From: Eledone cirrhosa
Lineage: Eukaryota
Assembly: GCA_964016885.1 (NCBI GenBank)
Contig: OZ024751.1
Location: 15,438,001 to 15,502,000, forward strand
Reading direction: 5' to 3'
DNA length: 64,000 nucleotides
In this document: positions 1 to 64,000 of the stretch, one piece after another
How positions within the stretch are numbered: the stretch's first letter is position 1
Layout of the letters: every line of letters begins with the position of its first letter
The notes under the pieces: generated by a model
What the model was told of the DNA's origin: nothing
Databases searched by the model: none
What the model saw: only the letters and a program-made list of their open reading frames with translations
Made by a program: the position numbers and the translations under genes

Positions 1-2902
1 GACCACCTTGCGGTGGGGGCATATTGTCTATATGCTTCAGCTTGTACCCATGGGAGGTCGGGTACTCTGTATTACTGCGTGACGCCAGAAGTCAGGGTCG
101 TGTGTCAAATCCTTTGAGAGGTGTAATTGGGTAAGGTCGGCTTTTATCACCTCATCTTGGGTCTCCCCACTCCGCGGTTTCCATCAACTTCTAGTGCTCT
201 GCACCTTTTTATGCAGCTGTCATCCTTCATACGCATCACATGTCCATACCAGCGCAACCGCCTCTCCTGCACACAGCATTTGATTCCTCTTATGCTCAGT
301 CTCTCTCTCAATTCATTTATGCTTTGTCGTTCACGTATATTACTGTTACACATCCATCGGAGCATGCAGGCTTCGTTTCTCTCTAATCTACGTAAGTCTT
401 CCACCTTCAGCGCCCAGGTCTCACTACCATGCAACATTGCTGTTCGGATACACGCATCATACAGTCTGCCTTTCATTCTGAGGGAGAAGCCTTTTGCAGC
501 TAGCAGTGGTAGTAGTTCCCTAAACTTCTTCCATCCCGTTCTTACCCTAGTTATTGTACTTTCTGAACACCCACCCCCGCTGCTAATTCGGTCACCTAGG
601 TAGCAGAAGCTGTCTACTGTTTCTACAGAGCCCTCCCAGAGATTGGTGGTACTTGTTTCCTGTGGCTGTTTCCTGCTTGCTGTCTCATCACAGCTGCTGC
701 ATGTGAAGCCTACATTCTTAATTAAGCTTCCTGAGATCCCGCTACATCTCTTGTGTACCCATTGTTTGCATTTGGGGCAGAGAATGGAGTTCCTACCTAC
801 ACCTTTCCTACATACTGAGCAAGGCCATTTCCCTGAGGGGATCTGGGTTCTGTTTTCTCGTCTACTTACAAGGACCTTAGTTTTTGTCATGTTGACTTTG
901 AGACCCTTTCTTTCTAGTCCCTGCTTCCAAGTTTGGAATTTATTCTCTAGTTCTACCATAGATTCAGCTATGAGTGCGAGGTCATCAGCATACAGGAGTT
1001 CCCATGGGCATCCGGTCTTAAACTCCTCCGTTATTGCCTGCAGGACTATGATGAACAGGAGGGGGCTAAGAACAGAGCCCTGGTGGACCCCAACCTGTAC
1101 GCTAAATTCTTTGCTATACTCATTGCTAATCCTAACTTTGCTGACTGCTCCCCTATACATGGCTTGTACCGCTTTCACAAGCCATTCATCTACTCCTAGT
1201 TTTCTAAGAGCCCACCAGATTACAGCACGTGGAACTCTGTCAAAGGCTTTCTCAAGGTCAACAAATGCCAAGTAGAGTGGCTTACTTTTAGCTAGGTACT
1301 TTTCCTGTAATTGCCTCTCAAGGAAGAGGGCATCAGTGGTGCCTCTTCCTGGTACAAACCCAAATTGCATCTCGTCTATTTCCACCCGGTCCCTAATCAA
1401 CTGTGCTATAACTCTTTCTGTTACTTTCATGACCTGGTCCATCAACTTTATACCTCTATAGTTTCCTCTATCTAGTGCATCGCCTTTACCTTTGTAGCAG
1501 TTGACAATGATGCTACTGCACCAATCTTTTGGCATGACACCTTCTAGTATTACCTGGTTAACAATACGTGTGGTTATAGTGTGACCTACAGACCCAGATG
1601 CCTTCAGCATCTCGGCAGCTATACCCGATGGACCGGTTGTCTTCCCCATCTTCATATCTTTGATTGCCTTACTTACTACGTTGCTGCTGACTTGTACTGC
1701 TGACCCCTCTATAGGGTCTACTTGGGGTAGGGTCTCTTCTTCCCATGCATTCTCCTCATTTAGTAATCTATCATAATGACTCTTCCATGCATCTTTCTTC
1801 TCAGCACTTGTGAGGGCAAGCTCACCTTTATCATTCCGGATACACTTCCCTCCAATGACATCACAACTATCTCTGACACACTGCCTCACAATCTTGAATA
1901 CCTCCTGTTTCTGGTCCTGACGTTGCAAAACATGCTTGAATTTTCTATCCTCTGCTTCCCTCCTAGCTAAGTATACTTGTCGCCTAGCTTCTCTCTTGGT
2001 CTCTATGTAATGTACCCTGCTCCCCCCGTTCTTCCATTCTTTCCATGCCTGTCTCTTGGCCTTAACTGCCTCATCTACCTTATTGTTCCACCACCAAGTC
2101 ACTCTCCTCCTGCTTGAGGTCTTACTCCAGCCACAGACCTCATCCGTCGCCTCTAGTAAATTATTTTTTAGGAACTCCCAGTTCTCTTCTACATTAAATG
2201 TCTCTATCTGTTCTTCTTTACTGTCGTAGGCATTGAGTAAAATATCTTTAAATCTGTTACTGGTTGAGGGGACTTTCAGCTTCCAGATCTTTCTTCTCCA
2301 GGTTGGCCTCTGTTTCCAGGTACGTCTAGTTCTGACCGTGAGGTCGCTGACAACTAAGCTATGTTGGGATGTACATTCCTCACTAGGGAAGGCTTTTGTG
2401 TTTACGACCGTCCATCTGTCACGTCCTTTGATGAGGATAAAATCTATCTGACTCGAGTGCTCCCCTGATCTATAGGTGATCAGGTGGTTGTCGGGTTTTT
2501 TAAAGTTTGTGTTACATATCGACATGTCATTGGCGTCGCAGAATTCTAGAAGTCTGAATCCTTCCTCATTTCTTGTGCCAACCCCATGGCCACCATGTAC
2601 TCTATTGAAGCCGTCGCAGTGTTTACCTACGTGTCCGTTAAAATCTCCTGCGATGATTAGGAAGTCATTGTTGTCTGTTAGAGCAGTAGTGTGCATTAGG
2701 GACTCGTAAAACCTATCCTTAAGTTCGTCTGGCAGCCCCGATTGGGGTGCGTAAGCTGATATTATTGTGGTAATTGTTTTATTCAGGACTAGTCTGAGTT
2801 TAATGATTCTTGCATTTACCCTGTACACTGAGATTACTTTATCTACCCACTTGTCAGCTAGTAGTATACCTACACCACCCATCCCATCGTCATTTCCCAC
2901 CC
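1..2902 (-). mobile_element. RTE-clade LINE, 5'-truncated, running off the window start
   Basis: ORF 147..2900 has APE motifs (SAYAPQ, GDFNGH, QIDF) and RT motifs (NYRGI, FVDLEKAFD, QGSVLSP, YADD, YLG). The C-terminus (VIKADLTQLHLSKDLTHDPDFWRHAV) continues in another frame at about 37-150 after a small deletion. Confidence 0.95.
147..2900 (-). CDS. RTE APE-endonuclease/reverse transcriptase ORF (917 aa open) with an internal PHD-like C4HC3 finger
   Basis: Uninterrupted frame. CSVC...CPKCKQWVHKRC...CSSC sits between the late RT motifs. The N-terminal APE part is missing. Confidence 0.85.
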   Translation of the reverse strand: MGNDDGMGGVGILLADKWVDKVISVYRVNARIIKLRLVLNKTITTIISAYAPQSGLPDELKDRFYESLMHTTALTDNNDFLIIAGDFNGHVGKHCDGFNRVHGGHGVGTRNEEGFRLLEFCDANDMSICNTNFKKPDNHLITYRSGEHSSQIDFILIKGRDRWTVVNTKAFPSEECTSQHSLVVSDLTVRTRRTWKQRPTWRRKIWKLKVPSTSNRFKDILLNAYDSKEEQIETFNVEENWEFLKNNLLEATDEVCGWSKTSSRRRVTWWWNNKVDEAVKAKRQAWKEWKNGGSRVHYIETKREARRQVYLARREAEDRKFKHVLQRQDQKQEVFKIVRQCVRDSCDVIGGKCIRNDKGELALTSAEKKDAWKSHYDRLLNEENAWEEETLPQVDPIEGSAVQVSSNVVSKAIKDMKMGKTTGPSGIAAEMLKASGSVGHTITTRIVNQVILEGVMPKDWCSSIIVNCYKGKGDALDRGNYRGIKLMDQVMKVTERVIAQLIRDRVEIDEMQFGFVPGRGTTDALFLERQLQEKYLAKSKPLYLAFVDLEKAFDRVPRAVIWWALRKLGVDEWLVKAVQAMYRGAVSKVRISNEYSKEFSVQVGVHQGSVLSPLLFIIVLQAITEEFKTGCPWELLYADDLALIAESMVELENKFQTWKQGLERKGLKVNMTKTKVLVSRRENRTQIPSGKWPCSVCRKGVGRNSILCPKCKQWVHKRCSGISGSLIKNVGFTCSSCDETASRKQPQETSTTNLWEGSVETVDSFCYLGDRISSGGGCSESTITRVRTGWKKFRELLPLLAAKGFSLRMKGRLYDACIRTAMLHGSETWALKVEDLRRLERNEACMLRWMCNSNIRERQSINELRERLSIRGIKCCVQERRLRWYGHVMRMKDDSCIKRCRALEVDGNRGVGRPKMR

Positions 2903-4622
2903 AGAAAAAAAAAAATAATAATGAAAATATTGTGTACAGTGCTCAGGTGCACTACAACTCATCAAAAGTGTGTATAGTACATAGGGTAATGTACAAAGGT
3001 CAGGAAAATGAACAGTGTATGAGTCATGATATACACGTGTGCATGTGTATGGAAAAGGGACATCAGGTGTAGTTTTGGTGAATTTCGGGAAGCATGGAGG
3101 TTTTAAAGGATGCAGTGTCTCGGCAGCTAACAACTGACGCAGCTCTAAGCGTGAAAAAATGTTTCCGAAAGTCATGGGAGCTGTGCTGTTTTCTGACTTT
3201 GTAGGCATGTCCACGTGTGTTAGACACACATGGAGATCAAAAAGGTGCTCAGGGTTGTGTTGGCGAGATGGTTAATAACTTTGTGGGTGTTTACCAAGTC
3301 CATTGCCAGACGTTGGAGCTTCAATGAATCTATGCCCAGGGAAACAAGGCGTTCAGAGTATGGTAGGTGTCTGATGGAGGGTATGCGCTTGGTTGCACGT
3401 CTCTGAACAGTTTCCAGGATGTCAATGTTCTGAGCAAGATAGGGGTTCCAGACTGATGATGCGAATTCCAAGTGTGGTCATACCATAGCTGTATACAGCT
3501 TTAAATAGATGGCTGGAGAGCGGCTAACAAAGGTCTCGCTGAGTGATGCCAAGACACCCTTGGCCTAATTGACAATTTTAGAGATGTGCTTTGTCCAACG
3601 CAAATCGCTGCTGACAGTAATGCCCAGGTCACGTTCACAACAGGACTTCTTGATATCAGTGTTGTGGAGGGAGAATGTGGACGCTGGATTTTTCCTCCCA
3701 AAATGCATGGTGGTACACTTGTCCACAGCCAACTTCAGTTGCCAGTCTGTGATCCATTGCTGCATTGTGTCCAGGTCTGATTGTAGGAAAGAGTTATAGA
3801 TTTCAGGATCTGTTCTTTTGATTTCAAGATACATCTTGATGTCATCTGCATATTTCAGTACTGTGGCATTCTTTAAGTTGGCATCTATGTGATTAATGTA
3901 TACAAGAAACAAAAGGGGACCAAGAACAGATCCCTGTGGTACACCAGATGACATCTCATATGGTGAAGAATGCTATCCTAGAACCGTGACTACCTCTTTT
4001 CGGCTGAGAATGAAGGATTTCAACCAGTTAAAAAGATCATCCTTCACACCCATTGCAGAGAGTTTTGCCATAAGTCTTTTGTGTGGCATAGAATTAAAAG
4101 CCTTAGCAAAGTCAAGGTAAACAACATCCACCCATGAGCCGCTGTCAGTGATCCGGATAATGTCTTCAAGGAACTTGATAAGCTGATCACAGCAGCTGGA
4201 GTTAGGGATAAATCCAAATTGCGAGGGCCGAATGAGGCTGTGAGAGCTCCAGAAGTTCCAAAATGTTTCTCTGACACAGGATTCCATCAGTTTGGCAATA
4301 CAACTAGTTAAAAGGTGACGTGCGGTTGCCCTTTTTGAACAGGGGAATGACACTGGCAGTTTTCCACTGCTCCGGAGTAGCATCATTGTTGACATGGTCA
4401 TACGTATGTCACAGAAAAAAACTTCTTGTGATTCGTTCAAATCAGCGCAAGGAATTACCGAAAAATTTGAACGAACGTAGACCATCACACCACCACCACA
4501 GCGATTAATGCAGTCCTTGCGGAACAGGTTATACCCAGTAATGCTGAAAAACCCATCACAGAGTAAGGAATGTGCCCATGTTTCTGTGACTGCGATGAAG
4601 TCAGGGTCGATTCTTCTGACGG
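2903..4622 (-). mobile_element. CR1-clade LINE ORF2 remnant with 3' end and internal deletions
   Basis: YLDFAKAFN, SGVPQGSVLGPLLF, YADD, ERDLGI and VWNPY...VQRRATK motifs. APE piece (FIAVTETW, GGVMVYV) at 4400-4620. 3' tail cattattattt at about 2905-2925. Confidence 0.9.
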
Positions 4623-4626
4623 AGTT

Positions 4627-5042
4627 TTTAGTGTAACGTCTACGTAACTATAACCACTAATTTGTATAAAGAAAAGGATAAGATATTTTTACATAACACC
4701 ATGTCGAATGAGAGTTAATTCCCATTACAAAGGTAATGACAAAACATAGGCAGTTTCTCGGAACGAGAATCAAATATAAGTCTTCATTTTGTAGTTCCAT
4801 GATATAATTGTTGTGAACAAATATTCTCGTACGTAATTAGGTATAGTCCAGATCCATAATAGTGGTTAGAGAAAAGTTAACATACTTGTCTTCAGTGTTG
4901 TCAGTTCGAAGGAAGGCGCCAAAAGAGAGAGAGCTTGATTGCGTTGCTGCTATTTATATCCTCTTTCTGGAAGTTACAATGAGGGTTCTAGACTTTTGGC
5001 GGAAAGTAACTCTAGCTACTTCCCTGTCTAGAGAGCGTTACA
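4627..5042 (-). mobile_element. Solo LTR inserted in CR1, with 4-bp TSD AGTT
   Basis: Minus strand runs TGTAACG...GTTACACTAAA. AGTT lies at 4623-4626 and 5043-5046. The uninterrupted target (ggagttaaacag) is visible in the CR1 copies at 7884 and 8801. It has a TATAAATA box and shares CGCTCTCTAGACAGG(G)AAGTAGCT with the LTR at 6049-6501. Confidence 0.85.
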
Positions 5043-5579
5043 AGTTAAACAGATGCATCTTGTTGCATAAACTGCGAGCATTTAAGGACAACAATTTGTA
5101 CCCTGCTAGCAGTTTACGATGGTATGTAGAGGATGACAGGTTGTTCTGGTTTAGTTTCCCAGAATTTAGTTTCCAGCTGACTAAAACTTTCATGTTGTGC
5201 TGAGTTCCGATTCAAGGAAGCTGCAGCACGTAGCTTTGGACGTACATCAGGTGATAGGCCTGGGCGTGTTCGGAAGGTAATCTGATTTTCACGCCCGGCT
5301 TTAACAGAGACCAGATGATATGAAATTGCCTCAGCAGGGTTCGAAAAAGACAGCCTAATGAGTCTGGGTTTTGGACCAGGTCGACCGAGGCGGAGAGCAC
5401 CCTTTGGGAGAACACAGCCTAGGTCTTTGGCTGAGCTGGCAGCAAATGCCTGAAGATCAGCCTTGTCTTCTGGTACCCTAATGGCAATTACTCCATGGAT
5501 AGCAGATTCCGCGGTCTTCTCAGTGTGCCCAGATCCGGCAAGAGGTACAGGGAGATTCTTTAGCAAGGCATTCCTATAA
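5043..5579 (-). mobile_element. CR1 ORF1 C-terminal part plus ORF2 start (continuation of the CR1 at 2903-4622)
   Basis: RLGRPGPKPRLIRLSF ORF1-type motif, followed by LLSLNARSLCNK (APE start) contiguous with 4620 across the LTR. Confidence 0.85.
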
Positions 5580-5729
5580 AAAAAAAGTAAGCGACCAACC
5601 GACCTATTGGCTGGTTGATCGCTTACTTTTTTTTCGTTTTTATTACAAATATGTACATATAATATTAATATTATCTCTAAGATATTACCAATTATATAAT
5701 TTAAGAATAAAAAAATTTATAAATTTTCA

Positions 5730-6501
5730 TTGCAAGATTCTGGTGATGGTACGTTTCTGTTTGAATTCATTAATCTTGCGTATTTCCTCCATCTGCATTC
5801 TCTGGTGTCGTTTTACTTTATCTGAATCGTCGTCTTCTCTGTCGCTGATTTCCAGTCTAAGGGTGTCCCGCTTCTATCTGGAGACGGAGTCCGAAGTCTG
5901 GTTCGTCTTTGTTGGTCGACTTGTTGGAGTTTTTCATACTCGTCTAAAATGTCTTTTTTTTTTTTTTTTTTTTAATATTATATACATCGTATACCTTTTC
6001 CCATTCGTTTTAAAAAAAAAAAAAAAAAATCACGTCGGGGGTCACCACTTTAGGAGATTAGATCGGTGTACATACAACATAAAAAAGACAGTAAATACCG
6101 GTGTGTGTTATAATAATGTTTTTACTTCATGGAAGTCAAAGGTATTAAATATTAAGGATTTGTTACCCGATGGTCATAACTCGAGGCTGAAGTTGGTAGA
6201 GAAAAGAAGAGATCTTTTCTAGCTGGTATTAACATCTTAAGCTCTCAGGCTGCAAGTTGCATTGTTCTTGGTAGCGAAGGATTATCAAAAAGGAATCATC
6301 ACAAGCTAAGGTCGCAGGTGTTACCACTTCAGAAATCAGGAGGCAAGAGGGAGATATTGTGGTAACCTGTTCCTTTTATAGGAGGTGACCGGAAGTGACC
6401 AACAGGGAGTCTGTCAATCCCAAAGGGAAGCAACTCCAGCTACTTCCTGTCTAGAGAGCGGTGATGAGATTGTCATGACCAGGGAGGCAACTCTTGCTAC
6501 A
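5730..6501 (-). mobile_element. Gypsy-like LTR retrotransposon 5' end: LTR 6049-6501, tRNA-Trp PBS, leader and possible gag start
   Basis: LTR runs TGTAGCA...CTCCTAAA, with TATAAAA near 6375. The PBS TGGTGACCCCCGACGTGAT (6029-6047) is complementary to the tRNA-Trp 3' end. Confidence 0.85.
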
Positions 6502-7139
6502 TACGTTTCTAATTCTGCTATAGTCATACTTGCTTTTAACTCTGTGTAAGGAATTAAAGCTGCTCTATGTTTAATTACTAATTGTATATATTCAGCATCG
6601 TGTTTCTTGTAGTAGGTTTTATCTATAGGATTTTCTGAACAATTTATGTAATGTATGAATGTTCTCGAGAATTTTTTAGATACTATTGGATTTATATCCC
6701 CTATTACTGGTGGATGATCCCCTTGTGCCATTGCTGCTGAACCCCCTGGTGATGGCCCTACGTGTGGATCCCCCATTGCTGGTGTTTCTACTATGCCACT
6801 ATCTTGTGATGTCGCTGCGTTCAATAGATCTTGATCTGATATATCGCAACTCTCTTCGTTTTTGTGTGATTGTTCTTGTTCTATTCTCCTCTTTTTTTCA
6901 GTAGGTGGCATTACAAAGTTTTTTCCTCTTACAATATTCCTTACTAAGAACGCCGATACTCCGCTACTTTTTTTACTACACTCGATTAGTTTGTTGTCAG
7001 CTTCTAATATAGTTATATCTTTTCTGTTGTAATCTAAATCGTGTTCTCTGCAGCACTTGTCTAATTCATTAACCGGTTTGTTGTTGTAATTGTTAGTGTA
7101 TGGTCCACAATAATTATAAGATGGTAAATGTAAAGGCAT
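6502..7139 (-). pseudogene. Endogenous parvovirus/densovirus capsid gene fragment (VP1 PLA2 domain plus start of the major capsid region)
   Basis: PLA2 Ca-loop and catalytic motifs (LPSYNYCGPY, DKCCREHDLDY, AD), KKRR NLS, a Gly/Ala-rich stretch, then KFSRTFIHY and IPY..L..SMT.AE resembling densovirus capsid strands. It is cut exactly at the LTR terminus (6501). Confidence 0.85.
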
Positions 7140-7143
7140 GATT

Positions 7144-7400
7144 ACTTACCGAGAGTTCTGCCAACATTGTTGCATCTCTGAGTTTCAAATTGTCGTAGCT
7201 CATCTTGGTGAGTAGCGAAGTATCGACGTTCTTCTTCTGGCGTGTAGTTCTGTTGTGGTAATTTGAATTGCGCGCCTTGATTTTTATACTGTTTTTAATG
7301 TTGACTATGCTTTTTATTTTGCCTACGTGTTCGTATTTTAAATTCTGCCTACGTAGCATTAATATTCCCGCTGTAATTGATATCTTCAATGTGATTGGAT
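7144..7400 (-). promoter_or_regulatory. Putative viral capsid promoter and leader exon
   Basis: CCAAT at 7394-7398, TATAAAAA at 7281-7288, ATG at 7203 opening 18 codons (MSYDNLKLRDATMLAELS) that end at a consensus donor G|GTAAGT (7149-7144) just before the PLA2 ATG at 7139. Confidence 0.55.
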
Positions 7401-7509
7401 AAGCTGCCTGCACTCTGCACTGCCCTTTTGGAAAGGAGACAAGCCGGTCGGTCGGGAGGGGGAGGTTACATTACACAGTTATAGCGTAAAGGCTCTTCAC
7501 GTTTGCCTA

Positions 7510-10500
7510 TCCGCAGATTCCGCGGTCTTCTCAGTGTGCCCAGATCCGGCAAGAGGTACATGGAGATTCTTTAGCAAGGCATTCCTATAAGACCCCTCAT
7601 TGTGGGGTCCAACCCGAATGCTTGCTTTTATTCCTGTTACTTCCCTTCTTAAAGCAGAAATCATTTGTTTCAATTCTGCAAAATCTGTACTAGTCAATTG
7701 ATGGAAGAAGTCCTTGGCAAACTGGATCAGTGTCTCAACGTACTGCTGCTGGGAGACTTTCACCTACCGAGGGCCACCTTCTCCCAGAAATGACACACTC
7801 AAACAGAGACAGACTGTCCTGGATCTCTGTAGGTGATGTCAGGGAGTTTTCTGAATCATCTCATCTCCGATGCTTCTGACGTAGGAGTTAAACAGATACA
7901 TCTTGTTGCATAAACTGCGAGCATTTAAGGACAACAATTTGTACCCTGCTAGCAGTTTATGATGGTGTGTAGAGGGTGGCAGGTTGTTCTGGTTTAGTTT
8001 CCCAGAGTTGTAGCAGTTTTTACATTGCCAGTTATTGTGGGTAGATCACACTCAGACCAGCTTGTATCTCTCTTCCACGTTTCACCAGCCTTGACAAACC
8101 TCCAGATCTGCCCATCATCACGCAGACTAAAACTTTCATGTTGTGCTGAGTTCCGATTCAAGGCAGCTGCAGCACGTAGCTTTGGATGTACATCAGGTGA
8201 TAGGCCTGGCTGTGTTCGGAAGTTAATCTGATTTTCACGCCCGGCTTTAACAGAGGCCAGATGATATGTAATTGCCTCAGCAGGGTTCGAAAAAGACAGC
8301 CTGATGAGTCTGGGTTTTGGACCCGGTCGACCAAGGCGGAGAGCACCCTTTGGGGGAACACAGCCTAGGTCTTTGGCTGAGCTGGCAGCAAATGCCTGAA
8401 GATCAGCCTTGTCCCCTGGTACCCCAATGGCAATCACTTCATGGGTAGCAGATTCCGCAGTCTTTTCAGTCTTTTCAGCAAGAGGTACAGGGAGATTCTT
8501 TAGCAAGGCATTCCGATAAGACCCCTCATTGTGGGGTCCAACCTGAATGCTTGCTTTTATTCCTTTTACTTCTCTTAAAGCAGATTGCAATTTTGCAAAA
8601 TTTGTACTGGTCAATTGATGGAAGAAGTCCTTGGCAAACTGGATCAGTGTCTCAACATACTGCTGCTGGGAGACTTTCACCTACCGAGGGCCACCTTCTC
8701 CCAGAAATGACACACTCAAACAGAGACAAACTGTCCTGGATCTCTGTAGGTGATGTCAGGGAGCTTTCTGAATCATCTCATCTCCGATGCTTCTGACGTA
8801 GGAGTTAAACAGATACATCTTGTTGCATAAACTGCGAGCATTTAAGGACAACAATTTGTACCCTGCTAGCAGTTTATGATGGTGTGTAGAGGGTGGCAGG
8901 TTGTTCTGGTTTAGTTTCTCAGAGTTGTAGCAGTTTTTACATTGCCAGTTATTGTGGGTAGATCACACTCAGACCAGCTTGTATCTCTCTTCCACGTTTC
9001 ACCAGCCTTGACAAACCTCCAGATCTGCCCATCATCACGCAGACTAAAACTTTCATGTTGTGCTGAGTTCCGATTCAAGGCAGCTGCAGCACGTAGCTTT
9101 GGATGTACATCAGGTGATAGGCCTGGCTGTGTTCGGAAGTTAATCTGATTTTTACGCCCGGCTTTAACAGAGGCCAGATGATATGTAATTGCCTCAGCAG
9201 GGTTCGAAAAAGACAGCCTGATAAGTCTGGGTTTTGGACCAGGTCGACCAAGGCGGAGAGCACCCTTTGGGGGAACACAGCCTAGGTCTTTGGCTGAGCT
9301 GGCAGCAAATGCCTGAAGATCAGCCTTGTCCCCTGGTACCCCAATGGCAATCACTTCATGGGTAGCAGATTCCGCAGTCTTTTCAGTCTTTTCAGCAAGA
9401 GGTACAGGGAGATTCTTTAGCAAGGCATTCCGATAAGACCCCTCATTGTGGGGTCCAACCTGAATGCTTGCTTTTATTCCTTTTACTTCTCTTAAAGCAG
9501 ATTGCAATTTTGCAAAATTTGTACTGGTCAATTGATGGAAGAAGTCCTTGGCAAACTGGATCAGTGTCTCAACGTACTGCTACTGGGAGACTTTCACCTA
9601 CCGAGGGCCACCTTCTCCCAGAAATGACACACTCAAACAGAGACAAACTGTCCTGGATCTCTGTAGGTGATGTCAGGGAGCTTTCTGAATCATCTCATCT
9701 CCGATGCTTCTGACGTAGGAGTTAAACAGATACATCTTGTTGCATAAACTGCGAGCATTTAAGGACAACAATTTGTACCCTGCTAGCAGTTTATGATGGT
9801 GTGTAGAGGGTGGCAGGTTGTTCTGGTTTAGTTACCCAGAGTTGTAGCAGTTTTTACATTGCCAGTTATTGTGGGTAGATCACACTCAGACCAGCTTGTA
9901 TCTCTCTTCCACGTTTCACCAGCCTTGACAAACCTCCAGATCTGCCCATCATCACGCAGACTAAAACTTTCATGTTGTGCTGAGTTCCGATTCAAGGCAG
10001 CTGCAGCACGTAGCTTTGGATGTACATCAGGTGATAGGCCTGGCTGTGTTCGGAAGTTAATCTGATTTTCACGCCCGGCTTTAACAGAGGCCAGATGATA
10101 TGTAATTGCCTCAGCAGGGTTCGAAAAAGACAGCCTGATGAGTCTGGGTTTTGGACCAGGTCGACCAAGGCGGAGAGCACCCTTTGGGGGAACACAGCCT
10201 AGGTCTTTGGCTGAGCTGGCAGCAAATGCCTGAAGATCAGCCTTGTCCCCTGGTACCCCAATGGCAATCACTTCATGGGTAGCAGATTCCGCAGTCTTTT
10301 CAGTCTTTTCAGCAAGAGGTACAGGGAGATTCTTTAGCAAGGCATTCCGATAAGACCCCTCATTGTGGGGTCCAACCTGAATGCTTGCTTTTATTCCTTT
10401 TACTTCTCTTAAAGCAGATTGCAATTTTGCAAAATTTGTACTGGTCAATTGATGGAAGAAGTCCTTGGCAAACTGGATCAGTGTCTCAACGTACTGCTGC

Positions 10501-11381
10501 TGGGAGACTTTCACCTACCGAGGGCCACCTTCTCCCAGAAATGACACACTCAAACAGAGACAAACTGTCCTGGATCTCTGTAGGTGATGTCAGGGAGCTT
10601 TCTGAATCATCTCATCTCCGATGCTTCTGACGTAGGAGTTAAACAGATACATCTTGTTGCATAAACTGCGAGCATTTAAGGACAACAATTTGTACCCTGC
10701 TAGCAGTTTATGATGGTATGTAGAGGATGACAGGTTGTTCTGGTTTAGTTACCCAAAGTATTTGCAGTTTTTTCATTGCCAGTTATTGTGGGTAGAGCGC
10801 ACTCAGACCAGCTGGTATCTCTCTTCCATGTTTCATCAGCCTTAACAAACCTCCAGATCAGCCCATTATCACGCAGACTAAAACTTTCATGTTGTGCTGA
10901 GTTCCGATTCAAGGCAGCTGCAGCACGTAGCTTTGGATGTACATCAGGTGATAGGCCTGGCCGTGTTCGGAAGTTAATCTGATTTTCACGCCCGGCTTTA
11001 ACAGAGGCCAGATGATATGAAATTGCCTCAGCAGGGTTCGAAAAAGACAGCCTAATGAATCTGGGTTTTGGACCAGGTCGACCGAGGCGGAGAGCACCCT
11101 TTGGGAGAACACAGCCTAGGTCTTTGGCTGAGCTGGCAGCAAATGCCTGAAGATCAGCCTTGTCTTCTGGTACCCCAATGGCAATTACTTCATGGGTAGC
11201 AGATTCCGCGGTCTTCTCCGTGTGCCCAGATCCGGCAAGAGGTACAGTGAGATACTTAAGCAAGGCATTCCTATAAGACCCCTCATTGTGGGGTCCAACC
11301 CGAATGCTTGCTTTTATTCCTGTTACTTCCTTTCTTAAAGCAGAAATCATTTGTTGCAATTCTGCAAAATCTGTACTGGTC
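7510..11381 (-). repeat. Tandem array of a 917-bp CR1 segment (ORF1 plus ORF2 start), about 4.2 copies
   Basis: ORF stops at 7994, 8911, 9828 and 10745 give an exact 917-bp period. Units are near-identical and match 5043-5579. Confidence 0.95.
7994..8680 (-). CDS. CR1 ORF1-like protein (228 aa; copies at 8911-9531, 9828-10514 and 10745-11381)
   Basis: Coiled-coil-like N-terminal part and RRM-like VIAIGVP...RLGRPGPKPRLIRLSF. Lies directly upstream of the APE start. Confidence 0.6.
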   Translation of the reverse strand: MKVSQQQYVETLIQFAKDFFHQLTSTNFAKLQSALREVKGIKASIQVGPHNEGSYRNALLKNLPVPLAEKTEKTAESATHEVIAIGVPGDKADLQAFAASSAKDLGCVPPKGALRLGRPGPKPRLIRLSFSNPAEAITYHLASVKAGRENQINFRTQPGLSPDVHPKLRAAAALNRNSAQHESFSLRDDGQIWRFVKAGETWKRDTSWSECDLPTITGNVKTATTLGN

Positions 11382-11917
11382 GATTTATATAGCTTCTTCC
11401 TATTATGCTCAATGTTATTAATGCTAGAGTTTATCACAAATAATGCATCGTCACGATGAAGTCCCCCTTTAAGGTGCGGAAAGCTAACATATAGTTCTTT
11501 CAAGAGGAACAGCCCAACAAGATTAGTTACCTGCGCCGAATCACTCGAACCCATTGTAACGTCAAAGTTGTTGGGTGTGTTTTTACGCGTCCAAAGTGTA
11601 TCTTCGAATTTGATGATAGTCCTACGGGCGGCTAGTATGACATCAATTTGGGGTCGCGTAAGACTAGACATTCGCATAGCCATCATTAAGGCTTTATTAA
11701 GGAGGATAGGTGAAATCGACGTGTAATAGGCATCTATATCAAACTCGATAAACCTACTAGACTCAAGCTTATTGATACCAGAGAACCAATCAATAACATC
11801 CTTAGTATTTCCCCATAGATTAAAATGAACCTTTTCCCTAACGGTAGGTATAATCAGGTCAAGGATTTTCTTACTAATTATAGCTATATCAGACTTAGAA
11901 GGACTGTTATGATCCTT
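11382..11917 (-). mobile_element. Penelope-like (Naiad-type) RT fragment
   Basis: SKSDIAIISKKILD, FIEFDIDAYY, DVTMGSSDSAQ and GLHRDD motifs, homologous to 15090-16140 and 18960-21240. Confidence 0.9.
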
Positions 11918-11949
11918 ATATATATATACATATACATATATATACATAT

Positions 11950-12530
11950 ACAAGAGGACCTCTTAGGCGTTTCCCGCCTTATGAAAGGAGCAAGGTTGCA
12001 CGCAGTGATTCGCGTTCTCAGCAAATCGCTCGTGGTACCAGCATAGAGATGAAGCTGGTGATTTATAACGCCGTCAAAAACTTTGCAATCTCCCACGACT
12101 GCGGGGGCGCGAACAGCCACCACACAATGCCTTCATCTTGTGGAGCTCTATGGTGAGCTCCTGAATGGACCTCTGCATCGCTATAATGGTCGAGCTGGCT
12201 GTTGGCGCTGCCACGTAGATCGCATGGCCGTGTGTGGCCCGAACTGGGTGGTGAACAGCGGCAAGGGGGTCGCTGCCTCCGGCATTCATCACCTTGAAAA
12301 CTTTGTCTGCAGATACAGCAAGCTGATCCACCGTGCTTGTATCCCTCATGGGGGCCAAAATTGCCTGTACGTTGGTCGGCAGGCGCGAGAAGAACAACTG
12401 CTTCAGCAGGACTGTTTCCGCTGCAGACCCCTCCGTTAGGTCCTTCATTCGCTTAAGGAGGTTCGATGGGGTGCCATCCCCTATATGCTCCAGATGGACC
12501 AGAGCCCTAAATCTTTTTTCTGAAGACTGT
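11950..12530 (-). mobile_element. Gypsy (Mag-like) gag fragment
   Basis: GDGTPSNLLKRM, LFFSRLPTNVQAIL and a C-terminal CWYHERFAENANHCVQPCSF motif. Confidence 0.8.
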
Positions 12531-13608
12531 TCTGTCCAGCTAGTGGTTATGTCATACAAGCTCTGTATCAGCCTGATTAATTTACCATTGTTGTTGTACA
12601 GCTTCATTGTGTTCCATAGTGTTGTGTGCCAAAACCCTGTTGAATGCCTTCTTGAAGTCTGCGAAGACATGGTAGAGATCCTGTTGATGTTGGAGGTACC
12701 TTTCGCAAATTATCCTAAAGTTGAAGATCTATGTTGTGTTTCACCTGGTTGGAAGCCTGCTTGCTTTTCAGTGATAATCTTTTCTGCTTGCGGCTTCAGT
12801 CGGTTTAGCAAGGTCTTCAGCATGACTTTGCTTGGTTGACTGATGAGGCTGATGGTACGATAAATTTGACATTGCTGTAGGTTGCCTTTCTTGGGGAGGG
12901 TGATGACGAGTGACTGGGTCCTAGTTTTTGACCATTCCCCTGTCTGTCAGATCTTATTGCAGATGGTCATTAGAGCACTTATCATGGCTTCTCCCCCTAC
13001 CTGCACCAGCTCCGCTGGGATATTGTCAACTCCTGTAGACTTCCCTTTCCTGAGCGATTTCACAGCTGATTCTACTTCTTCACAAAGGATGGGGTAGTTG
13101 TTGTTGGTTGCTGGAGGGACTTTCAGTACTTCTGGACCGTCTGCGGTTCTGGTTGTACAGCTCTGAGCAGTACTCAGTCCATCTGTTTTGGATGTTTTGT
13201 TCTTCAGTAAGGCTTTTTCCATCCTTGTCCTGTATGGTGATGGTTCGCTCTTGTTTACTGTTGGTCAGGTCTTTCACCAGTTGGTAAGCTTTCTTGCTGT
13301 TGTTCTTTTTCAGGTTATCTTCGATGTTCTGGCACTGCTCTTCTATCCAGTTCTCTTTTGCTCTTACCACGGCTATCTTTATTCCCTGGTTGACTGCCCC
13401 ATACTGTTTTGCTCCTTCCACATTGTTCTTCCTCCTCTTCAGCTCCCTCCGTCCCTCGCACATATGAAGTATGTCAGCTGTGACCCAGGGCTTCTTGATT
13501 GGGCCATATTTGTTAAGGATCTTATTGGCTGTGTCGTTCACTGCTGTGGTGAAGCTGTCGGTCAACGTGTCTGTGTCTCTGCCGTCAGCATCCAGAATGT
13601 GTGGCATT
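12530..13608 (-). mobile_element. RTE (BovB-like) LINE fragment, degenerate
   Basis: KSTGVDNIPAEL, LPKKGNL..C..YRTISL, QAGF and FADFKKAF motifs, with frameshifts. Confidence 0.85.
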
Positions 13609-13759
13609 AAATTTTTGGACATACTCTTCATATTGTCTCATAGAATTATGATAAGCAGTATTCAGTTATGGGCTTCACACATGTTTACGTATAAACTGTC
13701 AGAGGTGTTATCATTGTCGCCAACAGAAGTGTTCAGTGCGTTGAACTTATTCCAAAAGC

Positions 13760-14430
13760 ACTCCTGTCGTACAAACCTTACTTGGGCTGAACTCTCTGCT
13801 CTGTATACCCTATGGTGCTGCAGTGACATTGTAATTAAACTCACCAATAAAGGTGGTGCTATGGTGGTGTGTTGTGCAAATAATACCCAATTTTGCAGCC
13901 CCTTTATTTTCTGACCCCACCCAGGTTACTACAGCTTGTGTCCCCGACCATTTGCCCACTCATCTCCTCTATCCTACCCCCACACTGCCACAAATCTTAT
14001 AGTATGCACACCTGCTATGTACGTCCCCCCCCAAAATACATAAACTTACTAATCCTGGCCGTCCTATCATTTCCGCTTGCAACTTCCCTACTGAAATCTC
14101 CCAATACCATGACACCCACTTCACCCCCTTAGTCTCTGACTTCCCCTCCCACATCCATGGCACTAACCATTCTCTTTGACTGTTCAACTCCTTTTCCTCT
14201 CCTGACCCCTCTTGCCTACTCTTAAGCTTGGACTTCACTTCTCCCGACCCCACCCACACCAAACTCTCCAAACCCTCCTCCCAATTCCTCCGTTTTTGTT
14301 GGCTCTGCAATCACGATCATGATCTAAGCTGTCCATGATACTGACCACACAAAATCCCTCTTACCCCACAACTGTCCCACACCCTCCACAAAACTCACCT
14401 TCCTTTCATCTTCACCTATCATCCCTCTAT
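13760..14430 (+). mobile_element. Penelope-like RT fragment (different family), degenerate
   Basis: NLTWAELSAL...DIVIKLTNKGGAMVV and PKIHKLTNPGRPIISAC motifs. Confidence 0.75.
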
Positions 14431-14519
14431 GAGCTATTTACGAACCAAAGTTTTCTTAAACATAAGACAAAACTCCCCCACACACAGATAACATAACATT
14501 TTCAATACCATTACAATTA

Positions 14520-15090
14520 AACTCATCCTTGGGTCTTGATCCTCCTGCCGGCCATCTGCTCCACCATCAGATCCAGGCTCCAGCAGCTCACAAGCAGACC
14601 GGGCATCATTGACACCCACTCAGCTCTCTTCTTGTTGAGGAACTGCATTGCCATGCCAAAGGCTCCTCTACACCCTTTATAGCGCTCCTTAGTCACAACC
14701 ACGCATCTCTCCTTAATGACCTTGACACTTGTATCCGAGCAGCATGCTCAGAGATATGCAATGTTAGGTTTGACAACCTCTGATGACAACAGGCTACTTT
14801 AAGTGTTAGAAATGGTGGCCTTGGCCTCCAAGTCCCAGTCTCGCTGGTTTTGGCTTACCGGCGTTTCTTTTGTAGGTAATCTCTTGCCGTGTCCTCATCA
14901 ACAAGGTTCTCCAAAACACAATGGAACCATCTGTGATCGAGGAATGTGAGGCCGCCTGCGAGATTTGGAACCGGCTCGGACTCAGCCCAGTAAACACCCC
15001 TTCATCTTTTTTCCTTGTTGACGGCAAATTCCCCCCAGAGCATATGAGATGTTATCCAGTGCAACATGACCTCGGACAAACTTGCGCGAA
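14520..15090 (+). mobile_element. CRE-clade LINE fragment (post-RT region)
   Basis: Manual translation gives ALFLLRNCIAMPK...LDTCIRAACSEICNVRFD..QQATLSVRNGGLGL. Confidence 0.6.
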
Positions 15091-16140
15091 TTAAGTAAAA
15101 ATTATAAAAAGACACCTATGAACACACTTAACAACATAGACTGGGTAAGAATATTGTAACTAAATTAGAAATTGAAAATACACTGACTCTTACAAACCAA
15201 TGACCCCAGAATTCTCCCTTAAGGATCACAAGGTTAATTTTAACGATAACCCTTCAATTAGATTAATATGCCCCTCTACATCAGATATTGGTAAAATTAG
15301 TAAAATAATCCTAGATAGAGTAATACCAATATTAAGAAATAAGGCCAAGATTTTGCTATGGGGCAACACTGACCAAGTTATTAATTGGTTCACTAAGATA
15401 GTGGATGAGAAATCGTTTAAATTTATACACTTCGATATAGATAACTATTATGCTTCTATCTCCCCAATACTGTTAAATGAAGCCCTAATAATTACTAAAA
15501 ATGAAATAGATATAGTGCTAACAGCTAGGCGTACTATCATTGACTTTGACAGTTCATACTGGACCAGGGCCACCGACCTGATAACTTGGATATCATGATG
15601 GGGTCGAGTCACTCCACACAGGTAATGGAACTTGTTGGCATATACCTCTTACACAAACTTAAAGAAATTCCCACACTCCAAGGAGGTGTATATAGAGATG
15701 ACGCTCTATTTACAGTAAAAATACTACAACCCTCGTAGGATAGAAACATATTCACAGATTCTTTAAAACTAATGGCCTTTTGGTAACCATAGATACTAGC
15801 CATGAGATAGTTAACTTCCTTGATGTTACATTAGAACTATATACAGGACTATACAGACCAAACCATAAACTGGGTGAGGTGCTTTCCTACATGAGTAAAT
15901 CATCTAACCACCCACCCTCTATCCTTAACCGTAAAGAGCGTCTGTCATAGAATCTTGAGGCTCTCAGCTATTGAGGACTTGTTTAACTGCACTATAACAG
16001 TGCGCTGTCTGCGTCAGGCTATAATAATAAAATTTCTTACATCCAGGATATTAAATCTACTAAAATCCCTTTTCATAGTAACATAATCGCACAGCACACT
16101 AACTCTAATAACGATAGGACTAATAAAAATAGACTAGATG
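15090..16140 (+). mobile_element. Penelope-like (Naiad-type) RT fragment
   Basis: LKDHK.NF...PSIRLICPSTSDIG, FDIDNYY, MMGS, YRDD, NFLDVTL and SNHPP motifs. Confidence 0.9.
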
Positions 16141-16141
16141 T

Positions 16142-16615
16142 GTGTTTAGGAAGGGCATCCAACCAGTGTATCAATGTCAAAACGCTTATAAGCACACCAA
16201 CAAGTATATAGGAACAACAAAAATATGAAGATGTCACATCTCAGAGTTGCAACACTTAATGTTGGCACTCTCACAGGTAGATCTGCTGAAATAGCGGAGA
16301 TGCTGGAGAGAAGGCATGTGTATGTGTGCTGCGTGCAAGAGGTGAGATGGAGAGGTGCCTCTGCGAGACTAGTCGCAGGCAAACATCTTAGCTATAAGCT
16401 TTTCTAGGTAGGTAAGGATGATGGGTTAGGGGGAGTAGGCATTTTCCTGACAATAGAGGTAGTTCAAGTTAGTAATCGAATAATTAAGCTTAGACTACTG
16501 ACAATCATCTCTGCCTATGCTCCCCAAACGGGCCTAGGAAGAGAAAGAAGAGAAAGACTGCTTTTACGAGCAACTTTTACAAACAACCGCAATGACAGAG
16601 GACGGAGACATCGTT
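16142..16615 (+). mobile_element. RTE LINE 5' end (5'UTR plus APE start)
   Basis: ORF start RVATLNVGTLTGR...CVQEVRWRG, then SAYAPQ. The 5'UTR begins gtttaggaagggcatcca. Confidence 0.85.
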
Positions 16616-18950
16616 ATGCCTAACTTAATGCCTCTATAGTTTCCCCTATCTAGAGCATCCCCTTTACCCTTGTAGCAGTTAATGATGATGCTGCTACACC
16701 AGTCTTTCGGTATGACCCCATTCTGTATTACTTTGTTAACTATACGGGTGACCATAGTGTGTCCCACCATACCAGATGCCTTCAACATCTCAGCAACTAT
16801 CTCCGAAGGCCCAGCTGCCTTGCCTGTCTTCATATCTTTGATTGCCTTACTTATTATACTACCTTTAACTTGCACTGCTGGTCCTTCTATTGGATTGATT
16901 TGGGGCAGACTATCTTTTTCCCCATTTATTCTCCTCATTTAATAGTCTCTCGTAGTGACACTTCCAGGCTATCTTCTTATCAGTATCAGTGAGGGCAAGT
17001 ACACCATTATCATTACGGACACACTTCTCCCCGACAATATCACGATTTTCCTTGACACATTGTCTAGCAATCCTGAACACCTCATGTTTTTGGTCCTCAC
17101 GTTGTAGAACATGCTTGAACTTTCTATCCTCTGCTTCCCTTTTTGCAAGGTACACTTGTCTCCTAGCTTCTCTCCTGGCCACTTGATAGTGCTCTCTACT
17201 TCCCCCATCCTGCCATACTTTCCAAGCCTGCTTTTTGGCCTTGATTGTCTCTTCTACCTTACTGTTCCACCACCAAGTTACTCTCCTCCTGCCAATAGGT
17301 CTGCTCCAGCCACATATTTCATCCGTTGCTTTCAGCAGGTTCACTTTCAAGAATTGCCACTGTTCCTCTATATCGCACGTCTCTAATTGTTCTTCCTTAT
17401 TGTCAAAGGCATCAAGTAATAAGCTTTTAAATTTGTCACTGGCTATGGGGTCCTTCAACTTTCATATTCTTCTCCTCAAGGTTGGACTCCTCTGTCGTCG
17501 AGTACGTCTATTTCTGACTATGAGGTCACTAACTACTAACGTGTACATAGGTAGAACAGAATGAGATGCCATTGGTATACCGTAGGTAATTTGCCAAAAA
17601 AAAAAAAAATTGTCTCCGTTTGGAAAAATGTCTCCAACACAACAGAAAAGGAAAACAAAATCACTTATTTTTCTCTGTCAAACAACTGGACAGGAAAAAT
17701 AATGCATCCGGGACAATATGCAAAGGAGCGACTAACCGAGCGATGTCATTAATAAGGTATAGGCAGGGAATTTGAAACTAAAACCAACATGGCAGACTAT
17801 TTCACGCCAAAAACACTATTGATGGAGAAGAAAGCCGCCATCTTGTCATCCTCAACATTTTTAGCCAGAGAAGAGAGGAAAAAAAGAAAAGGAGAAAAAA
17901 AAGCAAAAACATTCGCACAATTGCTGTTTGTTTGTGTGTAAATAACTTTGGGTGTTCGTTTTGCACATATGAAGAGTTTGATGTTAAGTGTTACAGAGAA
18001 ATATGTTTAGATCGGTCAATACAGCCATATCAGAATCAAGTGTGTTGTTCTGTATTAAATGTTTTTTTTTCTCTTTTTTTTTTTATATACACATGGTACT
18101 ATTTCCCATTCTTTTTAAAAAAAAAAAACAAAAAAAAAAACGTCAGGTCACCAATTTAGGAGATTAGTATCAGTGTACATATATATAATATCAAGAATGA
18201 CAATAAATGCAGGTGTGTGTTGTGACAAGGTTTTACTTCACAGAAGTCAAATAAATTAATATAAATAATTTGTTACCACATGTAGATGTTCAGTTGGTCA
18301 CAACTCCCAGACTGGAGTGTGTAGAGAAGAACAGAAATCTTCTCTTGGAGGTGTTTAAGTATTTCTTTAGGCTGCCGGAATTCTTCTTCTTGCGGTCGAA
18401 GGAAGTGAGACAGGAGTCATCTCTTGACAAGGTCTCAGGTGTTCTTGTCCCTTCGGAGTTCAGGATGTGAGAGAGGCTTATGCCTTGGCAGCCCTCAAAT
18501 ATATAGTCCCCAGGGGGATGCAACTCCATTTAGTACATGAATCTGCCTATGGGGGTCGCGCCTGTCGCAAAGGGACGTAACACCTATACGTGCTGAGTTA
18601 CGACCGTCGTAAAGGGACGCAACTCCTATACGTGCTGAGTCACAGCCGTAAGGGGCTGCTACAGATATAATCTATCTGGCTGGCATGTTCCCCTGATCTA
18701 TAGGTGATCAAGTGGTTTTCACATTTTTTGAAGTTTGTGTTACAGATAGTTAGGCTATTTGCGTCACAGAATTCCAGGATTCTGAAGCCTTCCTCATTTC
18801 TATTTCCAACCCCATAGCCTCCATGGATTCCATCATAGCCATCACTATGTTGTCCAACGTGACCGTTTAGATCGTCAGCAATAATTAAGTAGTCGCTGTC
18901 GGTTATTTGGGAAGTAGTGTGCATTAGCATCTCATAGAACCTGTCCTTTA
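16616..18950 (-). mobile_element. RTE LINE fragment (same family as 1-2902), split by an LTR element
   Basis: APE part at 18664-18950 (GHVGQH...SQIDYI), then LVVSDL...GNYRGIKL at 16616-17540. Confidence 0.85.
17540..18663 (-). mobile_element. Gypsy-like LTR element 5' end: LTR 18155-18663, degenerate Trp PBS and leader
   Basis: TGTAGCAGC...CTAATCTCCTAAA, one base, then TGGTGACCTGACG (18141-18153). U5 and the poly-T leader are similar to 5950-6150. Confidence 0.8.
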
Positions 18951-19364
18951 TAACCTGTCCTTTATAACGTCAATTATACAAAACATAAAATTCAAGAAAA
19001 ACCAATTTGTAGGCCAGGAATACCTTAAAGGCCTTAAGAATAATATAGAAAATCTTGAAAAAACTGAGAAAATTCTCGTTAAATCTGACAAAACCAACAA
19101 TCTATATGGAATGCAAAAGGACGAATATAATAATCTTATATTGAAGGAACTAAGGAAAAACTACAAAAGAACAACCAATGATGACCTTGAAATGCTAAAT
19201 AGAGAAGCTTCCGATATAATTAATAAATTAGGCATCGGAAATAGGACCGAACCCTTTATACCTAGAAAACCAAAAATTAATTTGAAAGACCACAAAAGAA
19301 ACTTTGAAATAGAATTACCAGTTCGACTTATAGCACCATCTAAATCAGACTTAGGCATAGTTAG

Positions 19365-19684
19365 GTAATGTGGCCGTGTAGGCAACACAGTAAAAACCTC
19401 CCAGCCCCACACTGTAAATGTGGTTGGTGTTAGGAAGGGCATCCAGCTGTAGAAAACCTGCCAGACAGTCCATGCTGTAATGTGGCCGTGTAGGCAACAC
19501 GGTAAAAACCTCCCAGCCCCACACTGTAAATGTGGTTGGTGTTAGGAAGGGCATCCAGCTGTAGAAAACCCGCCAGATAGTCCTATGCGAGCAAGACAAT
19601 CACTCTTGCCACAAGTGGGAAAACCCCCGTCCAAACCCATGCAAGCGTGGAACACGGACGTTAAACGTTGATGATGATGATGAT
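19365..19684 (+). mobile_element. RTE-dependent SINE-like insert with a tandemly duplicated ~113-bp segment
   Basis: ggtgttaggaagggcatccagctgtagaaa occurs twice. The 3' end is ggacgttaaacg followed by (tga)n. Confidence 0.75.
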
Positions 19685-22494
19685 ATTAGATAGAATCATA
19701 CCGCAACTTAAAGAAATATCTTACTTAAAACTATGAAACGGTACTAATGAAGTTATAGATTGGTTCAATAACATAAATTATAAGCATAACAAAAAATTCA
19801 TTCAATTGGATATTGCAAATTACTACTCATCTATCACTCCTAATTTACTTATCTACGCATCTAAATATACTGATTTATCTAGTGATGAAATGCATATCAT
19901 TTTAACTGCACGGAAAACCTTAATTAAATTCAACAACCATCTTTGGACCAGAGCAGATAGAGATAATAATTTCGATATCACTATGGGGTCATCAGACTCG
20001 GCGCAAATAACAGATCTTGTGGGGCTTTTTATTAACAATACATTACATAGAAAACTACCGGAGATGACCGCTGGTTTATATCGTGATGATATGCTGCTGT
20101 TAATTGAAAATAATAATAATTGTGAAATCAATAGGAAAAAAAAATCAATAATACAATTTTTTAATAGCTATAATCTTAAGTTAGAAATAGAGAATAATTA
20201 TAAAATTAACTTTTTAGACGTAACATTAAACCTTAATACTGGGCTATACTATCCATTCCTTAAAATTAATGAGAACTTAAACTATGTTAGCTTCAACTCT
20301 AATCATCCTAGATCCATTAAGAACACTCGTAAATTCTGTACAACGTATTTCTTGAATCTCATACAATAAAAATATATTTGAAGATAAGGCACAATATTAT
20401 AACGAAGCTTTAAGTAGAGCAAGCTATAATAATGAAATTAAATACATCGACAATAATGATAAGGCAATTAACCATAATATTAATTATAATTATAATAAGA
20501 AACCTAGCATAAACTCTAAAACTAACAGAAGAAATAGAACTAGAAACATAATCTGGTATGCTCCTCCGTTTTCACTAAGTATTAAAACACCTTTAGCTAA
20601 ACTATTTTTTAAAGCTCTTGATAAATGTTTTCCCAAGGCCCATAGATATTACTCAATCTTTAACAGACATACAGTTAAACTATCTTACTCTACTACTATG
20701 AACCTAGCACAAAATATAAACAGAATCAATAATAGAAATCTAAACCTTAACCAGAATAGCACTAATGCCTCTAGCAATATCCAATATAATAATACTGGTC
20801 TGAATAATATAAACTCTGATAAATGTAATTGTAGAATTAAATCTAACTGTCCTTTAAAAAATAACTGTTTAGTTAAAAATGTGGTCAATAAATGCAATGT
20901 CAAAACCAATGATAATATTTTTAACTATGTTGGCTCAATTTCTACAGACTTTAAATCTCGTTTCAATAACCATAAATGCCCGTTTAATAATATTGGTAAA
21001 AAATCTTCAACTTCTCTATCCAACTTGATATGGAACTTAAAATCCAAAAATAGAGACTATTCTTTAACTTGAAATATAATTTCAAAAGCACCCGCTTACA
21101 GAAACACAGCTTTATCCAAATTTTGCAAAATTGTGTGTTGAGGAAATTTTCTTCATACTTAAATGTAAGAACTCCATTAATTTACATAACAATTTATTTA
21201 GTTCTTGTAAACATCACCAAAACTCAACTTTTGGATCTATATATAAAATATAATTACACGTTTAATCTTCTCTACCAAACACCTATAATCTCATTTCTTA
21301 AATTATATGCATATATGTTCATAAATTCTAAATTACTTATTTCCCAAAAAACTATTTTTTGGGTCATCTTAATATTTTTGATATTTTTTTAGTATTTTTC
21401 TAATATTTTTAAATATTTCTTGATATTTCTTTATATTTTTTGAATAATTTTAGGTTTTTAATTATATTTTCTGAATAATTGTAGGTTTTTAATTAATTTT
21501 AAACACTTTTAAATGTTTGTAAAAGGTTTTGAGTATCTTCGGAGTCTTTTTGAGATCTTTTAAAAATCTCTTGGAAAGTTTTTCCAGGAATTTTAAAGAA
21601 TTTTGTCTAGAATAGTTAATATTTTATAGTCTTAATTTTTAAATGGTTTTAGTATTTTCTTATACTTTTAATAATTTTTAATTTTTTAATTTTTTGTAAT
21701 TATTTAATTATTAGAGTTATAATCAATAACTAACTCTGGCTAAATATATTTTTAAACATCTTTGTCAAAATTATCTCATAATAACTAATAAATAGACAAA
21801 ACTGGGATTTTCAATATTTTTCCAATGTAAAACATGAAAAACATATAAGTAATCTTATTAACTCAGTTAATTTAATTTAAATACTTACACTAAATATAAA
21901 CTAGTATCCCTCATAATTTATCATCTATAACATGATATACCCATCTATCCACTCATATATCTATCCTTATATCTATATTTTATCCTATGCTTCTACTTCA
22001 TATTTATTTTAAATCTATTTTTTAATATATTTCAATATATTTTAATATATTTTAATATATCTTAATATATTTTAATATATCTTTATTTATTTTTAATATA
22101 TCTTTATTTTTTCTATATATCTAATTTTCTATATACTTATAATAGTAAATAAATATTTATTATAATAGAATTCTAACAATTATTAGTAAATATACTAAAT
22201 ATGTAACAAACTTATTTACGTTATATGAATTCATCCTTGGATAAGCTTCTTTCTTTGCTCTTTCTTCACTCTATTTCTACATATACTAATATTTTCTTTC
22301 CTCTCCTTTTTTCTCTCTCTACTTCCCACAGCGTAATTTAAATAAACTGTTGTTTTTTAAATTTTTCGGACATTCATTTGCATATTCACACAGAACTTTG
22401 AATTACCCTCAATAAAATTTTTCACTATCCAGCGAATTTTCAACCATCAAGGTTGCTTTCCACGGTTATGTCACTATTTATAAAACAAATTTTG

Positions 22495-22559
22495 TATTTT
22501 ATCTGATGAAAGTGCACCAAGATTGCCTTGGTTACCCTTGAAATATATATAATAAAATA
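22495..22559 (+). ncRNA. Minimal type I hammerhead ribozyme in the Penelope 3' region
   Basis: tattttat-CTGATGA-aag...ctt-GAAA-tatatata-ataaaata. Stem I and stem II pair, and stem III is palindromic. Confidence 0.65.
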
Positions 22560-22595
22560 ATTATGGTTTTATAAATAGTTTCCATTTATTAATAT

Positions 22596-22642
<47 letters not shown>

Positions 22643-22644
<2 letters not shown>

Positions 22645-23336
22645 AGGTACATGGCTTAGTGGTTAGAGCATTGGCCTTGCAATCAAAAGGTTGTGAGTTC
22701 AATTCCCAGACCGAGTGATGTGTTGTTTCCTTGAGCAAGACATTTTATTTCACATTGCTCCAGTTTACTCAGCTGTAGAAATGAGATGATAGGGACTGGG
22801 GTCCCTATCATTCCACTGCAAAGTGGTGGTGGAGGTGCCACGGTAAAAAAGCACCCAGCACTCACTGTAAATGAGGTTGGTGTTAGGAAGGGCATCCAGC
22901 TGTAGAAATCAAGCCAGAATCAGTTCCCGTCCCATCCTTGCAAGCAGGGAAAAGCGGACGTAAAATGAAATGATGATGATGATGATATATATAGAGGCAC
23001 ATGGCTTAGTGGTTAGAGCATTGGCCTTGCAATCGAAAGGTTGTGAGTTCAATTCTCAGACCGGGTGATGTGTTGTTTCCTTGAGCAAGACACTTTATTT
23101 CACATTGCTCCAGTTTACTCAGCTGTAGAAATGAGATGATACGGACTGGGGTCCCTATCATTCCACTGCAAAGTGGTCATGGAGCTGCCACGACAAAAAA
23201 AAAGAAGCACCCAGCACTCACTGTAAATGAGGTTGGTGTTAGGAAGGGCATCCAGCTGTAGAAATCACGCCAGAATCAGTCCCGTCCCACCCTTGCAAGC
23301 AGGGAAAAGCGGATGTAAAAATGATGATGATGATGA
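22643..23336 (+). mobile_element. Two tandem tRNA-derived SINEs with RTE-derived tail (22643-22986 and 22993-23336)
   Basis: A box TGGCTTAGTGG, B box GAGTTCAATTC, central cagctgtagaaatgag, tail ggacgtaaaa(tga)n. Confidence 0.9.
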
Positions 23337-24294
23337 TATATAAAACATTAATTGAAAAGGTTTGAGTGTATATGAATATTCATAAAATGTGAGTATTCTC
23401 AGTGTGAAAGGTAGCCATAACAGCTAAAAAATTTTTTTTGGGGGGTGGTTTAAGATATAACCACAATATGAACGGAAAGTGGGAGAGAGTGAGAGAAAGA
23501 GTCAAAGTATGAGATGAAAAATGAGAGGGTTAGAGAGCGAGAGAGAGAAGTGAAGAGAGGAGAAAACTAGTATGTAAAGCAGATGGTTCCTCTATTTCTT
23601 TGTTTTTAATTCTCTGTTTTTAATTCATGCATCCATTTATGTATTTTTTTTCCCCGATGTGGGGTATCCAACTGGCTCATTTCAGCCTCATATATATATC
23701 ACGAATAAAATTATAGTTCATTGTTTCTGAGGAAGACGGTGTGATGGATCAGGCATTTCGAGACTAGAAATAGGAAGTGATATAACCACTATCTGCTAGT
23801 TAATATATCGATCTACCCTGATCAATCGACCCTCTGAAACGATTGTAAAACAATAAACTAATTGAGAACCTATCTTTGACTTTTATTTTATTTTCATTGT
23901 TCAATACATACATACTTATATATAAATGAATCTGCAGTTTGAGTAGAATCTTTGAGGGAACCTTATATGATGAGAGCCTACTATAAAAACTATAGCACTC
24001 ATCGCCTAATCTCTTTGAAACCATCTCTTCAAAGCTGCATTGAGTTCTAACAATGTTATCGGCACACCATAAACAGGTGGATACCAGTATATACATTTAT
24101 ATGGCATTCGGAAGGGCATCCAGCTGTAGAAACCAAGCCAAAATCAGTTCTGTATGAGCAAGACATGGTCACCTGACCTAGCATTGTCCACAACAGGACA
24201 ACTCGTCTAACCCATGTTAGCATGGAAGAATGGACGTAAAACGGTGATGATGATTATATATATATGGAGAGAGAGAGAGAGAAGTGAGCTAGCA

Positions 24295-27200
24295 GCCGAT
24301 GTGTAGGCTAAAGTTATATCTGCATAAATACAGTGTGTGTAATCGAGACAGACACCAAAAAATACAGAAAATGCAGAAATTGAAACAATTGACACAACTA
24401 CACACGAAAAAACCGAAAAAAACAACATTTGCACAGACTGTGATAAACAAAACAGTACAAACACATCGACATAAGCAACTCCAAACAAATGTTGACTGAT
24501 GGAAAACAATTCATAACCTTTGAAGAAAAGGGTGGGTTTCATATAAACTCACCCTTGGAAATTAAACGAGAAACAGTTCGAAGGACAGTAACCTTCAGAA
24601 CTGATTCAAATCAAACGAAAAAACTGGTATTCCTCAGTCAAGGGGAAATTGAAACCACCCTGAAAGAGGCTCTGCCGGACATTGATTTATGCAGAGGGCC
24701 AGACTATATGGAAGTATTTCGGTACTTTTTAAAAGCGAGGCCCCCGCACAAAAGCATTCTGTTACACCAGTCATCACAAAAACACACCTTTTTCCCTACT
24801 TACATGGAGCCAGAAAGTGATACAATTCTTTCGAAGGTGGGCAGACAAAGGTGGGCAGGGACAGATTTGGAGATTCTGATACAAATGAAACCAGAAAGAA
24901 TTTCCAAAATCCCCGAAAGAGTGCTGGTTGACAACCAAAACTACATTAACATAACTGAGGGCAGAAAGCCACACTGTTTTCGATGTGCAAGCACATCACA
25001 CCTAAAAGCCTCCTGCCCTTTACAAACATCTTTAAAAGAAAGTACTTTTGCCAACACTAACACCAAAACAATCACCATCACCTCCACAACAACAACAACA
25101 ACAACACACAAAACAAGCAAACACACCCAAACAAATAACCTCTCAACCACAAACAACAGAAAAAACACAGACATCACCCCTGAAGAACACAGCCCCACCC
25201 CACCCCACTCAATCCAACACTACCACAAACACACACACCAAAACACCATCACCACACAACATGCCCTTACCCCTACCCCACACTCCTGATGATTATTCAT
25301 CAACAGATGTGGCTGCTTCTCCTTTAAGTGAAGAAGAGCTCCGGAAATCCAAAAAACAAAAAAAGAGACACCACAAAACCCCCAAAACTCCAATCACCAA
25401 CACCAACACACAACCACAGACACAAACAACACCACAACCAAACCTCCCCCTACCAACCAAACAAACACCAACACCACCCCAAACAAAAAAGAAAACTCAG
25501 AGACGAACAACAAACTAAAACAACACTACAAAAACAACAATATACATACATCAACACCAACAACAAAAATTTGATGATGGTCATCTCACAGGACCCCAAA
25601 GTGGAAACTGAGGGGAAAACTTTTGTAAAAGATTCTCAACCACACCTAAAACTAATAAGGGTTTCGATAGAAACCTATCACAAATTGAAAGAACAGTTTT
25701 CGCAGGATGTTGGCAACCCCTGTCAAAAACCTATTAAAATGTTTCCCCACCCCACCCATCACCCCCACCAGAACTGAAATGGAGATTGAACAACCCGATT
25801 TCCAGGAAACGAAAAGGTAAGTGCAACTTTTCGTCCTTTTCGGCAACTCTTCTCCACCAATATGGCTGACTTATGAGTTGTGCGTGGCCTCGGGATGCCC
25901 TGGAAACAGGGCCAACTTTTATACGACCTTAGTCACACGGTATAGATGTAATAGCCATCACCGAATCCAGGATCCACAACAGGCAGCAACTAACTCCCAT
26001 CTTCAGATCTACGCATCTCTCTGTCACCCGGGAGGTGGAGGGTGAGTGACTGTCATGTTTCGGAAAAACCTGGATCTCGAAGTACAGCAAGTATACTTGG
26101 ACCCGGAGAGTAGACTGGTGGTCCTAGATGTGAACAGTATTGGAGGTGGAGCCTTCAGACTGGTGGCCGTTTATGTCCCGACTGGGCAATCACAATCGCG
26201 GCCATACTTTTTTAAGCCTCTAGAGTCTTTTCTGGAAACGTCTCGCTCCTTGCTTTTAGTGGGGGACTGGAATGGTATCCTAGATGCACAATGGGACAAT
26301 GTAGAATCATGTACCAGTAGAGGGGGGTGCAACAGCCTCAAGACTTTAATCGGCCAATTCCAACTGGCCGATAGGTATCGACTGGATTTGCCGACTGTAC
26401 CACAGTGGACGTGGGCAAACCGCAGCGGGACATCTAGATCGTATTTAGATAGGTTCTTCATTAGAGAAAGGGGCAAGGAGATGTTAAGCTGTCCACGAAT
26501 GCACATGGTTGCCTGTTCAGATCACAAATTAGTCGTCTGCATAGTCAACCGTGATAGAACACATAGACAGGGACCCGAATACTGGAAGCTGAACGTGTCG
26601 TTGCCGGCACGTAAAGCTTACAGTGAACGGATAAGTAGACCAGTCAAGCAACAGTTAACGGGAGCCATCGTCAACAATAGATGGTGGTACTCTCTCAATA
26701 AAACAATTAGAGTAGAATCGATAGGGTTTAGCAGAGTGTTAGCCTTAGAGAAAAACAAAATAGAAAGAGAACAAGTAGCCAAGGTAGAGGAGGCACTTAG
26801 AAGTGGCAACGCGGCTAGAGTGTTAGCGTCAAGAACGGCACTGGACCAGTTCTTCGACGCGAAACACGAAGGCTGCGTGGTCAGAAGCAAAACCATCACG
26901 CACGCACACACACATCTCCAGGTATTCCTCACCGACCCCCAACCGGTGTGGGCACCGTTTGTGGACAAGTTTTCCCGCAGCTCGTCTCGCTGACGGAGCT
27001 GCAGTCCTGGGTCAAGAAAAGACCGAAGAAGATGGGCGCCTGGCACATTGAATGCGCTCAGGCGCTCAGAGTCCTCTGTCAAGCGTGCACTGCAATCAGT
27101 GGAGACTCCACTTCGACATTCTATAGAGGGTTAGTACGTCACAAGGGCGACGACGTGCTCGGAGAGACTCTAGGCGTCGAAGACGACGAACTCATCAGTC

Positions 27201-27925
27201 TGTTTGGTAGGACTTATCGCCCGGGACCCATGGACAACTTCCAGAAGTCCCTGGCCTGGCAGTGCTACCGAGGAGATCTACTAGTTCGTGACAAGATCTA
27301 CAGGCACGGACGCCCCGGCAGGGATCCTTCCAAGCGGATGTGTCCAAGATGCGCGCAGGACATTGAAACCGCCCTGCACGCAATTGTACATTGCCCGGGC
27401 GTAACCGACCTGTGGAACTACGCGGAACAACAGTTGACTGCCGAGTCCATAGTAAGGATCAAACCGCCAACTTCTTTTAAAAACGAAAGAGAGACGGTTT
27501 TCCCCTGTACAGTGGCTATGGTGAAAGAAGTTATATGGTGGACGAGATTGAGAAGACTGAGGACAGATGCCTTTCTCTCCGGACAACAATTGATTCCCTT
27601 CTTTAAGTATCACTTTAGAAGGGGAGTCAGTAAATTTACTGAAAGGTGGGTGAATGAAGCGAAAATGGCCCGAGTGATTGGACCTTCTCTGTTTATAAGC
27701 CTGTAGGTTAAAGAAGAGAGCAAAAGGAAGAAGGGAGCACTTGCACAACACGCTCCTCAAGTTGAGGGTTCTATCGACGGGGTATTAAACAACCCATTTG
27801 TGGCGCCTCCCCCCTATTGGGGATTTCGACTGTTATAATTGTTTGTTTTATATTTTTTACACGATTGTATGTAAAATCCCCGGCATGTGTCTTTGTATTG
27901 CCCCCTTTTCTTGTGCGAATAAAGA
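24295..27925 (+). mobile_element. Tx1/L1-clade LINE with the RT domain deleted
   Basis: ORF1 has a CCHC knuckle (CFRCASTSHLKASC). ORF2 APE motifs (GDWN, SYLDRF, SDHKLV, YWKLN) jump at about 26890 to the C-terminal CPRC...HAIVHC finger. AATAAA at 27918. Confidence 0.85.
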
Positions 27926-27965
27926 AATATATCTATATACACACACATATATGTACATATATACA

Positions 27966-28284
27966 CATCATTTTACGTCCGCTTTTCCCTGCTTGCAGGG
28001 AACTGATTCTGGCTTGATTTCTACAGCTGGATGCCCTTCCTAACACCAACCCCATTTACAGTGAGTGCTGGGTGCTTTTTTCTGTGGCGCCTACACATCC
28101 ACTTTACAGTGTGGGCTGGGTGCTTTTTTGTCGTGGCACCTCCACGACCACTTTGCAGTGGAAAACTGGAGCAACGTGAAATAAAGTGTCTTGCTCAATG
28201 AAACAACACACCACCCGGTCTGAGAATTGAACTCACAACCTTTCGATTGCAAGGCCAATGCTCTAACCACTAAGCCACGCGCCT
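27966..28284 (-). mobile_element. tRNA-derived SINE (same family as 22643)
   Basis: Reverse-complement match to the SINE head and tail. Confidence 0.9.
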
Positions 28285-28464
28285 TCATTATATATATAGT
28301 ATAAATTATACTAAATAACCTCGGATATTCTGACCACATGTCCTTAGTATCGGAGCTGTGATCTCTCAATTCGGAGAAGTAGCAGCTCTACCTGGCTCTA
28401 TTGATTTGTGCTATTCCAAAGAGCCTTTGGAGGAACCCCTTTCGGTCATTAATCAAGATACATG

Positions 28465-28860
28465 ACCTTAGGTAAGGGTTGGCATGAATACCGAATTGAA
28501 GATAGCAAGTTTGGCTTTTACACCTACCTCCCTTCTGATGACCGAATACTGAAGCTGACACATGACAGCAGCAGCTGCAATTCTTGCACTTAATTCAGCC
28601 TCCTGCCTTCCATCACTCGTGAAAACTGCCCTAAGATACTTAAACTTCTGCACTCTACTCACATGTAGGGAACTGCGCATGCTTCCTTGAAAGAATGAGT
28701 CTCAATCTTCGCAGCACTGATTTTCATTTGTGCCGTGTAACACTTGACAACAAATCTATCAGGTGCATGTCAGAGATCAACTTCAGACCAATTAAGTAGT
28801 ATCATGTCTGCAAATTCCAGCCGACTGATTTTACTTCCACCAGTCCTGTTACTACCAGTT
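28465..28860 (-). mobile_element. Old RTE-like RT C-terminal fragment
   Basis: FKYLRAVFTSDG...ELSARIAAA...KAKLAIFNSVFMPTLT. Confidence 0.6.
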
Positions 28861-29574
28861 CCAACCTCTCCTATTCGTAATAATCGTGAACAGGACTGAC
28901 ATGCCCAGCCGGGCTGGAAGTGGTGGTCAGTTTTAAGATCACTGATCAAATTATTTGTAACATTGAAATTAAAAAAAAAAAAATCATTAAAGCCTAGTTA
29001 TTTCCCTTGAAAAGCATTTTTGTTTTGTCGTAAGTTACCTCCCTTAGAACTTTTTTTTTTTTTTACAAATTTGGTTACATCTCGAATAAATATTTTATTT
29101 TTTGCCTTTTAAACAAGGCATTGGAATTTTAACAATAAAAAAAATAATACTTTGTTTTATTTAACTTATTCATTGAAATTAATATTTCAAAATTATACAA
29201 ATGAGGCTATTTTCCATCTCATTGTTTTCCTCCGTATAACTTGAACTCTTTCAAGTCTAAAGTAAACTCATTCATTCGTCTTAATTTCTCTTTCTTTATA
29301 ATCCCTTAAACTAAGTGGCTTAACGCCTTGTTTGGGACTTTATAATTAGAAAATAGTGAAATCTTCGTTTAAATATTTTCCATATCGGCTGGTTTATCAA
29401 GAGTAAAAACTAACAATATTGTGTTTAAATGTATTATTGTACAGTGTTGCGAGGGTGATTGATATAACTTCAACTGGCTCTCATTAAGAAAACCATTATA
29501 CCAATCGATTGGAGCAAAACAGATACAGCACGATTTGAATATTCATAAATGTATGAATGTATGTACTTACGTAT

Positions 29575-29738
<164 letters not shown>

Positions 29739-30299
29739 ACTTGTATATTTTCAGCAACCGATAAATATGTCTATATATTTTCTACTATATTACACACACA
29801 CACACACATTTATTTATCATATATTTTTCTTCTTTGTATAGTAAAATACAAACGCACACACACACACACACACACAAGCTCACACAGACGCTACAGTACA
29901 CATGCATCTCCATACGCATCTACTCTCAATTTGTGTTATCATACACACTAACATGATGCCAGTCTTCCATATATCGTCAGATATATGAGAATAATTAATA
30001 GTATTAATAACATATCATTTACAGAGAACGATGAAGAAACAGTATTTATAATTGTCAAGTACATAATTCCTCTGCGTATGGGGCAGGAGAGATCACATCA
30101 TCATCATCATCATGGCCAAAGTTAAACTCTTCAGATTGTGAATTCAATTAAAGTCATGTATGAAAATGCTTCTGTACTTATAATGACACCCGAAGGAAAC
30201 TCAGATCTATTCTCCATTGATACCTGTGTCCTCCCATGAGATTTTTAGTGCTCTTTCCTTTTTGTGATACTAGAATCTTTTTCAACATGCTGATGTATA

Positions 30300-30359
30300 C
30301 CGTATTTCCGGGAACCGAAGACGCTTCGTCCTCGAGAACGCACCCTAATTTTGACAACC

Positions 30360-30390
<31 letters not shown>

Positions 30391-30474
30391 CAACCTTTGG
30401 CCTCCAGGACGCATGGTAGATTTTTGAGATTTATTTTAGGAAGAAAGTAGCGTCTTCGATGCCGGGAAATACGG
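30300..30474. mobile_element. Tc1/mariner-pogo-type MITE with TA TSD
   Basis: TIRs CCGTATTTCC.GG..CGAAGACGCT and AGCGTCTTCG..CCGGGAAATACGG, flanked by TA. Confidence 0.85.
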
Positions 30475-31014
30475 TAAGTGTATATGTGTGTATGTGCATA
30501 TGCATACATTTATATGTATGAGGATATAAATATAAATGTGCAAATACTTACAAAAATACACACTCACAGACATACATTCACACACATACATACATTCTCA
30601 TATACACATACACAGTGTAACAAATGGAATGCCAACTGCTGCTTTGCTATAGATTTTTTACCATCTCCTTCCTTCCTTTTACATACACATACATTCACAC
30701 AAACACACATTGTGTGATGGGCGGAAGTTAATTAAATTTATATATAGATGCCTTATATATATAATCACTACGTAATGCCATTGCACAATCTGACGGAATA
30801 ACGCTGAAAAGTTGGCAAGGAACTGACAGTCTTTTAACATACTGCTTATACCATCTATACATACATTCATACAAACATGCATACATATATACATATATAC
30901 ATACATACATACACACACACACATACACTCACACATATATACACATAGATACACACTCACATATACATACATACACGCAGACACGCACACACGCACGCAC
31001 ATAGATACATACAT

Positions 31015-31057
<43 letters not shown>

Positions 31058-31184
31058 ACTCATGCGTTTACAGATGAAGAAAAAAGTACTCAATACATAA
31101 AGTAGGGTGTATACATTTCATTAGAAGTGTAATGCTTCATGAATCATTCCAATGATTGTCAGAGTAAAGATTCTAGAAACTTAA

Positions 31185-31400
31185 CCCTTTAATGTTCAAA
31201 CCGACCAAAACTGGCCAGAATTCTCTACCTCTTTCTGTTGAAACTGGCTGTAACTGGTCGCTCAAACTGATGTTAAGGTATTGTTTTCAAAATAAATACT
31301 TTCAAAATCTCATAGATTCGATATGTGAAATATTATGTGAGGTAAATCCTTTACTGTGAAAATACAATAGTAAATATAAAATAATGTGAATGCTAAAGGG
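31185..31400. mobile_element. piggyBac-type MITE with TTAA TSD
   Basis: TTAA-CCCTTTAATGTTCA...TGAATGCTAAAGGG-TTAA. Confidence 0.75.
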
Positions 31401-31799
31401 TTAAACATTATTGTTACAAGCACATGTACACCCTTTGGAAATATAGTTGCCACAAAGTAGATAACTATAATTGTTTCTACTTTTGGCACAAGGCCAGCAA
31501 TTATCCCAGTACATTACTGGTACTTTATTTTATCGACCCCGTAAGGATGAACGGCGAAGTTAACCTAATAATAGTTGACTAAATTGAGAGAAGTACTTCC
31601 GTAATTCGACAAGATTTCATCAGATTTGCAAATTGCTTGGACCAAATAGGTTTGGTTTCGTTCTGGTACTGGGTCAGTAGCATACCTTTTAGAGATCCAG
31701 AGCCAGACACAAAACCCAGGCACACATTTCAATGTGACCTGTGTGACGAGCAGTCAGGTATGAACGTCTTGGATTTTGACTTGTTATTGGGCTTTCGTT

Positions 31800-32648
31800 A
31801 GTTGAGTAACTCAAGTTATGTACGCCATCACTACAAATTTGGGCAGTGGTCCACTAAGTGAACCTTTCAGTAGCTGAGTAACTCACGTGTACGCCATCAC
31901 TACAAATTTGGGCAGTGGTCCACTAAGTGAACCTTTCAGTAGCTGAGTAACTCACGTGTACGCCATCACTACAAATTTGGGCAGTGGTCCACTAAGTGAA
32001 CCTTTCAGTAGCTAAGTAACTCAAGTTGTGTACGCCATCACTACAAATTTGGGCAGTGGTCCACTAAGTGAACCTTTCAGTAGCTAAGTAACTTACGTTG
32101 TGTACGCCATCACTACAAATTTGGGCAGTGGTCCACTAAGTGAACCTTTCAGTAGCTGAGTAACTCAAGTTGTGTACGCCATCACTACAAATTTGGGCAG
32201 TGGTCCACTAAGTGAACCTTTCAGTAGCTGAGTAACTCAAGTTGTGTACGCCATCACTACAAATTTGGGCAGTGGTCCACTAAGTGAACCTTTCAGTAGC
32301 TAAGTAACTCACGTGTATGCCATCACTACAAATTTGGGCAGTGGTCCACTAAGTGAACCTTTCAGTAGCTAAGTAACTTACGTTGTGTACGCTATCACTA
32401 CAAATTTGGGCAGTGGTCCACTAAGTGAACCTTTCAGTAGCTGAGTAACTCAAGTTGTGTACGCCATCACTACAAATTTGGGCAGTGGTCCACTAAGTGA
32501 ACTTTTCAGTAGCTAAGTAACTTACGTTGTGTACGCCATCACTACAAATTTGGGCAGTGGTCCAATAAGTGAACCTTTCAGTAGCTAAGTAACTTACGTT
32601 GTGTACGCTATCACTACAAATACAAGCAGTTGTTCACTAAGTGAACTT
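31800..32648. repeat. Minisatellite, 69/72-bp unit, about 12 copies
   Basis: Unit agctgagtaactcaagttgtgtacgccatcactacaaatttgggcagtggtccactaagtgaacctttcagt. Confidence 0.95.
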
Positions 32649-33182
32649 GTTGATCTTCACCATTGACAATTGTTATAGTTCTGTTCAACATCGTGTTTAT
32701 CACCCACCATTGACTTCTAAGAATTCCTCTGTTGAATGACGCATCCACCATGCTGCTTCCCCCCATAGCTTCATTTCTATTTCTATAAGTGTTAAACTAA
32801 TAACAGTAACTTTTATCTTTTTTTCTGTTGCTATTTCATTGGTGTTACTTTACATACGCACATACATTCAACCAGCTAAATGCATTTACAAACTAGAAGT
32901 GTTTACAAACTAGATAAAGATTACTCAATGAAATTAATAGCTGCAACTTGTAACGTTTCAAATTCCAAAGAAAAAAAACTACACACGCATACACAAATAA
33001 ACATATATGTACATAGACACACACATATATATGTGTGTGTGTGTGTGTAATATATATATATATAATGAACGTAAACATCACCCCTCCATATGTATATACA
33101 TACACAGACCCATGCTAGCGTGGAAGATGGACGTTAAACGATGATGATGATGATGATGACACTCACACATATATATATATAC

Positions 33183-33257
<75 letters not shown>

Positions 33258-33843
33258 GCACACATATATATATGATCAAAAGAACGAAACATCATAACAA
33301 TAATTCTTTATTTTCTAAAAACAAGTCAAATAATTAAATTATCAAAACAGAAATGAAGGTTTATTGCCGTAATTGAATTTCTGTGATCATAGGATTTATA
33401 ATTTTTCAAAATATTAATAAAAAAAAAATGTCTTTTGTTTCTATTTTATACATTTTGATTTTTACTTTGAAATTTCAAAATTTCTCTGAGCTAACCTCTT
33501 TTTCATTAAGTTTCCTTATTTATTATTTTTGAAATGTAATTAATATATTATTTTTGATGAAATTAATATATTATTTGTTTGATATTAAGGTTTTTTTCCC
33601 TTCTGTGTAATTAAATAATGAAAAATCTTTATCTAATTTGAGATTGATAGATTTGATGAAGAGAAATAAATATTTGTCAATTTCCTGGAATGGAAAAGAT
33701 TCTTTGCCTTCTAGTCTCTAAGCTTTATTACTTCAGGAAGACTCACTCACTTACACTCATAAACATACACATACACACACACTCTCACATATACACACAC
33801 ATACATATTTCCGCATACATATATACACACACGCAGACATATA

Positions 33844-33881
<38 letters not shown>

Positions 33882-34596
33882 TAAACACACACTTACACGT
33901 ATACACACATACACACTCCCATATACATACACACACATACATACATACATACATACATACATACATACATACATACACACACACACAAGCACACACACAC
34001 CCGCCCCTCCACACAGAGAAAATAAAGGAATAGAGAAAATGAGATATTTCATTTAATTAGCTAACATTTATCAGAAATTAGCAAGAAATTATCACCAATT
34101 CCAGGTAAATTATAAATTATAGTTTTTTAAACACGTGACATTTGAGATGATTGGAGGAGTCTGATAGCTAATAACGGAGTTCTTCGCTTTAGCACCTTGT
34201 CTGACCTAAATGTCAGGTGAGGCTTGTACATTCTCTTGGCTGTTGCAGCATCTCAGCCTCACAATCGTTTGTGGTGAGACTTCTAGTGTCTTGGATAAAG
34301 TGAAAAAAGGCAAAATGCCCCCCCCCCCCCCAAAAAAAAACAACAACAAAAAAAAACAAAAAAAAAACATAAAAGAGCAGGAAGACCAAATAGAAAAAAA
34401 ACCCTTATCTTTGTATCTAACCCTCTACCCTTTCGCTAAGCATGCTCTGAGATAACTTTTAACCCTTTTGATACCAAACTATCTGAAATCGTCTCTAGTT
34501 CTTCAATAGAAAAATCTTGTTTTAAAGTGTTTATATTTCTCTAAAATCCTTCCAGCATACTTTATAGAAGAATCTTTGTTAAGTTTAAGTTTTGTA

Positions 34597-35007
34597 TATC
34601 ATAACTGTTTAACGTCCATTTTTCCATGCTAGTATAGGTTAGTCGAGTTGTCCTGTTGTGAGCAATGCCAGATCGGGTGACCATGTCTTCCTCATACAGA
34701 ATTGATTTTGGCTTGGTTTCTACAGTTGGATATCCTTCCTAACACCAACCTCATTTACAGTGAGTACTGGATACTTTTTGTCGTGACACCTACATGACAA
34801 CTTTACAGTGTGGGCTGGATGCTTTTTGTCGTGGCACCTACATGACCACTTTACAGTGTAGGCTGAGTACTTTTTGTTGTGACACCTACATGACCATTTT
34901 ACAGTGTGGGCTGGGTGCTTTTGCCGTGTCACCATCATGACCACTCTATAGTGTGGGATGGTTGCTTTTTGTCGTGTCACCATCACGACCACTTTACAGT
35001 GTGGGCT

Positions 35008-35010
<3 letters not shown>
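34597..35010 (-). mobile_element. SINE 3' part with about 6 copies of the internal ~48-bp module
   Basis: RTE-type tail plus repeated gtggcacctacatgaccactttacagtgtgggctgg. Confidence 0.8.
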
Positions 35011-35044
<34 letters not shown>

Positions 35045-35234
35045 CATACACATAGATTGTATGTTTTGTTTTGAACTGTTTCAGTTCCACTTTTGTAAAA
35101 AAGGGTAATAACCCTGAAATATCATGTTGAAATATTCTGGGTAAAACATTACTTTGTTCTGTTTTATTCAACATCATTTGCTCTTTGTATTTTTCTACCA
35201 CATTGTACCAGCGTTTTGAAAATCACTGATCTTT

Positions 35235-35272
<38 letters not shown>

Positions 35273-36738
35273 CTGTACGTGGTTGATGGCTGAGAGAAAA
35301 TAATACTCAATACCAAAGTAGAGTTTTATTATTCATTTTATTAAGGCTAAATAGTGAGTCTTGTTACTCCAGAGTTTCACCTGTTTCTCACAGGGTCATC
35401 AGACATATATACCAAGAAAATAGTAATTTTTACCTCAGACACAACGCTAGTAATTTTGTGGGAGAGAAAAGTCATTTCCATTGACACCAGTACATGACTG
35501 GTACTTTATTTTATTGACCCCGAAACGATGAAATACAAAGATAACCTCTGCAAGATTTGAATTCAGAACCTAAAGTACTGGAAAACATACTATTAAATAT
35601 TTGTCCTACACTTTAACTTGTTCACTGCTGCATTTATTTTACCCAGCTATAGTTGATGTGCCAGGTTTTTTTTTCCAGTAAAATGACTAGTTTTTAAAAC
35701 AAACATTTATTAACAACACATATCTGAATGTTTGACAAACATCACACCAATAAACTGGTAACCCCATCTAGCTTTGAAGTTATGAATCGTTGGAAACGAG
35801 TTCATAATTTTGAAGTTATGAACTGTTGGAAACGAGTTCAACAATGTTAGGAGGAGATAACTCGTCCATGGCACTGAAGAGGTTAAAGACTCTGCCAACC
35901 CACCGCCCTTACCAACAAAATAACATTGAATGTAAAAACCTAAAATACAAACTATGTCAGCTTCTACAATATATTTATTAGTTTCTTTCAATAAAGATAA
36001 CATTTTCCTGTTTTGTTAAATGTTTTCTAAAGACCCAAGTCATTTTGTTTCACTCTCTACTATATATTTTTCTAATCTTACAATAACTATGTATGTTATA
36101 AAAATTTCCTGGTGGACACAACTCCACCCCCATGATAAATATATTCTGTCAATATCTGATTTGCATACACTAAATACTGTAATTATCTCCCCTTTTTTCT
36201 ATCTTTCTCTGCAAATTCTCGCTAAATCATTTAATTTTCAATTGTTTACACCAAAAGTCTGCCTCATTAATGAAAACAGTCAGATAATGGTATTTTTTCA
36301 TCTTTTCGTTTTTCTTCTCTTTCTTTCTTTTTCTTCTTTTTCTTACTTTCTTTTTCTTTTTTCTTTCTTTTTCTTCCTCTTCCTTCCTTTTCTTTCTTTC
36401 TTTCTTCTTCCCTTTCTTCTTCTCATCAGTCAGACTATGATATTCTTCTTCTTCTTCTTCTTCTATCACCATTATTATTATTATCATCACCATTATTATT
36501 AGCAGTTAGTATGAATCTAGAGAAGAGAGAATGTTATTGATTTTATAAGTTTGTCCTTGGTTTCAGGTTATCTCCCCCTCCGCCCCCACACCACCACACC
36601 ACACCACCCACTGCCTCCCCTCACCATCTTCTGCTGAGTTTTCCACCTTGATTGATGTCTGTAATATAAAGTAAAGTTAGTATACTGGTATGTAGATCAG
36701 CAGAAACAGTCAATTCTATTGTTTCTCACATTAACTCT

Positions 36739-37129
36739 ATCATCATCATCATCATTTCATTTTACGTCCACTTTTCCCTGCTTGCAAGGGTGGGGCGGGA
36801 ACTGATGCTGGCTTGATTTCTACAGCTGGATGCCCTTCCTAACACCAACCTCATTTACAGTGAGTGCTGGGTGCTTTTTTGCCATGGCACCTCCACGACC
36901 ACTTTGCAGTGTGGGCTGGGTGCTTTTTTGCCGTGGCACCTCCACGACCACTTTGCAGTGGAATGATAGGGACCCCAGTCCCTATCATCTCATTTTTACA
37001 GCTGAGTAAACTGGAACAATGTGAAATAAAGTGTCTTGCTCAAGGAAACAACACATCACCCGGTCTGAGAATTGAACTCACAACCTTTCGATTGCAAGGC
37101 CAATGCTCTAACCACTAAGCCATGTGCCT
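36739..37129 (-). mobile_element. tRNA-derived SINE, full length
   Basis: Reverse complement of the 22993 family with two 48-bp modules. Confidence 0.9.
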
Positions 37130-37975
37130 ATATTCTTAGAAAACCTGTATATCTTCAGACAAGATATATTCTAAGACAGGATATATATATTCTACGGGTG
37201 TATATTCTAAGACGGGATCTTCAGACAAGATATATTCTAAGACAGGGTATATATATTCTACGGGTGTATATTCTAAGACAGGATCTTCAGACAAGATATA
37301 TTCTAAGACAGGATATATATATTCTACGAGTGTATATTCTAAGACAGGATATATATATTCTACGGGTGTATATTCTAAGACGGGATCTTCAGACAAGATA
37401 TATTCTAAGACAGGGTATATATATTCTACGGGTGTATATTCTAAGACAGGATATATATATTCTACGAGTGTATATTCTAAGACGGGATCTTCAGACAAGA
37501 TATATTCTAAGACAGGGTATATATATTCTATGGGTGTATATTCTAAGACAGGATATATATATTCTACGGGTGTATATTCTAAGACAGGATCTTCAGACAA
37601 GATATATTCTAAGACAGGATATATATATTCTATGGGTGTATATTCTAAGACAGAATCTTCAGACAAGATATATTCTAAGACAGGATATATATATTCTACG
37701 GGTGTATATTCTAAGACAGGATCTTCAGACAAGGTATATATTCTAAGACAGGGTGTATATTCTAATACAGGATATATATATTCTAAGACAGGGTGTATAT
37801 TCTAATACAGGATATATATATTCTAAGACAGGGTGTATATTATAATATAGGATATATATATTCTAAGACAGAGTGTATATTCTAAGACAGGATCTTCAGA
37901 CAGGGTATATATTCTAAGACAGGGTGTATATTCTAATACAGGATATATATATTCTAAGACAGGCTATATATTCTA
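37130..37975. repeat. Compound minisatellite built from tatattctaagacagg subunits
   Basis: Direct inspection. The repetitive ORFs here are by-products. Confidence 0.9.
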
Positions 37976-38531
37976 GCAATTACCCCAGTACATTACTGGT
38001 GCTTTATTTTATTGACCCCGTAAGGATGAAAGACAAAATTAATCTCAGCAGGATTTGAACTCAGAACATAAAAGGCTATAACTCTATGCTGCAAACATGG
38101 TGTCTGGTACTTTACCAATACTGCCAACCCACTGAGACAATGTTGTCCTCAGTAGGATTCGAACTCGAGGCATAAAAAAAAATGGGACGAATACCACAAA
38201 GTATTCAATCTGATGTTCTAAAGAATCCGAGTTCTTCATTTCTTGTTTTTTTATTTTTTATTTTTTTTAAAACGATCGACAAAACCCCACCTGACTTCAT
38301 TCACTTACCAAGTGGTGGAGTAGAATTCATCAAATCGAACCAATGAAACAATATTTCCATTGCTGATACTATCTACTGGTTACAACAACTCTTGGTAACA
38401 AATCAAAAAGTCTAAGATCCCGAGGTTCAAATTTGTCTATTTTAGCCCAAATTTCCATTCATTGCCCTGTGATAAATAAAGTAAATAAGATGTCAAATAA
38501 AGATTGATTTAACATTATTGTTAGAATGACA

Positions 38532-38712
38532 TGGATTGGTAGTATCGGTAGAGGGTCGGACACTATGCTTTGACGCATAGAGTTACGGCCCTTGCCATTC
38601 TGAGTTCAAATCGCGCCGAGGTTAACTTTGCCTTTCATCCTTACGGGGTCAATAAAATAAAGTACCAGTAATGTACTGGGTAATTGCTGGCGTTGTGCCA
38701 AAAGTAGAAACA
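38532..38712 (+). mobile_element. MetaSINE-like element with an 18-bp TSD (related copies at ~31470, ~35450, ~37980, ~47240, 57806-58010, ~58380 and ~61650)
   Basis: B box GAGTTCAAATC and core gcctttcatccttacggggtcaataaaataaagtacc. TSD attattgttagaatgaca at 38514-38531 and 38713-38730. Confidence 0.85.
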
Positions 38713-39125
38713 ATTATTGTTAGAATGACAAACCAACGAGGCCATTAACCTGTTGTAAGCCTATGAGAAAAGAAGAAACCTGTCAAAGACCAGTTATTTC
38801 TGCAACCTTGGAATAGAGTTTCAAATTATATAATAAAACAAAAACTTTAGCTTGGAAATGAAATGGGAAAAATAAACTGTTCGTTTGTAAGAGTTTTCAT
38901 GCCAACAAGTTATAATACTAACAAACAGTCTACTTGGTAAATTATTCTTCCAGTCTTTTTCTGCCTGACCCCTCTCACTTTCTATATATACATGCATATA
39001 TACATATATATATGCATGCTAGCGTGGAAGATAGACGTTAAACGATGATGATAATGGTGGTGATGATGATGATGATATATATATATACATACACACACAC
39101 ACACATATACACACGGACACATAGG

Positions 39126-39168
<43 letters not shown>

Positions 39169-39199
39169 GTATGTGTATGTATATATATATAAATATATA

Positions 39200-40135
39200 T
39201 ATAATTTCTTTATTCTTGTTTCTGTCTCTGCGCATACGTTTACATGTGTGTTTCCTGTTTGGTGTTCGTGTTTTAGTGTATGTGTTTTTGTTTTTGTATT
39301 CTATCTTTGTTCACTAGTATGTGTTTATATGTGTTTGTTGTTATTGTACTTGTGTAAATATTTATACATTTATTTATATTTCCCTTAGGTCAGTATTGTT
39401 TGTTTGGGAATGGTTGTTGTTGTTATTCCATTCGTTCTTTCTGTTTAACTTTGGTTTTTGTAGTTCCATCTCAGTTGCTTCTCTGATTTGCCTACCTTTT
39501 GAGTTATTTCTATGCTTAGATATTATTTTAATTTCTATGTTGTCTATATTACCGCCATGATTTTGTCTGGCGTGTTCATATGGTACTGAACTGTTTTTTT
39601 GCCCCTTTAGTTCCTCCCAGTGTTGGTCTATTCTTTCTCCTATCCTTCGAGCTGTCTCACCTATGTATGTCGTTGTCATGTTTCTGCAAGTACCCTCTGT
39701 ACATATTATGCTATAGATTACATTTCTAGTTTTACAATTTATCGGGGGGTTCATTCTACATGTAACACATTTCTTATTGATATAGTGGGGTTTCTTAAAG
39801 AGGTGTGTCTTGCTGATCAGGGATTTTATGGTAGTTCCTGGCTTTTCTACCACTTTAAATGGTAGATGAGTCTTTCTTAGGGCCTTTCTACATTGCTTAG
39901 CTAATTTCCCCCTGGAGTAGCATCCACGAACATGACACTCTGGGATCTCTGGTTGTCGTACCATGAAGTGGCTTTCCCTATCTTATGTTTAGTCCTCTCT
40001 AAGCTATTCCATGATTTGCTCCTGTATAATGGACAAATTCCTTTCATGTCCATTTCTATGAGGGTCTTATATTTCTCTGTGGCTCCTTTGTATACTCTGA
40101 TTATGTCTCTTTGGTTGTAGCCAGAGAAAAGCGCA
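39200..40135 (-). mobile_element. Penelope-like element 3' part with GIY-YIG endonuclease
   Basis: VDATPGGKLA, KVVEKPG and CKTRNVIYSIIC...YIGETARRIGERIDQH...RQIREA motifs. Confidence 0.85.
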
Positions 40136-40154
40136 TACACTCAAACACGAACAC

Positions 40155-40237
<83 letters not shown>

Positions 40238-40691
40238 TAACAGAATGGCCCGGCGTTGCTCGGGCTTCTAAACATAGATTGGCATGTTTATCCCTCCTTT
40301 CTGAAACAGTACAGAGAAATACGGAATACCTCGGCCTGGGGATGGTGTCTACATTTTGTGCTTAGCAAAAAATTCGTTGTAGATTACCAGGGGTTTAACT
40401 TAATTGGGTGCCTGAGAGTAGAATGTTCAACCCACGAAAGCCAAGACGGTAGGGTTAAGTAAAAAGGCATTCGACAAACCGAACATGTATTTGTTGTGCT
40501 ATATATATATATATATATGTGTATGTATATATGTATATGTGTATGTATATATATGTGTATGTATATATATATGTGTGTGTGCGTATATATATATATGTGT
40601 GTGTGTATGTAAATATATATATATGTGTATGTGTATATGTATATATATATATGTGTGTATGTATATATATATGTGTATATGTGGATGTATA

Positions 40692-40740
<49 letters not shown>

Positions 40741-40741
40741 T

Positions 40742-40791
<50 letters not shown>

Positions 40792-40794
<3 letters not shown>

Positions 40795-41672
40795 GTGCGG
40801 ACGACATCTGTTCGCAATTTTCAACTGCTACTTTTATGCCAATTTTTTTTACTTCCGTTGTCACTCTTGTCTTCATAAAAACAGTGACTATATTTCCATT
40901 ATTTATTTTCAGAATAATTGATTATGAATAATTTTGAATCTCCAAATTTGTGGAAGGGACACTGAGTTCTTCTTGGAATCCGCGCCGGGAGGACAAATAA
41001 GGAAATTTCATACTTTCTCAATGTCAGCAGGAGAATGGTGTCTCATCCAAAGACGTGCCCAGACAAAGTTTCCAGCGACAACATTGGTCTTAGGTGTCGT
41101 CAGCAGTCAAAGTGACGTCATGCCACCTCACTTCTTCCCCGAGGGCCTCAAGCTGAACACCAATGGCTACATCCGCGTTCTGAGTGAGGTAGTAAAGCCC
41201 TGGATCAACCAGGTAGCTGCAGGTAGGCCGTACATGTGGCAGCAAGACTCAGCGCCCTGCCATACCAGCCGAAAGACCCCAGTCTGGCTGTCAGAGAACT
41301 TCGTCGACCACACTTCACCTGACATCTGGCCTCCCAGCTCGCCTGACCGCAACCCCCTCGACTTCTTTGTGTGGGGCACAGTGGAATGAGACACCAACAG
41401 ATCTAGCTGCAATACAAAAGACGATCTGAAGGCCAGGATCACAAGTGCCTTTAGGGGCCTAAGTCGAGGGACAGTGACGAAGGCCTGTAGCCGGTTCCGA
41501 GGCCACCTTGAGGCCGTCATCAAAGCCAATGGCGGGTTTATCGAGTGAGATCAAAAGAACAAGTCATGAAGACAAACTGACCCAAGTTTGATAAATATAT
41601 CTTAAAAAATAAAACTACTGTGTTATTTTTTCCTAGACAGTAATCTTGCGAACAAATATCATCCACACCCAG
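40792..41672 (+). mobile_element. maT-type (DD37D) Tc1/mariner transposon, internally deleted
   Basis: Imperfect ~27-bp TIRs. QQDSAPCH...WPPSSPDRNPLD has 37 residues between the second and third Asp. Confidence 0.85.
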
Positions 41673-41714
41673 TATATGTGTATGTATATATGTATATATA
41701 TATATGTGTATGTA

Positions 41715-41805
<91 letters not shown>

Positions 41806-41836
41806 ATATATGTATATATATATATATATGTATGTA

Positions 41837-41879
<43 letters not shown>

Positions 41880-42478
41880 ATGTGTATATGTGTATGTATA
41901 TATGTATATGTGTATATATATATGTATATATATATGTGTATGTATATATATATGTATATGTGTATGTATATATGTATATATATATATGTAAATATCTTTA
42001 AGTCGTTTGGAAGCCTCAACAATGCAAATGGGTAAATCTCCGGGTAACAAGGTCCGGTGGTGGAGAGAGAGATGTAAGTGGGTGTACGTTGAGATGCGTG
42101 GTGTGTATAAGATGTGTGTGATGTGTAGAATGAAGGGAAGAGTATAAAGGATAAAATAAAAATAACAACACAAGAGAGAGTTACCTTGGGAGAGATTTAA
42201 TAGTCCCTATATATTTCGGATTCACATCCATCAACTGGGGTTTTTTTCCGGGTTGGGGGAAAAGGTTGTCTGTCGGACAAGTGCGGAACGCGTCCTTCGC
42301 TGTTTGTTGTTTTGAATATATATGTATATGTGTATGTATATATGTATATAAATATATGTATATATGTATGTATATATAAATATATGTATATGTGTATGTA
42401 TATATATGTATGTATGTATATATGTATATATATATATGTATGTATATATGTATATATGTATATGTATATGTGTATGTA

Positions 42479-42549
<71 letters not shown>

Positions 42550-42650
42550 ATGTATATATGTATGTATATATATGTATATGTGTATGTATATATGTGTATA
42601 TATATATATATGTATATATATATATGTATATGTGTATGTATATATATGTG

Positions 42651-42681
<31 letters not shown>

Positions 42682-42699
42682 GCATATGTGTATGTATAT

Positions 42700-44470
42700 A
42701 ACATTATCTACCCTCTGATAACAATATCTACCCTCAAACTTCTATACATATCCAATATAACAAGTGGAAACCTTTTAGAAACCATAAAAGAAATGTAACA
42801 TGATATAACACTCCATTCAACTTGCAAACTATGGGCCTAATCCCTAAAAGATATTTTACAATTCTTCATAAACATTTCCCACCTAACCACAAATACCATC
42901 AAATCTTAAACAGGAACACAGTAAAATTTTCTTACTCCACATCGAGCAATATACAACGAAATATAAGTGCATATAACATCTATAAATGTAAAAAAGCTCC
43001 ATCTATACCACACACAATAGCACGCCGCACACAAGATAATTATGGTAATACTACAACGCATAACCTTAATATTACTGCATACCAACCTGCTAGATCCACT
43101 CACTCACCTCACCAGCACAATATAGTAGACTACAACCAACTACCATCTTCCTCATCCTTAATAGAGACTAAGATTTACATACCTAATCTAACTAATAGCG
43201 CCTAAAGCAACCATGTCTCCATAAACGCTATATCAAGTATAATTTCACCTACTAGCAACAATTCGGATTATAACCACCCTACCGTAAACCCTTCTCTCCC
43301 AAATAAAAAGGTAAACACAAATACTAGCACTATTATTGAGAATATGGATAGCACATCTGAAACCCTATATGCAAACGGTTGTAATTGTAGAATAAAAGAA
43401 AATTGCCCCTTAAATGGAAATTGCTTAATTAATAATATAGTATATAAATGTGTAATCACCACTAAAGACTATATAGGATCCACTTCTAATCCATTTAAAT
43501 CGAGATTTTATGCACACACCCACAGTTTCCGAAACACAAAATTAGCAAATACCATTTCTTTGGCAGAAGCAGTTAATAATTGTAAATAGAAGAATATTAA
43601 ATATAACCTAACTTGGAAGATTCTTAAGAGGACTATTTCTTATCAGGGCAATAGAAGGGAGTGCGGACTATGTTCCCAAGAATTTTTTGAAATTACTAAA
43701 TCGAAGGACACTCTATTAAATAAAAGACAAGAATTAATTTTAGTATGTAACCATAAAATTAGGACATTCAAATATTATATAGAAAAAAATATAGGTGAAT
43801 AAATGTGTGAGTATAGGTGTGTGTGTGAATATGTACATCTGTGTGTGTCTATGTATGTATATGCATAAATGTATGCCTATGTATAAACATGAGTAACTAT
43901 ACATGTGTATATATATATTTTTTTATATCATATATTTTTAGAACAAATTATTCCTCACAACAAAGAAATAGCTAACTTTTTAAGATTGTTCTATTCTATT
44001 CTACTTGATGTAACACACTAATCTCAGCATCCCATCTCCTCCAACCGTAATCTTCTTTGACTATCAATACTTTTATATACAATATGCCTAAACTCATTTA
44101 CACTAACAACTCTCATTTCTTTTCTTAAAAGACATTTGATACCTTATCCACTGATGGCCTATTTATTCATCTCCTACCACCAAACTTAAGGATTTATACA
44201 GCCCTTTTCCATTCTTAACAATGGTCAATTTAAACCTGGTTATAAAACCTTACTTATTCATATGTATGTTTGTTTTTGTATTCTTCAATAAACAAAACTC
44301 ATTATTTCTGAAGACGGCGGGTAGTGAAGACGTATGTATTCTTTTCTCACTATGATATTTTGTAATATGTTTTACATAGATCAATAATTATATTGAACAT
44401 GCAGAGGACTACCCCCCCCCCAGAAACGACCTTAAAATAATGTGTTTTACTATGAATTAACAGTTTTGTG
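42700..44470 (+). mobile_element. Penelope-like Naiad-type 3' fragment (GIY-YIG plus 3' region)
   Basis: HFPPNHKYHQILNRNTVKFSYS and CNCRIKENCPLNGNCL..NIVYKC...YIG...FKSRF motifs. Confidence 0.85.
44300..44442 (+). ncRNA. Hammerhead ribozyme-like motif with an extended stem II loop
   Basis: cattattt-CTGAAGA-cggcgggtagt...actacccccc-GAAAC...aaataatg. Stem III is imperfect. Confidence 0.5.
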
Positions 44471-44491
44471 TTTAATTTCATTGTTTTAATA

Positions 44492-44534
<43 letters not shown>

Positions 44535-44620
44535 GTATATGTGGATGTATATATGTATATATGTGCGTATGTATATATATATGTATATATGTGCGTATGT
44601 ATACATATATGGTGCTACTG

Positions 44621-45205
44621 GTAACATGTATCCCAGTACAACCTGTCTCATGGTCGGGTCGTTGGCGACTAAACTGGCAACCCTACCAAGGTTTCTTGGT
44701 GAGGAGGGTGACTTTGGACATCCTGCAGGACTAAAAACAAAACCTGTCAAAGGGCAAGGGAGCTCTTAAGACTCAATAGCCATCCAAAATCACCGGGAGA
44801 GATGACCCCTTAGCCTTTGTCAAGGCAGAATTCTAGGAGAAGGAAAACTCTGATATAACACCTGCAACCCTGATGGTATCCAATGATGTTGACTTGTTCT
44901 TCTTTTTGGTAAATATCATCTTGGTTAAGAGAGTGGGACTGGCTTTGTGCAGTGCCTTTGCTCACTATAAAAGCTTCACAGCACAGGCATTGCTTTATAT
45001 CTGGAGATCTCTCTGCACTTGTCATCACATGGTACCATGGGCCCTGCACTATGTGTCAATAATGGTCACAAGTGTAGTCTTTGTACCAGAGTTTTCAAGT
45101 CGCTGGGTGGACTAAAAATTCACACTCGTTCAGCGCATCGGTAGGGGTTCTCCTACATGGATATAAAGTAGTGGCCGTACTCGAAAACGAGTTGGCAGCC
45201 ACCAT
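44621..45205 (+). mobile_element. Non-autonomous RTE-derived repeat (copies at 56321-56905 + and 63855-64000 -)
   Basis: Near-identical copies. The 3' end ggccgtactcgaaaacgagttggcagccacc resembles the RTE 3' end at 55840-55873. Confidence 0.8.
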
Positions 45206-45290
45206 GTATATATGTGCCTATGTATATATTTATGTGTGTGTATGTATATATATCTATATGTGTATATATATATGTGTGTATATCTATATG

Positions 45291-46003
45291 TGTATAACGG
45301 CGGCGAAGATTCGAAACCGAATCTGAGCTTTCCCGCCTCTGGGACAAGCCGTGGTAACTTGTTTACGCTCAAGAGACTAACCACTTGGGAGAGGCTAAAC
45401 ACAGGTCAGAGGTGTTTACGCCTGACAGAAAATAGGTCAGAGGATATATCCATCTTTCTGACTTGTTTACGCTTGGCAAACTAATCCCTTGGGAGACTAA
45501 GCAAAGTTCAGAGGATATATCTATCCTTCTAACTTCAACTCTTATAAAGACAGGGATTCTTTACGCCAAAAATAGAAAAGAAGTGGATACAGACAAGACA
45601 AGACGTTTTTACAGGCTCTCGTCACGAAAAACCAGTCTGCCATTTATTCTCACCTTCCTGGCTGATCGTTGACTCCTGCAATACAAATAAGTAAATATAC
45701 TGATACGCCGCACACACGCATTCATAGTGAGTCCAGCATTTGTACACGCACCATTCATTTCTGTTTACACATATTATAATCGTATTCTGTGATATTTGAA
45801 TTTACGTGGCTCGAAGAGCCACCAAATTATTGTATGAATATTTTATGTCAATTATTTTATCATTCAATATTCAAATTGAATATTGTTGTAATAAAATAAA
45901 CTTTGTAACAACACTCCTGGTATTTTTCTTTACACCGAAACCACCATACCAACAGTTACATCCATCCACTTGTCGTTACAACCACACATAATATTCCGTT
46001 ACA
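45291..46003 (+). mobile_element. Probable solo LTR
   Basis: TGTATAACGG...CCGTTACA termini, TATAAAG near 45544 and AATAAA near 45889. It sits inside a microsatellite. Confidence 0.6.
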
Positions 46004-46233
46004 TGTGTATGTATATATATGTGTGAATGTATATATATAGATGTGTGTATGTTTATATATATATGTGCGTATATATATATACGTGTGTGTATGTATATAT
46101 ATGTGTGTGTGTATGTATGTATATATATATATGTGTGTGTGTATATATATATATGTGTGTGTGTGTGTATATATATATGTGTGTGTGTGTATGTATGTAT
46201 ATCTTTATATATATATATATGTGTGTGTATGTG

Positions 46234-46304
<71 letters not shown>

Positions 46305-46575
46305 ATATGTGTATATATATGTGTGTGTGTATATATATATAATGACGTTTTTGTATACGATTCTTGAAAATAACATTAAAGAATTATACAGACCAATTTA
46401 ACTATTCATATTACATGGTTATTCTCGTCTAAGAACTCTTCAATAGTCTCCATTGAAGTCATTCTTTCAGCATTAGACATTTCTAAAAGACGGTAATTTC
46501 TGTAACAAAATCAATGAAAGACAGAGAAAAGAAAATCACATAAAAAATAAATTAACAACAAAAGAGCGACATAAT

Positions 46576-47240
46576 TTTTTTTTTTTGTTGTTGTTGCTAT
46601 TGTTGCTACTTTTATTGTTGTTGTTGCTGTTGCTATTGTTGCTACTTTTATTGTTGTCGTTGCTATTGTTGCTACTTTTATTGTTGTTGTTGCTACTTTT
46701 ATTGTTGTTGCTATTGTTGTTGTTGTTGCTATTGTTGCTGTTATTGTTGTTGTTGCTATTGTTGCTGTTATTGTTGTTGTTGTTGCTATTATTGTTACTA
46801 TTGTAATTCTTCATTAGTCGTATTTATGGTGAGAAGCTGCTAAATAACAATAGCAACAGCGTCAACAACAACAACACCAATTGCAACAATAACAGCAACA
46901 ACAGCAACAATAACAACAACAACAACCGCAACAATAACAACAACAAGAACACCACCAATTGTAACAATAATAACAACAACACCAATAGCAACAATGACAA
47001 CAAAAAACAACAATAGCGATGGCGACGTCAACAACAACAGCAACAGCAATTGTAATAATAATAATAACAATAGTAACGAAAACAACAAGAACAAGAACAG
47101 CAACAACAATAGCGACATCAATAACAACATCGGCGGCAAGAACAATCACAGCAACAAGAACAATAACAATAACAATAACTTCAACAATAGCAACACACAC
47201 AACACCAATAGCGACGACAATAACAATAGCAACAACAGCA
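46576..47240. repeat. (TTG)n then (AAC)n degenerate trinucleotide tracts
   Basis: Direct inspection. Confidence 0.9.
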
Positions 47241-47329
47241 AGGATGAAAGGCAAAGTTAACGTTGGCGGGATTTGAACTCAGACCGTATAAAGCCGGAAC
47301 AAATACTGCCAAACATTTACCGGACTGTG

Positions 47330-47710
47330 GAGGTGCGTGACCTAGTGGTAAGGGTGTTGGACTTACGGACTTAATGTCATGGGTTCGATTCCTAGACTTG
47401 GGTTGTGTGCGGTGTTCTTGAGCAAAACACTTCGTTTTCACGTTGCTCCAGTATACTCAGCTGAAAATGAGTACCAGTGATAGCTGGGGGTTTAACTCTG
47501 AAAACGACTGGTGTCCTGTCCAGGGAGTATGGGTTTTGTATTCTCAGTTGCTTCACGTCACACTGAAACTGGGATAAGTACTGCCTGATGAGCCTCCATG
47601 CTCGAGACAGACTTTAACTCTACGATGGACTAGCGACCTGTCCAGGATGGCGGGTCTTGTACTTTTCACGCTACGGAAATCGGAATAAGCACCGGCCTGA
47701 TGAATGTCAA
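47330..47710 (+). mobile_element. tRNA-derived SINE with a V-SINE-like core (duplicated)
   Basis: A and B boxes (gacctagtggtaag, ggttcgattcc), gatggactagcgacctgtccagg, and gaaa..ggaataagcaccggcctgatga. Confidence 0.6.
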
Positions 47711-48278
47711 TCCAGGTCGCAGTAGAGGTCCAGGGAGACATAAAAGGACTTGGATGGAGGATGTTCATCGAGATCAAGCTAGGCTTGGTCTGGCCCAAGT
47801 AAGACCGGCGGATAGAAACACAAGAAGCGGGATGCTAAGGAGCACTGTCAGGTAGGACTCACTCCTACTTAGGGATTGTGTCCTGCATAATCAAAAACTG
47901 GATGATGATGACGATGATGATGATGATGATAACAAAGCCAGAGTAAATTTATTGAAAGATGGGTGAGAGCAGTGAACATGGCTCGACTGAATGCATCTAT
48001 ATTTAACAGGCACATGTAGTCCGAAAATGATTAGAGAGAATTTAGGATCTTCAGGGGTCACTAGATTGAACCCTTTGATTGGTAAAGTGACAGAGTCGTT
48101 AGAATGTCAGATAAAAAATATTTCATACATTAAAAGTTCTTAAAGCCATGTGTATGTGGGGAGAGGGTTGGGGGAAACTGCAGTTATTAATAAGAAGGGT
48201 TGAAATTAATGCATGTAAGATTTCCCAGCTTCAGCATCACTCCTTCATATTTGGCCTATGAACTTTTTCACCCGCCCC

Positions 48279-48337
<59 letters not shown>

Positions 48338-48428
48338 TTAATATAGAAATGGCTTCTACAGGACTAGGACTTTTTTCCTTCGTATGAAATTATTTACTGC
48401 GGTTACCTCTGTTTTAAGTCTGGATCTA

Positions 48429-48512
<84 letters not shown>

Positions 48513-49731
48513 CCGTGAGCCAATGGTGTACCATTCACATTTCTTGAGCAGAAAGGACAAGGGGTTTAATGACAAGATAAATAGTAGTAGCACAGAGAGA
48601 CTGGTTTTTTGAAATATACCCCTGTGATATTCTATTTTATCAGTGAAGATAGGGTCTTCCTTCTCTGTTTTTAACTTTAGCACATTAGCCCAAGAAGAAG
48701 ATAGCTTCTCTATGGCTCTGATAGTAAGTAAGTCAGTATGTTTATGTGTGTGTATGTATGTATGTTCTTCTGGTTTTATAATTTCACAAATGTTTACCAA
48801 AAGAGAGAGAGTCGGTTTCTAACATAGACACAAGACTCTCTCATTGGAATTTACACATCAACTAGGTAGATTATGTATGCATGTCTGCATGTGTAGATAT
48901 GGATTTTATTGTATGTGTGGATGTGTATGTTTTGAGTTGTATGTGTACATGTGTATATGCAGTTAATAGATGCAAAATTTTTGGAATGTTTTACATATTT
49001 TTACTGTTTACTGGATTGTACTTGTAATTTCCTAACTAGTGTTCTTTCTGTTTCTGTGAAGCCTATATTCTCAAGATTTGTATTGAGGCAGTTACTAACA
49101 TACCCCAGTGCCCCAATAATTACAGGCATAAATCTGAAGGTCTGATCAGGGTGGAGTATCTGCAGATTTCTCATCAGTTCTGCATAAATATTCTCCTTTT
49201 CGCTAATATTTGATATTATATTGGCATCTGCTGGGCAGCTAACTTCCGCTACTGTGCATGCTTTCTTTTCCCTGTCCCATATCATTATATCTGGTCTGTA
49301 ATGCCTGCATTTTATTGGGGTTTTTACTGGAACATTCCACCAGTACTCTTTCATATTATGTATATGGATGTCTTCCACATTGCTGTAGCTTTTAATGTGT
49401 TTATTATCGGGGCTATCTTTTCTACGGATTGCATTGTACAGTGTTTTGGCCATAACATCATGCCTCATAGGTAGATAGTACCGCGATGACATCTTTGGGC
49501 AGCTGCCGATGACATGGGTGACATCTTCGATGTTAATTCTGCAGAATCTGCACTTGTTATCACATCTAGGTGTTTTGCCTGCATCCCTATCTCTTTTGTG
49601 AATCAAGTATTTCGTGTTAATTTCCTGTTCTTGGATTGCAAAAGCGTATCCTTCAAAGTGGGAGCCAATATAGCGGTTGTTGGTCCAAGATAGACTTCTT
49701 TCTTATCTATATTACTCTCACTCTGGAGCTT

Positions 49732-50123
49732 CATCATCATCATCATTTCATTTTACGTCCGCTTTTTCCCTGCTTGCAAGGGTGGGATGGGAACTGGTTC
49801 TGGCTTGATTTCTACAGCTGGATGCCCTTCCTAACACCAACCTCATTTACAGTGAGCGCTGGGTGCTTTTTTGCCATGGCACCTCCACAATCACTTTACA
49901 GTGTGGGCTGGGTGCTTTTTTGCCGTGGCACCTCCACGACCACTTTGCAGTGGAATGATATGGACCCCAGTCCCTATCATCTCATTTCTACAGCTGAGTA
50001 AACTGGAGCAATGTGAAATAAAGTGTCTTGCTCAAGGAAACAACACATCACCCAGTCTGAGAATTGAACTCACAACCTTTCGATTGCAAGGCCAATGCTC
50101 TAACTACTAAGCCATGTGCCTCC
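49732..50123 (-). mobile_element. tRNA-derived SINE inside the Dong element
   Basis: Matches the 22993 family. Confidence 0.9.
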
Positions 50124-51147
50124 TGGCAACATATCCATGCATGATTTTTTGCTGATAAGCATGCAGTTTTTCATCCATGGATTCACTGCGATACTGCTGA
50201 GCGACTTCCCTGGGTGTGAGTTTTTGATTATCACACAGGGAATATCCCTCGAGGAGTTCCTTCCCAACTCTCATGATCTTATCTGTTTCATGCAGATAGA
50301 CTTGCTCGAGCGACAGGATCCTACACTTCAAGGTTTGTAGATGTTGTCGGAGGGATATGATGCGACATTCAAATGCTGTCTGGACTGATGTTAGACCTCT
50401 GCCTCCCTGCTTACGTTTCAAGTAAAGGCGGTCTATGTCACTGTTGATGTGGAAGTTTCCAGTGTCGTTTAGTATTTTTTGAGTTCTAACATCAACTGCT
50501 CGGATTTCGCCTATCGTCCAATTGAGTATTCCAAATGTTGGTGTTAGGACAGGCACAGCAAACACAATGTGAGCCACTGTTTTGTTTTGCGCAGAGAGTT
50601 CCGATGACCAAATCTTTCTTAATCCGGTGTAGTATTGCCTGGTTACGCGTTCCTTATTACAGATACCATTATAGGATATGTTCTCATCTATCCCCAGGTA
50701 TCTGTAGCAGTCCTCATCAGATATCGGTGAAACACTTAGGCCATTGATGACAATGTTGCTAGATTGGGTTGTTGTTTTTCCCCGCTTTACAGTCATATAT
50801 GAGCATTTATCTTGGCCAAACTCCATTCCTATATCCTTTGAGAACGTTATAACCAGGTCAAGATTTTTCTTCATCCCATCCATGTTCTTGGCATAGAGTT
50901 TCAGATCATCCACAAAGAAATTATGGGTTAGGTTCGTATTTCTGTCCTCCTGTGAGCCAATGATGTATCCTTCACATTTCTTGAGCAGAAAGGACAAGGG
51001 GTTTAATGACAGGATGAATAATATCACAGAGAGACTGTCTCCCTGAAATATACCCCTGCGATATTTTATTTTATCAGTGAAAATAGAGTCCCCCCTCTCT
51101 GTTTTTAACCGTAGGATAGTAGCCCAAGAAGAAGACAGCTTCTCTAT

Positions 51148-51490
51148 CATTTCATTTCATTTTCATTTCACTTTACGTTCGCTTTTCCCTGCTTGCAAAG
51201 GTGGGACGGGAACTGATTCTGGCTTGATTTCTACAGCTGGATGCCCTTCCTAACACCAACCTCATTTACAGTGAGTGCTGGGTGCTTTTTTGCCGTGGCG
51301 CCTACACGTCCACTTTGCAGTGGAATGATAGGGAACCCAGTCCCTATCATCTCATTTCTACAGCTGAGTAAACTGGAGCAATGTGAAATAAAGTGTCTTG
51401 CTCAAGGAAACAACACATCACCCTGTCTGAGAATTGAACTCACAACCTTTCGATTGCAAGGCCAATGCTCTAACCACTAAGCCGTGTGCC
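51148..51490 (-). mobile_element. tRNA-derived SINE inside the Dong element, TSD tctctat
   Basis: tctctat at 51141-51147 and 51491-51497. Confidence 0.9.
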
Positions 51491-53802
51491 TCTCTATGGC
51501 AAGTTGGAGGGCCTCTATCATCCAAGAGTGGGGAACAGAATCGAAAGCTTTCCTGTAGTCCAGCCAGACTGTAGTCATATTCCTCCTAAGTTGTCGCACC
51601 TCCGATATCACAGTTTTGTTGTTTAGGAGCTGTTCAGCACATCCCCAAACCACTTTCTTTCCAGCTGCTTGTTCATCTGTGGTGATGTTATTATTTTCAC
51701 AGTGATCTTGGAGGAATAGATTCAGGCAGGCTGTATACATCTTATACACCAGGTTCTGGCATGCAATGGGTCGGTAGTTTTTTGCTAGGTGGGTGTCTTT
51801 GTTCTTGGGGACCAGTAATGTTTGTGCTAATGTCAACCATTCTGGTATAAGTGTATCTCCCTTAAGAACTTGTTGGTAGAGGTCAGTAAGATACCTCCGA
51901 TAGAATATCAGTTTTTTGTACCAGTAGCCGACAATCATGTCTCTTCCTGGTGTTTTCTTATCTTGGAGTTTTCCTATCACAGTCTCAAGGGTACCCTCAC
52001 TTATTTCGTATGTTTTTGTTGTAGTGTAGGAGCAATAGTACTTTCGGATTTCTTTTAGCCACAATGCATCTTGGTTGAAATTCTTCTTTTCACCCCATAT
52101 TTTTCTCCAAAAGGAATCTATGTCTTTCTGGGATGGGGCCTCAGTGACACTTATTATTTTGCCCTTCATATCTCTATAGACTGATGTTTGATTTCGTCTG
52201 AATCTTTTATTAAGCACTTTTCTTTCATCTACCTTCTTCAGGTATCGGCGTTTTTCGCTAACAGTTCTCAATCCTTGTTTGAGGGTGATCAGCTTATATT
52301 GAAGAGTTCTGGTTCTACTGTTACCAAACATCGTCTCTATTTTATTTTTCACTCTTTGTTGGTGAGGAGTGAGGTTTTTTTGTGTTTGTTTGTATGTAAG
52401 GAGCATTGTCACATGTCCTATGGTTTTTCGTAGGTCAGCAATCTTTTTTTCTATTTTAGTTTTATATGATGGTATATTTAATGGTGTTTTGTTCTTGTTA
52501 ATATCTCTGCTATCACCAAGATAACGCTTCACTGTTGTTGCTAAGGCATATAAACAGGCGTTGATTTGCCAAAATGTTGGGTTTTTATCCGTCGTAAATA
52601 TTCATCCCCTATTTCGTGAATAACAAGTAATATTTCATTATTTGTTTTTGTTTTTTTTTTTATTAAATTTTGTCGTTTTAATACGTTCAGCAAGGGAGAT
52701 ATTTATACATGAATTAATTTCTCTCTGGAAGATTTCGTTGAGGGAAATTTTCAATTGTTTATACTTTTGATTATTATCATTATCGATCGTATTTTCCACA
52801 ATAGTCGAGGTATACTCGGATGGTACACGTGGTGTCAAATTTCTTCGATTATTATTATTATTTCTTCGATTATTATTATCGATAGTGTTTTCCCCAGCAT
52901 TCGAGGTAGACTTAGATGGTACACGTGATGTCAAGTTTCTTACAGGCATAGTTGTTTCAAGGCACTGTTCGACCTGGCTGCTAGGGAGTCTAGTATCATG
53001 GCGACTTGTAGCACGTGTTGTTGATCCCATATTTGTTGTAGGGGGACTTACAATTAATAATATTTATCTTATTTTTACGTTCAACAAACGTCGCTTGTTG
53101 GCGTAATTGTTTCGCTGTGAAGTGATTTAGCTCTGGGTATATTTCGTCCCAGTGTAGCTTCATTCTGTTCATATAGCAATGGAGGGATTTTTTTTTGCCA
53201 TTTTATAACAATTAAATAAATCATCATTAAGTACGCAACTCCACGAGAAATGCGATTTATAATTTCGGTTTCTTCTGTAGCTACAACTGAATAAATTTTG
53301 TTTACCCTTCTCGTTGTTTTTCTTCGGTACTTCCTTAATGTTGTTGTTGATGTTGTGTTCAGCCATGCTGTTTGTAGCAAATCCTTGTAAAATGAATTAT
53401 GTATTTAATCGGATATCTCTACGAATTCGAATAAAAGGTGTCTTCAGTGGATATAGTTAGAAGAATACCCAGTTATTCAACATGACTGTAGTTGTGGCAT
53501 TACTGTCGGAGATAGTATTCATCTTAAATATAATGAATAGTCTCTCACACCAAAATATGCGACTGATCGCGTAGACTGACTATGTATGTATGTATGTATG
53601 TATGTATGTATGTATGTATGTATGTATGTATGTATGTATGTATGTATGTATCTATTCCCAGTGAATGTTTTGGTTGCCAAATCTGTGCAAGACATTTTAG
53701 ATCATTGGCTGGGCTAAAAAGCCACATTCGATCGCAGCGCTGTTAGTTGCTATCGTGTGTGTGGGTGTGTGTGTATATATATATGTGTGTATATTATTAT
53801 TG

Positions 53803-53842
<40 letters not shown>

Positions 53843-53916
53843 GTTTTTTTCTTCTCGTGCAATGGCCATAATCGATAACGAGGGGGCAGCCTCCGTGTAT
53901 GTATGTATGTATGTAT

Positions 53917-55589
53917 GGATCTGTATCAGGTTTTTGTCGATCTGACAAAGGCTTTCGATACTGTCAACAGAGAGGCATTATGGAAGGTTCTCCAGAAACT
54001 TGGTTGCCCTGATAAGTTCCTTGCTTTAGTTAGGTCTTTCCATGACGACATGAAGGCTTGGGTTAATGTCGGAGGTAACATGTCGGAGCCTATCTCAGTA
54101 AAAAATGGAGTGAAACAGGGGGATATTCCAGCACCGACCCTGTTTGCCATATACTTTGCAATGGTTTTCTGTATTGCATTCAGGAATTGCGAGCATGGTG
54201 TTTACATCCGATATCGAACCTCAGGCAGCATATTTAACACCAGGCGCTTTGCTGCGAAGACAAAAGTATTTACATCAATCATAAGAGACCTCTTGTATGC
54301 AGATGATTGCGATCTTGTAGCGCACACAGAGAGTGATATGCAGCACATTTTGAATGCATTTTCTGACGCTTGCACTGCCCTGGGTTTGACTGTCAGTCTC
54401 AAGAAAACCGTCGTCATGTACCAACCTGCCCCTAGTAAGCAGTACACTGAACCAAACATCTATGTGTATGGCAAACGACTTGGAGTGGTTGATCAGTTTG
54501 TCTACCTGGGAAGCACTGTCAATCGATACGGCAACCTTGACAGTGAAATCTCACTTAGGATTAGGAAAGCAAGTGATGCTTTCGGAAAGCTAGAAAGGCG
54601 ACTCTGGGGTCGGCGAGACATATGCAGGAGGACAAAGGTAAAGGTGTACAGGGCATGTGTACTCTCTTGTCTTCTCTATGCCTGCGAGACCTGGGTCACA
54701 TATCGACACCACCTTAAGCAATTGGAGCGTTTCCATCAGATGTGTTTCAGACGGATCCATGGCGTTCACTGGAGGGACCACATCAGTGATGTCGAGATTT
54801 TGGAAAGCTCTATGTGTGACAGTATAGAAGCTCTTGTGCTTAAGCAACGACTCCGTTGGAGTGGTCACCTTGCCAGGATGAAGGATTCTAGAATACCAAA
54901 ACAACTCTTCTATGGAGAGTTGGTTAAAGGAAAACGACCGCCACATAAACCAAAAAAGAGGTATAAGGATTCCTTGAAAGCCTCTCTGAAAGACGCTAAC
55001 ATCTCTGCTGATACATGGGAAAATATTGCTGCTGATCGTAATAAATGGAGAAAGACTGTATATGAGGGAAAAGTTGCCTTTGAGGCATCTCGAATCGCAC
55101 ACGAGAAAGTAAAGCGGGACGTGAGGAAGGGCATTGCTGTTGCACTTCCAGACGGCGAGGGTCCTCCTATGGTGCTGACATGCAGCGTCTGTGCGAGACT
55201 CTGCCTAAGCAAAGCTGGACTCGAAAGTCATCTTCGCAGTCATAAAGTAAGACCAGTGGCTGACTACCAGGCTGCTGTTGGAGATGCTACTCATCATGCT
55301 TGCCAAACATGTGGTAGAGAATGTAAATCAGCAGGAGGGCTCAAGCGACATGCAAAAGTACACGAACTCCAACCACAGCCGACTATTCCCAGTGAATGTT
55401 TTGGTTGCCGACTCTGTGCAAGACATTTTAGATCATTGGCTGGGCTAAAAAGCCACATTCGATCGCAGCACTGTTAGTTGTTATCGTGTGTGTGTGTGTG
55501 TAGATATGCTTATGTGCGTGCGTGTGTGTGTATATATATATATGAATATGTATATTATTATTGTTGTTGTCGTTATTATTATTATTGCA

Positions 55590-55643
<54 letters not shown>

Positions 55644-55651
55644 GTTATTAA

Positions 55652-55716
<65 letters not shown>

Positions 55717-55930
55717 TTATTTTTTAATTTATTTTTTTTTAAATTTATTTATTATTATTATTATTATTTTATTTTATTTTATTTTATTTTATTTTATTTT
55801 ATTTTATTTTATTTTATATATTTTTTTTCTTCTTGTGCAATGGCCATACTCGATAACGAGGGGGCAGCCATCATGTATGTATGTATGTATGTATGTATGT
55901 ATGTATGTATGTATGTATGTATGTATGTAT
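53917..55930 (+). mobile_element. 5'-truncated RTE (BovB-like) LINE with open RT C-terminal half and three C2H2 fingers
   Basis: FVDLTKAFD, GVKQG, LYADD, YLGS and RLRWSGH motifs, then three CxxC...GL..H...H fingers. The 3' end is followed by (tatg)n. A duplicate 3' end lies at 53651-53915. Confidence 0.9.
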
Positions 55931-55946
55931 GCATGTGTATGTATAT

Positions 55947-56300
55947 GCGCGGGGACACAGAAATAGTCAGGCTTGACACCCGATGGCGCGGTTAAACCAC
56001 TGGGAGTGAAGGACCCCTGACCTTTGTCAGGGCATTCTTCTAGGAGAAGGCAACTCAGGAAACTGGGATAACTCCTATATAAAACCTGCGGCTGAGTAGT
56101 TACCAATGATGTTGATCTTTTCTTCTTTTCAGGTTATAACTACTGTCGCCCAGAGAATGGGATTGGCTCAGTGCACAGTCTTTCCTCACTTTAAAAAATA
56201 TCTTCACGCACAGGCATTGCACGATAGCATTAATTAATAAATTTTAATAATGGTATATCTGCAATGGCCATACTTGATAACGAGGGGGCAGCCATCATCA
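55947..56300 (+). mobile_element. Non-autonomous RTE-derived repeat (diverged)
   Basis: gacccct..cctttgtcagggca..tctaggagaagg is shared with the 44621 family. RTE 3' end at 56262-56300. Confidence 0.6.
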
Positions 56301-57539
56301 TCATATATATGTATGTATATGTAACATGTATCCCAGTACAACCTGTCCCATGGTCGGGTCGTTGGCGACTAAACTGGCAACCCCACCAAGGTTTCTTGGT
56401 GAGGAGGGTGACTTTGGACATCCTGCAGGACTAAAAACAAAACCTGTCAAAGGGCAAAGGAGCTCTTAAGAGTCAATGGCCATCCAAAATCATCGGGAGA
56501 GATGACCCCTTAGCCTTTGTCAAGGCAGAATTCTAGGAGAAGGAAAACTCTGATATAACACCTGCAACTCTGATGGTATCCAATGATGTTGACTTGTTCT
56601 TCTTTTTGGTAAATATCATCTTGGTTAAGAGAGTGGGACTGGCTTTGTGCAGTGCCTTTGCTCACTATAAAAGCTTCACGGCACAGGCATTGCTTTATAT
56701 CTGGGGATCTCTCTGCACTTGTCGTCACATGGTACCATGGGCCTAGCACTATGTGTCAATAATTGTCACAAGTGTAGTGTTTGTACCAGAGTTTTCAAGT
56801 CGTTGGCTGGACTAAAAAATCACACTTGTTCAGCGCATCGGTAGGGGTTCTCCTACATGGATATAAAGTAGTGGCCGTACTTGAAAACGAGTTGGCAGCC
56901 ACCATGTATGTATGTATGTATGTATGTATGTATGTATGAGAAATCTCTACAGTAGTATGTAATAATTGAAAATGTTGTACACAATTCCTTGACTTCAAAG
57001 TATCGTCACAAATTTATTATTTAGAAGATTATTTTCCTCTAAATAATACAGCATCTTTTTTTTTTTTAATACTTTTTCAAAATATTGCAAATGTATATTT
57101 ACAGTCTTTTGATGAAGATTTTTCTATACAGACCCATACACGCGTACGCAGACCTGCACACACACACATACATACATGTTTTTGTGTGAAGTAAATCATT
57201 TTTCTGCAGTAAATAATACAGTACAAAGAAATCTTTGTACTGTATTATTTAGAAAAGTTATGTTAATACAATTCTTTTATTTAAGAGGAAAATTTATTGC
57301 TGCAAAAACGTTAAAAACGTAATTGGAGAAATTCAAATATCAAAGAAATGAATTTATGGTAAAATATTGATTCTTCAAAGAAAAGTATGGGAGTAGCATT
57401 ATTATATAATGAACATTGTACGACCCGAAGACATTTTCAACAAATGTCTGATTTGAAGTAAATAGAGGAAAACAACACCATGAAACGCCTTCTGAAATTG
57501 TTAATCTTCATGAAGATATTTAGTTCCATTATGCATCAT

Positions 57540-57800
57540 CAGTCAGCCATTAACTCTTGATTGAGTCGTAGGGACGCCTTAATGAAAATATGAAAATGCA
57601 GCGACTTCTGAGTATTGTTAATCTTGGCAGAGCCCATCCCCCTCTCCAGCCAATTTCTTCCAGAGAACAACAGTCAGCCATTAACTCTTGATTGAGTCGT
57701 AGGGACGCCTTCGTGAAAATATGAAAATGCAGCGACTTCTGAGTATTGTTAATCTTGGCAGAGCCCATCCCCCTCTCCAGCCAATTTCTTCCAGAGAGCA
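57540..57800. repeat. Tandem duplication, 131-bp unit, two copies
   Basis: cagtcagccattaactcttgattgagtcg...ccaatttcttccagag occurs twice. Confidence 0.9.
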
Positions 57801-58014
57801 ACATATTGGTTGGTAATAGCGGTAGAGCATCGGGAAGTATGCTTTGTGGTATATAGTTACGATCCTTTACGATTTGAGTTCAAATCCTGTCGAGGTTAAC
57901 TTTGCCTTTCATCCTTACGAGGTCGATAAAATAAAGTACCAGGTTTGCATTGGGGATCGATCTAATTGACTTTCCCTTCCCCCAAAATCGTTGGCCTTGT
58001 GCCTAAATAAAAAA

Positions 58015-58045
<31 letters not shown>

Positions 58046-59253
58046 CATAAAACATGTCTATAGAATCACAAGATAAAATATATACCATTTCCTCTCCCAA
58101 TTAGCATAATTAACTATATAAAAAATCGAATAGACGAGGCTATAAGAATGAGGCTTCTATGAAGAAATCTTCAACAAATAACCGAAACTAACCCTTCGCG
58201 TCGGCCGTAACGGAATATTTATCGAAACTAGGAGAAAATAGAATACATTTAATATAAACCAGGATAGAACCTGTTTGAAACTAGTTAGATCATTACTCAA
58301 CAGAGGACTCGATGCTTGGAGTAATAGAGTATGGTTATGCGGCTATGTGAGAAAGAGATACAGAGGTAGAATCAACCCCAGTACTGGTACTTTATTCAAT
58401 GTTGAAAAAGTGAAAGGCAAAATTGACAGCCAGAACTAATACTGCAAAACATTCAATCCGACTTCCAGCCTTCCCTAATATTTGGGACCCAGGAGTACCC
58501 TTCAAGAACAGAAACTCAGTCCTCTTGCCGAACTTTCCAACAATTCCCGTCAATTAAATTCCACTCATCAGTTTTTGATCAGCTCGAGGCTAGAATATAA
58601 TAACCACATTTGCCGAATGTATCCTATATTGCGCAGTAGGATATAAGCCGCAGCCACGTTGTTGAGACACGATCTTCTTAAAGACACGTCCATACTTGCT
58701 TCTCATTAGCACAACATCTTTGCGAGATTCTTCGTATTTCTTGCTCAATTACAAGACCACAATACTAACATGGCGAACAGTCAGAAATCATATGCGATTT
58801 GATTTTTAAAAAATTATATTTATTTTCATAAAAATAAATAAATAAATAAATGTATAAATGAATAAATAAATGAATAAATAAATTGAACGAAAGAGGCTGG
58901 AGAAATAATAAGATTAACTGTTAGAGGCGGTGATGTTTTTATTATTTTAGTTTATTACAGATTTCAATATCGTAAATGTATTTATAATGGACAAACTGTG
59001 GATATGTGTGTGTGCGTGCGTGTGTGTTTGTGTGTGGGTGTGTAAGTGTGTGTGTATATATATCGTATATAAATGTGTGTATGTGTGTATATGTGTGTAT
59101 ACGTATGTATATGCATATGTATATGTGTATATATATATATGTATGTGTATATGTACATATATATATTTGTATATATATATGAACATATATATATATTTGT
59201 ATGCATGTATGTTTGTGTATGTGTGATATATATTTGTATATACATGCTTACGT

Positions 59254-59284
<31 letters not shown>

Positions 59285-59654
59285 CATATACATATACATA
59301 TACATTCATGTATGTATGTATATGAGTGTATGGGTGTGTGCAGACATACGCGTGCATATATGTGTGTGTGCATACGTGTATATGCGTGTTTAATTAAATA
59401 AATTCTAACATGCAGATAAATCCGGTTAGTTTGCAGTAGAAAACATTCAGAGTATAATAAGATGAGAGAGAAAGATAGATAGAGGGAGAGAGGGGGGGGG
59501 GGGAGAAAGAGGGTGAGGGGGCGACAGAATTAGAAAACTAGACAAACTTAAGATTCACTGAAACTAGTCAGAACAATGCCAATATTTTTCTATTCATGGA
59601 CACACACACACACATACATATATAAATTTATATATATGATTGTATGTATATATG

Positions 59655-59698
<44 letters not shown>

Positions 59699-59792
59699 TT
59701 ATATATATGTATGTATATAGGAAAAGAATCAGGACCTCGACGGCTGAGCTCCGGCCATTTCCACCTGGTTCCTTACCACACATCCTTCGTTT

Positions 59793-59835
<43 letters not shown>

Positions 59836-60229
59836 GAAAGGTATAGAAAATATTGTAGCAAAAAGCCAACAGTATTCCATAATATATAAGTGACTATAGC
59901 GTCAAAATGGGAAAAATAGTTAACGTAAGATGTGGGAAAAATAATTCAAACTCAACTCAAAAAGAATCAGGATATAGATTCATCCAACAGAATTTAGTGA
60001 AATCCAGGGAAAAATCAATAGAGCCTTAACTCATGATAAAATAAAGTTTAAAATACTCATCCTTCAATTTGGAAAAACTACAAATGGTCTGTATAGTCTT
60101 GAAGACTATTTCACGAAAACTTTCAGTGGAGATGGTCACGGTTGGAATTCGATCCTCAGCAGAGCTCAACTCGATAGCCAAAATTTCTCACTGATTAATA
60201 TGCCAAAAAGGGAATTAAAAGCAGGCTAG

Positions 60230-61221
<992 letters not shown>

Positions 61222-61273
61222 TATATATATATATACAGTTGAAAATTGCAAACTCGACTGTCACCACATATCA

Positions 61274-61312
61274 TGAACCTGAAGATTGCGAAAGCATGAA
61301 AGTACTTGTTCA
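61274..61312 (+). ncRNA. Minimal type I hammerhead ribozyme
   Basis: tgaac-CTGAAGA-ttgc gaaa gcat-GAAA-gtactt-gttca, with palindromic stem III AAGTACTT. Confidence 0.7.
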
Positions 61313-61482
61313 ATTAACACTTAGAATTTAATATTCTATCATACTATTTCATTATAATACCATATTATATATATTTTAAAGGATTGTAAATAAAACGAGT
61401 AAATCAGACAAAGTTGGAATTCCTCTTATTAATATAATCTTCTATACACAATCATACACACCCGTGTATATTTACCTATCTA

Positions 61483-61554
<72 letters not shown>

Positions 61555-61924
61555 TATGTGTGTTTACATTAGTACATATTTTGGTGGGAGGCTTATAATA
61601 AAAAAACAACAACAAACAATGGAGGACTATGTAGAATGGTTAGAATGTTTTATGGTATCTGTTCAGTCTCTACATTTTCTGAGTTCAAATCTTGTCGGTA
61701 ACAACTTTGCTTTTCATCTTTGCAAAATCGATAAAAAAGATAAGTCCTGGGGTTTATACTTCCTCAATATCCGTTTCTCACTTTCCGTCTCTGGAAGAAA
61801 TAGCTGAGTTCCGACCCAGAGAGGGGATGTGCTATGCTGGGTTAAAATGTCCAAATGTATGTATGCGTGTATATATAAATACATACATACATACATCCCT
61901 ATCTATCTATCTATCTATCTATCT

Positions 61925-62400
61925 AGGGCGGGTAAAATTCCCGATATCCATGGACAATATCTCTTCAGCGTTCGTTTTTGGCCTCATCCGAGGAGTAATT
62001 TGCGTTGCTCCAGCGGTAACGAACGTCTTCTCGCGTCGCCGTTGGCAAAACGAGGGTATCTACGGCTAAACCCAAGCCCGCCGCGGCGGTGGCGACGCAA
62101 CGCGAGGTCAGAGGCATGACCCGACCGGGTCCACAACGAAAAGCCGAAACCTTCGTCGCAGCAGAAAGAGTGCGCGCGTCGTCGACCCGTCGTATATCGT
62201 CGTCAAGGCGTTTCTCCTGCGTTAAAATGACGGCTATCACGAGACGGACGCGTATCTACTGCTGTGACGGAAAGCGACTAATCGTCGAGGCCGAGGGTCG
62301 GCGAGGAGGAAGCGGCGGCGCGAGGCGTTCGTTTTTGGCGTCAACCGAGGAGTAATATGTTTCTATGGAGCCCTTCTGTCTCTATCTGGAGTCACGGGTC
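61925..62400. other. Isolated GC/CpG-rich segment with a 32-bp direct repeat, origin unknown
   Basis: CpG-dense sequence within AT-rich DNA. gcgttcgtttttggc.tca.ccgaggagtaat at 61968-61999 and 62325-62356. Confidence 0.7.
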
Positions 62401-63721
62401 CATTCATACATATATATATATATACATATGTGCATACATATATATATACATACGTGCATACCTACATGCATACACACATACATGCATATATACATACACA
62501 CATGCAAACATACATGAATGTATACATACATACACGCATACATACATTTATAAAAATAAATTAATGAAATAGTCTGTGTCGTGTATAAAATAATCAATTA
62601 ATAATCGTGTCAACGAACGCTCAATTATGCAAATTAGACTGGCCATTTGAGCTGAATCCCGTTTATTTGATATAATATACTGACGAAACCACACGGGCTT
62701 TTTCTCAAAAAAATCTTTTTCTGTTCCTTTTTCTTCTCATGCTCTATTTTTCTATTTCTTTTATTTTTCATTCTATCCTTTGATGAAAAACTAGTGTCCG
62801 AAACGTAAAGACTCTTCCTACTATATCAAAGGTTAAACTAACATATTTCTCCATTGTATTGTGTTATTTGCTTTGTTGTTTCCGTTTACTTTTTGCACAC
62901 ACACACGCTCACTCACACATACACAATCACGCACACTCACACACACGCAAACACACACACACACATATATATATATACATGCATATATATTTATACACAC
63001 TTTACTTACCTGTACAGGCAATATTTATTAGAGTGCTGTTGAACTGTATATATATATATATATATATTTGGACACCCTGTATATATATATATATCATCAT
63101 CATCATCATCGTTTAACGTCCATCTTCCACGCTAGCATGGGTTATATATATATAAACTGACAGAAAATAAGTGAATTTTCGTATATAACAATGATGATGC
63201 AGAAAAATTAAAAAACCCATCGTTATTAGTTTGCCTAGAATCAGTTAGATTTGTCTTTAAATATTAGCTTGGCTTTGTTATGGAAGCGAATCGGTGTAAG
63301 AAATACTTTCAGACTTTCCTATAAAATAATCTTAGAAATATTTTTGAAAAAACCCGATATTTTATTTAGTGTGTAACATGTTAAATTAACATTTATCTTT
63401 TCCATAACTATGTTCTGATGAATGTAAATTCTGGTGAATGTAAAATTTAAATATCGAATTTTAATTATTTTATTAGAAAGAGTTATAACAGCATAGATTC
63501 CAACAAAGATTCATTTCCTTGCCAAGAACAGCCAATGAGAAAAAAAAAAAAAATATATATATGTGTGTGTGTGTATTCTCTTTTACTCTTTTACCTGTTC
63601 CAGCTGGGGCACCGTCCTTGGAATATATATGTATGTAAAAGCTAAACAGAAATAACAACACAATCGGTACAGTATATGGAAGGGATACATTAGATTAACG
63701 CTTGATATAGCAGGAAGAGGG

Positions 63722-63757
63722 TCTTAACGTTTCGGACGCTAGTCCTTCATCAGAAGA
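63722..63757 (-). ncRNA. Minimal hammerhead ribozyme of Penelope pLTR type (degenerate inverted copy at 62777-62812 +)
   Basis: TCTT-CTGATGA-AGGAC TAGC GTCC-GAAAC-GTT-AAGA. Confidence 0.75.
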
Positions 63758-64000
63758 AAGAATGAGAAATAAGATAGATTGAGGGGACGGGCGGGTTGGA
63801 ATTGGAAAAAATGTTTTTAGATAAAAATAACATGTTGACATCTCTTATATATATGGTGGCTGCCAACTCGTTTTCGAGTACGGCCACTACTTTATATCCA
63901 TGTAGGAGAACCCTACCGATGCGCTGAACGAGTGTGACTTTTTAGTCCAGCCAGCGACTTGAAAACTCTGGTACAAACACTACACTTGTGACAATTATTG

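Follow-up and report, generated by a model that had tools for sequence, protein, structure and literature searches.

Anatomy of the block

The window analysed here is a stretch of 64,000 nt (C11:15,438,001-15,502,000), without any N, from a 3.0-Gb animal genome. Its first 18,950 bases consist largely of mobile-element or virus sequence, annotated pieces covering 18,090 of them (95%), which bears out the dense pile with almost no spacer described in the initial annotation. Such a density of mobile-element fragments is what is expected of a uni-strand piRNA cluster. The anatomy of the block (Table 1) is the order obtained by comparing the individual pieces with more complete copies at other sites, and the Gypsy gag and LTRs were identified by matching full elements elsewhere in the genome. 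Among the families first listed, RTE and CR1 (Pfam RVT_1), Gypsy and a parvovirus (PF08398) stand, whereas CRE and Penelope are presumptive labels, drawn from sub-threshold Pfam matches and, in part, from motifs typical of these families. Several of the supposed separate fragments belong together as single interrupted elements: LTR-B divides CR1a, LTR-A the virus element and a second Gypsy (Gypsy-2) RTE-A2. Several pieces are indeed young with open frames, as RTE-A demonstrates with its frame of 931 aa, and identities to other copies range from 89 to 96.6% (RTE-A 96.6%, gag 96%, LTRs 92-94%, CR1 89-92%).

Table 1. Pieces of the block in window positions 1 to 18,950.
Feature	Position	Strand	Remarks
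RTE-A LINE	1..2890	-	Full 3' end, truncated 5' end; open frame of 931 aa encoding EN, RT and PHD
CR1a	2905..5579	-	Single, internally deleted CR1 copy running from 3' UTR to ORF1; interrupted by LTR-B
LTR-B (Gypsy), inside CR1a	4633..5042	-	Orientation taken from full element L119
Parvovirus-like element, right end	5580..5949	-	NS1 tail and terminal hairpin (5579-5634)
LTR-A, Gypsy 5' LTR and ~100 bp leader	5950..6501	-	90-93% to full elements
Parvovirus-like element, left part	6502..7512	-	Capsid gene start with PLA2; one left terminal repeat arm
CR1b	7513..11385	-	917-bp unit repeated 4.2 times in tandem; 3.9 kb
Penelope-like RT fragment	11444..11915	-	57% aa to a library Penelope-like ORF
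Internal Gypsy gag fragment	11953..12541	-	Family of LTR-A; 96% to many full elements
RTE-B LINE fragment	12544..13637	-	RVT_1; best other copies 81%
Four pieces on the plus strand, most of them older	13750..16620	+	Penelope-like (69-75%); CRE-like RT fragment (14521-15088, 81%); Penelope-like (15176-16097); RTE 5' head (16146-16530)
RTE-A2 split by second Gypsy	16621..18950	- (both)	Second Gypsy: leader and LTR, 17540-18475

RTE-A, the tail of which extends ~250 bp upstream of the window, has its 96.6% identity to a copy designated L118. CR1a, with a match to RVT_1, aligns as four colinear blocks (89-94%) to a full CR1 copy (L074), and LTR-B within it has a likely 4-bp target duplication and paired copies ~5 kb apart (91-94%). 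The right end of the parvovirus-like element matches three other copies at 68-73% in DNA, and its terminal hairpin (z=-7) has similar counterparts in two other copies. LTR-A occupies the place of the missing middle of the virus element. The left part, 90% identical to its nearest copy, encodes the VP1 PLA2 domain (PF08398, E 5e-15, 6414-7145 minus); no significant hairpin was found at 7430-7520, where the window holds a single arm of a repeat that has 53-nt arms in copy L038. Each CR1b unit comprises 765 bp from the start of CR1 ORF1/EN and a further 165 bp, and the units differ among themselves by 3-7%. The gag fragment has the same two ends in all matches listed and is fused to RTE-B without spacer.

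GC content in the first 19 kb is 0.39-0.48, richer than most of the remaining window, and 4 of the 127 tandem-repeat rows fall there. The scarcity of SINEs and microsatellites reported initially holds for 1-13.6 kb, where microsatellites amount to 0.25% (vs 8.3% in the remaining 45 kb) and SINE matches to 0 (vs 9 per 10 kb among the neighbouring genes). However, the former is not specific to the block, since microsatellites are also scarce in the gene-bearing zone from -40 to -12.4 kb (0.34%), and control regions hold 0-6 SINE loci per 10 kb, so that both are weak as markers of the locus. The CpG ratio was uninformative, and a search of the window for tRNA genes found none.

Strand bias and the upstream flank

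In 1-13.6 kb nine events can be oriented, and all lie on the minus strand, as the initial annotation had stated; these are RTE-A, CR1a, LTR-B, the parvovirus-like element, LTR-A, the CR1b tandem array, the Penelope-like piece, the Gypsy gag and RTE-B. The accompanying estimate of about 0.4% by chance is right if the events are independent (two-sided p=0.004), but p rises to 0.016 once CR1b and gag are no longer treated as independent events, and the 13.6-kb boundary of the core was set post hoc, with four plus-strand pieces at 13.7-16.6 kb. The biased archive of some 19 kb contracts to a one-way core of ~14 kb. The 19 kb taken together have 11 minus and 4 plus events (p=0.12), which makes the window alone weak evidence, and in the 164 kb examined, with its ~38 pieces, nine in a row would occur by chance with a probability of 0.06. 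The window's own strand statistic is thus marginal.

Examination of 100 kb of upstream flank revealed a METTL6 gene on the plus strand (exon match E 7e-21, with further exons tentatively assigned by motif), head to head with a LYAR-like gene. METTL6 ends ~12.4 kb upstream of the window, with its last exon at -12.5 kb, and so a host gene precedes the block in antisense orientation to its fragments, which is a feature of read-through clusters. That the block is a METTL6 intron was considered and rejected, as its coding sequence, so far as recognised, has its last exon and stop at about -12.4 kb. Between METTL6 and the window there follow, in order, a Penelope-like piece (plus, directly behind METTL6), an RTE (minus), a Penelope-like piece (minus), a second parvovirus-like piece (minus, about -6.4 to -5.5 kb) and an RTE head (plus). 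The second virus piece belongs to a family distinct from that of the window element. Its minus orientation agrees with the core, but from -12.4 to +19 kb the balance is 14 minus to 6 plus (p=0.12). Plus-strand AATAAA sites number seven from the METTL6 stop to -6.4 kb and only two from -6.4 to 13.8 kb.

Parvovirus-like elements across the genome

Three pooled searches gave 113 virus hits at 43 loci, both counts being lower bounds. Six of these loci, including the window locus, contain units separated by more than 4.5 kb, and all six are single-strand, although local duplication may account for some of the multi-unit loci. Under uniform placement, the chance of a second virus unit within 100 kb is 0.35%. 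At the window locus two distinct virus families lie within 14 kb on the same strand; several viral elements are thus gathered in one orientation, a further feature of read-through clusters.

The elements carry features of the Parvoviridae, namely an SF3 helicase NS1 (PF01057) in related copies, the PLA2 domain (PF08398) and terminal hairpins; most of NS1 is missing from the window's copy. Octopus vulgaris has annotated relatives of the virus proteins (NS 78%, capsid 39%), which supports an octopod host, within the cephalopods first suggested. In one-sense parvovirus genomes the usual order is NS then VP. Unlike these, the elements described here have the capsid gene (VP) ahead of NS1 on the same strand, in both families. 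A narrow literature search found no publication on octopus parvoviral elements or on a capsid-first gene order.

Other loci and controls

For comparison, we analysed 30-150 kb around ten other virus-element loci together with ten arbitrary 20-kb controls. Coding fragments were oriented with a library of 98 proteins from ORFs of these loci and with Pfam checks; many library entries have no Pfam hit, and some strand labels come from long ORFs and homology, not from Pfam. Locus counts refer to non-viral pieces after merging and removal of tandem copies. One-strand bias beyond chance was found at two sibling loci, C12a and C25a. The clearest of the one-way loci is that on C12 (C12a), which is at least 136 kb long; of its 45 transposon pieces in 150 kb, 42 are minus and 3 plus (p=9e-10). 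At C25a all 12 non-viral pieces share a strand, and at C25b 14 of 16 do, which brings the strongly one-way loci to three of the ten. When proteins from a locus's own ORFs were excluded from the library, the counts were 34/37 for C12a, 11/11 for C25a and 11/13 for C25b, the last with p=0.022, which would fail a tenfold correction. C25c is balanced over the 70 kb fetched (9 to 8), with a stretch at 1.7-32 kb that is all plus, and at six of the ten other virus-element loci the pieces are either few or of mixed orientation. The initial annotation had allowed that a similar bias might be common in random repeat-dense windows. In the ten arbitrary controls 11 of 21 neighbours were co-oriented, that is, without bias, but these controls are not matched for element density.

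The bias at C12a, C25a and C25b extends to DNA transposon and Helitron pieces, all 23 of which lie on the majority strand; Helitron pieces and tandem units are present at C12 and C25b. Three of the five DNA transposons checked in biased loci retain both terminal repeats. They were therefore inserted as DNA, and their orientation must have been filtered or biased afterwards. We rejected the idea that the sibling loci are segmental copies of one another, as only 6-14% of their sequence is shared at 90% identity. At another locus, where the strand was predicted beforehand, a Merlin, a hAT and two virus pieces all matched the prediction in a stretch of 4.5 kb, the portion covered out of 130 kb planned at six loci, and a further co-oriented Merlin lies 6 kb past the last NS1 hit. 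No upstream host gene was confirmed near C25a, C25b or C25c, and the left end of C12 is beyond the stretch fetched. For an 892-aa plus-strand ORF ~12 kb before the C25a block the searches gave neither a Pfam family nor a longer homologue.

Interpretation and alternatives

The core of the window is best read as a candidate piRNA trap, small and uni-strand, which read-through may feed, and from its architecture we put the probability of this at about 0.58. It is likely to be a small piRNA source locus because it is a one-way pile behind a host gene and because much larger piles of similar kind exist elsewhere in the genome. The initial proposal of a uni-strand piRNA or trap locus thus survives in outline, with the architecture present and common to larger, stronger loci and with a plus-strand gene upstream, but on a smaller scale (a core of ~14 kb) and with a marginal statistic. 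Within the genome's set of one-way trap loci, the window locus is a plausible small member.

We propose that the core (1-13.6 kb), together with the pieces on the minus strand as far as 9 kb upstream, would form one piRNA source locus. Insertions would arrive in either orientation, and at least some of the pieces did insert at the DNA level, as the LTR target duplication and the viral hairpin ends indicate. Those antisense to a long plus-strand transcript would be kept, because this transcript, which would cross the block and be processed to PIWI-bound piRNAs, would bring about silencing of the active families of RTE, CR1 and Gypsy, and perhaps of the virus. Deletions and tandem duplication later altered the core, and the plus-strand block at 13.7-16.6 kb may be older background or the edge of the locus. 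A weaker step in this proposal is the source of the precursor, which might be read-through from METTL6, as in the downstream-of-gene clusters of mosquitoes and mammals; if the locus is a cluster, we would give METTL6 roughly even odds of supplying it.

Selection of a different kind could have produced the same pattern. The block may lie in a long plus-strand transcribed region (an extended 3' end, a non-coding RNA or an unrecognised intron), from which sense insertions were purged because they terminate or mis-splice RNA, with no piRNAs involved. The plus-strand METTL6 upstream is consistent with this, as is the distribution of AATAAA, which occurs once on the plus and 11 times on the minus strand in 1-13.6 kb, 21 vs 46 times at C25a and 21 vs 40 times at C25b. 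However, the asymmetry is absent at C12, the strongest locus (173 vs 177), and is largely due to a T-rich plus strand (T/(A+T) 0.56). Moreover, the recognised coding exons of METTL6 all end before the block, and purging leaves unexplained both the gathering of separate virus elements and the 42:3 bias, antisense bias in introns usually being milder than this. We therefore consider this account unlikely.

Less probable still is that elements piled up neutrally, one nested in another, in a gene-free spot, the one-way run being due to chance and to a boundary chosen post hoc among thousands of windows. Nesting, deletion and tandem duplication are all evident in the block, and the 11:4 balance and the chance calculated above for a run of nine leave room for such an account. 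Against it stand the two distinct virus families close together on the same strand and the sibling loci, which are far beyond chance. Nested integrase insertions, too, should take an orientation independent of that of their host element.

Co-orientation could also have been created at insertion, through RNA chains made by a template-switching reverse transcriptase or through capture by a Helitron-type carrier. Points in its favour are the joining of internal fragments with no spacer between them (gag and RTE-B, for example) and, at C12 and C25b, the presence of Helitron pieces and of tandem units. We judge this very improbable, given the DNA-level ends (viral hairpins, the likely LTR target duplication and transposons with both terminal repeats), the lack of any Helitron piece found in the block and the absence of the composite junctions elsewhere among the matches listed. 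Finally, an assembly artefact joining repeats is scarcely credible: a tandem array is assembly-prone and, of the junctions, a single one (CR1/virus, at 5579) is bridged among the independent-technology contigs listed, where a missing bridge proves nothing, but the window contains no N, the tandem units differ from one another, and the virus part has a single-copy-like depth of 5.5-11 in three contig sets with few differences, from one sample that is possibly the assembly's own source.

Comparison with known piRNA loci

Dense transposon fragments on one strand are common to the block and to flamenco and flam-like loci, and the latter were found from strand bias alone, flamlike1 then being confirmed by small RNA (PMC10643416). 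The flam-syntenic clusters, however, span 227-1,085 kb with a Gypsy-driven bias (PMC10643416), whereas the core here is 14 kb. Set against a Gypsy-driven locus of more than 200 kb, the window locus is not strictly flam-like, because the flam bias is driven by Gypsy over hundreds of kilobases and Gypsy makes up three of the nine core events. Also unlike flamenco, the bias in the block and its siblings covers LINEs, Penelope-like elements, Gypsy, DNA transposons, Helitrons and virus.

In its working the locus would resemble clusters behind host genes. The core piRNA clusters of Aedes are likewise one-directional, lie downstream of a host gene and hold several viral elements antisense to the transcript; they differ in carrying RNA-virus elements and in having measured piRNAs and read-through, whereas the present locus, known from sequence, combines a DNA (parvovirus-like) virus with many transposon classes (10.1101/2022.08.22.504762). 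In mammalian piC-DoG loci, antisense transposon fragments are packed behind a host gene on the gene's strand, as here, but the dense fragments start right behind the gene and read-through has been shown, while a mixed stretch of 12 kb intervenes at the window locus (PMC11615739). Molluscan piRNA clusters come from the same phylum and from an active PIWI pathway, and their sizes of 2.7-17 kb are similar to that of the core. They come from bivalves and gastropods and were defined from small RNA, and the available parts of these papers report no one-way virus-rich cluster and no cephalopod cluster (PMC11067994, PMC6128900). In starfish and sea anemone, parvo- or denso-like elements are a source of piRNA-like antisense RNAs with 1U, and DNA-virus elements have thus been proposed in piRNA loci there too; those elements are known from small RNA and not from genomic context, whereas the window elements are known from genomic context alone (PMC6085071).

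Conclusion

To conclude, uni-strand trap clusters have already been characterised in flies, mosquitoes and mammals, and we found no description of one from a cephalopod in the literature listings searched. Coordinates and predicted strands are now at hand for several loci, among them C11:15,425,000-15,457,000 (the window locus), C12:8,969,501-9,106,000, C25:582,000-629,000 and C25:7,910,000-7,943,000. A broader and more tentative possibility is that octopods keep a family of one-strand piRNA traps (here the window locus, C12, C25a and C25b, with candidates on C2, C841 and C18) that archives all classes of transposon along with repeated captures from an undescribed capsid-first parvovirus-like lineage and so would confer heritable piRNA immunity to a DNA virus, the window locus being a young cluster forming behind METTL6. 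Piwil1 and Piwil2 are conserved in molluscs, Octopus included (PMC6128900), the literature on PIWI pathway genes used here being that for molluscs and Octopus bimaculoides; for the latter, small-RNA data also exist (PMC12479628). Since molluscs are reported to be without DICER2 and siRNA Argonautes (PMC11114477), antisense virus pieces in piRNA loci would be candidates for a heritable antiviral defence.

One-way blocks elsewhere in the genome

Among the loci examined, the one-way block on contig C12 is the strongest candidate for a cluster. It extends over at least 136 kb, a lower bound as its left side is open, and a single strand holds 42 of its 45 transposon pieces together with five of its six virus pieces. 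Twelve element classes are represented and microsatellites make up about 0.2%. Within the block lies an RT fragment (RVT_1, E 1e-12) that starts with a zinc finger and probably resembles the rDNA-specific R2 clade. C12 also has a tandem array whose units contain a host-like ankyrin-repeat fragment (Pfam Ank_4, E 2e-9); it shares the strand of the transposon pieces there.

On contig C25, two one-way blocks of opposite polarity lie 450 kb apart, the pattern that a bidirectional cluster would give; the analysis covered a minor part of the intervening stretch. The same contig carries a tandem repeat whose unit combines pieces of Gypsy, Helitron, Penelope-like and piggyBac elements. About 12 kb before C25a, a one-way locus with virus elements, lies a low-complexity ORF for which neither a Pfam family nor a homologue was found.

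Features in the window, in pieces fetched from the same genome (L) and on other contigs (C)
Feature	Location	Strand	Detail
Parvovirus-like copies, capsid first	window 5580-7512; L025, L026, L023, L020, L038		plus further genome matches
Virus-element arrays	L041:2602-7087 (C14); L044:2662-9873 (C10)		
LYAR-like gene	L011:2069-3283	minus	one long ORF
METTL6	L011:5550 to L010:7560	plus	
SINE-piece/RTE-head composite	window 16146-16497; L009:8281-8651	plus	two copies
Minisatellites	window 31792-32646; 37148-37975		72-bp unit, 11.8 copies; nested 19-168-bp units
C12 one-way block	G000:C12:8969501-9106000		L120-L123, L100-L103, L075, L076, L025-L027
Ankyrin-repeat array	L101:4154 to L103:8239		units ~1-2 kb
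RT fragment	L121:583-2046		
C25 tandem unit	C25:599001-629000 (L024, L081, L082)		10.4 kb, at least 3 repeats
Opposed C25 blocks	C25:7431001-7464000; C25:7910000-7943000		
Low-complexity ORF	L106:2888-5563	plus	892 aa

Surroundings of the window and parvovirus-like elements

Upstream of the window, the LYAR-like gene and METTL6 are arranged head to head. An exon at L014:3-455 is presumably UAP1-like. The minus-strand core is flanked by the two composite copies, which are 87% identical.

In both parvovirus-like families the capsid gene precedes NS1 on the same strand, separated by a few bases in several copies, and terminal hairpins enclose the pair. The Octopus vulgaris annotation includes relatives of these proteins, at 78% for NS and 39% for the capsid. 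On C14 and C10, copies of one virus element form inverted and head-to-tail arrays, which look like integrated replication intermediates.

Follow-up and report, generated by a model that had tools for sequence, protein, structure and literature searches.

The described virus whose capsid comes closest to the one analyzed here is the Penaeus monodon metallodensovirus (PmMDV, Metalloincertoparvovirus; PDB 6WH3), which is regarded as NS-first in gene order, has a capsid of 369 aa compared to 445 to 588 aa in the lineage of our sequence, and lacks the phospholipase A2 (PLA2) domain that our sequence carries. Next come Syngnathus scovelli chapparvovirus (SsChPV; 9NEK) and Penaeus stylirostris densovirus (PstDV/IHHNV; 3N7X, which we take to be its capsid), two Hamaparvovirinae in which NS lies to the left of VP and, in contrast to our sequence, the VP has no PLA2. 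The VP1 proteins of Parvovirinae and Densovirinae (AAV, bufavirus) have PLA2 fused before the capsid, as here, but capsid bodies of this type do not match the capsid profile of our lineage once PLA2 is removed. Acheta domesticus segmented densovirus (AdSDV) resembles our locus in combining a hamaparvovirus-type capsid lineage with PLA2 and in having a VP gene beside a left end, whereas its genome is bipartite and its PLA2 is a separate nonstructural ORF downstream of VP. According to the extracts of PMC11357303, all parvoviruses carry NS on the left and VP on the right, Hamaparvovirinae and PmMDV lack PLA2, and PmMDV, assigned to no subfamily, has a "unique genome organization" for which those extracts give no details. 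The extracts of Francois et al. 2016 (PMC5013282) report an NS fragment, endogenous and adjoining a transposon, for Octopus bimaculoides, as well as a VP transcript for Octopus vulgaris and NS transcripts for Lamellibrachia; these are short fragments with no gene order or splice layout given there. No description of a capsid-first parvovirus was found in the literature searched, which covered few subscription papers, and the extracts of PMC6950620 and PMC12115719 contain nothing on gene order.

We analyzed a 64,000-nt stretch of the Eledone cirrhosa assembly (GCA_964016885.1, contig OZ024751.1), here called the window, in which an earlier note, made from the letters alone, had described an endogenous densovirus-like capsid gene at 6502..7510. 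Its observation is confirmed and its interpretation partly supported. The coding part occupies only 6502..7139 on the minus strand, where the number of open codons, Pfam, relatives and a PDB profile identify a parvoviral VP1 gene that breaks off after its 5' part, at a long terminal repeat (LTR); the remainder, 7140-7512, is upstream DNA. The minus-strand ORF runs from stop to stop over 6414-7145 with its ATG at 7139, and its frame stays open for 212 codons (7139-6504) up to the LTR, in agreement with the uninterrupted length first noted. Within the LTR it stays open for another 29 codons and ends with the stop at 6414. None of 2,000 shuffles of 6502-7512 contained an open frame as long as this one.

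The parvoviral PLA2 signature read earlier from the sequence was borne out by a match to PF08398 (parvoviral PLA2) at residues 2-71 of the ORF (E = 5.1e-15, above the Pfam cut-off), and PDB sequence matches, relatives and a model also place a PLA2 domain, with loop and HD dyad intact, at 6927..7136 on the minus strand. The extracts of PMC10267136 word the parvoviral calcium loop as YXGXG; the window has the HD dyad (aa 33-34) and a loop that reads YCGPY (aa 10-14), and is predicted to encode a PLA2. This loop had been flagged as unusual, but it is typical of the lineage, since the fifth residue in nine PLA2-bearing relatives is F in seven, W in one and G in one (aromatic in eight of nine). Parvoviral VP1 proteins are also the best PDB sequence matches of the domain, among them 9CUZ (E = 8e-6), in which the fifth loop residue is likewise aromatic, and the region was modelled as helical with pLDDT 60-80 over aa 11-90. 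Behind it, a KKRR basic cluster (aa 82-85; 6885..6896, minus strand) is a putative nuclear localization signal.

Met122 is likely the start of the major capsid protein, and the segment from there to the break (6504..6776, minus strand) holds the start of the capsid body, with a glycine-rich stretch, the first strands and a conserved helix motif; it was placed by comparison with relatives, of which those without PLA2 start nearby. When the last 111 residues were compared to 1.84 billion representative proteins, we obtained 10 matches, nine of them capsid-like. The glycine-rich and helix motifs are common to all nine, PLA2 stands in front in five, and two reach full length with 525 and 579 aa. 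Contigs of between 99 kb and 1.1 Mb carry six of the nine, and P0003 is on a 4,017-nt contig. The named relatives are two proteins of the tubeworm Lamellibrachia satsuma, KAI0226319.1 and KAI0231277.1, one of which is among the nine. P0005 was rejected as a relative, being a repeat protein matched by chance. A further word-index protein search matched P0003 only, another with the capsid region against longer proteins gave no matches, and scans of viral contigs and genome contigs for relatives found none.

A profile built from five PLA2-free stretches gave only three matches at E ≤ 10 among 177,635 PDB sequences, and all three were parvovirus capsids: PmMDV (E = 0.0018), SsChPV (E = 0.0038) and PstDV (E = 0.0066). 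The matched columns lie mostly just past the break in the window, so the link between the window and these capsids goes through its relatives. In further comparisons, BFVD matches of the P0003 model were mostly parvoviral and P0003 resembled parvoviral VP1 clusters in the ESM Atlas (0.94), where the C-terminal 110 aa of the window gave leads below 0.9 only; the AlphaFold models were of low confidence, with pLDDT of 36 and 51, VIA reached a Z of 5.8 at best, and Foldseek of the models against the PDB returned nothing at E ≤ 0.001. Judged by its sequence, the window ORF is a parvoviral VP1 whose capsid is homologous to parvoviral VP; the homology to the single jelly-roll VP that marks Parvoviridae was found by sequence profile, while the fold comparison was weak. 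The capsid-like character claimed for the C-terminal part therefore holds, and a lack of capsid homology there, which the earlier note had named as evidence against itself, is not what we found. The label densovirus-like, on the other hand, is not supported as it stands, since within the PDB the profile places the capsid nearer to those of Hamaparvovirinae and Metalloincertoparvovirus than to those of Densovirinae. Assignment to Densovirinae goes by NS1/SF3 phylogeny, and assignment to Metalloincertoparvovirus by an NS1 that is 35-40% identical to that of PmMDV together with a common genome organization. Hamaparvovirinae are characterized by a VP without PLA2; the window VP and nine relatives have the PLA2 motif, whereas the two metagenome relatives described below, L001 and L002, lack it. 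It is barely credible that the ORF is instead a PLA2 gene of a Polinton/adintovirus, a CRESS virus or a cell: PF08398 does occur in a Cressdnaviricota capsid cluster, and the cysteines in YCGP and CCxxHD are reminiscent of cellular PLA2, to which the ORF gives weak Pfam matches, but outside the PLA2 it shares homology with parvovirus capsids and with capsids that adjoin Parvo_NS1.

Gene order can be read in two loci of relatives that a metagenome contig scan recovered from 103 candidate stretches, L001 (2,582 nt) and L002 (3,471 nt). Their capsids, 448 and 445 aa long (tblastn E = 3e-50 and 6e-47), align over their full length with P0003 and P0010 and also with the C-terminal part of the window ORF; window and L002 VP match at E = 2e-8. 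Both loci are distant from the window VP, at about 30% identity over 100 aa, whereas the PLA2-bearing P0002, P0003 and P0010 are closer to it. PmMDV is the best named capsid match of the L002 VP (E = 1.9e-8), as it is of the PLA2-free profile, and PF16530 weakly matches the VP of both loci. The two contigs are 75% identical in nucleotide sequence, and so are not independent of each other, and in a tree of 13 rows, from which P0004 and P0007 were left out, they fall outside the window's branch.

In both contigs VP comes before NS1 on the same strand, and the downstream ORF of L002 is a Parvo_NS1 (PF01057, E = 3e-18); this is not the NS-left, VP-right order of the classified genera. We rejected the reading of these contigs as circular permutations, as they are not terminally redundant and leave no room for genome ends between the VP stop and NS1. 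The contigs of the relatives measure 2.6, 3.5 and 4.0 kb, compared to the linear ssDNA genomes of 4 to 6 kb with terminal hairpins expected of Parvoviridae. The NS1 frame opens right behind the VP stop, with its HUH motif (aa 81 and 84) before the first Met (aa 110 and 113). Of the pyrimidine-rich AGs from the upstream donor to the HUH motif, the best one in each contig comes 17 to 18 nt past the VP stop, with 12 of 14 pyrimidines compared to 10 and 9 at the next best candidates. Each contig also has a single GTAAGT upstream of VP, 25 nt ahead of the ATG and in the phase of the acceptor. The upstream exon starts with ATG in L001, which has repeats at its left end, and the L002 contig begins inside it. 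From these signals, VP is predicted to lie inside an intron of NS1 in L001 and L002. PmMDV may share the capsid-first layout.

Upstream of the window VP we found a splice donor motif, G/GTAAGT, which lies at 7149 and is separated by 10 nt from the VP ATG; by chance it would turn up in about 0.8% of 30-nt stretches. This donor would close a predicted first exon of NS1, an ATG followed by 18 codons (7150..7203, minus strand), which we assign from the donor and from its likeness to the leaders of L001 and L002. The last ten residues of the exon resemble those leaders, and among the 79,065 stop-free 10-mers in the window only 9 reach an equal score; allowing for choice of frame and offset, the chance of this likeness is about 1e-3, a figure that concerns 10 residues only and an anchoring chosen post hoc. 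The donor is in phase 0 in the window, compared to phase 2 in L001 and L002. A TATA-like box (7283..7288, minus strand), a consensus match only, lies 85 nt before the leader ATG, and the noncoding DNA at 7204..7512 on the minus strand belongs to the same low-copy family, which diverged contigs follow to about 7514, and is likely the viral left end with its promoter. Pfam gave no match on the frames of 7204..7512. The similar short exon and donor before the window VP make it likely that a capsid-first virus is represented here by its left end, a layout that explains why no NS1 precedes the VP. The earlier statement that no NS1 gene is visible stands for the helicase, of which none was found in the window, and would need amending for the likely first exon.

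These features bear on the ordinary layout, in which NS1 would lie to the left and VP to the right, 7140-7512 would be an NS1 tail or VP promoter, NS1 would have been cut off at 7512, and the donor and leader likeness would be due to chance. That is how all classified parvoviruses are arranged (PMC11357303), the capsid-first contigs are only distant relatives of the window VP, and a 50-codon frame finishes just before the VP ATG. However, this frame is closed upstream by a stop, no frame upstream of the window VP resembles NS1, and the TATA box, ATG exon and donor are placed as in L001 and L002. In addition, one contig of run X2 has an opposite-strand joint at 7465/7514, the kind of fold-back expected of a genome end, though this is a single contig and weak. 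We regard the ordinary layout as unlikely, and a bipartite genome as more doubtful again. In the latter, the window would hold a VP-only segment like that of AdSDV, with the genome end directly before VP and NS1 on another molecule, which also accounts for a VP beside the left end; the extracts of PMC10267136 describe AdSDV as a hamaparvovirus with acquired PLA2 and with NS and VP on separate segments. Against this, both relatives with readable context have VP and NS1 on one molecule, and the PLA2 of the window is fused in front of the capsid rather than encoded behind it. Our preferred reading is that 6502-7512 probably derives from a capsid-first parvovirus, of which it would be the left end, with VP predicted to have lain inside the NS1 intron.

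The break in VP is made by the 5' LTR of a high-copy retroelement (6048..6501, minus strand; identified from a second copy and RAD reads), whose first base is 6501. The edge is exact, because the first six bases of the second copy (18057-18663, about 70% identical) agree with it and because 288 RAD reads that stem from further copies of the LTR diverge from the window sequence at 6502. What remains of the element is this single LTR, a primer-binding site (6030..6047, minus strand; seen in the sequence, with part of it preserved at about 18140, in the second copy), presumably of tRNA-Trp type, and some of a multi-copy leader with T18/A18 runs (5804..6029, minus strand; repeat comparison and reads). 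No tRNA genes were found in the window. By tblastn, the rest of VP was not found beyond the far side of the LTR, and with only one LTR left this was not a clean insertion; the exact truncation noted earlier is upheld as to the edge and not as to a simple insertion.

Two 78-bp direct repeats in LINE ORF1-like DNA, found by repeat comparison at 5502..5579 and 7513..7590, flank the LTR-plus-virus block (5580-7512), and the right copy opens a 917-bp tandem array that reaches 11388. The repeats are identical at 77 of 78 positions, compared to 74 of 78 for the next best copy. Together with the absence of a stop in 212 codons, this supports a young junction. The 5579/5580 junction is spanned by one contig of run X2; no bridging pieces at 6501/6502 or 7512/7513 were shown among the matches listed. 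A 56-nt hairpin (5579..5634; z = -8.6, 0 of 200 shuffles) closes the inserted block and may be the viral right end or part of the retroelement. Rfam gave no family at gathering score there and only a sub-threshold miRNA-shaped match. Examined as a viral right end with an NS1 tail, 5580-5800 had no tblastn match to the L002 NS1 tail, and the diverged copies do not cover it.

The stretch is present in three runs of one sample, with near-identical contigs, and the fragment is embedded in a 64-kb window of host type; RAD run X4 does not cover VP. At 80% likeness, 92 and 94 contigs align to it, with a summed depth of about 60-135 over VP compared to 5-18 per contig, a depth that is not a copy number. 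Up to 10 contigs differ at one site, several indels and internal deletions occur among the related copies, and some contigs continue past 6501-6505 with letters unlike the LTR. On a rough reading, the further copies that the earlier note had proposed to look for amount to about ten diverged related sequences in the host data, some of which could be nonintegrated virus. Of 26 differences within the ORF, 16 are at third codon positions and 14 are synonymous, compared to 20% expected (P = 1.5e-4); the 26 come from 40 listed differences, the other 14 being outside the ORF, with 179 more beyond these, and are thus biased to well-supported sites. This synonymous excess fits several viral strains as the source of the copies better than it fits a single insertion in decay. 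The claim of a recent germ line integration probably holds, from the endogenous setting and the young junction, and is revised in that the window copy is one of about ten relatives rather than a lone event; as to a possibly undescribed virus, parvoviral fragments of octopus are already reported in the extracts of PMC5013282.

We consider it very improbable that the host retains the ORF as a gene, either a domesticated phospholipase or a capsid-derived restriction factor ending in the LTR. The open frame, the intact HD dyad, the TATA box of its own and the stop inside the LTR would fit such a gene, whereas the surroundings of the ORF are a mosaic of transposon pieces joined to one another, related copies carry indels and internal deletions, and the junctions look young. 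The window copy would instead be a nonreplicating relic with no present viral function, its frame probably open because it is young and not because the host keeps it. As noted earlier, the orientation is shared with neighboring transposon fragments: within 1-13.7 kb the minus strand carries eight of eight recognizable fragments, with mixed strands in 14-21 kb, although this boundary was set after the fact. From its sequence, the region may be a unistrand piRNA-type cluster with a silencing role.

In the mechanism that we propose, a single left promoter would drive an RNA that, left unspliced, encodes VP1 (capsid with PLA2) and, by leaky or alternative initiation, a shorter major capsid protein from Met122, while a spliced RNA would join the short leader exon to the NS1 body behind VP. 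It is established that parvoviruses encode no integrase, so the viral DNA would have entered the germ line by host repair, and related viruses would have done so several times. The insertion and deletion at the LTR, later than or concurrent with this uptake, would have cost the window copy its NS1 body, which would have lain beyond the LTR.

The insertion is ordinary in itself, parvoviral fragments being common in invertebrate genomes, and what is likely new is the capsid-first layout. We see evenly balanced prospects for a wider proposal: an unclassified, widespread parvovirus lineage of marine invertebrates that carries its capsid gene within an NS1 intron and switches between capsid and replicase by a single splice decision, with PLA2 gained or lost on a capsid like those of PmMDV and hamaparvoviruses, repeated germ line invasion of this host and possible archiving in strand-biased piRNA-type regions. 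If true, a capsid-first genome with VP inside an NS1 intron would break the rule stated for all classified parvoviruses, and the switch between early and late genes would differ, working by splicing instead of promoter order. The about ten diverged host copies make the gene order checkable in the existing assembly, and homologous capsids with and without PLA2 in one lineage provide a natural comparison for the origin of PLA2-less parvoviruses.

We found that positions 1 to 21000 of the window are densely patched with pieces of retroelements fused directly to one another, and that this region has a higher GC content and few microsatellites compared to the remainder. As far as 13.7 kb, the patchwork is exclusively on the minus strand. 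The window contains a LINE ORF2 frame of 931 codons (147-2942) with an endonuclease, a reverse transcriptase (RT), and a C-terminal PHD finger, and a frame of 532 codons (53879-55477) in which an RT is followed by several C2H2 zinc fingers. LINE ORF1-like DNA is the source of the 917-bp unit of a tandem array at 7513-11388, with ~4.2 copies showing 91 to 96% identity; at 11388, the array is joined to a Penelope-like RT piece in a single 405-codon frame. In addition, a 37-nt piece (5001-5037), 1.4 kb from the LTR that breaks the viral VP gene, is 89% like part of that LTR (6425-6460).

The hairpin at 5579-5634, whose mismatches become G-T pairs when read on the minus strand, may be a viral right end. 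It contains GACC/AACC repeats that resemble a GACC repeat located at 7446-7454, and just ahead of the hairpin, at 5644, lies an AATAAA.

The left end of L001, one of two metagenome contigs with VP upstream of NS1, carries a 98-nt direct repeat (copies at 3-100 and 257-354) and a short inverted repeat, as expected for the vicinity of a parvoviral terminus. In both L001 (601-954) and the second contig, L002 (3-368), a second frame of ~115 to 120 codons opens with an ATG within the leader region and runs over the start of VP; its product is a possible auxiliary protein. CpG is strongly depleted across the whole of L002, with an observed/expected ratio of 0.15. The ratio is 0.68 for L001 and 0.69 for the VP of the window, a contrast that could reflect different hosts or methylation pressure.

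Among the protein relatives, P0010, P0012 to P0016, and P0020 are full-length or partial VP copies with the same longest-contig size throughout (1,139,406 nt), as are P0017 to P0019 and P0023 (835,705 nt). These identical sizes suggest that genes of this virus lie clustered in another host.
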